From the NCBI RefSeq assembly GCF_006345805.1, contig NC_043005.1, positions 51,894,001 through 51,958,000 on the forward strand: DNA of 64,000 bases. The letters run 5' to 3'. A program made the position numbers and the translations under genes. Origin of the DNA: Octopus sinensis (taxonomy: Eukaryota). The notes below the pieces were generated by a model, which saw nothing but the letters and a program-made list of their open reading frames with translations, was not told where the DNA came from and ran no database searches. Shown piece after piece: positions 1-64,000 of the stretch (its first letter is position 1; the number at the start of each line of letters is the position of its first letter).

Positions 1-656
1 AGACACGGCTCGAGAAACACGGGGCCGACCTGCCCGAGATGCGGTCAGAGCGACGAAACCGTTCTGCACGCACTCGTTCAGTGTCCAACAATTTCCGACC
101 TGTGGGCTTATGTCGAACAACTGCTGTCACGTGTGGGACGAGTCGGTTTATCAGCTGAGTCTATCGTCAATATGTCACGCCTCCTTCCTTCAAACGGGAA
201 GGAAGAGCTATTTTCATCATCCTTGTGGCTATGGCGAAAGAATGTATCTGGTGGACGCGTCTGAAAGGATTGGAGACAAACACTTTCCTCTCTGGTCAAT
301 CTCTCATCAACTTCTTCAAGTACCACTTGAAAAGGAAAGTGAGAGTAGAGAGGCAAGTTTTGTCTAGCGAATGTTTTAAAAAAAGATGGGTGAATGTAGC
401 AAGAATGGCACGTATGAATGACGAAGCCACCTTGAGCATAGTCCTATGAACCCAGAAATCGAAAACAGAGAGTTGCTTATTTGCAAAAAAAAAAAAAAAA
501 AAGAAATATAAAATGTGACTTCATTGACCGAGGTTACCGTGGTCTTTTCCGTAGGCTTTTCTTTCCACGGGTAAACCTCACCTGTCCTCCCCTTTACACT
601 TCATATTGACATTTCTGTGATAACGATCCCTATTGATCATTTTTTTTTCCTCTCCC

Positions 657-689
<33 letters not shown>

Positions 690-853
690 GCCCCTTTTTT
701 TTTGTCCTCTTTCTCTCTCTTTTTACGATCCCTTTTGATCGAACACTCCCCTTTCCTTTTTTTTTTTTTTTTTTTTTTAAACCTTCAAAAGAAAAGCTCT
801 ACCTTGTAATTTGTCTATCTGTGTGCAGCCCTGTGTGGCTAATAAAAAACATA
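1..853 (+). mobile_element. 3' end of a Tx1/L1-clade non-LTR retrotransposon (ORF2 C-terminus plus 3' UTR)
   Basis: Frame 1 reads RHGSRNTGPTCPRCGQSDETVLHALVQCPTISDLWAYV, a CX2CX8HX4C zinc knuckle of the type found after RT. After a frameshift near 175 it continues AMAKECIWWTR...FKKRW to TGA at 449. The 3' UTR has T/A tracts and AATAAA at 841, followed by a (TCTA/TCTG)n array. Confidence 0.8.
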
Positions 854-888
854 TCTGTCTACCTGTCTATCTGTCTATCTATCTGCCA

Positions 889-950
<62 letters not shown>

Positions 951-981
951 CTATCCGTCTGCCAATCTGTCTGTTTGCCTG

Positions 982-1050
<69 letters not shown>

Positions 1051-1072
1051 TTACTATCTATCTATCTATCTA

Positions 1073-1105
<33 letters not shown>

Positions 1106-1120
1106 TTATCTGTCTGTATA

Positions 1121-1151
<31 letters not shown>

Positions 1152-1250
1152 ATCTTTCTTTCTGTCTGTTTGTCCGTCTGTCTATCTGTCTGTCTATCTG
1201 TCTGTCTATCTGTCTGTCTGTCTATGTATCTCTTTCTGTTTGTCTGTCTA
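854..1250. repeat. Compound (TCTA)n/(TCTG)n tetranucleotide microsatellite
   Basis: Directly visible array abutting the LINE 3' end. Confidence 0.95.
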
Positions 1251-1259
1251 GATATATTG

Positions 1260-1390
1260 CGGGGTGGTAAGAAGTTTCTTTTCTAACCACATGGTTAAGT
1301 CGTACTGAGTGGCATCTTGGGCAAGTTTCTTCTAATATGGCATCGGGAAAACCAAGGCTTTGTAAGTGAAAACAAAAAAGTCCGTTGAAC

Positions 1391-1421
<31 letters not shown>

Positions 1422-1697
1422 TGTATGTATGTATGTATGTATGTATGTATGTTTGTATGTATGTACGTATGTATGTATGTGTGTGTGTGTATTTGTGCAT
1501 ATGTCTGTCCCCTAATACGGCTTGACAATCGGTGTCGGTGTGTTTACGTCCTTTTAATATAGCGTCTCGACAAAAGAGACAGCTAGAATAAGTTCCAGCC
1601 TTAGAAAAATAAGTTTTGGGGCCGATTCATTTAACTAAAATTGTTCAAGGGGGTGCCCCAGCATGGGCGCAGTCTAATAACTGAAACAAGTAAAATA
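1260..1697 (+). mobile_element. tRNA-derived SINE, family A (head + internal microsatellite + conserved tail), diverged
   Basis: Head GTGGTAAGAAG...AACCACATGG...GGCATCTTGGGCAAG, internal (GTAT)n, tail CTTGACAATCGG...CAGCATGG...CTGAAACAAGTAAAA. Matches more than 10 other copies in the window. Confidence 0.8.
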
Positions 1698-1708
1698 TAT
1701 CAGACATA

Positions 1709-2932
1709 CAGGAGTTGGACAAAATAATGGAAACGCCTAGAATCATAGCATCATAATTTTGAAATATCTATAAATCAGTTAAAAGTTTGTTTATTTTTAT
1801 GTTTTTTTATTTATTATTAGTGTTGCTTAATATATTTTGATAAAATTGCTGTTTCTTTTCAGATATCATTAGAAAAAAGTAATTAAAATTCAATAAAGTA
1901 ACAGATCTATCAGACTTTCAAAGAAGTCAAATTGCTGGTGCTCGTATGGCAGGTATTAGCGTAACGAAAACAGACGAAATTCTTGGTGTATCAAGATGTA
2001 CTGTCTCAAAAATATTGATAACCTTTGAGAAAGAGGGAAAAACTCTGTCGAAACAAAACTCCGGAAGAAAACCGAAACTTCGGATTCTTATACGAATTGT
2101 TAGAATGGAGTACAAAAGTACTGTTCCCAAAATTTACTTCAGAGCTTAATGACCACCTCGAGAACCCAGTTTCCACAAAAACTTTTCGCCGAGAGCTGCA
2201 CAAAGCCGGATTTCACGGGAGAGCTACAATCAGAAAACCACTACTTTCCAACACAAACGTTGCAAAGCGTTTAGAATGGAGTAGAAACCTACAGAATTGG
2301 TCCCTAGAGCAGTGGAAGAAAGTTATTTTCTCGGACGAGTCAGCCTTTACCTTATTTCCGACCACCGGCTAAGTATACACGTGGAGACAGCCAAAAGAAG
2401 CAATTGACCCAGACTGCCTTTTTCTAGCTGTTAAACATGGAAGAGGATCTGTGATGATCTGAGGGTTATATCTTGGAAATCCACCGGCTCAATGGTTTAA
2501 ATAGTCAAGACTGTTCAATCATTCTATCTGATCAAATTCATCCTATGTTTACGGGAACTGTCTCCGGAGCGAAACGCAATTTTTCAGGATGATAATGCAT
2601 CAATTCACACTGCTAAAATTGTTACTGAATGGCACGAGAAACATTGTAGTGAAGTGGAACATCTTATCTGGCCACCATCGTCCCACAGATCACAATATTA
2701 CTGAACATTTATGGTGCATTTTAGAAAAATCCTCCACCATCATCACTACAAGAACTGGAGACTGTTTTAGCTGAAGAATGGTCAAAACTTCCTTTGGAAA
2801 CAATTAAAACTTCTTAAGAGTTCATACCTCATAAAATTCAAGGAGTAATTACAGCCAAAGGCGGTCCTACACCATATCGAAATAAATTTGTTTGAAATTT
2901 TAAGGTTTTTCCATTATTTTGTCCAACCCCTG
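1709..2932 (+). mobile_element. Tc1-family DNA transposon with both termini and a disrupted transposase
   Basis: TIRs CAGGAGTTGGACAAAATAATGGAAA / TTTCCATTATTTTGTCCAACCCCTG, flanked by TA at 1707-1708 and 2933-2934. Confidence 0.93.
1899..2880 (+). pseudogene. Tc1 DDE transposase pseudogene
   Basis: HTH region DLSDFQRSQIAGARMAGISVTK...GVSRCTVSKI...SGRKPKL, then RKPLLS, WKKVIFSDES, FQDDNASIH, PDHNITEHLW and GGPTPY. Several frameshifts and stops. Confidence 0.9.
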
Positions 2933-2997
2933 TAAATATATAGTTTCCATTTCATTTATAGATTGTAATACAAGATTAAATGTATATATATATGTGT

Positions 2998-3029
<32 letters not shown>

Positions 3030-3139
3030 CGTGTGTGTATACGTGTGTGGGTGTGTAACTGTGTGTGTGTGCATGCGCATGACTGGATGCATGTAACTTT
3101 CATTTTTGGACAATCAGCTATTGAAGGAAAATGATAATG

Positions 3140-3780
3140 TTATAAGAGATCTCTACTGTAAGGACACAGACACATACCATGGCTTAGATTAAAGATCGTG
3201 CCACCCTTTCTATACTAATAAGAACATCCCATTTAATGTAGCAAAACATACATGTTCAAGAATTACTGACATAATGAAACGAAAGAGACAAATGGTTGAA
3301 CTACAAATAGTTCATCAGGAAATATATCCGCATAGATCAGTAAATTTTACTATAATCAATGCAAAAGTTATGTGAATTTCTGTCCTGTGTCGAAACCCTC
3401 AAAGTGAAGGTGAAGACAAACACAAGAACATAATTATACCATTTGTAGTTTCCCATAATCCTCGAAATGATAGTATGCTACAATTGGCAAAGTGATAATT
3501 TTCAATCTTACACCAATCATTAAATCTCAGAAAAGTAATTAAAGAAACACAAATTATCGACGACTGACGAGAACTATAAAATTTTAAATGACACTTAACA
3601 AAGGTGAAATTCTTACTAGAAGAAGAAGAAATAATGTACATTACGAAATGCGGAGAACTAAATTCTTGCACATGTGAAATAACTGAACTAGGCAAAACCG
3701 GAATGATTCAAGAATGGGAAAGAATTGAAAATTGAAGTTCTAGCCAAAACAAATTTTATAATAAATTGGACTCTAATGTT
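3140..3780 (+). mobile_element. Degenerate Penelope-like element fragment (RT thumb to linker region)
   Basis: Fragments DLYCKDTDT, HPFYTNKNIPFNVAK, IIPFVVSHNPRN and KCGELNSCTCE resemble the PLE post-RT motifs (YxKxTD, HPxxxxxxIP, PFVxxxNP) and the Cys-rich linker. Many stops. Confidence 0.65.
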
Positions 3781-4032
3781 ATTGTTGAGCCTGCTCTTCA
3801 GAAGTGTTCTTCTGTTAATCTCGAACACACACACACACACACACACACACACATTCGAACATAGGTACATACACGCACGCGATTAAAATTAACAGTTGAC
3901 AACTTCATGAAGTGGCAGTAAATATTGAGATTAGATTCAAATTTATTGTAAAATTAAATTTTGACATGGACATTTTGAAGCAGCCCAGCAAAATTTAAAG
4001 TCAAAGTCAGAATGAATATTTTAAACACACTT

Positions 4033-4064
<32 letters not shown>

Positions 4065-4135
4065 CACACACACACAAACACACACACACACATTTGTGTG
4101 TGTTAAGATTTTGTAGAACGACCAAGATACATAGA

Positions 4136-4170
<35 letters not shown>

Positions 4171-4360
4171 CATGTATACTTTTTTGTCAGCAGAAGGAAG
4201 AGCGGTAACTCAACGGCCTTTTTCTTGAACTTTATTGTTGCGTGTCACGCACGAAACTCTCGGCCCTTCATTCACTTAGTTAATCTATAAACTGTTCATT
4301 AACCAGTCGTTTAAGATTTAATTATGATGGTAATTATTATGGTGATGATGATAATGATTA

Positions 4361-4408
<48 letters not shown>
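4361..4408. repeat. (GAC)n trinucleotide microsatellite
   Basis: Directly visible. Confidence 0.95.
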
Positions 4409-5258
4409 TCTTGACCATGAGTATGATGAAGTGGATTCAAATTTTCCGCATGACTTACGATATGCCCATCTAGTTTCTTTAGACACGTGTAATATGCTGT
4501 TCACGTTCTAATTCTGATGTCATATTCGAACTAATTTTCAAGGCTAATATCAAATAAAAAATTTATCTTATTTAACCGTTCATGTCATAACTCGTCAGGG
4601 AGCTACACATGTGTTACTTTCACGAACTCAAGAAACTGATCGAAAAGGTCTGCCACTTCAAACCCTGTTATCATATGTAAAGAAACATCTTCGACTCACA
4701 GATCTATAAAAGTTATATAAACAAAGAGTTGCGATGATTAAACATGAACGAACTATAAACAAGTCATGTTTTATTATTATTATTATTATTAAATACAAAA
4801 AATAGTTTTTAAAAAAATGACAAAAGCGCCTAGAACTTGCTAACAATTGAAATTACACTAGCGAGGTCGCTAAAAACATGTTCTGTTATTCCAAAATTAT
4901 GACAATTCTATAAACGGTTCTTTTCTTTTTCTTTCTGTCTTCATTCACGTTAAATAGATGATTATTTATATCAACAATTGTACCAGAATGTCTATCGTTT
5001 TCTAAAGATTGCGAACCAGAGAGACAAAAAAAAAAAGAAAAGACAAAAAAAAAACAGACAAAAAAAGGTAGAATTCATTCTAAGTATAGCAGAGCTTTCC
5101 TTGGTAGTCAATTACTCATGAACAAATATATTATTGCCACTTCATTTCATATCAACTTTAAATGTAAAAATGGCCGTATTGACGCTATTGTCTGTACGTA
5201 CTTTGTGCTTTGTAGAAAATGACGGTCGAATCAGTCGTATTGTATATGTATGAATAAT

Positions 5259-5294
<36 letters not shown>

Positions 5295-5670
5295 GATGTA
5301 TATATATATATATATATATATACATATGTATATGTGTGTGTGTGTGTGTATGAATAAAATTTATAAGATAGAAAAGATATATAAATATAATTTATAATGG
5401 TATTATACACATACACGCATACACACAGACACACACTCACTCATAGGCACACAACACACCCTCACACACACACGCGTACACAGATATAAAAGCATGTGTA
5501 TATGTATACATATGTAGATGTATTCAGCTATATAATCATTATAAATATATCTGAATGTATGCATGTATATATATATATATACACAAATATACACATTTAT
5601 ATGTGTGATTGTATATGTGTATGTGTGTATCGTGTCATGTCTCGATCTGTGCTTGTGCACATATATATGC

Positions 5671-5710
<40 letters not shown>

Positions 5711-6088
5711 ACATACATAGGGCTACACAACACACACACACGCACACGCGCATATATATGTTTTCAGGAGATATATAAAGATACGTCTTCGTTCTCTTAG
5801 TCATTTCTGGTCGAGTTATATCCCAAATACTCATGAACCTCCTCACAACCAAGCTCTGTGTCTTAATGTCCATCTGTCCGTCCACTTAATAGCAAACTTC
5901 TAATACATACCTATATCTCCGAGCGCATATTCTAACCCCAAGAAGGAACACGATGAGGCCATGCTACTCGTTTTGTAAAACAAATATTATGCCTCAGTGA
6001 TATGTAATCCCATTACTTAGTTCAAACTACTCATATCAATAGGTGCTATCTATTATTTGACTAACTGAGAAAATAATTTTAGTTTAAA

Positions 6089-6137
6089 TTTCGCTGATGA
6101 AGCAAGTGCGTACCGAAATATCTTGATATCTCGAGAG
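6089..6137 (+). ncRNA. Degenerate hammerhead ribozyme-like motif
   Basis: TTTCG-CTGATGA-agcaagtgcgtacc-GAAA-TATC-tt-GATA-TC-t-CGAGA. Core and stem III are intact, stem II is broken, and there is one extra nucleotide before the 3' strand of stem I. Confidence 0.45.
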
Positions 6138-6255
6138 ATAAAAGTAACGAATAACCTCGGAAATGTCAATTGTATAGCGACGCTTCACCGACTACTAGCC
6201 TGAAATCTTGCAAGCACAATCTACCAGTTACCTTTTGATTGCTACAGCATGCTAA

Positions 6256-6291
<36 letters not shown>

Positions 6292-6424
6292 ATGATGATG
6301 ATGATGATGATGTTGATGATGATCTTATTATATGTGAGTGACTATACCCGTATGTATATATTGCCATAAATATTTCTCTAAAGTCCACTTAGTTCGTATT
6401 CGTAATTAATGTACATATGTATAG

Positions 6425-6575
6425 CTATGTGGTATGAAGCTTGCTTCCCAATCACATGGTTCCGGCTTCAGTCCCACTGCGTGGCACCTTGGGCAAGTGT
6501 CTTTTGCTATAGCGTTGGGCTGACCAAGCCTGGTGAGTGGATTTGGTAGGCAGGAACTGAAAGAAGCCCATCGTA
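6425..6575 (+). mobile_element. SINE family A head
   Basis: GCTTGCTTCCCAATCACATGGTTCCGGCTTCAGTCCCACTGCGTGGCACCTTGGGCAAGTGTC...GAAAGAAGCCCATCG, with a B-box-like motif. Confidence 0.85.
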
Positions 6576-6631
6576 TATATATAATATATATATATATAAT
6601 ATATATATATATATATTATATATATATATAG

Positions 6632-6921
6632 CGAGGTCATTCAACCCTATTATCCTCCCCTAATTTCGCTCTTGCGTCTCACGTTTGATCTTTGACTTCT
6701 GGCCGAAATCATATCGCCATGTTGATTCGCTAGCCTCTGCACGCATATTTTTTTTCTCTCCTTCTTCTGTGTTTTTTCTCTGTGTATCTTTCTGTTGAAG
6801 AGCGTAGGCTCGACGTTAAAGACTTGTTTTATTTATATTTCCTGAGCGCCATACTAATACGATTGTTTGTTTGTATTCCACCTGCCTTCGTCTTTTGTCT
6901 ATTTTCATGAAGCTTCCCGTT
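6632..6921 (+). mobile_element. (TA)n-flanked short element with a hammerhead-like remnant, possibly Penelope-derived
   Basis: Non-repetitive segment of about 290 bp between (TA)n runs inside a SINE. Contains TCTTT-CTGTTGA-A-GAGC-gtag-GCTC-GA-CGTT-AAAGA at 6787-6822. Confidence 0.45.
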
Positions 6922-7544
6922 ATATATATATATATATTTGTATGTGTGTGTGTGAATGTTTGTCCACCCACCATCGGTTTTTTGCGTGTATTTATGTATG
7001 CATGCGCATACTTGTGGTTTATTTGATTTCTTGTGCTTGTTGATGTTATCTTGAATAATATACTCGGAGGCATTGATAAGTTATGAATGAGAAAATAAAT
7101 TAAGTCCGTGTCTATGCTGAAAACTGTAGACCTAATACTTCTGCAGGAGAAGCAACAGTAAGCACAGCAACAGTTTCAACAAATAACGAGAGTAACAACA
7201 GTGAAAGTATCTGCAGAGTACTTCCACTTACTAGGAATAGCAGCTGTATCTCTCTCAAACTATACCTTACATTCTTCCCCGTCTTATCAAATAAAAATTG
7301 ATTTGTGATATAGAAGTAGCTTGAAAATGCAAACAGTGTGGTTAAGACTGGAAAGACATTTGATCAATATAGTTTTGTTTTTATCTACGAGGACCAACTC
7401 TCAGCCACACGATAACAACAACAGTGTTAAAGAGTGCTCCTCTATATAGTCTATGACATGCATGAAAACATTGGAAGATCATGACTGCAATAACTTTGAG
7501 GTTAGGCATACTCGATAATGGACAACTGTTGACTAAAGAAACAT

Positions 7545-7690
7545 AAAATTTTGGCGAGGGAGGCTAATCATTTGTATCGACACTAATCCCTATGAAGTAC
7601 TTATTTTATCAACTCCGAAAGGATGAAAGACAAAGGCGAATTTGAACTCAGAAGATAAAGATGGACAAAATGCAGCTAATCATACCGCCT
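7545..7690 (-). mobile_element. SINE family B fragment, degenerate
   Basis: AGTACTTATTTTATCAACTCCGAAAGGATGAAAGACAAAGGCGAATTTGAACTC matches the 53501-53734 copy. Confidence 0.7.
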
Positions 7691-7721
7691 TCATTCTGGC
7701 TATAATGGCACAACACAGTGA

Positions 7722-8119
7722 TTATATATATATTATATAAAATCCGTTGTGTCTGTATGTGTGTGTGTCTTCTAGGATCTCGGGTACCCTCCATCCGATT
7801 GCGCTCAAATTTGATATGTAGATACCGACGGTATCAGGGCGTCTATAAGTCTTGAAAAATTACAAAAATTGATTCTAGATGAGAATGCGATCGATAAAGC
7901 CATGGGAACGTGCATTTGTACATGCAATAAGATCCTTTTTTCTTTGGAATAGAAAAACGTCTATCTTTATTTCTTCTTTTGCTGATGTCTCAAATTTAGG
8001 TTAAATCAGTGTTTCTCAAAGGGGAGGCCTATGGGACTGTCGGACAAGTTGTTTTGAGAAAATTTGGTTTAAATGTTTGACAACTCAGCACCGTCCATTG
8101 GACGGAGGGCGTTTTGCTC

Positions 8120-8121
<2 letters not shown>
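7722..8121 (+). mobile_element. Non-autonomous Helitron-like element
   Basis: 5' TATATAAAATCC...(GT)n...CCGATTGCGCTCAAATTTG. A perfect 3' hairpin CCGTCCA-T-TGGACGG at 8091-8105 lies about 11 nt before CTCGT, a one-mismatch CTAGT terminus. Confidence 0.65.
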
Positions 8122-8159
<38 letters not shown>

Positions 8160-8831
8160 CAGTAATGCAGTGTTGTAAAACAACTCAGTGAAGCACCTCC
8201 CCATTTTGTATTGATACGGCACAGCGGTTGAATTGACAGCTCAGATGTGGTGTCCTTGAAAGGATGTAGCTAAGTGTTGGTTCTAATGATTCAACGCAAC
8301 GGACAGGTAGATTTAATGAAAGATTTGTGAATTTTGATTGTAATGAAATAGTTTTATGAAAATAGTGTAGTTGAAAATGAGATAAAAATTGACTTGGCTT
8401 TCCTGAATTACTGAAACGAATAATCCTACATTTTCGAATTTTTGTGGCGTGATGAAATGAAACGGCAGGCAGGAAATTGGATCTTTTCAAAATATCTCAT
8501 GTCTGTTGTACTTCATTACACCTTGTAATACATATTAAACTGTTTTGATCTTATATAACACTTGACGTGGGACGACAAACTTACATTTCTAGTCATGTAT
8601 TTCTCTTCTAATAAACTTTCCAAAAAATTATCGTATCTTTTGTTTATTTTTTCGAATAAGTTTTCGAAAGTTAAGAAATGCCTAATAAAGAAATGTTTTA
8701 TTATTAGTTTTAATAAATTTACTTAATGGTTGTTAACGAATGTGTTGAAAATTAAACTTATTTCAAAATAATTCACGCTAAAAACCATTTTATAAAGATA
8801 AGCACAGGCGTGCCTTTGCGTTATAAGCACG

Positions 8832-8975
8832 GGCGTGGGTTTGTGGTTTAGGCTCAGGTGTGGTTCCAGTTTTAGTGGTTTCGTGGTACCTCGGGCAAGA
8901 GACGTTTACTATAGACTCGGATTCGTCAAAACCTTGTGAGTGGATTTGGAAGAGGGAAAATGAAAGAAGCCCATC

Positions 8976-8977
<2 letters not shown>
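8832..8977 (+). mobile_element. SINE family A head, diverged
   Basis: CGTGGTACCTCGGGCAAG...CCTTGTGAGTGGATTTGG...GAAAGAAGCCCATCG. Confidence 0.7.
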
Positions 8978-9028
<51 letters not shown>

Positions 9029-9363
9029 GGAGTATGGCTCCAAACTTACAAGGAAAAATTAGATTTAGGATTAAATCAAATTTCACAGTATAAATATATA
9101 AAATATGAATTAGAGATAAAACCACTATTAGGCAACTCAAAGAGTGATAGACATAAACCAATACATAAATAACAAAAAATATAAATATAATTAATATAAT
9201 TATATAGTATATTATATATATATATAGAATTTTTTTTTTATCCAAAAAGTAGTGTTTTTACTTATCATATTATATTTATCATTCTTTTTATACTTTTTGG
9301 ATAAAAAAATTAAAATTTTATATATATATATATATATAGTTGATGACATCCTGTACCCATAGA

Positions 9364-9411
<48 letters not shown>

Positions 9412-10317
9412 TGTATGGGTACAGGACGTCACCACCTGTATAAACAACATGAAGTACGAAAACAAACGCGTTAAATACGAAAACAACGAGAGAAAATGGA
9501 AAACAGGGCAAGTAACACAAAGAACGACCCTTCATCGGTTGTCGGCTGTCTATCTACTCCTCATTTTGAGCATTCTACGTCATTATGAGTCTTCGAAAAC
9601 CAGTTGTTCCCATAAATTTGGATTTATGTAGGGTCAAAATTGGGAACATAAACAGGATTGTGGAGACATACAGGGAAACCAAACAAAAATATACATGTAG
9701 GGTCGTTTGACCAGAACGAGAGGAAGATAGTGAGCGCTGAGAGAAATATTTTCTTTGAAAAGAAAAAAGATAAAAGAGAGAGCTAGAAGACGTCCCGGTC
9801 TCATAACGTCGTGCAGGAAAAGAAAGATGGACGATAGTAACGTGTGAGCAACGAAAGAGAAAAAGAGAAAGAGGTAGTGAGAGAGAGATAGAGAGCGATA
9901 GAAAACGGTGAAGGGGAGAAAAAAGAATTAGGGAAGGATGGAAGGAAAACAGTTTAGAGTAGAGTCGCATTAAAAAGGTTAAGATAAACATACTTGGAAA
10001 TGGATGCGTGGTGTACAATTAAATAATAATATAAATAATATATATAATATGATATAAGAAACGCGAAAACTAATTCCTGTGTGTCAGTGTGTCACACGTT
10101 AATCCCCTCTCTCACTATTCAATGACACTTTCTCCTGCGAGTCTGAGAGTAATAGTAGGTATAGAAACGGTGAAGGTAGTGGCGAAGAGAAAGAGTGAGG
10201 GTGAGAAACGGAGAGAAAGTGGGAGAGAGAGGGAGAAAAGGAAAGACAAAGAAATTTAGGGAGAGTTCATGATGTTTTATTTAAAGTAGTAGTGTTAATA
10301 GTGGCACTGGGAGTAAT

Positions 10318-10321
<4 letters not shown>

Positions 10322-10372
<51 letters not shown>

Positions 10373-10434
10373 AGAGAGAGAAAGAGAGAAAGAGAGAGAG
10401 AGAGAAAGAGAGAGAGAGAAAGAGAGAGAGAGAA

Positions 10435-10475
<41 letters not shown>
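10322..10475. repeat. (AG)n microsatellite
   Basis: Directly visible. Confidence 0.95.
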
Positions 10476-10480
<5 letters not shown>

Positions 10481-10799
10481 AGATGAGAGATAGAGGGAGT
10501 ACAATTTTCTTGGACAGAAATTCCCATGGGCAGCACACTAAAACAACTACTGGACACTTGTCCATTTTTGTTTTATTTTTTGCTTTCTTTAATATATACT
10601 GGTGTCGATTTGTTCGGCTAAACCTTTCGAGACAGTACCCCAACATGGCCGCGCTCTTACAACTGAAACAAATAAAAGGTGATTAAACTAGTATTTGCAA
10701 TATAAACTAACATGGTATTTTGATGGAAGGTTTTAGCGTAGATATTTGAAACAAGGCAGCGGTCTCAGAAGTGTTGAAGAAGTCGTAGGTAGTCTGCAC

Positions 10800-11131
10800 T
10801 AATGGTTCTCAACCGAGGTCCATGTAAAATTTTGTGGGGCTCTGCATCCAAAATAGTAAATTGGGGATCCACGATAGTATTTTAAGGTTAGGTCCCTGAA
10901 AAAATTTCGCTTTAGATATATTTATTACAGGAAACAGCTAAGTTTCTTTCTCTAACGTCTTACGTATTTTAACTTACACAAGTTCATGTGTGAAAAAATG
11001 AAGGAATTTTGGAAGAAGTACCAATACAATTTGTTTAAAAAAACATCTAATGGCTGTAGGGGTACACAAGAATAGAATAAAAATCAAAGGGATCTTAGAT
11101 AAAAAAAAATGAAAATGGTTGAGAACCACTG
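10800..11131. mobile_element. hAT (Charlie-type) MITE, old copy
   Basis: Termini TAATGGTTCTCAACC / GGTTGAGAACCACTG. The 8-bp flanks gtctgcac and ctctatac match at 5 of 8 positions. Confidence 0.7.
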
Positions 11132-11563
11132 CTCTATACCTTTGCCAAAAAGACAAAAAGAAAAGCAAAAAGTAAAAATGGGGACAGAAAAAACATTGAA
11201 TAATTAAGCCTTTGAACATCATTGATCATATTGCCATTCAATTAGGGCTAACCTGGCACTAACAAACAACAATAATGACTATAACCACACATGTGTGTTT
11301 TCGAGGTTGCTTGATAGCATTTAACGACTTCGATATTCTCTTTGATCATGTTATACTAATCTCATTCACTTTCCTTTCCCTTATTTTTTTTTCTGGTGGG
11401 GATTTATACGCTGTGCCCCCATAATACGACGATTTCTATTATTTTGTAAATAGTGCTAAAAGAGGATTGCTATGATGTCCTTTTGTGCACGATATTGATG
11501 GCGAGGTAGAAAAATTAACCATCACTTTACATACATACATACATACATAAATACATACATACA

Positions 11564-11723
<160 letters not shown>

Positions 11724-12547
11724 TATAATATACAATATAAACACCCAAAAAACTAATGGTCTGTATTTCGAAGAACTTAAGCGGCTAAGAGATCTTTTGA
11801 TATTGCAATTTGGTATTGTTAATAAGAAACATAATTATTAGAATTAAGTGACCTGATAATGCAGAAATGTAAAGAACAAGTAATAAAATATAATAATAAA
11901 TTGAAACGTAGGAATGGACTAACAAATGAATGCACTCGCAAAAAAAAAAAATTAAATTATAGGAAGATAATAAAAATGAAAGTAAACAAATGAATGAAAT
12001 CTTGAAATCAAGAATTTATGAACTTCAAGAGAACGTGAAACAATTCCTTTTCTTTTACCCAATGATTACATGCTAGTATTTATAGCTTTATTTGCTTCGA
12101 GTTAAGCCATTACAGTATATGTGTGTGTATGAGTAAATATATATGCACATATATATGTATATAGATATTATATATATATATATATGTATATAAATATATA
12201 TTCATATGTGCGTGTATATGCATGTATGTATGTACATATATACATACATACACACACACACTCTCTCAAAGAGAAGGGTGAGAGAGAAATAGGAAGAAAG
12301 AGATAGCGGAAGATTGATGAGCATTTTGGTGACAAGAAGACGTTTACTCCCCTTGTAAGAGATTTCCTCTCCCTTCACCATCGAGGATCGAGGTAAAAGC
12401 TACATTCGATAGAACATAAATGATTTCGCATGCGTTACCATTAGCATTAAAAAATCCTAACAGAATCAACAATGTTTCTCGGCTGATGCTCAAAAAATTC
12501 CACCTATTTCACCGTACTGTACGGTATTTTATTTATAGGCTTCGAAA

Positions 12548-12682
12548 AGTGGCCGTGTGGTAAGACGCTTGCTTTCCAACCGCATCATTCCGGATTCAGT
12601 CCCACTGCGTAACAACTTGATTTGTTGGACGAAAACTGAAAGAACACCTCCCCACACATACATACATACATACATACATACA

Positions 12683-12748
<66 letters not shown>

Positions 12749-13330
12749 CAGCCGAAATTGCGAAGATGATCTGGTTCTTGACTGATGACTGAGAGCTTCG
12801 AAAGTCCCGTCTGTGTTTTTTTGTCGTCTTCTAAATGTTTCACGTTCTTGTCCCAGTTTGTGTATTTTTTAAACTTTTACATATATATATATATATATAT
12901 AATATATATATATCACGTCAGGCTGGAGATGGGAAAGATGAATTCCCTTTGCGAATACTGACAGGGCACAGAAAGTGTGTCAATAGCCAGCTAGAGGAGA
13001 TGTCTTCCTGGGGCTACAAGCTACAGTAGCATCAATCTCCGTGTGTGTATATATATATATATATTATATTATATATATATATATATATATATATGCTCAT
13101 ATGTATATACATATATATAAGTGTGTGTTTCTGTCTATGTTTGTCCCCACCACCGTTCGACAAGAGGTGTTGGTGTGGTTGCATCTTCATAACCTAGCTG
13201 TTTTGTAAAAGTAACCGATAGATACGTACCAGCTTTAAAAAACATACTAGGGTCGATTCATTCGACTAACAAGTCAACAGGACAGTGCGCCAGCATGGCT
13301 GCCGTCTAATGACTGAAATATGTAAAAGGT
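12548..13330 (+). mobile_element. SINE family A copy interrupted by two nested insertions in its internal microsatellite
   Basis: Head at 12548-12645 and tail at 13120-13330 (TTTGTCCCCACCACC...CCAGCATGGCTGCC...GACTGAAA). Inserts at about 12745-12880 and 12915-13040. Confidence 0.7.
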
Positions 13331-15696
13331 AATCAGATAGAATAGCTATTTAAGCGAAATTAACAGTCTCTGTGTGTTTTTGAATGGCTAGCACGTGTCC
13401 TCCACGCTGTAATCGTTTTACTTTCGTCTCACGGCCTTTGACCAAATCACTCACGTTGAAAGCCTTCCATAGAAAGAAAAGAAGATTTCGTAATTATGTT
13501 TTGGATGGAACAATAATTAAACTTCTTATAAATTGAAACACAATTGCTTTTATCCGGAAACAACTGGAAAACCCGATGTAAGACATACGCCTTTTTGGAA
13601 TGTTTACACGCACGAAGTATGGATGGCACTAAAAATATAAGGCTAACAATGGAAACTTTCCATAGCACACTTGAATTCAAATAAAGGACCATGTCTTAAA
13701 CTGTCACATGGCTTTAACTATAAAGAAAAGGGTGTATAGGGGATTGAATGCACCTTAATATATGACTAGTATTTATGTTATTGTTTGTGGAAATGTAGAA
13801 GGTAAAGACAACGACAGCATTATTTGAACTCTGTGTTATCAATATATATACTGATCACATGATTGTTTGATTGATTGATTCTACGTGTATACTCACTAAT
13901 CATTACTTCACGCGTAATATTGCTTTAAAGTAGATATTTTCCTCTCATACACTCACAGTAACTTTGCAATCAGTGATGGTAAATGGAAATAATTTTTGGA
14001 GAAAATCACAGCCATGAGTACTTTCCTTTTCGCATCCATTATTGAATAGCAATGACAGAATAGAAAGCAAGGTCATGTTGTTGGTGATATCAGTGATTCT
14101 ATTATGGCAAAAGCTGATATGTTAATCATGTGCTTAACAGACCGAAGTGTCGTATTATCAGTACTATTACGATTAGCAAAGGCAACGTGATATCAATGCA
14201 TCGAACGTGGCCTAAAATCGATCGAAACTGGTGTGTTATTTAGTGCTCGCGTTGTGACCCAAACTGAAGTAGTATTAGAGTTTCTATCGGGAGTCAGACT
14301 AAAATGACGAGTGCTTCGATCATGGAGAAGTTGACACGAAAAACCGATTTAACAATGTGAATATAAAACGCATAAAGTATACTTCACGGTTTATGATGCT
14401 AAATAAACTATTTCATACGACCATATCTATTTAGAATTTTGTGAACAACGTCTTTAAAAGCTAAGGTCTACGGTACAAATTAGCGTTAGTCAGCGGTTTG
14501 TCCGGGTGAATTTTTCATTTAACTGTGTAATCACATTTACATACAAATGATACCACTTTCAAAATAACTGAAAAAGGTGAGGTTTGTTATTTGGTGAAGC
14601 ATTTCATTAAGCTACAGGAAAACACGAGGATTGAAGGAGACAAATGGAGGTCTGCATTGAAAACATCGAATTCATCAAAACTAAATAGAAATCGGAACGT
14701 AAGCAGAATAAAATTCAAACGTTGCTGACAGACATTTCGTTGGTGAATAAGATATCATGAATTCATGAGATATCAATGATATAGCGAAACAACGTCCAGG
14801 GAGGATAACACTGACTCTTTGGGGGTCTAAAGGATAAAACATAAATTGTTAGTTTGTGAGACATTGAGTTTATGAAGAAGACTCAGTGAATCATGGCTTT
14901 AACACTGGTCTTTTGTTTAGAGAAACTGTTTAGAAATATACATTGTATTTCCCCGTTAAGCTGAAATATTCATTAGATCTGTACATGAACGATATTAATA
15001 TGTGCAGGATGCTCTTCGCACCACAATGGTGACGGCACTTACTTTGCTCTTCTTGTCAAATATGTATTAGTGGGACAGTAATATGGTACTTAATTAGTAA
15101 CGGAGGTTTGTATGTAGTGGTATGTTAGTAAAGAATGAGTTTTAAACATTATGTATTTTGGGCTGACGTTGCATAATTTCAGCGAAAATTTCTTCGTATT
15201 CTACTAAATGACATTGATTGTAGGCAGGAATTAATAGACAAATGTATAGTAATAATTGTCGCCAAATTTAGGTGCGTATCTTTTACGATGATAATGTGCA
15301 AATAGGCCCCGTACACGACACACTAGGCACAACGTTACGTAAATAGACAACTAGGGCTTTAACGACATTGCTGATTGACGCACATAGATTAAATGTAGTG
15401 AATTCATTTAAATTGTATCTCCAAACACGCCGTATCAATACTTAGTAATTATATATTTCTGTGCATACATATATACGTATTTGTGCTTGTGTGTATGTCT
15501 TGGGATTTATAATTGACTCCCACCATGTTGTTTTGCTTCTGTCCCCTGTAACTGAGTGGTTGGGTAAAATAGAAATAGGATAAAAGTCAGGCTTAAAAGA
15601 TAAGCACTAAAGTCGATTTGTTAGACGCTTGGGTACCATTCAAGCGTACCCTAGCTTCACCTCAGTCCGATGACAGAAGCAAGTAAAAGATAAAAG

Positions 15697-15741
15697 GTAT
15701 AGATAAATAGATAGATATATAGATAGACAGATAGACAGACT

Positions 15742-15808
<67 letters not shown>
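15697..15808. repeat. (GATA)n microsatellite following a degenerate SINE A tail (about 15495-15695)
   Basis: Visible array; tail motifs GTCCCCTGTAACT and CAAGTAAAAGATAAAAG lie upstream. Confidence 0.85.
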
Positions 15809-16372
15809 GCATATGTCCTTACATATGCGTATGTGAGTGCGTGCATGTACGTGTGTGTGTGGGGGAGTGTTGTGGACGCTAAGTGGCCTGATGAATTATC
15901 TGTGAAGTAAGTGAGATAATTGTGGAAATGAACAGCTAAATAATAGATAAACCTTTTTAGAACTTATTTTGAGAAGTGGTAAAGAGAGGAGCTCTGTAGG
16001 GGATTCAAATACGTGACTGAGGTCTTGTCAATAAGCTTATGTTTTTTTTCTTTCTGTTTCAAAGTATGGGCATATACTGTCTAATATCAAAAATATTAAA
16101 TATCTAAACCTTTACATTTTAATTTGTTAATAGACACAAGTGCACGCACATAGACATACACCGCCCATATATATATATGTATGTGTGTGTGTGTGTGTGT
16201 GTGTACGTATGCATGTATATCTATGAATGCATGTATGTATATATATATGTATATATATATATGTATATATATATGTATATATATATATATATATTGCATA
16301 TATATATATATGTCTACATATACATATATATACATATATATATATGTAAATGTACATATATATATATGTATG

Positions 16373-16407
<35 letters not shown>

Positions 16408-16835
16408 TCTATGTGTTTGAATATCTGATATGGTCAGTTCAAACCTGGTGTGATAAACCGTAAAGATCTATAATGCTGTCTTGGCATATTAGAGAGGTTA
16501 TTTTCCATCGCCTTTCTCTGGAGACTGTTTTTCTCACGAACTATGAGATTCAGTCATTTGAGATTGAAGTGTTCTGACCACGGACACAACGCAGTATAGA
16601 GAATTGGACACGAATTGCCAAACTGCATTATCATGTGTGTGTATGCGCGCGCGTGTGTGCGAGTGTATGTGTGCGTATGTGTGTGCATGTGTACGTGTGT
16701 ATAATGTATATGTATTATACACGCGTGCACCTTTCTGTCCATCTATCTCTCTCTTTATATATACACACACAAACACTTGCAAACACACACACACAGATAC
16801 ACACACATATATATAAATATATGTATATATGTGTA

Positions 16836-16887
<52 letters not shown>

Positions 16888-16991
16888 ATATATGTATACA
16901 CACATACACACACTCATATGTACGTATTTATATATATGTATATGTATGTCTATATACCTATCTATCTAGCTATCTATACACATATCTGTAC

Positions 16992-17032
<41 letters not shown>

Positions 17033-18199
17033 TGTATGTATATAGACACATGCACTCACACATTGCTAATCATATATGCTTTGTAAACATGTGAAGTTGA
17101 GAGCCGGAGACTTTGCGGTAGTCCGTCATATGTATGTAAGTATGCCTGCATATTTGTGAGAGTATATGAATGTTTATATGTGTGTATATATGCGTGTGCG
17201 GTTATGTATATGTTTGCATATATAAGCGTATGTGTCTTTCTCTATGTAAGCTTTTACCTCTGTGCAAAATAGTTTCAATGAAGTGAAGAAGAAAAAACGA
17301 AGTTAAAATAGAGCTCAAACTTAAAAATAATTATTGGAGTCGAGTGGACTGGGATAGAGAAATTTATAAAGAGAGGAAGTAAAGATTTTTGTGTCTGTTT
17401 ACTTGCAAGGTCTGAATAAGTGGCATTACCCATGAGAAGACTCCGATAGCAGCGAGGTTGCTGTCGTTAATGTCCCACTTAAATTGTTGAAAAAGAAAAG
17501 CTGCGAAAGACAGAAGCTGGGAAGAGATTTTAGATGTTCAATGCTGTAAAGAGGAAGCGCTAGAGATGTGATGTGATATAGTGCAGGGCAAAGGAGGATT
17601 TGGCCACAAGAGTAGTAACATAATTTTGGAAGACGAGTAAGTTGATACTGGAGTAGGACAAGATTGGTCATATCAGTTTACCTTGTAATAGTTGCAGAAA
17701 GGAAAGAAAGAGTTGACAGCACTCGCATAGGCCAAAGACTAGCTCGTTTCTGTGAGTGTTTTAGCACCTGTCAGTCGAGCAGCATTAGTCCGGAAATGGT
17801 CTAGGATATCTACGTGAATGACAGTAGCAGCAGTAGCAGCAACAGTACAGTTTCAGTTGAGAGAAGACTTTTCCTTTTTGGGGTTTCATCGTACTTTGTA
17901 GAATCTCAGAAATTGTGTTTACAGCGTTAGACAATACTCGGAATAAAAACGTACCATGAAATAATTATAAAATAATATAAAGCATACCATTATGAAAAGA
18001 AAATATAATTCGATTTTCAATTACATAGTAAACACATAGATCTGCTCAGATACGGGTAGGAACACACGAATTAACTGGACAAGAACAGCCCCATAACGCT
18101 GCTCTTCTGTCATTCTTCGAACTGAGTTATGGTACACCTCAAAAAGATCCGTTACAATTTTATTTATGGACATTAAAAAAAATTCTTAATGTGCTTTAA

Positions 18200-19480
18200 T
18201 TTTCTGCCTTCCATGAACAAAAAAACACTATGGTGAAACTTTTAGTTATATTCTGGGATCTTTTCAAATTTGTGGCCAGGACCCCAGATCTTTCTAGTTA
18301 ACTAAATAATTTGAAACTTTGTGTACTCATAGAGTGGAACTAGTTTATTCGCCAGCTGGAACTAGTTTATTTGAGAAAAATCTATTTTATGACTTTAATC
18401 GTAGATTAAAACTGCGAATTTTAACCAATGAGATTGCTTGTTTTCATATCTAAAACGTTACTGCGATCTGTTAGTGTGACGTTGAAAGCAGTTTTGTGAC
18501 GTCTGCTATTTCTAAAAAGCTTTGTGTGTGGTAAAGTAATTTTTTTACTTTACCATATTTTTATAAATATATCGGAGAATCCATATTTTTATAACATATA
18601 TCGGAGAATCCATGTGATTTTTCGTTGTTTTTCTCTTATACGTATGTGAATTATTTCTGAGTATGCATTGTCTGGGAGACTTTTTCTTGCAGTTGAGAAA
18701 TTTTTGGCTGCTATTTCTAAAAAGCTCGGTGTGTGGTTAAGTAATTTTTTTACTTTACCATATTTTTATAAATTAATATATATATATATATATATATATA
18801 ATTTTTTACTCGGTGTATGTGTATATGTATGTCTGCATGTGTGTGTGTATGTATGTGTGTGTGTGTGTGTAAGTATGTGTAAAAAATTACATTGAATCGG
18901 CCATACATACATACATACATACACATACACAGATACACATACATTCAGGCATATACACATACACCGAGTAAAAAATTTCAGTTATCTCTCTCTTTCACAC
19001 ATTACTCTCTCTGTCTCTTCACACACACTAACAGAAGCACTTCACTTACACAACATACTGTCTCCCACACCCCATCAAACACACACACACACACACACAT
19101 GTACATCAATGCTTCCTCTAGACGGTAACTTCAAAGACAAACTTTTGTTATTAGAAGGTGGCTGACTATAGCTTGTTTACATTGTTTAATACGTCACGAA
19201 ATTGGTGGTCGAGACGGAGTAAATAAAATAAAGCCGAATGACGGAATATCATTGGTTAAAATTCTAATTATTAAACAATGTTAAACTTAGAAGTTACAAT
19301 TCCGTTTGCATTCTGGTTTACAATTAAGTTTACTTTTGACACATTCTACCAGTATACGAAGTTTCAAATTGTTTGGTTCAGTAGGAAAAATTTGAAAAAA
19401 CTGGCTTCAGAATAGAAAAGATCCATATTCTGTCTTTCTTATGTATATAGTATAATATTTCACCTATAAAATCAAAAGTA
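18200..19480. mobile_element. Fold-back element with long degenerate inverted arms
   Basis: AATTTGAAACTTTGTGTACT (about 18310) pairs with AGTATACGAAGTTTCAAATT (about 19351). GAATTTTAACCAATGA (about 18416) pairs with TCATTGGTTAAAATTC (about 19249). An inner perfect 28-bp IR spans 18800-18827 / 18950-18977. Confidence 0.6.
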
Positions 19481-19486
19481 GCTGAT

Positions 19487-20141
19487 ATGCGTGGTCTGAT
19501 CAATAAGTTACCGGGCTGTTGCCATTGTAACAAACCTAAAGCACGCTGAGTAAATCCGCTCGGCACAGATTGATCTAGAACTTTGCTATGCATGTGCACT
19601 AAGTTTTAACATTCTAGCTCAATTCTGCTCTTTACAGCAGTGCTTGGAGGGAAGGTGTGTAGTGTGTGATCGTCGCATAGACCATGACAGACGAAGCTGA
19701 GCACAGAATCTGTATCTAATTTTGCCAAAAGCTTGGTGATACCGGCTCAGACGCCTACGCAAAGTTTCCAAAAAGTTTTCATCGTTCTCGACGCAATCAA
19801 GAAGATCTTGTGCAACTGAAACCCGAGTGTTTCATTTTTTTGTTCAGCTGAAAGCAGTTTTGGCACAAACTTGGCCGACACGCGTCTCACACTCAAATCT
19901 TCATTGATAATGGACTTAACTGAACAGTAACTAATCTTCACATTCTCTTATAACTCACGGATGGGGATTCGACAATTTCTCCTAACATCTGTTTTTCTCA
20001 TTTCTGTTGGTTGCGGGTCTCCCAGAACATTCGTCAATATCGACATTTCTTCGGCCATCTTGGAAACGTCTGTGTTCGGCTCATACACTCCTCTCCATAC
20101 ACTTTCTGCAACTTTGTGTAGGCCTCTGAGCCGGTATCGCC
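19487..20141. mobile_element. Mariner remnant with internal inversion
   Basis: TIR-like GGTCTGATCAATAAG. The plus strand gives MTDEAEHRICI*FCQKLGD, and the minus strand continues AYTKLQKVYGEECMSRT...SGRP...VRRVSAKFVPKLLS. Confidence 0.8.
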
Positions 20142-20782
20142 ATGACAACTTTCTCTGCATCCTCCAATAGGCACAGCACCTATATAGTCTTATGGTCTTC
20201 AAGGGGTATTACAACTTGCAAGCCTTCCCGATCCCTTCATTCTCGTATAATGGCTCTCGATCCCTCTTATTTGATCATCTTCCTATACTATGATATATAG
20301 TTTAAACAAACCACAGGTGAACAACATTGGTAATGTTATTGTCCTCACCTTTATATTTATATGTCCTTGAAACTGAACAACAAAAGAATGGGTGAATGTA
20401 TCTGCTTTTTTTAATCCTATATTTTGGTTGAGTTCTCAGTTCAATAGGGCTTTCCATGTTCACTCGAGAGAATTTCACACTTTTTCTGGAGTAAGCCTTC
20501 TAGAAATTGCTATTTAAACACTGTAATCTATTTCTTGTCAAAGCGGTACATCTGGGTTCATTAATTAATTATACAGCATGAGAAACGTATTTTCTCTCTC
20601 TCTCTCTCTTTCTGTTCCCCTCACTCTCTCCCTCTCCCCTCTCTCTCTATATATGTATTTATATAAATATGTGAATATAGGTATATGTGTGCGTGTGTAT
20701 GTGTGTGTATATTTATGTGTGTGTGTGTTTGTGTGTGTACGTATGTATACACATACATGCACAAACACTCACATGTGCACAG

Positions 20783-20819
<37 letters not shown>

Positions 20820-21410
20820 GATGCAAACATGGTTGTCTGACGTGTTGACACACGTGATGAAATGTCATTTAATAACAGAAATCCAATATGCAAAGTTCAC
20901 ATTTGATGAATTTAAACACTCGTCTGAAGATTGATTATAAAAATGAAACTTAGAAGTTGTGTCTTGATATTTTAACTTAAAATTATAAATGTTCGTATAT
21001 GTGTGAATGAGACGTAGAGAAGTGTGTGTGAGAGAGAGAGAGAGAAGAAAAGGGACAGAGACTTAGGGTAGAAATATGCAGAATATCGTTGATTATAAAA
21101 ACTATATTCCGCACAGCAATTTTCACACGGACACAAAGTTGTGTAAAACACATGAAAGAAATTAGTATGTTTGGTTGAATCACAAATACACACTTTCAAA
21201 GAAGCACACAAATATTTATGTCTACACACACACACTCACATACACGTGTACACATACACACACATACACATGCATGCACACATACACACAAAGGAGCACT
21301 CTCTTTTTCACACGTGCACACACACGCGCGCGCGCAGATAATCATACTTAGATGTGTGTGTGAGGGAAAATTATAAAATTTCATTGAATATGCATAACGT
21401 ACAATGAAAA

Positions 21411-22317
21411 TAGGGTGTGTTCAAAACTATACGACTTCATTTTTTCCCGCCAATACCAATGCTGCATAGGGAAAAATCATTTGGGTGGTAGGTGATGTTA
21501 CTGTACCCCCACATGCATGAATATTTTCACGCCGGTAAGCAACATCAGTTCCCAGTTGTTCCGCCTAGAACACAGACGTGTGGTGCACGCTCCCTGGATT
21601 TTGTTTTCACCGAACACGCTGAGCAGAGATATTGCATCAAGTTTTGCTAAAAGCTTGCTGATATTCATACTCAAGCCATCCATAAAATTCAGCAGGCCTT
21701 TGTCGATGATGCCATGGGCGAAACTGAGACTAAGGTGTGGTATAACCGCTCCAAACGTGGCAGCACCTCGGTGGAGGGCGAGGCACGCTTAAGCAGGCCA
21801 TCCACAAACAAAGACGAGGAGACGATTGAGAAGGTTCGGCGAATAGTCTTGGAGGACGGTAGTGTAACATTGCAGGAAATTTCTCATGAAGTGGGAATAG
21901 GCACAGGATCAGTGAATTTGAAGCATTTGTGCATCGGAGAGTCTCGGCGGAATTCGTCGCCATGGCGCCGACGGAGCGGCAGAAGTAACTTAGCATGGAA
22001 ATAGCTCAGGACATGCTCGGCTGTGTAAACTACGGCCCTCGCTTTATGAAGGCCATCATTACTGGTGATAAGATATGGGTTTATGATCCCTGCTCTGTGC
22101 GTTCGGTTGTCTTCCCGGAAAACGCAAAAACCGACGTGCGCAAACTACATGTCTGTATTCAAGATGTAGCAGCCAGAAATGTACGAGGCGTACGGACATA
22201 ATATTTAACGCATGCGCACGAAGGGTGTCAGCACCTTCCATCCAAAATATTTTGTCCGCGAGGCATTAGTATTGGCAGGAAACAAAATAAAATCTGATCT
22301 TTTTAAACGCACCTCGT
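21411..22317 (+). mobile_element. Internally deleted mariner element
   Basis: Degenerate inverted ends (GGTGTGTTCAAAA...TTCCCGCCAATACCAATGC / GCATTAGTATTGGCAGGAA...TTTTAAACGCACC). Transposase pieces EQRYCIKFC, RPSTNKDEETIEKVRRIV and IITGDKIWVYD. Confidence 0.82.
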
Positions 22318-22324
22318 GGACATC

Positions 22325-22720
22325 ATAGCACCACCTTTAGCACCACCTTTAGTCGAACAAATCGACCCCAGGACTTATTCTTTGTAAGACTAGTACTTAT
22401 TCTATCCGTTTCTTTAGCCGAACCGCTAAGTTACAGGGACGAAAACACACCAACATCGGTTGTCAAGCGACGGTGGGGGGACAAAGGCAGACGCATAAAC
22501 ATATACACGTGCGCACGCACACACACATACACATACAAACACATACATATAAATACGACTGGCTTCTTTCAGTTTCCATCAACCAAATTCACTCACAAGG
22601 CTTTGATCGGCCCGAGGCTATAGGAGAAGACACTTGCCCAAAATGACGCGCAAGAGGACTGAACCTGGAACCATGTGATTGGTAAGTAAGCAACGTCTGC
22701 GCCTATTAGCCACTCCTGCG
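22325..22720 (-). mobile_element. SINE family A, near full length
   Basis: Reverse complement matches the head and tail of the 36925-37343 copy. Confidence 0.88.
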
Positions 22721-23139
22721 GTGTATATATATATATATATATAATTTGAATTAAGCAGAAAATGGAGAAAACTTTTGATCATCAAACAAATTTACTACCA
22801 TCAGTTGATATTATTAAAAAATACATTAGTAATAACGGCTATTCTTATCCCTTAGCCAGTTATTCCAACCGCTAACTCTACTTACCTATATATAAAATAT
22901 GGGGGTTTAGTCCACAGGTGATCGAAGCAACTAGGTCCTAGGTAAGTGCTGTAACGGATTACTAGAGCTCCGAGGTTATAGCCGAGACGGTAGTTATGGA
23001 AACATTGCAAATTTCCGATAAACCGGATATATAATTCTTAAAGAGGACAGCAAACGTTAAAGACAAGGCAAGTATCCCAAGTCGTATACGTTATTATTAT
23101 TGGGAAAAAAAAATTTCAAAGTCGAAATTCTTGTTTTCC

Positions 23140-23173
<34 letters not shown>

Positions 23174-24032
23174 TGTATGAGTTGAGATGTTTGTCTTGCC
23201 TTTAACGTTTGTTGTCCTCTTAAACAATTATATATATATATATATATATATACGTACATGTTTTACACACATAAATAATCAATACCGTGTTAATATCAAA
23301 AAGTAAACCTATTCTCTATCTGCCACTGAGGAACCCTTAGCAGAGTGTAATCATGTGAACTGGCAGTTCTGGCATCTGCAGCAGAGGATTTTTGTCTGCG
23401 AACGATTTGATTACGGGTGCTTTTAAGCATTACAAGCCCTTATTGTAGATCCTTTGAAGTAAACAACAAGGTATTCTTTTACCTAACACGTTGAGCTAGA
23501 GATATAGATTACATTTCAAAATATATTTCAGTAAATACGTTGTTTTTTTTAAGCAAAAACTCCATTTTATGTTCTTCCAGTTCACTTCAGTTTAAAATGA
23601 GTAATCCTGAAGCTCTGGCGGTCCGTTTTGTGGGTATTGTCCTGATATCTGTAATCTATACGCTTAGTCATCGGGGTGGTATCATTTGAAATCTACCATA
23701 ATGCGAGGAGTCTCAGTGTGACCAGCGCTATATACCAACTTCCGATAGTCTGGCCGATACAGTGATACAGATATATGCATATACATATAAAAAAACATAC
23801 ATTTATATGTAGATATAGAATGTACAATATAAGCTTTCTAAAATGCTGCATACAATAAGATCCATTCAGTTAAACATATTGCATTTACACATATACAGTC
23901 TATACATAGAAAGATGAACGTAAGCTCTAGATATACTAAACCTCAGTATACAGATCTCGGTGATAACTCATATATTTATATATATATATTAATAATATTC
24001 ATAGGTTGAAAAGCGAGATTAATAACAATAAC

Positions 24033-24072
<40 letters not shown>

Positions 24073-24163
24073 TAATAATAATAATAATAATAATAACAAC
24101 AACAACAACAAAAACAACGGTATTATGTACATATACCTGAATGTTTACACTACTATTCATATA

Positions 24164-24205
<42 letters not shown>

Positions 24206-24483
24206 TGTGTGTGTATGTATACATAGTTGAGTCAATAAATTTATACTCGACTCTAGCCATTTTTCTCACCTTATAGGTAGATAGTACAACGCTGTGTGCG
24301 CTCGAATAATATACACGCGCACATACGGTCATATAGAAGCATCAATTTGTGTGTATATAAATATTTTAGAATATCATGTATACATGTGCGTGTATGTATG
24401 TGTGTATGTGCGTGTGTTTATGGGTGTGTATTTATTGGAGTCTGTGTATATACAACAAAGCTATTAGTTATTTATTCCCTACA

Positions 24484-24539
<56 letters not shown>

Positions 24540-25034
24540 GTCTTTTTTTTTCCTTGTTGATATAAATGTAAAATTCATGAGTGACCGATCAGATAATATA
24601 TTTATTGGTTTAGGTTTAAAAAAATAATCAGAAACGATGAAAAAAAAAATCAAACAAAAAAAAAATCGAATCGCTCCCCTACCCACGTTCTCGTCTCGTT
24701 GACTTACTGATAGTGATATTGTGACGATTTGTTATTGTTTATTTGTAAGAGAATGATAGAGAGACAGAGAGAGAGAAAGGGAGAGGGAGAGGGAGAAAGG
24801 AAGAGAGAGAGGCAGAGAGAGAGAGAGAGAGCGAGAGAGGGAGAGAGAGGGTAAGAGAGGGAGAATAAAGACTCAGAGACTGATATTGAGAGAAATTGGG
24901 AGAGAGACAGTCCAGCTCTGTTTAACTTAATAATATTTCGTTTCAGAAATCCCCGAGTTAAGCTCTTGATAGAACAGAAGCCATTTTGTTTTTATTCATT
25001 GTTTCGTTTCCCCACTGTCAACTTATATATATAT

Positions 25035-25079
<45 letters not shown>

Positions 25080-25176
25080 TATATTATATATATTATATAG
25101 TGTTGTGTATGTATGTAGTTATGTATGTATTTATATATGTATGTATAATATATATATATATATAGATATATGTATT

Positions 25177-25214
<38 letters not shown>

Positions 25215-25354
25215 AATACCTATATAAATACATGTGTGTATATAAATATATATATATATATAATGTTATTGTGTGTGTATGCATATAGGTATGAATATAC
25301 GTATACACACATATTTATACTAATATATACATGTTTATATATATATATATATAT

Positions 25355-25401
<47 letters not shown>

Positions 25402-25985
25402 GACATATAGATAGATATTTGCTATCGTCTGCTACCGTTGGTTTTTTTTTTCTTGTGTTTATCTCGCCTTATTCCCTCTGCGTGAGTTCTTTTGTTCTGT
25501 CAATTTGTTACCTCTCCTCTTCATTGGTTTTCATCAAATTTATTGTTTAGCTTATTCTACTTACGAGGTAGATCGTATTATATTAGCTGTTAAATTCAAC
25601 TTTGTACTTTTTGTTTGTTTTGTATCTGATATTTAGTTTTCTTTCTCTTTCTTTTTCGTATTTTCCTCTATCAAATTTTTTTCGTGAATATTCTCTATTT
25701 TTTTTATCCAATTTTTATTTTTATTATTATCTCTATTTTTTGTTTTCTCTTAGCCTTGTTATTCATTTTCATTTTGCCAGTTTGAAACTCTTTTCTTTAA
25801 AACCCCAACAAATAAATTATATGTGTACGTGTGTGTATGTACATACATACATAAATATAATACACACACAATATTATCTAATATATATATATTATATATA
25901 TATATATACATACATGTATACGCACACAACCACACATATACACGTATAGGTAGGTAGTTATGTATATGAATATATGTATATGTAT

Positions 25986-26057
<72 letters not shown>

Positions 26058-26248
26058 GGTGGATGGATGTGTATATGTGTGTATCTATGTGCATATATAG
26101 GTAGGTATGATTTTATCTACCTATTTAGCATGCATGCACACACATTCATATATATATACGTGTGTAAATATATAATATATATATATATAGTGTATGTTTT
26201 ATATGTGTTTATGCCGTGTGTGTATCTGTGTGTGCATGTCCATGCATA

Positions 26249-26311
<63 letters not shown>

Positions 26312-26547
26312 CATATCTACCCACCTATAGATATAAAAAACACATACGTACATAAATACACACATATACAAATACATCTTAATAAATGTATATATATATA
26401 TATACATATGTGTGGGGGGTGTAAATGTATGCATTCCAATGATCTTGTGTGTGTATGTATGTGCATGTATATGTCTGTCTGTATACACACTGCTATAGAT
26501 TGTAACGTAGATAGAAATATGAATCAGAAACCACTTTTACCTTCGTA

Positions 26548-26561
26548 TGATTATTATTATC

Positions 26562-26629
<68 letters not shown>

Positions 26630-26675
26630 TTCATTATCATTATTATTATTATTATTATCATTATTATTATTATTA

Positions 26676-26729
<54 letters not shown>

Positions 26730-26930
26730 TATTATCATCATCATCATCATTTAGCTTTGATTTCGTTTTCATTGTCAACATGTTTATGTTTATAGTGTAA
26801 ATGTTTGTTACGACAACACCCAGAATCTCTACGTGTTCTTTCCTAGAATCAGAATCACATTTTTTTTTATGTCTGCAGGTATTTAAAAATTATCCCGTGA
26901 CTACTACTACTACTCCTCCTCCTCCTCCTC

Positions 26931-26992
<62 letters not shown>

Positions 26993-27034
26993 ACTACTAC
27001 TACTACTACTACAACTACTACTACTACTACTACC

Positions 27035-27071
<37 letters not shown>

Positions 27072-27085
27072 ATGCTGATGCTACT
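26548..27085. repeat. (ATT)n array and compound (ACT/CCT/GCT)n array
   Basis: Directly visible at 26548-26750 and 26901-27085. Confidence 0.9.
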
Positions 27086-27574
27086 ATTTCTGCTGATGTT
27101 ATTTTAAACGGTTTTGCATTTAGTATGAAAATATAGGAAGAAAGAAAGAAAAGTGTAAAAAGAATCAAAACAACCCCCCCCCAAAAAAAAACCCAACAAA
27201 ATTCGCTTATTTCCCACCATCCACACAAAATCATCAATACATCTACAATATAACCAGTCTTTTCGTTTTGTAATCCTCACAATTGTAAAATTGTGAAATT
27301 GCTTTATTTGAGCAAGTCTTAAGAGTTATTATTTATTATTTCGTCTCATCTCAATGTTATTTTTATTTTTGCGTTCTTTCCATTCTATTTTTTTTTCCCT
27401 ACTTTCTATTACTTTCTCTTTCAAGTTTATAAACTACCACTACACAACCAATAACCAAAAAAACAGCTGAGAAAATGAAAGAAGCATAAATCAATTGATA
27501 TGTAAACTCGAACTGTTAATGTTCAGTAAATAGTTTTCTGTTTTTAGTTTTTACCTTTTCTTGTTTTCTTTTCA

Positions 27575-27627
<53 letters not shown>

Positions 27628-27918
27628 GTTTTTTGTTTGTTTGTTTGGCTTTTCCTTTTAGTTCATTTCATTTGGATATGGTGTCTATTTGGTCAATCAG
27701 TTATTGAAAGCTTTGCTATGATTTCGACTGAAATTTGAAAATTTCTTTTTTTCCGATACAAGCATACACATACACACGCAAAAAAAAAACAAAAATGAAA
27801 TAAAAAATGAATAAATATATTACCTTTATTTTTCATTAAAAAAGAGATATAATAATTTATTTGATTATATATATATTTTTCGGTGACTGGTGTGTTGGAT
27901 GGCGGAAGGAAGTACATT

Positions 27919-27960
<42 letters not shown>

Positions 27961-28931
27961 ATATATATATACACGCAAAAACTATATATGTATATATACA
28001 CATATATACATATATACAATATATATATATATATACATACATACATATATATATATGTACATATATATATCAATTAGATATATATAGATATATTATATAT
28101 ATATATATATACACACACGGTAAAAGTACAAGCCATCTTTTATTTCTTATAACTCACATTGTTTGGTTTTAAAAGAAATAAAAACACACGCACATATACA
28201 TATACATACTCAAATACACGCATATGTATATATATATATATATATGTGTGTGTGTATATATATATGTATATATATATATATGTATATATATATATGTGTA
28301 TATATATATATATATTATATATATATATAATATATATATAATATATATAATATATATAATATATATATACATATATATACATACATACACACAAACACAT
28401 ATGTATATCTATATATAAATAAATAACCGTGAGAAACAATACACCTATGGTTTTAGTCGAGGTGTTTGGGAACTAATCTGATTTTTGCATTTATACATTT
28501 ACTTTTGTTATGTATAATTGGTTGAGGGAAATGATTAAGCACTAGTCTACTACATCAATGAAATCTATTAAAAGGCAGGGGCTTCTCTGATGACAATAAT
28601 ATCTCTGTCAAATCATACCCTAGTTGTTATGAATAAAAAGTAGGACACATTGGTAAACGTACTTCGGGATACATTAAGCGTGACCAAAAAAAATGAAAAT
28701 AATAATGATTGAGTAGCTGTAGCTAGAGCACGTTTATAGTACGATATCTACGGGGGTGTGCTGAAAAGTTCCTAGGTTTAAGGGTGTCGCGAAAGACCTC
28801 GTTGGAGGTTCAGCCATCCGAGTTCTTTTAGAGGGTTTCGAAAATCTGAAGGATCGTTGCATTATGTCTGTGAATCTGTGAGGGGAATATATGCAATAAA
28901 ATCATAATTAACTGATCCTCCGTGTAACCAA

Positions 28932-29058
28932 AATAATAATAATAATAATAATAATAATGATGATGATGAGGATGATGATGATGACGACGACGACGACAAC
29001 GACGACGATGACGATGACGATGATGATGATAATGATGATGGTGATGGTGATGGTGATG

Positions 29059-29141
<83 letters not shown>

Positions 29142-29153
29142 AATAATAATAAT
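28932..29153. repeat. Compound (TAA)n/(GAT)n/(GAC)n microsatellite
   Basis: Directly visible. Confidence 0.95.
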
Positions 29154-29762
29154 ATATCAAATACAGAATTGACAACACATCAGAAAGTGGTAAGTGCAGA
29201 ATTTGTGGACAAAATGGTACGCCACTAGCCTAGAAAGAATATAAGAGACGTCATGACAATATTGCAAGGAAATGGTACGAACATAAACCCGAAGGCGTCA
29301 TTGAAAATTATAATGCAAAGATCTTATGGGATTTTATGATTCAGTGCAACCATGAGAAAGAGAATAGGAAACCAGACATAGTGTTAATTTAGAAAGAACG
29401 CAAACGATGCTGATCATAGATATAGCATGTCAAGCTGGCAACAAGGTATGCGATAAATAGGAAAGAAAAGTCGATAGATATGGCAGGTTAGCTTGGGAGT
29501 TTAAGCAGTTGGGATCGATGAAAAAGGTGATAATAGTACCAATAATTTTCGGAAACCTGGGAACAGTGAGTAAAAATCTTGAGAAGTACATGGAACAAAT
29601 AGGGGCTGCAATAAGGGTGGAGCACCTGTAGAAAACGGCACTGCTTGGAATTGCTCGAATAGTCCGGATGGTGCGCGAAAATAAGTGGTGTTACCTACCT
29701 GAGTTTACTGAAAGTGAACAGCTGGTAAGGTAGTACATCACTAGCGTTTGAAGCTGTGCAAA
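29154..29762 (+). mobile_element. Old 5'-truncated R4/Dong-type LINE fragment (restriction-like endonuclease region)
   Basis: KWYEHKPEGVIENYNAKILWDFMIQCNHEKENRKPDIVLI, IIDIA and VPIIFGNLG. Flanked by (TAA)n on both sides, with several stops. Confidence 0.82.
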
Positions 29763-29765
29763 ATA

Positions 29766-29817
<52 letters not shown>

Positions 29818-29838
29818 TAATAATAATAATAATAATAA

Positions 29839-32321
29839 TGGAGAGAAATATGGTCGGCGAACGAACAACCAAAAAAAAGGAGTATCAAAATAACAAACTC
29901 GGCATCTGAACAACTTTGGACCCCCCATAACAACTGAAGAGGTCACCCAGGCACTGCAAAGACTAAGCAACTGGAAGGCACCTGGGCATGACATGATCCC
30001 CAACTTCTGGTTGAAATATCTAACAGGAATGCACAAAAAGCTGGCTGAAAACTTTAACAACATACTAGCAGAGCCAGAGACAATGCCTGAATGGCTCACG
30101 AAGGGGAAAAACCATCTTAATTCCCAAATAAAATGAGACAGCAAAATCAGAAAACTACAGACCAATAACATGCCTCCCTACAATGTTCAAGGCATTTACT
30201 GCAGTGAATCGCAAAGGTTGAACAAGCACCTGTACGAAAACAAACTGTTCCCAGAAGAGCAGAAAGGATGCCGCAAAGGCTCATATGGCTGTAAAGATCA
30301 ACTAATGATTAATAAAGCCATAACTGAAGACAGCCACAGAAAGAAAGAAGAAAGGCCTCAGTATGGCCTGGATTGACTACAAAAAGGCGTTTGATAGCAT
30401 CCCCCACACATGGATCCTCGAAACTCTAGCCATTAACAAAGTAGCACTAACAATCATAAAATTCATAGAGCACTCTATGAATAAATGGCAAACAGTCCTA
30501 CACCTCCAAACAAAAGAGGGACTCATGAAAACCAAAGAGGAATATTCCAGGGAGACACGCTCTCTCCACTCCTTTTCTGCTTGGCACTGTCACCTCTATC
30601 TGATATACTAAATAGAACTGGATGCGGATATAAATGTTACGGCAAAACGATCAGCCACCTTTTATATATGGATGACCTAAAACTATACGCTGCAAATGAC
30701 AAACAGCTGGAAACACTATTAAAGACAGTTCATGGATTTACCAAAGAAATAGATATGAAATTTGGATTAGAAAAATGCGCCAAAGTAACCATGAAAAGAG
30801 GAAAACTAGTTAAGAGTACCAACATCACACTAGATAAAACCAATGAAATAAAAGAATTAGACCAAAGCCAAACTTACTAATACTTAGGAATCCATGAACT
30901 AGATAAGACACAACACACACAAATGAAAGAGAAAATAAAAAAAAGAATATTATAGACGAGTTAGATCAATACTAAAAACAGAGCTCAATGCTAAAAACAA
31001 GATAATAGGTATTAACACTTTAGTTGTCCCAGTTATAAGTTACAGCTACAATATCCTTAACTGGACACGAAATGAACTGACCAAAATAGATAGGAAAACA
31101 AGAAAAATAATGACAGGATCTAGGATGCATCACCCAAAATCTGACATAGAAAGACTATATATACAACGTATAGAAGGTGGTAGAGGCCTTATACAGCTGG
31201 AAAACTACTATAAAATAACCATCATAGGACTGCAAAAATATCTACTTCAGAAGGAAGGAAAACCGATTCAAATAGCGGCAAAACACGAGCAAAACAAAAA
31301 ACTGTTCTCAGTATTTAAGGAAGCTGACAAATACAAACAAGAAATCATACCACCTAATAAATATGAAGAAGAAGAGGAAGATGATGAAGAAACAACAAAA
31401 GCTATAAAACAAATGAAATCCAAACTAAAAACAGAACAGCAACGAACCATGATAAAGCGATGGCAAGAAAAGCCCCTTCATGGTAAATACTGGACTAAAC
31501 TAAACGCAAAAGAAATAGACAAAGAAAAATCCCAGCAATGGTTGAGAAGCTCAGGACTCAAAGCAGAAACAAAGGGATTTTTAATTGCAACACAAGACCA
31601 AATCCTCCCCACCAGAAATTACCAAAAACATGTAATGAAAAGAAATATTACAAGTAATTGCAGAATATGTGGAGGTGGACAAGAAACAATAAATCATATT
31701 ATCTCTAGCTGCCCAGTCCTGGCTAAGAAGGAATATATTCACAGACATGACAGAGTTGGAACCTACATACATTGGAAGCTATGCCAACATTATGGAATAA
31801 CAACAGAAAAAAGATGGTATAGGCACACACCAGAAAAGGTCACAGAAAACGAGAAAGCAACCATACTCTGGGATATGCTGATACACACAGATAGAGAAAT
31901 TAAGGCCAACAGACCAGATATAGTTGTCAGAGATCATGAAGAAAAAAATGCTTTCTAATTGATGTATCAATACCGGCAGATGACAACGTGTCTCTAAAAG
32001 AAATGGAGAAACTCTCATAATACAAAAACCTGGAAATAGAGGTAACTAGAATGTGGAATCTGAAAACAGAAACAATTCCTATCATAGTAGGTGCATTAGA
32101 CATGATAAAAAAATATTCAGACAAATACATAACAAAAACACCAGGACTTACAAACACACATAACATACAGAAAATTGCACTACTAGGCACTGCACACATC
32201 CTACGCAGAACACTTTCCATACAATAACCATCAGAGCATCACAACAAATCACAGCACATACCCAAGGCACACAGAGCTGCGCTCGGTAGTGAAGTGAAAG
32301 CACGCTATAAAACTAAAACTA

Positions 32322-32324
<3 letters not shown>
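29839..32324 (+). mobile_element. 5'-truncated R4/Dong-clade LINE (RT, CCHC knuckle, RLE endonuclease) with (TAA)n tail; frameshifted
   Basis: NWKAPGHD, NYRPITCL, EQKGC, WIDYKKAFDSIPH, GIFQGDTLSPLLF, LLYMDDLKLY, GGRGL, CRIC...ETINHIISSC, RHD, NRPDIV and IPIIVGAL. Stop at about 32227; (TAA)n at both ends. Confidence 0.92.
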
Positions 32325-32372
<48 letters not shown>

Positions 32373-32500
32373 CCTTTTCTACTGGAGGCACAAGGCTCAA
32401 ATTTATGGGGTGGGGACTAGTCAATTATATCAGCATCAGTGTTTCACTGGTACTTAATTCATCGACCTCGAAAGGATGAAAGGCAAAGTCGACATCAGCA
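32373..32500 (-). mobile_element. SINE family B-related fragment
   Basis: CTGGTACTTAATTCATCGACCTCGAAAGGATGAAAGGCAAAGTCGAC. Confidence 0.75.
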
Positions 32501-32582
32501 TTGAATATTTTGGGTATCTTTCGCTTGTGTTTGAGATCATGATGCTCCAATATTCTTGAGCTGGCAAGACGTCTGTCTAGAT

Positions 32583-32801
32583 CAGTGCTTTTCAAACGTT
32601 TTGCTGGAGTGGAACCCCAAGGAGACATTCCACTGGCTCGAGGAACCCCTGTGCAATAATTTAATAGTCTTATGCACACATATCTGCACAGGAGAATTAA
32701 AAATTACTGCCGATTTTAGCAGTTTTGTAACTTCTTGCGGAACCCCTGGACTGTACTGGCGGAACCCTAAGGTTCCGCGGAACCCTGGTTGAAAAGCACT
32801 G
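32583..32801. mobile_element. hAT (Charlie-type) MITE with perfect TSD
   Basis: TIR CAGTGCTTTTCAA / TTGAAAAGCACTG. Identical 8-bp TSD GTCTAGAT at 32575-32582 and 32802-32809. Subterminal GGAACCC repeats. Confidence 0.93.
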
Positions 32802-33904
32802 GTCTAGATCGTATCAGTAGGGTGAAGAGGGTTTGTGAATTGCTGTGCAAGCCGTTTTTAGACTTACAATTGCATGTTATTCAATCGCCGGTGAGGCGAC
32901 TAGCCGTTACTTGGTCGAGTAAGTTGGCGTCACGGCGAGCATGGAACCGCGGACGCGAACCCGGGTGACGCCAACTGCTAGTGCATCTTGTCTTTAACTA
33001 AAGGCTCGCTTGTGAGACGCAAGCCTTGGGTGTAGATGGCTACAGTCCTGGTCGATTTCATATAATATTCAAACATTCGAGTTTACCGTATTACATCACA
33101 TTGATTCGACTTGATAATAAACTTTAAGTGTGCTTTCAAAATACTCACACGATTAGACGTAAATTTACCAACTTATCTTTCTTTTTTATCTTATCTTATT
33201 CCAACGTATTTTATTTCAAATAGGCTCAAAAGCCAAATGCAAAATGTGAAACTTTGCGCAATGAGACAGTTGATGACATCATTTCTGGTGGCTGTCCAAT
33301 CCCAATCAAAACTGTATATGTATATATATATGTGTGTGTGTGTGTATGTGTGTGTGTGTATGTGTGTGTGTGTGTATGTGTGTGTATGTATGTGTGTGTG
33401 TGCGTGTGTGTAAACATACACAAACATACGCACGCACAAACCCACGCACACACATACACATGCACGTACACACACACATACACACAGATGCACGCGCGCA
33501 CACACACACACTTGCATATTTATATTTATATATACATATATATAATTTATAAATATATATGTATGGATATTTTCTTGTAAATATCATAACAATTTCGGTT
33601 CGGCAGCATTATGTAGCTGGCGAATGCCCGAGACAGACCCCAGGAATTGGACTATTCTCTTGTAGGGTCAATGATTCAATTTAAAACGATTATACACACA
33701 TTCACACACATGCACGCACATACACACACACCGACACATATCTATCTATATATATGTATAATATATATATACATACACACATATATGCGAATTAGAATAT
33801 ATATGAGTATGAATATATTGGCACGAAGAGACATATACATATACATATATACGTGCACTGACAATGGAAATGTCCCAAGAGATATATAGCCTACATATCA
33901 TTTA

Positions 33905-34101
33905 TACCTACCTACCAACCTACCAACCTACCAACCAACTTACCTACCAGCCTACCTACCTACCTACCTACCTACCTACCTACCTACCTACCTACCTACC
34001 TACCTACCTACTTATCTGCCTACTTATCCCCCTCTTAATCTATCTATCTTTTTATCTAACTATCTGTTTTTCTACCGATCCGTCCATCTATCTATCTATC
34101 C

Positions 34102-34169
<68 letters not shown>

Positions 34170-34240
34170 CTATCTATCTATCTGTCTGTCTGCTTATCTG
34201 TCTATCTATCTATCTGTCTGCTTGTTTATCTGTCTCTCTG

Positions 34241-34302
<62 letters not shown>
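33905..34302. repeat. (CCTA)n and (TCTA)n microsatellites
   Basis: Directly visible. Confidence 0.95.
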
Positions 34303-35042
34303 AATCTCCTTTTCTTTGCACGTTGTTTTCACGACCGTTCCTTGCCTGCATTTCCTCCGCTGAATCTATAAGTAGCGACAAGCTTTTTAGCGGCCGGAGA
34401 CTAACTAATTACCTCTTCGTAGTGATATTGTAGCGAGCTATGTAGGGACATAGCGAAAAATTAAAACTGAAATGGTAGCGCTTCTGGCATGTCCGGACAA
34501 GAAGATTACAAGTACCTCTTTCCGTTCTTCGCTCGGTTCTTTACACTTTGATCTTTAAAAGCTATGTAGTGATAGATATCGATGCGGAGCTTGCGTACTG
34601 TTTTTCCAAGTGATGCCAAAAACGTTGAAGGTTTTCATCTGTTTGATGTAAACACGTGTTCGAAATCGAGATTTATTATTGGTCACTGAGGATTTCAAAG
34701 GAATTCGCCTTCTTCGGCTATAGGCAAACTGTCTATGACGTTGATTAGTCCAACATCTGTAGGCAGTGGAAAGAGAAAAAGAACTTCGACATGGTTAATT
34801 TTGTGTTAGTTACACTCGATATTTCACACACACATACACACACACACACATGCATTCTCTCTCTGAATGCGTGCCCATATATATATATATATATATTTAT
34901 ATATAGAGGGCATTATACATACATGCCAGAAGGCATTATACATACATGCCAAACGCTAAGAGGGACAATTAGTCATTTCTACCAAAAATATTACTAATCC
35001 CACCGAATGCAATTTTTCAAAGTAAGACATTTAAAAAAATAT

Positions 35043-35090
35043 AGACCTGTATCACAGTGATTTCATACTTACGTACTCATCAGCAGGCCT
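35043..35090 (-). ncRNA. Minimal type-I hammerhead ribozyme
   Basis: Minus-strand RNA AGGCCUG-CUGAUGA-GUAC-GUAA-GUAU-GAAA-UCAC-U-GUGA-UA-CAGGUCU. It has the full catalytic core, a 7-bp stem I, a 4-bp stem II with a GNRA loop, a near-palindromic stem III and an AUA cleavage triplet. Confidence 0.82.
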
Positions 35091-35295
35091 GAATGTATTA
35101 TAAATAAACAACGACCCTGCCCCGCTTAAGCCGATCAGCTATATATATATATATATATATATATATACGTATACACACAAACAAAACACACACATACATA
35201 CATACATACATACACACACATCCACCCACCCACACACGAAACACATATATGTATATATACATTTATATATACATATTTATATGAAGGTATATACA

Positions 35296-35343
<48 letters not shown>

Positions 35344-35480
35344 CATATATATGTATGTTTTACACATGATATATTGTGTTTGTGTGTGTGTCTATATCTA
35401 AATCTCTATAAATCAATCAATCAATCTATCTATCAATCTTATCTACCTATCTCTCTATCTCCTCTCTCTCCATATATGTA

Positions 35481-35537
<57 letters not shown>

Positions 35538-35538
<1 letters not shown>

Positions 35539-35818
35539 CTTTTAATTGTTTCAGTCATTTGACTACGGCCATGCTGGAGCACCACCATAAGGGGTGTTAG
35601 TTGAACAAATCGGACCCAGGACTTATTCTTTGCAAGCCTGTACTTATTCCATCGGTGTATTTTACCGAACCGTTCAGTTACGGGAATATAAACATACCGT
35701 CATCGGCTGTCAAGCGATGACTGGGGACAAACACAGACACACAGACACCACCACACATACACACACACAAACACACACACACACATACACACACACAACA
35801 CACACACATATATATATC

Positions 35819-35877
<59 letters not shown>

Positions 35878-36043
35878 ATATTATATATATATATATATAT
35901 AAAGGGCTTCTTCCAGTTTCCGTCTACCGAATCCACTCACAAGGATTTTGTCGGCCCGGTTATAACAGAAGACACTTCCCCAAGGTCCCACGCAGTGGAA
36001 CCGAACCTAGAACCATGTGGTTGGCAAGCTTCATACCACACAG
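35538..36043 (-). mobile_element. SINE family A, full length
   Basis: Tail GTTTCAGTCATTTGACTACGGCCATGCTGGAGCACC, internal (CA)/(TA) repeat, head GGGCTTCTTCCAGTTTCCG...AACCATGTGGTTGG. Confidence 0.9.
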
Positions 36044-36450
36044 ATAAGTATTTGCTTGCACCTCGAACCATAATTCTTTATTCCTCACAGCAAACAACTT
36101 TTGAATTTTCATTTACGCCCCTGTCACAGCACAATGTAAACATACCTGACAGAGTAAGTGAGAGAGAAAGAGAGAGAGAACTAGGTTTTATTAGTAAATG
36201 CTGAAAGGGGAATTTGGCTAAACAGTGATTTTCAGAAAGAGAAATCGCCCGGCTAATTCGCACGTTACAAGTACAATCTGTGAGTGGAACAGTAAAAATA
36301 CGCAAAACTTTTCTCAAGTTCCAAATGTGAATTTGTCTGAGCAAATTACACCCCAAAGATGGAACCTTGTATCTTTGTTGGAAACCAGCGTCCCCTCCTC
36401 AGTGGAAGATTTACAATAATTAAAAATTAGAAGAAACATACATACATACA

Positions 36451-36659
36451 GGTGCAGGTGTGACAGTGTGGTAAATAGCTTGCTTCTCAATTACATGGTT
36501 TCGGGTTTAGTTCAACTACGTGGCACTTTGAGCAAGTGTCGTCTACCGTAGCCTCAGGCCGACCAAAGCTTTGTGAGTGGATATGATAGACAGAAACTAA
36601 AACAAGCCTGTCAAATATATATATATATGTGCGTGTGTATGTGCGTGTGCGTGTGTGAG

Positions 36660-36714
<55 letters not shown>

Positions 36715-36905
36715 TTGGGCTTGTGTTTGTCCTCCCATCACCACTTGATAACCGGTGTTCGTGCGTTTACGTCGCGGTAATACTAGAAGTTCAACAAAAG
36801 AATCTGAGGTTATCAAAAATAAGTCCTTGTTCGACTAAAGCCCTTTAAGGCGGTGCTCCAACATGGCCGCAATCAAATGAATGAAAAAGTATGAAGAATA
36901 AAAGA
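36451..36905 (+). mobile_element. SINE family A, full length
   Basis: Head, (GT)n and tail ending GGTGCTCCAACATGGCCGCAATCAAATG. Confidence 0.88.
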
Positions 36906-36924
36906 ACGCATCATACATTCATGC

Positions 36925-37343
36925 ACATAGGAATGGCTGAGTGATAAGTAGCTTGCTTACCAACCACATGATTCCGAGTTTAGTCTCACTGCGTGGCACA
37001 TTGGGCAAGTGTCTTCTACTAACAGTCTCGAGCCGACCAAAGCCTTTTAAGTGGATTTGGTTGACGGAAACTGAAAGAAGCCTGTCATATATGCGTGTGT
37101 GTGTGTGTGTGTGTGTATGTGTGCGCGTATGTTTGTGTGTATGTGTTGTCCCACCAACATCGCCTGACAACCGATGCTGGTGTGTTTAAGTCCCCGTAAC
37201 CTAGTGGTTCGCCAAAAGATACCGATAGAATAATTACTAGGTTTACAAAGAATAAGTCCTGGGGTCGATTTGCTCGACTGAAGGTGGTGCTCCAGCATGG
37301 CCGCAGTCAAATAACTAAAAAAAACCTAAGAATTAAAAAGAAT
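36925..37343 (+). mobile_element. SINE family A, full length, tandem to the previous copy
   Basis: Head AGCTTGCTTACCAACCACATG..., (GT)n, tail ...GGTGCTCCAGCATGGCCGCAGTCAAAT. Confidence 0.9.
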
Positions 37344-37427
37344 ACATATATACTCGAAGAGTTACTTCAGTTTTCCTGGGCGTCACTCTAATAAACATTG
37401 TTTTTTTTCTTATACTTCACCTTCGAT

Positions 37428-37908
37428 GTTCTTTATTACTATTGACTGTGGTTATGCTGGAGCACGGGCGTTTTAGTTGAAGAAATCATCGCCCGGACGT
37501 ATTCTTCGTAAGCTTGGTACTTATTCTATCGGTTCTCTATTGCCGACCCACTAAGTTACGAGAACCTACACACACAAACGTCGGTTGTCAAATGTCGGCG
37601 AGCTGGCAGAAACGTTAGCACGCCGGGCGAAATGCGTAGCCGTATTTCGTCTGTCATTACGTTGTGAGTTCAAATTCCGCCGAGGTCGACTTTGCCTTTC
37701 ATCCTTTCGGGGTCGATAAATTAAGTACCAGTTACGCACTGGGATCGATGTAATTGATTTAATCCGTTTGTCTGTCCTTGTTTGTCCCCTCTGTGTTTAG
37801 CCCCCTGTGAGTAGTAAAGAAATAGGTTGTCAAGCAATGGTGAAGGGACAGACGCAGACACAAACACACACACACACACAAAATATATATATAAAATAAA
37901 TATAAATA

Positions 37909-37988
<80 letters not shown>

Positions 37989-38329
37989 ATGTTGTTATAT
38001 CCTGTTATTTGCATTTGTATTTGTGTAACATTTCTCCGGTTTTTCCGTCCTTGTTTTCGAATACATTCGCTGCCTTTATTGCAAGGAATCTAATGCTCTT
38101 AGATTAGTTTTTCCTTGGGGATAGTCAAATTGGAGCAATCTCGAGTATAATCAGCCGAAATGGCAAAGATGATCTGTAACTCGACTGAGGAAAAAACTCC
38201 GAATGACCTGTCCTTGTTTTCTTTGTATCGTCTGTCTGGATGTTTTGCCTTCTTGTCCCATTTTTGCATTTTTCATATATAAAATTATATCGGTGTACGT
38301 ACAGTTTGGTCTCATATATATATACATAT

Positions 38330-38381
<52 letters not shown>

Positions 38382-38550
38382 TACATACAATATAAAGGGC
38401 TTCTTTAAGTCTCCGTCTACCAAATTCATTCACAAGGCTTTGGATGGCTCGAGGTTACAGTAGAAATTACTTGGCCAAGGTGCCACGCAGTGGGACTGAA
38501 ATCCGAACCATGTGGTTGGGAAGCAAGTTTCTTACCACACAGTCACGCCT
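37428..38550 (-). mobile_element. SINE family A copy hosting nested insertions
   Basis: Tail at 37428-37591 and 37825-37865, head at 38395-38550. Interrupted by SINE B (37592-37824) and a (TA)n-embedded element (about 37985-38313). Confidence 0.82.
37592..37824 (+). mobile_element. tRNA-like SINE family B, full length, with 9-bp TSD
   Basis: A-box-like TGGCAGAAACG, B-box GAGTTCAAATTCC, central GCCTTTCATCCTTTCGGGGTCGATAAATTAAGTACCAG (resembles the Meta-type SINE domain as I recall it). TSD GGTTGTCAA at 37583-37591 and 37825-37833. Confidence 0.9.
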
Positions 38551-38828
38551 ATACATGCATACACGCCCACACACACACACATACACAGAGGCGACTGTGT
38601 TTGCGTGGGATCTGTAGTATCTGTGGAGAGTGAGACAGAGAGAGAGAGAGGAAGAGAAAGAAAGAGAGGGAATGTGAATAGAGCAACTTAGACGTACACT
38701 GATACACAAACACACTCGTACACACAGGCAATTTACTTCTAAATGATCAGTGATAACGATACATACTCATTGCTCTCAGCCTACACAAATACATACATAC
38801 ACACATGTGTATATGTATATATACATTA

Positions 38829-38894
<66 letters not shown>

Positions 38895-39243
38895 TACATA
38901 CATATATATATTATATATATAATTATTCGTACTTCCCCCCACATATTCACAATGAATTGATAATCATCTCTAAAACGTCATTATAGTCATACGTGAATAT
39001 ACACACACATACAAACACTTATACACGCATAGTCGCTCTTACAAACACAGCACTTCGAAGCCCAAAAGATATGATGGCAACGACACACTGGGACACGCTT
39101 TGAGAAATTTTAGCCTCGTCTGAAGTGACTGAAAATTCCTTCTTAAGCACAGCACACGGGAGCGATCTTTGTATTTCTTCAAACAGAATGGCGTGTAGAT
39201 AGATAGGTTATATGTACATGTACATATTTAAATAGATGCATAT

Positions 39244-39293
<50 letters not shown>

Positions 39294-39572
39294 TATATTT
39301 AGATATAAATACACATATATATTACCATACATCATATATATTATATATATATATATACAAAATGCAATATATAAATATGAAAATATATAATATATAGATG
39401 TGTGTATTTTGTGCATATTGAATATATATTTGAATATTTTGTATACTTTCACGTATTTCTATGCATATCACACACATACACACACACACATACACACACA
39501 CATGTATATATATATATGAGCTTATATATGCATTTATGTGCGTGTGTGAGTATCATATTCATAAATATGTAG

Positions 39573-39619
<47 letters not shown>

Positions 39620-39738
39620 AAGACAGAGAGAGACAGAGAGACAGAAAGAGAGTGAAAATTTGGCGTGGAGGGGAGAGGATAATGGACGGATAAAAGAAAT
39701 AAATACATGGAGAGGAATGCACAGGGTAAGCACATAGA

Positions 39739-39782
<44 letters not shown>

Positions 39783-39828
39783 GTGTATATATATGTATTT
39801 ATATATATGGATATACATACATATATCC

Positions 39829-39866
<38 letters not shown>

Positions 39867-40368
39867 TTATTTATATTTATATACATTTTTTACACAAACG
39901 CACTCGCATACATGCATGTATATACACATATACACAAATACAAACATTTATATACATGTGTGCGTATACATTTATGTATGCATACATGCATGCTTACATA
40001 ATATATGTGTGTCTGTGTCTGTGGGCTCGGTGTACGCTCGTATGTGTAACAGCCACACGTACCTGCCCCCCGCTCCCAATTATATAGATAGTATGGACTA
40101 AAACTAATGGACGAAACAGATATGTCGCTTAATTATAATTGTGTCTCTATGCTTATTGACTTCATTCATGTTTCTCGATGTTTCTTCTTTCTAATTACTT
40201 CAGAAGTTAGTCACTTCATCTCACTATCTTGTCAATCATACCACTTAATTTCGATGGTCAACAGCTTTAATCCTTTACTTCTTTTCTTTCGTTCTTTTTT
40301 GCCCTTCCTTCTATTTCTTTCTTGCTTCTTTCTTTCCTCCTTCTTCCTTCATTCTTTCTTTCTTTCCT

Positions 40369-40399
<31 letters not shown>

Positions 40400-40483
40400 A
40401 TCTTTCTTTCTTTTTTCTTTCTTCTTTTAATCTTTAGCGTTCAATACCTTCACCATTCTTTTCCTTTTCAGTCAACATAACTC

Positions 40484-40766
40484 TTTTCTTCTTCTTCTTT
40501 CTTCTTTCTTCTTCTTCTTTCTTCTTCTTGTATCTTCTTCTTCTTCGTCTTCTTCTTCTTCTTCTTCTTCTTCTTCTCTTCTTCTTCTTCTTCTTCTTCT
40601 ATCTTCTTCTTCTTCTTCTTCTTCTTTCTTTATCTTCTTCATCTTGCTCTTTATCTTGTTGTTGTTTGTTGTTGTTGTTTTGTTGTTTGTTCTTCTTCTT
40701 CTTCTTCTTCTCATTATTATTATTTTTATTATTATTATTTCTTATTATTATTTATTTATTTATTAT
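40484..40766. repeat. (CTT)n/(GTT)n/(ATT)n compound microsatellite
   Basis: Directly visible. Confidence 0.95.
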
Positions 40767-41321
40767 TAGAGTGAGAGCAGTGCATACCATCAAAGTGGCA
40801 CTGGGGTAAATTATACGAAGCCCAGTATACTCATCATGACTACCCATTTGATAAGGGTACACTAGACACATGCATCACAACCATGTGTGCGCGACATAGT
40901 GATCTCATATCAAGATAAACGGCATAGGACCTTGCAGGTGGGGCCTAGTTAGAATTTTCTTTTGGTCAAGTAACCCATCCCGCTCAAAAGGTCCTTGAAG
41001 AAAGGTTGTTTAAAGATGTTGAATGAAATACTCATGTTTCCAGAGGTGAATTATCCAAACCTCTAAGAATTCCTTTCAACACATGGCTATGATGCTCCCC
41101 AACTACTTTCGCTCGTGATCAGAGATGCAAATATCGTCAGCCACTAACGGACATGCTCAAATGGTTAAGGTCAAACAATTGACTAGCAAATCTGTGGTAT
41201 TGAGCAGAATATTTGCTGTAGCCCATCTTTTATACCAAGACAAAACAATGTACAAGATAACACTTCGAATCAGTTAAGATCAGGAGCCATGAAAGTCACT
41301 GTCTGGTACTGCATCAGGCAT
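40767..41321. mobile_element. Non-coding interspersed element of about 555 bp flanked by (TTA)n; second partial copy at 42170-42637
   Basis: Two closely similar copies in the window, both ending CATCAGG(G)CAT followed by (TTA)n. No ORF. Confidence 0.7.
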
Positions 41322-41375
41322 TTATTATTATTCTTTATTATTATTATTTATTATTATTAATTATATTATTATTAC

Positions 41376-41900
41376 TTTTTTTTTTCTTCTTTCAAATTTT
41401 CTTCCATTTCTTCCAAGTCTTCCCGACTCCTAGGGCAAAAAACTCATAGTGTATATTGGTAGGCCATTAAACCCAAACTCAGTAGTTCGTTCATTTTTTA
41501 TTATTTTTTTTTTTTAAAGTTAAATTAAAATACATGAGCAGCAACAGTTCTCACATCGACAATGCTCTTCTCAATACGTGTGATGTACCAGTTAAGACAA
41601 TCTTTTGCACTTCTTGCAGGATGGTAAGCCAGGGATCATTCTCATATAATTTCGGTTCCCTTCTTGATCATCCTAGTGCTCCTACGATCACTGGTATGTG
41701 TAACCGCCTTGAGTTCCACATTTTTCTCTCATTTCAATGAGTAGTCTTTATATTTTTCTGAGCTTGTCAAACTCTTTCGATGAGATATTATGATCACAGG
41801 GGATGCTCATGTCGATCAATAAGCAACCTTTATTGTTTTGTGGTCTTTCACAACAATATCGGTTTCGTGTTGGCCTCTTTATGGGGTTCGGGGGCCCGGT
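41376..41900 (-). mobile_element. 3' fragment of a second R4/Dong-type LINE family
   Basis: Minus strand IPVIVGALG...LQEVQKIVLTGTSHVLRRALSM*, then a 3' UTR and an A/(TAA)n tail. Near-identical to 59780-60190. Confidence 0.82.
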
Positions 41901-42834
41901 CCTGGGTGGGCTGTATGTACTGGAAATTTCCCACAGAATGGTTACATTTTCTCCTTCAGTTACACTTCAGGTCTTCAGGGTGGGTCATTATTATTTTTCT
42001 TCATTTTGTTTCTTCTTTCAAAATTTGCTTCCCATTTCTTGCCAAGGGTCTTCCCGACTCCTAGGCAAAGAAACTCATAGTATACATTGGTAGGCCATTA
42101 AACTAAACTCACTAGTTCGTTCATTTAAAAATATTTTTTTTTAAGTTAAATTAAAATACATGCTAGTAATAACACCAGGCACATGTGCATCACAACCATA
42201 GGTGCGGACATGGTGATCATATCAAGATAAACAGCACATGACCTTGCAGGTGGGGGCCCAGTTAGAATTTTCTTCAGGTTAGTAGCCCATCCTGCTCAAA
42301 AGGTCCCTGAATAAGGGGTTGTTTAAGGATGTTGAAAGAACCACCCATGTTTCCAGAGGTGGAATTATTCAAACCCCAAAGAATCCCCTCAACACATGGC
42401 TATGATGCTCCCCCACTACTTCTGCTCGTGATCAGAGATGCACATTCGTCAGCCACTAAGGGACATGCTCACTGGTTAAGGTAAAACAACTGACAAGCAA
42501 ATCTGTGGTATGAGCAGAATATTTTGCTGTAGCCCATCTTTTATACCAAGACAAAACAATGTTACATGTGATAACACTTCCAATCAGTTAAGATCAGGAG
42601 GCCATGAGAGCAATGCCTGGTACTGTATCAGGGCATTTATTATTATTATTATTATTATTAGTTATTATGATGATTATTATTATTATTATTATTCTATTTC
42701 TCTTCTTCTTTCTTCTTCTTCTCTTCTTTTCTTTCTTCTTCTCTCTTCTCTTCTTTTTCTTCTTCTTCTTCTTCTTCTTCTTCTTCTTCTTCTTCCTTCG
42801 TTTTCTCCCTCCATGCTGTACCTTTTACTTATTG

Positions 42835-42877
<43 letters not shown>

Positions 42878-43431
42878 GTTTCCTCCTACCATTCTTATTT
42901 CTCGTTCCATTTTCTTTCCCTCCTATCACTTGCTTTCTTTTACGTTTTCGTTTGTTCATTTCTTAGCATCTCCACCACCATTCTTATCAATGAAAGCGAA
43001 AAACAAGAAATGCCAAGCGAAGATCAATGTGGTATAGAGATGGGAGGAGGCTAGACACACAGTAAGGAAAGTAAGTGAATTCATTATTTGTTGCTGTTGT
43101 TGTTGTTTCAGTTTGGGTTTGGGTTCCACCCAATGTCAATTCTTTTCGAGCAGTTTTTTCATGAAAGACCGTTTAGAGGTGACCACATCACATCGTATAG
43201 AAGTAGGTTCTTTAATGTGTATTTGGTTTAATTAAGACAGCATTTTAATGATTTGAGTGTAATTTAGTTCATATTTTTAAAACGCCGAACCTTGACACAT
43301 AAAAAAACAAGCGTGCATAATATATAATTTCATTATAACATGTATAATACATACGTACGTACACACACACACACTCACATACACACACATATATATATAT
43401 AAATTTATACATATACGTCACACACACACAC

Positions 43432-43474
<43 letters not shown>

Positions 43475-45069
43475 CACATATAATAGTAATCTTCTTTTTA
43501 ATGTTTAAATTGATTTACATTTCTCTCTTAACTAACATAGTTATGCTGTCCCTTTCTAGAATTTTTAAAACTTTTATTTTTATACAACATAATATTTGTT
43601 CATAAACGTTCTCCCACTGCGCCCCTAATGTTTTCCTGGGTCTCATTGTAGCATCCTAAGTTTCATATTGTATATCATTTTAACTGGTAACAACGTCATG
43701 AAATATGGTCACCCCTACATCTTTTATAGACACGTACTACTATCTAATTGACTTGTTCTAAAGTGTTCTTTCTTTTTTTTTGTGGGTTGAAAGCTACTTG
43801 TGACAGTATGAAATTTATGACCAGCAGCCAGCTATGAGCTGTCAACTCACTTTGCTCTTTATTCTAAATAAATGCAGCCTTCTAGTCTTAGATTTTGTTG
43901 ATGATAAGATAGATAAATTGGAAATGAATTACAACACTATGACCCCACTGAGTTCCATGCCACTCTAAAATTGTAGTTTGTTCTTCTCTTAGCTATTCTT
44001 GCTGCAATAGTGACAACATGAAATTCTTTCATCCTGTTGGTCTGTTAAAGTATTTAAGAAAAATATTTTAATATATCTTGTCTGTTGAAAATCCATATTT
44101 CGCGCAGCTGAAGATAGCGCCCTATTTAAACTGATGTAATAATTACATTGTTTAATTAAACGAATCCGCTTGAAACGGTCGGAATGCATTACTACCTGAC
44201 ATCATGTTACTTATTTTGACTTTAATGCATATATAAGACTGTATATTACATACATATATAATATATATAAATTATATATAAATATATATAAAGATATATA
44301 TATCTATATATATTATATATATATATCTATGATATTTATATATCTATATATATATTATATCTATTATATATATTATATTATAGAGAGAGAGAGAGAGAGA
44401 GAGAGAAAATAGAAAATGGAGAGGATATAAATCGACAAACGACGGCCAGTAAACATTCCATATATCTATTTATTAAATGATAACAAACATGTGTTTAAGT
44501 GGTACAAGTAAACGAATAAATATGTAAGCAGATATATAGAGATGAAGAAATAATACATGAGTGTACAGATAAATGAATAATAAATGAGTGTACAGAATGA
44601 ATAATAGATGAGTGTACACATGAGTATAACATGAGGCCTCAGAATCTTTCAAGGCATCCTTATCACGTCAGTGATGCACAGGAATGAACAAACATTGGGT
44701 AATGGTTGAGCCTCAGTGAGTGCAAATATTAGGAACTAACGTGTGGTAATAGAGTAGGAGAAATAATATAAGATAGAGTAAAATTGGTAAAGATAAAAAA
44801 TGAAGTAATGTAATGTAATAGACATGGTAAGGAAAAGTAAGAACTTCATTTTAAGGTGTTATTATAATCAATGGTATTGTATCCTGTGGTAAGTAAAGTC
44901 ACTCTCAGGAGATATATCCGTCGGCTGCGTTTTACATCGTGTTTCCATAATACTCCCCCTATACCTAGTATTCAATTGCAATATTGCCATGCAGTAATAA
45001 GCACTTCGTTAAAAATACGTAGGTATACATCCAGTAGCATATTGGATATTCAATATCTATTAGATGGTT

Positions 45070-45106
<37 letters not shown>

Positions 45107-45122
45107 GTCCTTAATGCATCTA

Positions 45123-45198
<76 letters not shown>

Positions 45199-45207
45199 AA
45201 TTATATA

Positions 45208-45240
<33 letters not shown>

Positions 45241-45347
45241 ATACATATTATATATAATACATATATATATACACAACATGTATACGGACATGCATTTATA
45301 TATATTACATATTATAATAATATGTATGTATTTATGTATGTCTATAT

Positions 45348-45500
45348 GTATTTGCAAAGGGAGGATGACCTCCCTTTGCAAATACCGATAGGGCACAGAA
45401 AGTGTGCCTATAGCCAGCTGGAGGAGATGTTCTCCTGGGGCTACAAGCTACAGTAACATCCACCCTTAGTGGTTCGCCATATTGAGATGGCAAATATATC
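45348..45500. repeat. Structured interspersed repeat, second copy at about 12930-13040
   Basis: Shared CCCTTTGC.AATAC.GA.AGGGCACAGAAAGTGTG...TAGCCAGCT.GAGGAGATGT...CCTGGGGCTACAAGCTACAGTA.CATC. Confidence 0.75.
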
Positions 45501-47007
45501 TCACATTGTCGTGCAGTTACTGTCCATACCTCGTTCAGAGATTTATTATTTATTGCATATATATTATGCAGTAAAACCTGCAATCTGCGACAGTCAATAA
45601 AATACAAATAAAATCTATCTTAAAATTCCTTTATTTTGTGAGGCCCGGTTGTGGATGATCCACGGCTCACTGGTTGTGGACTCTTGTCATAGAGTATTCC
45701 TTATTGCTTCAAATGTTTGTGTTTGCATTTCTATGTGTGTATTAGTGCGTGTATATTTTCGCTATTGTGAGTGAGAACGCGAGGATAAAATACCTTCTTT
45801 ATTCATTATGAAATAATTAATAGCAACGCATGTCGATTGTAGAATTTCGACTAAGAACCTAGCGATGGCGGTGAAAGAAAATGGGTTGTCGGCAATGGTC
45901 GAGCATCACAAGTTTTTAGATGACCCCTATTCGCATACAAATCAATCGTAGTTCTTGGTTGATACTTATTTCATCTATCATCATCTCTTTTTGTACGATG
46001 AGAGGCAGAATCAACCGCGTTGATATTTGAACTTATAACATTAATGGAGCAATAGTAATATACAAAAAAAGGCCATTAGTTACACAGCATTTCCAACGTA
46101 TAAGACCCTTAGGTGGTTCGTAATCAATCCTACTTGTGGCGATTGGTTCTTCTAATTTGCATCACAACAATGAGCCTCTCTTTGATACTTTCGGCTCAAG
46201 GGCCAACCTGTTTAAGTTGAGAGTTATCTCAACTTCCACATTGGTCAAACCGGCTGCCAACGGAGATTTATTTTCGGTGATGCAAAAACCTACTCCCATG
46301 CATACCTTTGCTTCTCACAAATATGTAAAACGAAAGAAGCACAATCTCCTCACCTTAAATCGATGCAGTAGAGTAGCTCTTTATCGCACTTTCAATGAGG
46401 AATCTAAAATCGGGATACCGTGTGTTTGTTGCTATGCAATATATTAAAACACTTCAATTCACACCCTCTCTACCAATCTATCTCACAGATAGCCAGGCGG
46501 TAATAAAATTAGCAAATTAAATGACTTAACTGAGAGTCGAACCTACATTACTATCTCAGTTTGAGGTCATTGTACTTATTCGCAATCTACAACACTTCAC
46601 AGTGAGCAAATAATATCCATTTACTTAATATTAAAGCGTAAATGTTGCACTTGTCTCTTTAGCAAATTCTATAAGTGCTCGGTCACCACTTGTTTTGTAG
46701 AATTTTCCAGCAGTATATTATGGTGGTTTGAGATTACATCATTAAAATAATGTAGCAGAATATGTATATGATATGTTTTCTTTTAAATATGGAATCATCA
46801 TAAAATAGATAGATAAACATAATATCGATATAGTGATATGATATCATCTTATATCCTATGACAAGTTATGGAAATTCAATGTAAAAATGAAACAGAAACC
46901 TTACATAAGTATGGCAAAGGTTTTATCATATATTATTTTCCAGCAAGAAGGAAAGAGATGGAGAGGGAGATATTGAGTGCGTATACACACACACCACACA
47001 CACACAC

Positions 47008-47040
<33 letters not shown>

Positions 47041-47589
47041 TGTATGTATGTATTATGTATGTACGTATGTGTGTGTGTGTGTGTGTGTGGTATGTGTATA
47101 TCCAAGGAGGTTAATAATGGTATGCGTCAGCAGGCTATTACTAATCTCCTTCGATAATACATACATATGTATTGGATATACATATATTTAACAGAAATTG
47201 TATTTATTGCTAAAGCATTAAGTTTCTTAAATCTGTGTGATGTTAGCTGAGTGTTCGTAGTTTCTGGGAAAAGTTTTACATAAGAGAGCGGGAAACGTTT
47301 TCTTCGTTCCCATTCCATAATAACTTGCGACAATGGAGAATGATGCAGATAGTTTTAAAGTTTTACAGGTAGAGCATATCGGAGGTTATAAAATGGAAGA
47401 CGATTCGGAAATGGGAAAAGAATAAGAGTGATAAAGCAGTAGGGGTTTAATAACGGGAAAGAATAATCGCTTTAAAGAAGACATTGTGTTATGTTTTCGT
47501 TGTTGTTGTTGTTGACTAGATCAGTTATTGCATCACGAAGCTTGTTATTGTCTGTAGTCAGATGTGAGTACATAATCGGTACTCAATCA

Positions 47590-47846
47590 GCTATGATGAC
47601 GATTGTTACAGATGATCAGATCAACGGAACAGCCTGCTAGCAAAATTAACTTCTAAAAATCTGAGCACTTCGCAGATACACTTGGCCTTAATGAAGTTCT
47701 CAGTGAGATTCACCATGATGCAGAATACATCACGGCTGGCCCTTTGAATGACAGGTACCACTCATTTTTGCCAGTTGAGTGGACTGGAGCATTTTTGGGA
47801 ATCGAACTCACACACTTACGATCGTGAGCAGAATATTCTAACCACT
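47590..47846 (-). mobile_element. tRNA-derived SINE, third family, internally deleted
   Basis: Minus strand starts AGTGGTTAGAAT...GAGTTCGATTCCC (A and B boxes), then TGCTCCAGTCCACTCAACTGGCAAAAATGAG. Confidence 0.65.
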
Positions 47847-48396
47847 AATGCCTTTACTTATACTTCATACTCCTATAATGAAGCACACACAAAAAACAAA
47901 AAAAAAATGATGGCTGCAACTCGATTTCGAGTCATGACATCGTTTCATTGTTCTTTTATATATGAGTAGCACGGATATGGATTTTTATTCCTGCTGGTGT
48001 CCTTCTCCACTCTTTTGCACAGATGTGACAACGATGGGAGCAACATGCAGCAGGTGTTATAAGAGCTTACCAGACATGCAAACGCAGGATCTCATTGCAT
48101 CATGGAATGTGTCATTGGGAGTTTTGCCTTTCTCGATTACAGCCAGCCGTATTATACAACTTATAATAGAGATGTTTATAGATATGTTATAAATCAAGCG
48201 ATGCTTTGTGCCTGAATCTTTTCGATGGGAAGAAAGAGCTTGCACAGAGTTAATCCCACTATCTAGACACCATATCCTCACCTAAATCCACTAAACTGAC
48301 AACCTCACTCGATCTCCCTATTGCCTCCGTCTTCGACTTACCTAGCTATCTCCGCTCTAAGTACCTTGACACATGGTTATTCGACAGTACAGTACA

Positions 48397-48915
48397 GCCG
48401 TTTTGGTACCGCACTTTCCGTACAGCCATTTCCTTGGAGCCGTTTACGTAAAGCTATTTTGCCTTATCCGTTTTCGTGCAGTCGTCTTCGTACAGCTGTT
48501 TTGCAGTGGCCGTTTTGGCATGGCTCTCTTGGCGTCGTTGATTCATTGCTGTATTATTTGACAGCAAGCATTTTAACGTGTCTCTCGTTCTCTATCTCTC
48601 TCTCTCTCTCTCTCTTACACACACGCACACACACACACACAACACACACACACACACACACACACACTTTCTGTCTCTGTTTACGTGTGTGTATGTGTGC
48701 ATCAAATTATGTTTCTTTGCAGGTGTAACGACCCTCATCCCCCTTCTATCCCGCTCTCTCTCTCTCTTTCTCTCTCTTTCCCTCTTTTTCTCTGTGCATC
48801 TGCATATCTCTGCACGAACGTGTATGTGTTTATCACCAGTGACTAAACGTACTGTCACCAAAACGTACTGTCCAGTCAACCGGGCCAAATCGCCAGCAAC
48901 AAAACAGCTGCGCCC
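48397..48915. mobile_element. Foldback-like element with subterminal tandem repeats
   Basis: Nine 14-bp units (consensus GCCGTTTTCGTACA) at 48397-48522. Related units in opposite orientation (AAAACGTAC, AAAACAGC) at about 48838-48915. Confidence 0.5.
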
Positions 48916-49389
48916 AGTCATCTCATTAACACGCTGCTACCATTACATTCATATTTTCCAAGAAACCCCGCAATCTTTCCTGGAGACAAGCGAACAGATG
49001 CAGCATGGCCGAAGTGTAACGAAATGCATTTTGCTGTCATATGGTCCAACGTTCCATCATACTTTCGCGAAAGCCCTTAACCAAATCTTCATGTCCTCTC
49101 TAGAAATTGGATAAAGACAGTGTGAAAGATGGATATTATATATATAGTTCAAAGATGCACGCTGTTCCATGCTAATTTTGATTGAAGACTACTTTAAGGG
49201 TACGTCTGCCCGTGAAATACTCAGTCACTTGTGTGCTAATTGAACAACTGAATACTCATCTTTGAATCTCACGAAAATCCATTTACTGGCACTCTTGTGT
49301 ACATGTAAGTGCACGTCGGTGTACATGTAAGTGTGTGTGTGTATGTGAATATAAATAGATAGATGCATGTGCATACATACATACATACA

Positions 49390-49422
<33 letters not shown>

Positions 49423-50787
49423 GTGTGTGTGCGTGTGTGTGTATACGCATATATTGTAAATAATATTGGACGGCTGGGGTTTCCTTTAAGTATTTTATAG
49501 TTCTTTAGATATCTATAAATTAAATAATTGTTATTGTTTTCCCACACACACACACACACATACGCACAGATACACGCACACACATATACACAAATAAACA
49601 GACAAATTGGCGGAGGGACAACTTGAGCGCTGTGATCAATAAATGCAGGAGAGGGGGAGATATCGTCAAAGTGTATCGGGAGAAAGTGAAAGTGGACGAT
49701 TAACGAAAGCAGTGCAAAAGAGGAAAGGGAAAGAAAGTATGGTAAGATAGGAAAAAAAAAAATTTTTTAAGTCTATTGATGTTGTTTAAAGTTATTTATA
49801 AAATCTCGATTAATGAGATTTGGGTATTATTTAAATCAATTCAATTCACGACTATTTATTTGACGTTGTATATAGAAACGTCTGGGCGTACAAAAAGTAA
49901 TTTTTAAGGGACGTTTTTATATGCTCAATATAAACATTCAAAGACTAATTTATACTATTTAATTTTGAATTAAGAATATCGATAATTATAGTTGTGATTT
50001 AATTAGCATTCGATTATGAAGTAGAGGATGCTAATAGTTTAAAATCAATTTGTTTCTTACTTGGTCCGGTGCATCAATTCAAAAAGCAATATTCCGAGCT
50101 ACAGAAGTATTTTGGAAATTGGAAATTTAAATTTCAAATATGGAAGGCTGTGTTTGCTATATTTGCAAAATATAAAGTTTTACGGTTTCAGAAGTGTCTT
50201 CAATAAACTCAGAGACTGAGTTCAAGGTGGTATATATTCAATAGTTGCAAAGGGTTTACTTAAGTAATTTACTTATTAGGGTTGAACAATATACTACTTC
50301 CAGGAAACAAGGGAGTATCGAGATATAAAAAAAAGAGAAAAGAAAATGAAAGATAATTACCGGAGATATATTCTAATACAGGGTGTTAGTTGAGATGGGG
50401 TGTCTGGTATGTCTGGGGTGTCTGGAAGGAATGGCACCTCTGATGTAGGGAACACTTAACACTCATAGGACTGGCTCGTCCGCTTTGGTCTCTACCTGCC
50501 ACCCAGCACTTACGTGTGGTTCAAAGTATCTGTTTGCATGCAACGGCAGCCACATCCTGGTAAGCCGCTGCGACTTATAATAACTTAAACAAGAAGAGGG
50601 TATCTAAAGGGCATGTAACTCTTGGTTGATTTAGGAATTGCCTACCTATACGTATAACGACTGGATCGGGCAGACTCTGAGGAAGAAGCATTAACGTTCA
50701 ACAAAGAGGAAGACGGCTGCAGCAACGCATGGGGGAGTGCAGGGAACAAGATAATGTAAAGCAAGACATCATAGTCAACCATTGTAT

Positions 50788-51525
50788 CTACAAGGGGTGT
50801 TCGTTAGAGACTTCCCCTGACCCACTTCCCAAGAGCTGGGATAAACGAAACTTGGCATAATTATCAATCCTTCTCTACATAGCCAACACCAATGCTGACA
50901 CACTTCCCCCATTGTTTTATGCAGCTATGAAGACCTCATATGTAGATATCGGTAGGTTGCGTCTGTGGCAAAGACCTTACCTAGGAAATAAGTTCTTCAT
51001 CATCCAAAAAGTGCTTCCCATTCAAAAAGATTACATGGTTGGTAAGAGGTGGCAGTCAGATGGTACAAGTCTGGGAGAGTAAGGGGGATGTGGAAGGATT
51101 TCAGATTCGCAGGAGAGTACTTTCATCTGGGCGGGCAACATGCGCATTGTGAACTGGGGTGTTGTCTTGGAGGAAGCGTTCTCCTTTGGTCAGCATGCTA
51201 TGCCTCTCTGCTTCGATAGCTTACCGCAATTTCTATAGCAGAGAAACATAATATGCCCCGTTAATTGTGGTGCCCTTTGTCAGAGCACCACCTTGCCTGC
51301 TGAGGGTTGGATACAAGCCTTCCTTGGAGGTGATGAGTTATCATGCTTCCATTGCTTCGGCTGGACTTTAATGTCTGGATCACAGTGATGGACACATTAC
51401 TCATCCTGTGTGATAAGTCTGACAAAAAAGTCCTCCTCTTCTTGGCACATTGCCAAAAGAGCCTGGTAGCAATTGAATCATTTCTGCTTCTGCAAAAGTG
51501 TGGTTGGTAAGCCACGCAAACACTC
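50788..51525 (-). mobile_element. Mariner remnant (C-terminal transposase plus one TIR)
   Basis: Minus strand QDNTPVHNAHVA and ILPHPPYSPDLVPSDCHL. TIR-like TACAAGGGGTGTTC at the left end. Confidence 0.82.
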
Positions 51526-51847
51526 CTGGTCTTTATTTATTATTTTTTTGCCAAATAAACACATGCACTATAGATATTCTCGAGAATAGAGTAAATGGGG
51601 CAAGAACTCATACGAAAATGGAAAGTGTTGCTGAAGAGGACACAGACGTATGACGAAAGATTTCCGGACAAAAGACATGAGTTAAAATAACAAAATAAGA
51701 ACAGTAATAAACAAGTGAAGAAAAACTATTTATAGTGCATGTGTATATTTGGAAAAAAAAGAAAAATAATAACTATCCCGAAGTGCAACAATATATATAA
51801 TATATATATATATATTATATATATATATATATATATACATACACATG

Positions 51848-52207
51848 TACATGGCTGTGTATATGCATATACATAGTGTTCAGGGTTCAGTCCCACTGCG
51901 TGGTAACTCGGGCATCTTCTACTAAGGATTGTGAAGGAATTTGGTAGATGGAAACTGAAAGAAGCCCATCGTGTATATGCGTGTGAGTGTGTGTCTACGT
52001 GTGTATTGTCTTTGTGTCTGTGTTTGTCCCCCATCACCGTTTTACAACCGGTATTGGTGGGTTTACGTCCTCGTAAAATAGCGTTTCGGCAAAAGAAATG
52101 GTAGAATAAGTACCGAGCTTATAAAAGTCAGAAGTACTGGGTCAATTCTTTTGGCTATAAATCCAAGACGGTGCTCCAGCAAGGCAGTAGTCTAATGACT
52201 GAAACAA

Positions 52208-52209
<2 letters not shown>
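51848..52209 (+). mobile_element. SINE family A, diverged
   Basis: GGGTTCAGTCCCACTGCGTGG...GAAAGAAGCCCATCG...GGTGCTCCAGC...GACTGAAACAAG. Confidence 0.85.
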
Positions 52210-52258
<49 letters not shown>

Positions 52259-53500
52259 TGCTAGGGAACGAATGAATTATCTTAATTATATTAAAGGATA
52301 AGAGCTAAGTGTCCTTATAGTGCAGTGGGTAGGGAACAGAAGAAGGACGTGTGATAAAGATGGAGATACAAACGCAAAAGATCAAAATAATCAGTGATGG
52401 ATAAATAAGACATAAAAACTAAATAAGATGTAACACATAAATACTAAGATATATACGTGTTAAATAGAAAATTAAGTGATTAAGAAAAGTATGTTAATAT
52501 AGTGTGTAACTTCATATGTCTAGATGTGACATATTTATGTAGCTGCGAATAAATATATTCATGTATCTGTGAATAGAGAAAGAAAAAAAAATAAACGCAT
52601 ACTAAATCATAAGTAGTCGTAAAAGCATTTTCATTTATAAAATAATATAGATGCTAAAAATACGGAAAAAATCCAGAAAAAGAAATATAAATATTCGTCA
52701 CACAAAATGTATGTCATAAAGTATCACAGAATTTTACTTAAAAGAATATATTGCAAAACATCTGTGAAACGTACGTTCGGATACATTCAAATGAATAGTG
52801 GAGAATCAGAGACTTCTTTAAACACACACAACAACACACACACACACAACACATACACATGCACACATACGCACTCATGCACTAACACACACACACACAC
52901 AAATACGCACACACACACACTAACACACATGATAGAAAGTGGACTTTATTCAGAATGACTACAATTGTTTCTACACATTTTTACATTTGTTGCGATGTTG
53001 TGTAATCATTATCAACTATTCAAGGTGTAAAATGCCTTTCTTCAGGTGATTGTTTATAAAGTCTTTCCTTTCACATCTCGTCATTTCATTCAGTGTGATA
53101 GTTCATATCCAAAGTGATCTGTCATTTTCAGTAGTTCGCAGACAAAACAACCTATAGATACAGTGACACAGTGGCAGACAAGAAAACATATTCAAAATAC
53201 AAAATACAAAGACAAAGAAACTGACAAAAAATGGGTCAAAAAATGATCAGATAATAAGGTAGAAGTGCCAAACAGAAGTAAAATTAAATTAAGCATTTAG
53301 TGGAAATAAAATGATAAAGTAGTGAAGACTAACCATTTCAGTACTTATAAACTGCTTCTTTCTTTCTGTGAAGGATCTAAATTACCTTCTGTCTCTACAC
53401 TCGAATCAGCCTCTATTTAAAGTTAAAATTGTACATGCTTTTTGTGTCTAAAGAAGTTAGTATTAGTGTAATAGAGAAGCAAACAAATTTACACAATACC

Positions 53501-53734
53501 TATTTCTTTATTACCCACAAGGGGCTAAACACAGAGGGAACAAACAAGGACAGACATAGGTATTAAGTCGATTACATCGACCCCAGTTCGTAACTGGTGC
53601 TTAATTTATCGACCCCGAAAGGATGAAAGGCAAAGTCGACCTCGGCGGAATTTGAACTCACAACGTAACGCAGACGAAATACCGCTAAGCATTTCGCCCG
53701 GCGTGCTAACGTTTCTGCCAGCTCGCCGCCTTAT
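53501..53734 (-). mobile_element. SINE family B, full length, with 13-bp TSD
   Basis: Highly similar to 37592-37824. TSD TTTACACAATACC at 53488-53500 and 53735-53747. Confidence 0.93.
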
Positions 53735-54047
53735 TTTACACAATACCGAATCAGATATGTCCCCATGATCGTGTAGAATATATATGAGGCAAAGAATGAA
53801 TACATTAATGAAGTAGAGGATTAAATCTTGTCTTAATAGTGTAGCGTTGGATTCAATTGAATATTTACGTGGGATGTACATAAGCTACTGTTGTACTTAT
53901 TGATAAGTTATTTAATAAAGGGTTGACGAAATGATATATTAAAATTTATGTTCAAGTACGGTATATGTCGACCAGTTATATACTTCGAAATAGTTAATAT
54001 CAGTACTGATCCAAATTCATAGGATTGGTATGGTTACACACACACAC

Positions 54048-54079
<32 letters not shown>

Positions 54080-54170
54080 GTTTATATATATAAATATATA
54101 CGACTCTATAACACTGTCTCTCTCTCCTACATTTCTCTGCCATTCACACTTTGCACGCTACTTTTATCTG

Positions 54171-54180
<10 letters not shown>

Positions 54181-54201
<21 letters not shown>

Positions 54202-54400
54202 ACCTCTCCTCCTCCTTTTCTCTTTTCTTGCCTCTGATTCTTTGGTCTACTCTTCCCCCACTCTCTCACATTTCTCTGTCTTTCTCACTTTGCACCTCAC
54301 TGATTCTGTCGCCAAGCCAATCCTTGGCACGCTCTCTTTCTTCTCCTCTCTTTAATTCCTTCTTTCTCTCTCTTCTCCCCCCTTTGGTGCCTTCGTCCCT

Positions 54401-54431
<31 letters not shown>

Positions 54432-54640
54432 ACCTCTCCTCCTCCATTTCTCTTTTCTTGCCTCTGATTCTTTGGTCTACTCTTCCCCCACTCTCTCACA
54501 TTTCTCTGTCTTTCTCACTTTGCACCTCACTGATTCTGTCGCCAAGCCAATCCTTGGCACGCTCTCTTTCTTCTCCTCTCTTTAATTCCTTCTTTCTCTC
54601 TCTTCTCCCCCCTTTGGTGCCTTCGTCCCTCTTTTTCTCT
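54181..54640. repeat. Near-perfect 230-bp tandem duplication of a pyrimidine-rich segment
   Basis: TACCTCTCCTCC... starts at both 54201 and 54431. The copies are almost identical and are bounded by (CT)n. Confidence 0.92.
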
Positions 54641-56748
54641 CTCTCTTTGATTCCTTTGCCCCCTTTTTTTCTCTCTCTTCTCCTCTCACGTGACCGCTAG
54701 TCAGCCAGCCTTTCGGCTTCTGACCAGCGCCACGAGAACATCGTTGTCTTCGTCTGCCGAAAAAGGCATTTTCCAAATATTTTATGCAGCATTCGTTTCC
54801 AGTGAGTCTTATCATGCTTTTGGCGGGGAATTTGTATCATAACTAAGAATACAATCGATTAAACCACACGTGTATTTGACGCTCGTGATGGTCTAATAAA
54901 TTGTATTTAAGACAAACCTCTGCCGATGATTTATAGATGTTTTGTAAGTAAAATTGCATATTACATTAATAATGAAACAATTGTTCAGGGTTAATCTATT
55001 TTTTCGTTATATTTCACTTTCCTTACGTTAAATGTAATGTTATTTCTTCTTGGAAACAACTTTTTGTGGCTATACCAGTAACGGAGCTATTTTTAGCACT
55101 AGAGTTAACCACATAGTGGTCACACTCTTATATTTATGTATAAATTTGTATTGTCTCCCTGGTTTTTATGTGCTAAGCCACTTGGTGTTAAATTGATGGT
55201 ATTATTAAATTAATGTCAAGTTTTTCACCCTCATTTATAAATTCATATACCTATATATACACACACAAATACAGGAACATCAAATGCCATACAACATAAG
55301 TTCTTGATTTATCAACAGTATCTACACTTCAAGAGGATGTGTCACAGTTGCCAAATGGCAAATGAGCTCAGTTTCATATGAGAAGGAGAGGTAATTTCAA
55401 AAATCCTGAATGCTTCTAGGTTCACATGCCATTAAGGGAAAGGACAGGCTTATTCTCTAGAAGTAAGCGAACTGCCGTGGCTTCATGCTTCTGTCTCAAT
55501 AGACGTCACCAGCACAGGTACTCTAACCTATCTCCAGCAGCGAAAGGACATAGACGTGTGCAAAAATGAGTGAAACACATTTGTGTCCTAGCAAATTTAC
55601 AAAAATTTTTTAAAATTGAGCTAAGAAAAATATCTCTTTCCCATAATTTTATTTGGGCGGGCAACATGCGCATTGTGAACTGAGGTGTTGTCTTGGAGGA
55701 AGGTCCCTGTGCCCAGTCAATAAACACAACTAATGTTTAACTCTGCGAATTACTGGATTAAGTAGAGTACTGGAATAATTGCCTTGCTGCATTAGGCTAT
55801 GTCCCTTTAGATTAAATCCCGTCAGTACACATTTTAACTTCGAAACTTTAACTTTGAAATTTTAATCTGCAACAAAATCACTTATGTGTAAGATCATTTC
55901 TATGTCACAGTGGAATTGAACAGAAATCCAGTTTGAAACCACGCTGAAATTAATTTCTTTAACCTATTCTACTAGTGTGATGTTTACTATCAGTATATAA
56001 CTAAACACAACTGCTCTACTTTATACATTGTCATCGATCGCTCTTATTTTCTGCGAATGATGTTTAGATAATGATTTCTACATTTGTCGATTAAATCGGC
56101 TTCAGTATGTGTCTGCTACATATTTTATTGCACGAGGGAGATTGAAAAGTAACATTGACCTTGGAGAGATTTGAAAGCCGAATTTAAATAGGCGTATCTA
56201 AATACCGCAAGATATTTTGACTTGCACTGTTCGAGTAAAATCAATACATATTGTTAGAAATATGAGTTCAGGTTGTTTAAACTTCGTCTGGTTTAAGTGG
56301 AACGAGGACAATAATAATTATATGAAAATTATAACATTGTTTCAAAAAAAGAAAAAAAAAGACCAAAAACCCAATACAATATTCAAACAAAAAATAAATC
56401 TCAAATCTGATATTAAGCTAGTCGAATGAGAAATAAAACAAATAATATTTTTTTTAACAATGTCAATATTATTGATAGAAGATAAAAAAAAAATTATACT
56501 GAAAATTAACAGAAAACAATATTTTGTTCCAAGCTGCTGAGAACCATTAAAAATAAAGCAAAAATAATAAAATTTATTCTCGATATTAGCAGAAATCATA
56601 TGGGTTTGTTAAGACTAAATGTCGTTTGGTGGATGTAAATGTAAATAATGTTTAAAAAAAGAATCGAAAGTGTGTAACAGTCTGTGCTTTGATTTTTTAA
56701 AATCAAATGTCATTTGTGTCTTCATGCATAGATATTTGGCGGTGGGTT

Positions 56749-56860
56749 GGTAGTGATGGCGGTGATGGTGGTAGTGATGGCGATTGTGGTGGTGGTAGTG
56801 ATGGCGGTGGTGTTGGTAGTGATGGCGATTGTGGTGGTGGTGGTAGTGATGGCGGTGGTT
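56749..56860. repeat. G-rich minisatellite, unit GGTAGTGATGGCG(A/G)T.. of 21-27 bp
   Basis: Five copies of GGTAGTGATGGCG. Confidence 0.85.
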
Positions 56861-57334
56861 GCTGGCTATTAACTACAAATCTACTACGATCGAACTGTCC
56901 TGTCATAAAAAGCGCTGCTGCAGTGTTCACCCCCACCTAATTTTCAAAATTTAACTATCATCGTATGTCTTCGTCTTTCACTTAAGACTGCAGAATATTG
57001 TCTGAGGATGACTTGGCTGCTATTTCTTGTACTTCGATGCTCTACTTCGTCTCTTAGAAGCTCTCAGTTCGCCTCTTACAAGCTCCAGGTCGTCTTGCTT
57101 AGATGCTCCGCTTAGTTGCTCCAGTTCGTCTCGCTAAAGCCAGCTACAACCGCTAGTATTACTCATATGAGAAGCTGCACGTTTGCCAGAAAGTTTTTAC
57201 AGTAAGATTGTTGATTTTTTAACACCACCTTTGGTATTGTTGTTCTCTGTCAGTTTTATCTCATCGAAATATTTGATGAGGCAAGGCTACGCAATTTCAT
57301 GTGATTCTTTCGACATCAAATATATAGGTGGTGC

Positions 57335-57462
57335 TGACATGGGTATGTGGTAAGTTTGCTACCCAACCACACAGATTCCGTGTCCAGGCCCACTGTTTGC
57401 CATTTTGAGCAACTGTATTGGGACTGGATTTAGAGGACGGAAACTGGGAGAAGCTCGTCGTA
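57335..57462 (+). mobile_element. SINE family A head, diverged
   Basis: TGTGGTAAGTTTGCTACCCAACCACA...GACGGAAACTGGGAGAAGCTCGTCG. Confidence 0.7.
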
Positions 57463-57560
57463 TATACATGTGGGTATATATTTACACACACACACATATA
57501 TATATATATGTATATATATTTGTGTATATATATATATATATATATAAATATATATACATG

Positions 57561-57592
<32 letters not shown>

Positions 57593-57647
57593 AGTATATA
57601 TACATGTATATATATATATAAATGTATATATAATTATATATATATAC

Positions 57648-57680
<33 letters not shown>

Positions 57681-58329
57681 AAGAGAGAGTGAGAGAGAGA
57701 GTATTAGTTGTTGTAACCGACTAAGGAATAAAATATCCGTACGTACTATCAGTATCCGTTACCTGTGTTATTTTCGGGCAATGGTGTGCAGGTAACAATA
57801 TGATAAACAGAGGTTTATCAGGAACCAATATAAATAATAAGAAAATGGAGACAAACATAGATTAACTAATAAATCGATAAGACCACATTTAAAGCTTGTT
57901 TGTTGATACAAAGCAAGACATAACAAACCTTACAGCTCTTTCTGATCAAAATCCCCAGAATGCAGTCTATACATAAATGCAAGAATAAAATTCATCACTT
58001 TCACAGGGTATTCGAGTTAAGGCAATTGATCTTCATCAGAGTGAAAACCAAGAGCATACAATATAAAAAATGGGAGAAGGAAGAGGTATGAAAACATCGC
58101 TTAGACAAATAGTCTAAAAGCCCAGTAAGTTAAGTGGACATAATTATTTACCATCCGAGTTCAAAGAACGTAGATGAGAATATGAGCTATTAAAGGACTA
58201 GGGAATGTTACAATTTATTAACGGGAGTGTGCAGTTAGGAGGTGAGGGTTTAGGGTGATAAAGGAAGAAGTTATCAAGAGGATCTGTGTAAATAAGATAT
58301 TAATATTTTTACCTCTGACGTTTGTATTC

Positions 58330-58600
58330 AAGAGAGGCACTGAGAGAGATCTCAAAGGAAGAAACAACATCGCTGATGGTATGACGCCACACAACACGGT
58401 CAGCTTTTAGAGTGGACCACTCACAATAATCACTGTCACAGACGCTAAGGGAATGCTTCAGACAGTCCTTGTAACGCTTCTTTGGTACTCCCTGTTGTGG
58501 TGGCCTGTGGTGAGCTCACCGTACATGATGACCTTGGGTAGGCGGTGGTCTTTTATCCTGTCAACGTGTCCTGCCCAACGTAGTCGTGACTCAAGTAAAA
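58330..58600 (-). mobile_element. RTE-clade LINE fragment (post-RT C-terminal region)
   Basis: SRLRWAGHVDRIKDHRLPKVIMYGEL matches the RTE/BovB-type motif. Confidence 0.8.
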
Positions 58601-59779
58601 TGAGACAGGTTTTAAAATCAGATTTGCAATGTGAAGCAACCAAATGTCGCATGTCGTTGCGTCCAGTCACGTCAAACATGTAATTTTCGGCTTAGAATGC
58701 CAATTTTTTAATCGCAAAAAAAAAAACTGATTAAAAATAAAACCAAGAAGCATTTAGTAATTATATATATATATATTTATATATATATATATATATATAC
58801 ACACATCATCTTCAGTATATTGCTTCTCTGTGTTTCAGTGTTGGGTGGGAATTTTGTAGTAAAAGGCAAATAAATTAAACTGAATACAAACGGATTTCAA
58901 TCCAGACGAAAAGTCTTATCAAAAGCATCTCAAAAAATATATGTATGCGGAAATTTTATTTGAAAAATATAACTAATATTACATTTTTGAAAACATTAAT
59001 AAATATAATGAATATCTGACAAACAATCTATTGTGTTTAATATTTGTATATTTGGTCTAAAGGCGAAACCGCAATTTAAGATAACATCTTCGTTAATTAA
59101 GAGATGAAAGGGTTAACTGATTGACAACAACATATTTGGTCTCACGTCAGCCATGATAATTGAAAGATTAATCGGAAAATCAAGTCCAAAGATCAAAGTC
59201 GTTATCAAAGGTTTCATCCACTGATACTTTAGGATATATCATCTTACATCTTTAAACAGTAACCAATAGTGACAGACAAGGTTGCATCTTTTGTGCGAGG
59301 GCGAGTAGAAGACTGACCAAATGACCCTCCTCCGCTTTCACCCCCACCCCACTCAACAGCATCCGTTGACTACTTTGATACATCGGTGTTTCTGATTTCA
59401 AATCCTGTCGTGGCGTACTTTATATATTTTTACATTAAGAACAAAAATTTCGCACTTTGAAAAAGAAATCGGAGACAGCTATGGTTGCGATCGTTTTGAT
59501 CGAGTAGGCAGAAATATGATCAAAAGACGTTCCAGCTTTGTCCATTCCATCTTCTTTTCTTCAACCACATAATTCAGTATGTATCTCCCATTTTAAGAAG
59601 AATTTAGGAAGAATTGCCTGCTATTTTAACAGACAACGAAAATGTAGCGGCTTCCTTAGTAGCTCATAACTGGTACAGTAGTAGTAGTAGTAGTAGTAGC
59701 AGCAGCAGCAGCAGCAGCAACAGTATTAGTGGTGTTTGTGGTGGTGGTGGTGGTAGTATTAGTATTAATATTATTATTA

Positions 59780-60287
<508 letters not shown>

Positions 60288-60779
60288 AGTAGTAGTAGTA
60301 GTAGTGGTAGTTCTGGTTTACACTCAGATTAGCTCTGGTCGAGTTGGTTTATAATAAAAAATTATTACAGATGTGACCTTCCAGTGTTTTATTCAAAATG
60401 TATCTAGGGACAATACCATCCAACTTGTCCCTGTTTTTTTGATAGTAGGGTAGTTCTAAGGGGTATTTGATTGCTGATTATAGTAGACCGAGCGACTGAT
60501 AGAAACATTTTCCATTAGTTCATAAGTGTTTATTTTTTTTTGTGTGTACGTGCGTGTGTGACTGGCTACGATGCCGCTTACTGAGAGCGGAAATAGAGGC
60601 GTTATTTTAGTTGTATGACTTAAATGGTTTACTCTTCTCCCATGTAACGATTACTACTTCCCCATTATCGTAAATTTTACCTGTGTTTTTGAGAAAACCT
60701 GATTGGCTAACAAGCTGCGTAACCGGTTCACGTATCGTGATATCGAATACATTCAAAACAATTCGTAGTGATTCTAGAC

Positions 60780-61029
60780 CAGTAGTTCTCAAACGGGGTC
60801 CATATGGCCCTTGGGAGCGGACTCCGTATAAGATTTTGCTGTTAAAATTTTTATGTGCAATAATTTGGTTACACTTCTACAGTACGCAAAAATATTTTAA
60901 CATTTTTTCAAATACAACTTCTAATCATATTTAATTATAAAAATATAATAGGATTTTGGCAATGAGAGTCTATCCGAGTAAAATAGTAATCAAAGGGGCC
61001 TAATGCCAAATGATGGTTGAGAACGACTC
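60780..61029. mobile_element. hAT (Charlie-type) MITE, degenerate
   Basis: CAGTAGTTCTCAAAC / GGTTGAGAACGACTC. The left flank TTCTAGAC fits the nTCTAGAn target; the right TSD is not preserved. Confidence 0.6.
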
Positions 61030-61213
61030 TTGCGATTTTTTAAGTCGCCTTTACAGACCTCGGTGTAGCTCATCTTTTCGGTTATGTTATCATCTAGCGT
61101 TGCTGTAACTTCTACCTCATATATGACGGGATATACCATCACAGAGCAGTACACTACCCCCACACACATACATACATACGTACATACATACAAACATACA
61201 TAATACATAAATG

Positions 61214-61287
<74 letters not shown>

Positions 61288-62679
61288 TATATCACATGCT
61301 GTAGCATACGGCTGTCCACCTAGTGGATTTTGCCCTTTAAATATACATATATATATATATATGTACACATATACATGCCACACATATAATACGCTATGGA
61401 AATCCCTGAGTTTAGATGTTTAAGTCTGAGTAGCGAAATATTTACTGGTTTTCAGCTATTTATGTTAAAAATGTGCGTTGACCACGGTAGTCTCTCGGTA
61501 AAAATGATAGCATTTATAGCAATCACCGGATGGGGAGCAAAAGGCTGGATGTTTATTGTCAACGTTCAAACGAATCTGGGAGTAGTCATGTCTTTATATA
61601 TGCAGTAATTGTTAATTTTAATTGTTTTGTGTAGATCACACTTGGGTACCGAAGGATAGAAAAGTAAAAAAATGTGTGGTGTATCTTGCATAAAAACAGT
61701 CGTTACTAGAGTTTAAATCAAAGAAATCATTGATGTTTCAATGAAGGGTTTGGGTGAGAGATTTGAAATCTCAAGTAGACCACAGATAATTGAGTGTTGG
61801 AAGTACAGCGCACTCGTATCAGCATATGCTGTGACAATGACATTTAGAAGAATTCCAGAGGCCACAATTCTGGAGGTGATATATTGAGGAAGACAGATGC
61901 TTACGAAAGCCTTGTTGATGTCAAGGTTATCAAAACCGACTTCAATATTTTCTCGAAGGAAACACATTTACTCAAATATAACAATTGTAGGTCCCCATTA
62001 GACCTTATTTGCGTCCTCAAAAAGAAACAAATTAACGAGATACCGTTCGTGAAAAGATCTTTCCTGCTGTCGACGAGGTGCAGTAGTTTAATCGGGACAT
62101 TTACGCATCCTTTTCAACAGTGACGTGGGTGGAGAGAGAGTGGTACTGTGCTTCGTTTACCAGACATAACTAAAATAGAAGAATATGTATAATTAAGAAT
62201 GCATACACAGACGTACACACGTACACTCATACACACATCCATGCACAAAAACGCACACATACATGGATGGTTGAACAAACAGATAGATATTTAAAATGAA
62301 AAGACGTAGACAGATGTATAAAAATAGACACTAGCTCAGATACATATTTATGTATGGTCCAATATGTGGTGTATATGTTAATAAATTTGCAGGAACTTCT
62401 CTCTTTCCGGTGGATATTCCGGTTTATTTGTCTCTGTGTGTGTTTGTGTACAAGTCTGTATTTGTCTGAAAAATGTTTATGCATATGTGTGTCTACATAT
62501 GCATATCCGTATATGAGCGTATGTGTGTTTGCAAGTATATGTGCCCGTAGGAGTGCAAGTATGTAGATGTTTGTGTATAGATTACTGCTGCCTTTGTGCA
62601 TATATTTATACAATATATATATGTATATATATGTATATATGTTTATATATACCTATACCTATAAATATATACGGGATTT

Positions 62680-62753
<74 letters not shown>

Positions 62754-62760
62754 ATCTATC

Positions 62761-62855
<95 letters not shown>

Positions 62856-62924
62856 TTATCTGTATGTATATGTATATTTATATATGAAGGTATGTATACG
62901 CACACACACACAGGCACATATATA

Positions 62925-63090
62925 TTCGACAGGCTTATTTCAGTTTTCGTCTACCAAATCCACTCACTCGATTTTGGTCGACCCGAAGCCATAGTAGAAG
63001 ACATTTGCGCAAGGTGCCACACAGTGGGACTGAACCCGGAACTATGTGGTTGGTAAGCAAGCTACTCCTACGCTTATGAGCCACTCCTGT
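62925..63090 (-). mobile_element. SINE family A head
   Basis: CAGTTTTCGTCTACCAAATCCACTCAC...GTGGGACTGAACCCGGAACTATGTGGTTGG. Confidence 0.85.
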
Positions 63091-63130
<40 letters not shown>

Positions 63131-63410
63131 CACACACATACACACACAAATATTCATTGCCCGTTCGATTACCGCGGACGCCCCACGCATACCATTTTTC
63201 TAATAAATAATACCTTATGCTCTTCGGAAATTAGCTTCGTGATCAGTTATACTCACAAAACTCTTAGTATTCGCAGAGAGTAATCGTAGCAGTACAGCAC
63301 AGTGAGAGGCATGCAAACCCATATATACATACATACATACATACATACATACATACATACATACATACATACATACATTTATACATACGCACATACATAC
63401 GCACATACAT

Positions 63411-63501
<91 letters not shown>

Positions 63502-63909
63502 TATATATATATATATATACATATATATACACGTAAATATATATATATATGAATGTTTGTATATATATCTGTGTGTATATATATATATGAATATATATAT
63601 ATATTTTTATATTGTATACGTATATTTGTATACACAGCATACACACATGCATATATACATATATACATGCATATACATCTGCACATATGAATAATTTATA
63701 CTGATACGGGAAATTATACGTACACATATGGTGTATATATTAAGATATATTGTTATGAATAAAGATGGTTGTTTGATTGATTGGCAGATTGTTAAATAGA
63801 TATATAGATGAATAGATCGATAATCACGCATACATACATACCTACAGAACACACTCCCATATATATATATGTATATTCGTGTGTTTGTGTGCGTGCGTGT
63901 ATAAACATA

Positions 63910-63945
<36 letters not shown>

Positions 63946-64000
63946 TGTATGTATGTATGTATATATGTATGTATGTATATATATATATATATATATACTT

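Follow-up and report, generated by a model that had tools for sequence, protein, structure and literature searches.

A hammerhead-bearing insert between (TA)n tracts of the Octopus sinensis genome, probably the truncated 3' end of a Penelope-like retrotransposon

Among Penelope-like retrotransposons (PLEs), the Hydra clade combines a (TA)n preference with a hammerhead ribozyme. In the published account of the clade, this preference was recorded for 26 of the 27 families, among them Hydra-1_Obim from Octopus bimaculoides (Craig 2021, PMC8557442). According to Files S1 and S2 of that work, helix III is palindromic and 9-10 nt long in all 25 families; helix II does not exceed 4 bp in 17 of the 25, loop 2 has 4 nt in 17, and N17 is A in 11 (PMC8557442). 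The distance from cut site to 3' end is 29-152 nt in 23 of the 25 families (87-152 nt in 11), and position 10.1/11.1, counted by eye, is G.U in 2 and U.U in 14 (PMC8557442). Most PLE insertions have been described as 5'-truncated with one terminal repeat kept (Li et al. 2026, 10.64898/2026.07.22.740005; PMC8557442), and PLE hammerheads as mostly single motifs (PMC4209133).

Non-LTR retrozymes are thought to derive from PLE pseudo-LTRs (pLTRs) and to use PLE proteins, and solo monomers have been described (PMC7229834; 10.64898/2026.07.22.740005). Canonical metazoan hammerheads have been documented with 6 bp in helix I, 4 bp in helix II and 1-2 bp in helix III (PMC4209133). The Poseidon element PAc of Anolis, the one PLE to have been reconstituted in vitro, cuts AT-rich DNA, and cleavage by its ribozyme is dispensable for insertion (Frangieh 2024, PMC11167929); its reverse transcription starts at two adjacent stem-loop sites ~85-92 nt downstream of the hammerhead cut (PMC11167929). 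In the literature on cephalopod hammerhead elements, we found only the study of Craig 2021 (PMC8557442) and one twister paper; Repbase/Dfam, several supplements and the O. vulgaris repeat library may already list the family described here.

We analyzed a 64-kb stretch of Octopus sinensis DNA (64,000 nucleotides, hereafter the window), which is AT-rich and contains 171 tandem-repeat rows and many interspersed repeats. The insert occupies positions 34906-35139, with its RNA on the minus strand, and is 234 bp long, 37% GC and non-coding, no stop-free frame wholly within it exceeding 28 codons. (TA)n directly adjoins this one copy at both borders. On the 3' side of the RNA strand, the tract at 34877-34905 was reported by TRF with period 2, 14.5 copies of AT and one T substitution; on the 5' side, a (TA)14 tract spans 35140-35167 (period 2, 14 copies, 100%). 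These tracts are the likely target, and a target-site duplication would be indistinguishable inside them. The clean TA borders point to insertion.

A sequence-only reading of the window had placed a 235-bp element at 34906-35140. The results supported a TA-embedded, ORF-less segment but not its last base, T35140, which is part of the TA tract and lies outside the insert. The same reading had set the ribozyme in a short segment with (TA)n on both sides, and the sequence and TRF confirmed both borders. It had also reported other short segments within (TA)n; we counted 11 TA-flanked complex segments of 100-500 bp in the window, showing that such segments are common, but at only 1081 of 56974 random window sites (1.9%) was TA as close on both sides as it is for the ribozyme.

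The type I hammerhead ribozyme sequence lies at 35043-35090 on the minus strand. It was the sole match to a strict descriptor in the window, compared with none in 1000 dinucleotide-shuffled windows, and self-cleavage is predicted. Rfam gave no match at gathering score over the whole window and no hammerhead among the 45 matches at E<=10 within 34500-35500; therefore, the hammerhead call rests on the descriptor. Helix I has 7 bp (35090-35084 with 35049-35043) and is followed by the core CUGAUGA (35083-35077), by helix II (35076-35065; 4 bp, GUAA loop, G.U at 10.1/11.1 at its base), by GAA (35064-35062) and by helix III (35061-35051), an 11-nt palindrome with arms of 5+5 about a 1-nt centre (4-5 bp). 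All core positions are intact, and the descriptor predicts the cut after A35050 of the AUA triplet. Decay of a CpG is not needed to account for the G.U pair, which occurs in Hydra families, and the CpG observed/expected ratio is 0.80. In this ribozyme, the known loop contact could come from the U at 1.7 and the GNRA loop, although U1.7 is paired with A2.7 here, a pairing reported to lower the rate of an engineered hammerhead (PMC11875169).

Folding of the monomer showed helices I and II pairing with p 0.72-1.0 and helix III with p 0.02. The helix III 5' arm paired with core positions U4-U7 (p 0.87-0.96), and this fold lay 3 kcal/mol below the hammerhead fold. The minimum free energy fold of the homodimer was a double hammerhead with helix III at p 0.81-0.91; its -30.5 kcal/mol against 2 x -12.4 kcal/mol is a gain of the kind that any palindrome would be expected to show. 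Both folds describe secondary structure only, tertiary contacts being outside the model. The ribozyme is predicted to be core-blocked as a monomer and active only as a double hammerhead formed via the 11-nt palindrome, which matches the dimeric cleavage described for tandem PLE transcripts (PMC4209133, PMC6765202). Given this predicted monomer block and dimer fold, the solo copy at 34906-35139 is likely inert.

The 3' end of the insert on the minus strand is a tandem duplication (34906-34951). The 20-bp direct repeat GGCATTATACATACATGCCA noticed in the sequence-only reading is indeed exact, at 34909-34928 and 34932-34951, and sits within a head-to-tail 23-bp unit (34906-34928 and 34929-34951) whose two copies are 22/23 identical. 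The GGCAT/ATGCC hairpin proposed for each copy also forms on folding, with a 5-bp stem and a 9-nt loop at -5.3 kcal/mol, a stability that is not unusual for a single copy, as 15 of 200 shuffles folded equally well. By analogy with PAc, this duplicated hairpin is possibly the reverse transcription start or 'tail' region (PMC11167929). PAc differs in belonging to another clade and in having an AC-rich stem-loop in the ORF start, while the hairpin of the insert, for which we infer such a role, lies 121-144 nt downstream of the cut (PMC11167929).

Compared with Hydra elements, the insert has the same (TA)n site and a sense canonical hammerhead within ~150 nt of the 3' end, the cut site lying 144 nt from that end, or 121 nt counting one repeat. 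It also shares a short helix II with a 4-nt loop, often with U at 11.1, and a helix III that is palindromic about a centre of 1-2 nt. The resemblance to a Hydra 3' end seen so far is thus one of architecture. Its helix III of 11 nt is one pair longer than in all 25 Hydra families, and, unlike Hydra elements, the insert has no ORF. The duplicated 23-nt terminal hairpin was absent from the published consensi compared; by eye, Hydra-2_Amil, one of six consensi, likewise has a small GGC..GCC hairpin at its end, with CTC and TA after it, and the 3' end of Hydra-1_Obim differs from the insert (PMC8557442). A short-motif search for five motifs of the insert found none of them in the Craig 2021 supplement (PMC8557442), and two motifs of published octopus PLEs were absent from the 64-kb window.

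We judge the chance to be slightly better than even that the insert is the 5'-truncated 3' end (3'UTR/pLTR), or solo pseudo-LTR, of a PLE, with the Hydra clade as the most likely parent. This assignment is favored because the intact hammerhead is beyond chance, TA stands at both borders, no ORF is present, and the predicted monomer block and dimer fold suit it. It is favored as well because the Hydra (TA)n preference, the palindromic form of helix III, helix II and loop 2, N17 and cut-site position match, because PLE insertions are mostly 5'-truncated and PLE hammerheads mostly single, and because the minimal PLE hammerheads of molluscs have a different layout (PMC4209133). Against it, the 7-bp helix I, the 4-bp helix II, the GNRA loop and the U at 1.7 are compatible with canonical retrozyme-type hammerheads as well; the motif searches and comparisons by eye link the insert to no Hydra element, and the single ORF remnant of a PLE in the window belongs to another clade. 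One copy, moreover, fits truncation and a fixed 5' end alike.

If the insert is such a truncated end, a tandem parent elsewhere in the genome would have been transcribed, and the RT/GIY-YIG protein of that parent would have introduced a nick into (TA)n, from which reverse transcription was primed close to the 3' hairpin of the RNA. A restart or slip at this hairpin possibly doubled the 23-nt unit. Synthesis would then have ended 49 nt beyond the ribozyme, so that no ORF was copied; this upstream stretch at the 5' border (35091-35139, minus strand), which holds no ORF remnant in its sequence, contains the likely truncation point. The double hammerhead could form between two copies in a tandem transcript, whereas the solo copy would be a likely dead passenger. 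The sequence-only reading had proposed a microsatellite-targeted, ribozyme-bearing system driven in trans by Penelope-like proteins. A likely (TA)n target and a likely origin through PLE RT/GIY-YIG proteins survive from that proposal, but a separate non-autonomous system is not needed, because a TA target, a hammerhead and PLE machinery together make up the published anatomy of Hydra 3' ends (PMC8557442). The insert is likely ordinary for such a genome rather than a new system.

A lesser but substantial possibility is a dedicated non-autonomous family, in which the insert would be a fixed-length ribozyme element, or a solo non-LTR retrozyme monomer, copied in trans by PLE proteins into (TA)n. 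The insert resembles metazoan non-LTR retrozymes in being small, non-coding and AT-rich with a type I hammerhead of canonical size (PMC7229834; 10.64898/2026.07.22.740005). With 234 bp and 37% GC it lies within their usual bounds (units of ~150-450 bp, non-coding, GC <50%), and its length fits the coral retrozyme units of 220-240 bp, for which a 20-nt indel variant is described (PMC7229834). The sizes of helices I and II are canonical (PMC4209133). Dispersed monomers and descent from PLE pLTRs have been reported for retrozyme families (Li et al. 2026, 10.64898/2026.07.22.740005), and non-autonomous PLE derivatives occur in Chlamys (PMC8557442). A weak terminal redundancy would suit a more-than-unit copy: 35084-35106, just upstream of the hammerhead core, is 18/23 identical to 34922-34944 in the terminal repeat, which, if real, would define a 162-nt redundant unit. 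When both repeat units were included, 25-85 of 3000 shuffles reached this identity; with one unit, 412-766 of 3000 did.

Several results weigh against such a family. The insert is non-tandem, contains one ribozyme and has no second copy in 64 kb, and its helix III is longer than in retrozymes. A rod-like fold, considered as a sign of circular RNA, was rejected: its z of -2.4 to -2.9 depends on the duplication, and z fell to -1.3 without the repeat (6 of 60 shuffles as good) and to -1.2 as a circle with one repeat. The monomer is predicted to be blocked and inactive, unlike the ribozymes of coral and mussel retrozymes (PMC7229834), and a (TA)n bias is not among the retrozyme features described in the consulted parts of two reports (PMC7229834; 10.64898/2026.07.22.740005). 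The retrozyme-like membership suggested by the sequence-only reading was thus not upheld, there being no tandem units, a single ribozyme and no significant circular fold once the repeat is removed.

Searches for relatives of the insert gave the same picture of a single copy in the window. With blastn, the insert matched itself only (next best E 0.14), and a covariance model built from the single ribozyme gave a next best E of 1 in the window. Local alignment of the insert to 19 other segments exceeded the shuffle maximum of the segment in none of the 19, indicating that the TA-bounded segments are unrelated families and not one system, contrary to the earlier suggestion that they belong with the insert. 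The exact core pattern was found in no GTDB contig, and phages and plasmids gave no match, a blank that is expected of these prokaryotic-side collections and is silent on the host genome. A 30-residue frame at the hairpin end had three weak matches among 1.84 billion protein representatives, all of them repetitive translations and none a copy.

Hammerhead remnants had been claimed for some of the other TA-bounded segments, and one of them held. At 6787-6822 on the plus strand there is a minimal, decayed hammerhead of the PLE type, which has an additional nucleotide after A9 and no real helix III; the post hoc descriptor for this type gave one real match, compared with one in 500 shuffled windows. 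In a decay-tolerant scan, the candidates at 12782, 38200, 6094, 53045 and 58039 were not above chance. The second match of that scan, at 58815, was a TA-tract artefact, and the remaining matches were near chance. The motif at 6787-6822 lies in a TA-bounded 290-bp segment (6631-6920, plus strand) that is unrelated to the insert, and its layout is that of mollusc minimal hammerheads as given in a supplement (PMC4209133). The segment at 6631-6920 is likely the 3' stub of a PLE family different from that of the insert.

Some further hammerhead-like sites were observed in the window. A TA-ended family with two copies, 76% identical (12745-12880 and 38150-38273, the latter part of a longer copy at 37986-38313), has a CUGAnGA...GAA-like spacing and no helix I pairing, and is a possible PLE stub family. 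At 6089-6140 on the plus strand, ~130 nt upstream of (ATG)n, lies a core resembling that of a hammerhead, in which helix II is broken and helix III forms a 5+2+5 palindrome; it was missed by the scans and is possibly another decayed Hydra-type motif. A 14/15 match at 51375 was rejected; it lies in an apparent mariner remnant and has no core upstream.

It is improbable that the insert is the 3' stub of a PLE outside the Hydra clade, from Neptune, Nematis or Naiad, such as the family that left the ORF remnant in the window. This remnant, claimed earlier at 3140-3780, is real and spans 3097-3759 on the plus strand, where tblastn and a PLE profile identify a dead ORF fragment covering the RT thumb and Cys linker and stopping before the GIY-YIG core. 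Ten PLE-type RT proteins matched it at 34-42% identity (best E 1.7e-38); eight of them have a GIY-YIG domain listed, and the named ones are from the bivalves Mytilus and Saccostrea. The remnant was also the sole significant PLE-profile match in the window; a PLE alignment searched against GTDB contigs gave 46 pattern matches, none confirmed. Relatives of the remnant carry DKG and a CX4CxxC linker, the pattern described for Neptune/Nematis, as opposed to RWK, DKT and CxCX5C in Hydra (PMC8557442). By the motifs of these relatives, the remnant is a dead, Neptune/Nematis-like PLE, and its presence shows that PLEs have colonized the host genome. A role of the remnant as partner or driver of the insert is not supported: it lies 31 kb away, is broken by several stops, is without the GIY-YIG core and has relatives with Neptune/Nematis motifs.

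The presence of this remnant speaks for an other-clade origin, as does the report that Neptune and Naiad also favor microsatellites, with cephalopod Naiads listed in (TA)n (PMC8557442). The hammerhead speaks against it. Hammerheads of Neptune, Poseidon and mollusc PLEs are described as minimal, and Naiads as having no canonical hammerheads (PMC4209133; PMC8557442). The minimal motifs of Penelope/Poseidon and Neptune are dispersed single motifs from truncated PLEs that work as dimers via a palindromic helix III (PMC4209133), in which the insert, as predicted here, would resemble them. They differ in an extra nucleotide after A9, between 9 and 10.1, in a longer helix II and in having almost no helix III, none of which the insert shows (PMC4209133).

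We consider it very unlikely that the insertion was made by a non-PLE microsatellite-targeting LINE, or that the insert is a Helitron-like fragment holding the ribozyme by chance. A large non-LTR retrotransposon fragment with RVT_1 and zf-RVT matches and ~50% identity to many marine invertebrate proteins lies at 29840-32320 on the plus strand, 2.5 kb from the insert, with further pieces at 40859-41775, 42004-42632 and 59785-60243. This element, which we take to be Dong/R4-like from its appearance, has (AAT)n on either side (29762-29839 and 32325-32372) and would make up a second microsatellite-targeted system; a search with the LINE ORF gave no close relative with a name. It lies in (AAT)n, as opposed to (TA)n, and has no sequence in common with the insert. 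Between TA tracts at 7734-8122 there is a 389-bp piece with a GC-rich hairpin near its right end, presumably Helitron-like as judged by eye. Helitrons end in 5' TC and in 3' CTRR with a subterminal hairpin, and these ends were absent on either strand of the insert, which also has no poly-A or tandem tail and no tRNA head; a tRNA scan found none. A single-copy regulatory ribozyme retained by the host, or a chance motif, is the least credible origin: the hammerhead is single-copy in the window with an intact core, but chance is excluded by 0 of 1000 shuffled windows, the clean TA borders indicate insertion, and no host exon was found nearby, with none at the Pfam cut-off in the 150 of 166 candidate frames scanned.

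Other repeats were observed in the window. SINE-like families with copies 70-86% identical occur at 1256-1704, 6405-6573, 13125-13337, 22353-22721, 35535-36046, 36456-37592, 38390-38552, 51871-52209 and 62918-63092; these copies often abut or are interrupted by microsatellites and explain some TA-bounded segments, and a search with a SINE frame gave no match. Tc1/mariner transposase remnants lie at 2022-2900 (Pfam HTH_Tnp_Tc3_2), 21651-22001 (weak HTH_48) and, by eye, ~50900-51500. A 97-bp repeat with two copies, 89% identical, is found at 12937-13033, between TA tracts, and at 45364-45460. Near-perfect local duplications, recent or assembly-related, lie at 54202-54634 (203 bp, 99.5%) and 18503-18773 (66 bp, 95%).

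Read as the truncated end of a PLE, the insert contributes a single unlisted family to a clade already described and carries little weight beyond repeat annotation. Hammerhead architecture alone nevertheless seems able to place ORF-less stubs in a PLE clade, with a Hydra-like and a minimal type in this window. The predicted fold, off as a monomer and on as a dimer, bears on the reason why PLEs retain these ribozymes (PMC8557442, PMC11167929). A bolder proposal, which we consider rather unlikely, is that the insert is a non-autonomous partner of Hydra PLEs, of fixed length, dispersed and targeted to (TA)n, that is undescribed in cephalopods. Its hammerhead would be kept off in the monomer by core pairing with the helix III arm and turned on where two RNAs join at the 11-nt palindrome, and the hairpin would mark the start for the PLE reverse transcriptase. 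Such a partner, if real, would stand between the pseudo-LTRs of PLEs and tandem retrozymes as an intermediate resembling a SINE. If its copies have fixed ends, the insert would link pLTRs and retrozymes and would be a natural 234-nt minimal template for (TA)n-specific PLE insertion.

Follow-up and report, generated by a model that had tools for sequence, protein, structure and literature searches.

Hammerhead ribozymes are well known in animal tandem repeats, so the presence of such a motif is by itself ordinary. Animal non-LTR retrozymes consist of a low-GC, noncoding tandem unit with one type I hammerhead each, a description that also fits the family reported here, and their mobilization by Penelope-like elements (PLEs) has previously been argued from the co-occurrence of the two and from likeness to PLE pseudo-LTRs (pLTRs) (PMC7229834; preprint 10.64898/2026.07.22.740005). 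A PLE protein was shown to cleave the two strands of its target and to extend both, and two internal starts on the RNA define a 30- to 40-bp tail (PMC11167929). PLE insertions are marked by a tail at one end, inverted 5'-truncated arms, and microsatellite targets, and the origin of the tails and inverted arms has been named as open (PMC8557442). The minimal hammerheads (min-HHR) of PLE pLTRs have an extra base between positions 9 and 10.1, a helix II of 7 to 8 bp, a helix I of 4 to 5 bp, and a G10.1-C11.1 pair; like the motif described below, they are of type I, have a palindromic helix III region, and come with a dimer model (PMC4209133). Nonautonomous elements of Chlamys, e.g., MRC1, are likewise noncoding head-to-tail copies and are moved by a PLE (PMC8557442).

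The motif studied here lies on the minus strand at positions 35043 to 35090 of our window, the 64-kb stretch of Octopus DNA that was analyzed (G000:C9:51894001-51958000). Every core nucleotide is present, as the first-pass annotation of this DNA had reported, and the hammerhead is complete; the CUGANGA, GAAA, and UH core with helices I to III and an open helix I make it type I, an assignment based on sequence and covariation. Read 5' to 3', it begins with the helix I 5' arm (2.7 to 2.1; 35084 to 35090), followed by the core C3-U4-G5-A6-U7-G8-A9 (CUGAUGA; 35077 to 35083), of which position 7 varies among subfamilies. Helix II (35065 to 35076) is the GUAC-GUAA-GUAU hairpin described before, with 4 bp, a GUAA loop whose last base is the A at 35069, and G10.1-U11.1 at its base. 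The GAA of the core occupies 35064 to 35062. The palindromic helix III, A15.1-UCAC-U-GUGA-U16.1 (35051 to 35061), has 5 bp around one central base and is the predicted dimer interface. The predicted cut falls after A17 (35050), between 35050 and 35049, exactly where the earlier reading had placed it, and the triplet concerned, AUA, is a natural but slower cleavage triplet (PMC1636495). The helix I 3' arm (35043 to 35049) ends in U1.7 at 35043, the predicted partner of the loop 2 A. The usual G10.1-C11.1 pair, highly conserved in hammerheads but not absolute, is absent from the window motif, which has G-U instead.

Two of the proposed stems need amendment. The 7-bp stem I holds for its six inner pairs, all of which change on both sides across subfamilies (6/6), but doubt falls on the seventh pair, since the base with which U1.7 covaries is the final one of loop 2, not 2.7. 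The stem III palindrome AUCAC-U-GUGAU is present, but a monomer cannot close all five pairs over a single base and would be limited to 4 bp with a loop of three bases. A descriptor search of both strands of the window matched this motif only, while 400 dinucleotide shuffles of the window gave two looser matches in total, one of them equally good. The covariance-model search suggested by the first-pass annotation came back empty: no hammerhead model reached the Rfam gathering score in the window, and none was among the 43 matches to E 10 in positions 34700 to 35300.

The 2.72-Gb genome was searched with positions 34960 to 35140 as the query, which yielded 1318 candidates; 22 of the 40 scored matches were 100% identical over 181 nt. 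At other loci the motif belongs to a unit of 477 to 482 bp, measured from cut to cut, with 33% GC and a longest open frame of 54 aa. Consecutive tandem units each carry a whole type I hammerhead in locus L020 and others, and arrays reach about 35 units, with 15 to 35 units at dispersed loci. The stretch 70 to 95 nt past the cut, used as a 3'-side pattern, has 1006 exact matches, and a relaxed motif pattern has 4266 matches genome-wide against 0 for its reversed control. At least ten variants, with units of 474 to 487 bp that are 64 to 95% alike, occur among 20 loci chosen from the first 100 relaxed matches and 25 sister-family loci. The link to retrozymes and Penelope-like elements that had been drawn from the motif is borne out: the type I hammerhead sits inside a retrozyme repeat whose homologous copies keep the core and whose genome-wide relatives show covarying stems. 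The family is a young, noncoding non-LTR retrozyme.

Units within one insertion, both arms included, are mostly of one haplotype, and 11 of 19 arrays have fixed variants found nowhere else among 98 units. An array of about 35 units at L054-L055 (G000:C2:8216300-8233800) has mixed haplotypes, unlike the other arrays. Retrozyme arrays of three contigs contain the same 1.7-kb insert (97 to 99% identity; L051:1572-3272, L052:2109-3803, and L053:2175-3874), accompanied by a 23-bp duplication of unit positions 378 to 400 and holding a broken frame that ends in a CCHC-like knuckle. This frame is LINE ORF1-like and presumably Tx1-like, and the insert appears to be carried as cargo by the retrozyme. 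A more distant second retrozyme family has a 475-bp unit, 3827 candidates, the helix III palindrome ATCGG-T-CCGAT, and ends at ∼150 and ∼235 nt past the cut (L102:84-360 and 6019-6290; L176-L195). Another hammerhead type, at L107:5521, lies in a separate repeat and has the palindrome CTCGAG; its helix II begins with either a G-U pair or an unpaired G.

Covariation was assessed in an alignment of 14 distinct rows, related to each other and hand-picked to represent subfamilies. All three helices covary: 13 of 16 helix pairs show changes on both sides, with pairing in 96% of cells versus 22 to 42% in slid controls. The shuffle count (0/500) cannot be read as a probability because the rows are related. 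Among 82 distinct whole motifs, the last base of loop 2 is complementary to position 1.7 in 77 (74 A/U, 2 U/A, and 1 G/C), while 2.7 and 1.7 are complementary in 35. The loop 2 A/U1.7 contact is known from the structures of the Schistosoma and sTRSV hammerheads (PMC11875169), and here the predicted contact is kept, with compensated swaps. Because the helices covary and the loop 2/1.7 pair covaries with them, the motif resembles a canonical hammerhead rather than a min-HHR. The label "minimal" given to it in the first-pass annotation therefore does not hold: helix I has 6 to 7 bp, helix II has 4 bp, no extra base follows A9, and the loop 2/U1.7 contact is predicted, features that are canonical according to PMC4209133 and PMC11875169. 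We conclude that the motif is a real hammerhead ribozyme sequence for which self-cleavage is predicted.

The G-U pair at 10.1-11.1 had been regarded as a possible impairment of this copy. A genome pattern search found 182 exact copies of the window hammerhead variant, all with the same pair, and most relatives have U-U or another non-G-C combination there: of the 4266 motifs, 350 have G-C and 2609 have U-U. In the 33 loci on contig C1 of the group closest to the window copy, 48 motifs have A-U, 10 have G-U, and 2 have A-G. Copies with the helix II of the window but G-C at 10.1-11.1 also exist. G10.1-U11.1 is thus a subfamily state and not decay of the window copy. In a hand count among the first 100 matches listed, motifs with U-U had same-strand neighbors at 16 of 32 loci and motifs with G-C at 8 of 87, a contrast that is confounded because the sampled G-C family is older.

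The dimer suggested for the palindromic helix III is the best modeled fold of two isolated motifs, a double hammerhead at −32.1 kcal/mol versus 2 × −13.2 (−26.4) kcal/mol. The minimum-energy fold of positions 35035 to 35100 is not a hammerhead; the core UGAU pairs with the AUCA that starts helix III, and the fold is no better than those of shuffled sequences (z = −0.96). The hammerhead monomer costs 3 kcal/mol more than this misfold and has a modeled probability of 0.004, in models that omit tertiary energy. The monomer hammerhead probability was <0.04 in 11 of 12 subfamily representatives, and the dimer was the best two-motif fold in 9 of 12. In a natural two-unit stretch, helix III cross-pairing reached only 0.05 to 0.06, and extension of helix I beyond 7 bp was unfavorable. 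In these models, then, the palindromic helix III favors dimer over monomer. As a circle, the unit self-pairs strongly (z = −7.0; four other units, −3.9 to −5.7), and the opposite strand also folds well, though less so (z = −2.8 to −4.8). A consensus fold of seven whole units has 21 of 80 pairs changing on both sides, with an unfavorable covariation term (+2.2) and a badly aligned most distant row; it offers as a lead a long helix that pairs unit ∼19-60 with ∼290-335 and encloses both 3' ends described below.

Insertion anatomy was examined in two sets of dispersed loci, with unit positions numbered from the first base after the predicted cut. The first set comprised every C1 locus that the 3'-side pattern listed, 33 loci with 59 arms. 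There, 57 of 59 arms end on (TA)n at one of two fixed 3' ends 122 nt apart, 31 at unit ∼155 (short) and 26 at unit ∼277 (long), whereas 5' ends are scattered. Head-to-head inversions are found at 24 of the 33 loci, and 23 of the 24 combine one short and one long end. The second set comprised 39 further loci, after 10 had been dropped as duplicates, cut off, or unplaced; 28 of 30 inverted loci again had one short and one long end, giving 51 of 54 for both sets. Two ends of the same kind were seen at no locus in either set (72 dispersed loci). Sister families have the same two ends, 85 to 135 nt apart. A fold-back origin of the inverted arms would put both 5' ends at one unit position; the two ends lay within 25 nt of each other at 6 of 24 loci in the first set (P = 0.035) but at 5 of 30 in the second (P = 0.21), and this origin was rejected. 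At L264, the inversion junction contains short recopied pieces that start at or beside the cut site. The marks of PLE-mobilized insertion are all present (two 3' ends, an inverted 5'-truncated arm, and a microsatellite target), with a 122-nt tail that is longer than published ones. From the tail, the inverted truncated arms, and the (TA)n targets, we infer that the family is likely mobilized by a Penelope-like reverse transcriptase.

The window itself holds one 5'-truncated retrozyme copy of 247 bp (34895 to 35141, minus strand), made of unit positions 391 to 482 followed by 1 to 155 and 98 to 99% identical to the L020 tandem unit. Similarity to relatives spans exactly this interval and ends at (TA)n on either side, in the target tracts at 35140 to 35167 (5' side of the insertion) and 34877 to 34894 (3' side); no target-site duplication is readable in this copy. 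Such duplications exceed 4 bp when non-LTR retrozymes have them, and in the family both flanks are (TA)n. Its 3' terminus (34895 to 34910, minus strand) is the short end at unit ∼155, the inferred start of reverse transcription, an end shared by 31 of the 59 arms of the unbiased C1 sample. With one ribozyme and half a unit, it could not circularize by itself and probably represents a dead-end insertion; no second copy lies elsewhere in the window. A 23-bp tandem duplication, missing from some of the subfamily units, immediately precedes the short 3' end at positions 34905 to 34951. The window also contains a decayed PLE coding remnant at 3097 to 3714 (tblastn E value of 3e−16), broken non-LTR retrotransposon frames at 30324 to 32238 and 59962 to 60243 (RVT_1 and zf-RVT matches at 30485 to 31955), Tc1/mariner transposase remnants at 2022 to 2372 and 21651 to 22004, and an inverted pair of 171-nt sequences, 93% alike, at 37657 to 37827 and 53498 to 53668 that are probably two copies of a dispersed repeat.

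The genome contains young PLEs that encode reverse transcriptase (RT) and GIY-YIG domains, with proteins of 781 aa and 775 aa among them. In the young 781-aa family all 40 scored ends are identical; its copies terminate on (TA)n, 26 with a short end and 3 with a tailed one (∼38-nt tail), and of 30 loci the only inverted one combines both kinds. Unit positions 146 to 192 show a weak likeness to the end of the 781-aa family (E value of 0.044 over 47 nt), and alignment to the whole 3' regions of 11 PLE copies was no better than to shuffled sequences. Five loci of the 781-aa family yielded no hammerhead, and the unit is absent from all 49 PLE loci examined. A tblastn search of 125 loci with four PLE proteins gave matches in 8, which lay outside the repeat arms in all 5 with mapped arms. 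The partner search scored 150 of 5029 GIY-YIG candidates, so that a rare partner is possible. Hammerheads beside PLE open reading frames at L102 and L107 were considered as those of the partner and rejected, as they belong to separate repeats. At L102 (G000:C1:207472000-207480100), a direct repeat of 1676 bp lies on both sides of a 781-aa PLE; it combines the 3' end of that PLE with 1.1 kb of flanking sequence, a retrozyme copy included, and may represent a 3' transduction into the pLTR.

What serves as the template can be approached through the arms. Of the 59 arms in the C1 set, 43 extend across the cut, and a single one terminates no more than 5 nt from it, versus 1.2 expected. Among the first 67 listed matches to the G-C sister family, 42 run through the whole ribozyme, 11 end 5 to 50 nt before the cut, 2 end at it (∼1 expected), and 12 end after it. 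Because 5' ends are not piled at the cut, the insertions bear no sign of cleavage in vivo, and because copies read through the cut site, the templates were uncut or religated. Three insertions (C1, C4, and C7) have a cargo-bearing unit beside plain units, a mixture that a one-unit circle cannot give and for which a multiunit template is therefore needed. The haplotype shared within an insertion is predicted by a circle and also by a uniform source array. We lean slightly toward ribozyme pieces ligated into circles of one or several units as templates; otherwise, uncut multimers would take this role. In Xenopus, eight of nine retrozyme dimers failed to cleave (preprint 10.64898/2026.07.22.740005). 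The unit is found in 19 of 24 listed sequencing runs, none of them recorded as RNA. The assembled contigs of four runs all bridge the head-to-tail joint, and three guessed to be RNA cover 28 to 29 of 29 bins; bridging is uninformative about transcription, ends, or circles because tandem DNA gives it too. Contigs of run X11 (guessed RNA), which carries another organism label, differ from L020:1388-1868 mostly by A>G (24) and T>C (25), a pattern that A-to-I editing of double-stranded RNA, or alleles, would give.

Together, these observations make it very probable that the motif is the hammerhead of a 482-bp non-LTR retrozyme, likely copied into (TA)n by a PLE RT/endonuclease, and that the window has caught one truncated copy. 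The arrays would be transcribed; two ribozymes would join by way of the palindromic helix III, their slow cleavage assisted by the loop 2 A/U1.7 contact, and the pieces would perhaps be ligated into circles of one or several units. At a (TA)n target the enzyme would then cleave both strands, with cDNA starting at unit ∼155 from one strand and at ∼277 from the other, producing inverted, 5'-truncated arms. The alternatives differ greatly in weight. That the motif is a chance match is as good as refuted: the missing Rfam match and the unremarkable local fold would suit it, but only one equally good match arose in 400 shuffled windows, and thousands of homologues have covarying helices. Spread as a satellite at the DNA level, by unequal crossing-over or rolling DNA circles with an inherited ribozyme, is very improbable. 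Long homogeneous arrays do exist and local amplification has been proposed (preprint 10.64898/2026.07.22.740005), but fixed 3' and variable 5' ends, inverted arms pairing short with long ends, and (TA)n targets at 72 loci are marks of retrotransposition that DNA recombination does not predict. DNA-level spread is thus largely refuted, although arrays may lengthen after insertion. A pLTR hammerhead of an autonomous PLE, with the window copy as its truncated 3' end, would account for the PLE ends, tail, inversion, and (TA)n target, and PLEs do carry type I hammerheads in pLTRs (PMC4209133). We consider this improbable, since the arms pass from one unit into the next for as many as ∼35 repeats and contain no RT + GIY-YIG frame between pLTRs, the tblastn matches fall outside mapped arms, and the unit is common to none of the 49 PLE loci examined, in an analysis that scored 150 of 5029 GIY-YIG candidates.

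A harder question is whether the ribozyme is merely a passenger, with uncut linear multimers as templates and a hammerhead that is weak or decaying in the successful subfamilies; we regard this as possible but rather unlikely. It would explain why G10.1-C11.1 persists in just 350 of 4266 motifs against 2609 with U-U, why U-U motifs lie in arrays more often than G-C motifs among the first 100 listed, why arms read through the cut, and why plain and cargo units are mixed, and cleavage by the Poseidon ribozyme was dispensable for insertion in vitro (PMC11167929). Against it, the core, the helices, and the tertiary pair are kept by compensatory change between units only 64 to 75% alike, arrays of 15 to 35 units occur at dispersed loci though internal priming and truncation would shorten linear templates, and the array contrast is confounded by the age of the sampled G-C family. 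Moreover, the axolotl retrozyme Amex2, whose helix II likewise begins with U-U, does cut, its monomer by 22% in an hour and its dimer better (PMC7229834). The retrozyme reading that we prefer can be extended, quite tentatively, to a single scheme: circles would be direct templates of a PLE enzyme acting as a dimer, whose two subunits, in fixed partnership, would each take one of the RNA sites 122 nt apart and together prime the two strands of a single cut (TA)n target, and the most successful subfamilies would have tuned the ribozyme down, by loss of G10.1-C11.1 and a dimer-only helix III, so that circles stay closed. If true, paired priming on circles and a tuned-down ribozyme would provide one mechanism for PLE tails, inverted arms, and retrozyme mobility.

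The family offers a compact system in which to test how retrozymes move and how PLE tails form. A short noncoding RNA with near-strict pairing of short and long ends (51/54) occurs here next to young, intact PLE proteins, which makes both processes testable in an in vitro assay that is already published. The naturally occurring states of 10.1-11.1 (G-C, A-U, G-U, U-U, and A-C) form a panel for asking whether weaker ribozymes spread better. The literature searched yielded no report of a cephalopod retrozyme or of an Octopus hammerhead PLE, although the supplements of PMC7229834, PMC4209133, and the preprint may list the family; the main text of a 2026 Octopus repeat annotation contains neither "ribozyme" nor "retrozyme."

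Compared with other animal non-LTR retrozymes, the family shares dimer-to-multimer arrays, a strongly self-paired predicted circle, and PLEs in the same genome (PMC7229834; preprint 10.64898/2026.07.22.740005). Its units of 474 to 487 bp are above the 170 to 400 nt of PMC7229834 and inside the 51 to 972 bp of the preprint. It differs from described retrozymes in the 5-bp palindrome of helix III and in having mostly lost G10.1-C11.1. Targeting of (TA)n, two fixed ends, and inverted short and long arms are not described for retrozymes in the available text of PMC7229834 or the preprint, and the word "tail" is absent from the main text of the latter. With PLEs that carry a C-terminal GIY-YIG domain, the family shares two 3' ends, a tail at one end, an inverted truncated arm, partial tandems, microsatellite targets, and a hammerhead upstream of the start sites (PMC11167929; PMC8557442). 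Unlike them it has no open reading frame, and its tail is 122 nt, versus the published 30 to 40 bp and ∼38 nt in the autonomous family of this genome. In contrast to min-HHRs, the motif has no extra base, a 4-bp helix II, and a 6- to 7-bp helix I, appears to keep the loop 2/U1.7 contact, and has mostly lost G10.1-C11.1. Chlamys elements of the MRC1 type have a 3' end like that of their autonomous partner and mostly carry no hammerhead (PMC8557442), whereas here the hammerhead is conserved and there is no clear likeness to a partner. The family is therefore a known kind of element, set apart by its 122-nt tail, its 5-bp helix III palindrome, and its loss of G10.1-C11.1.
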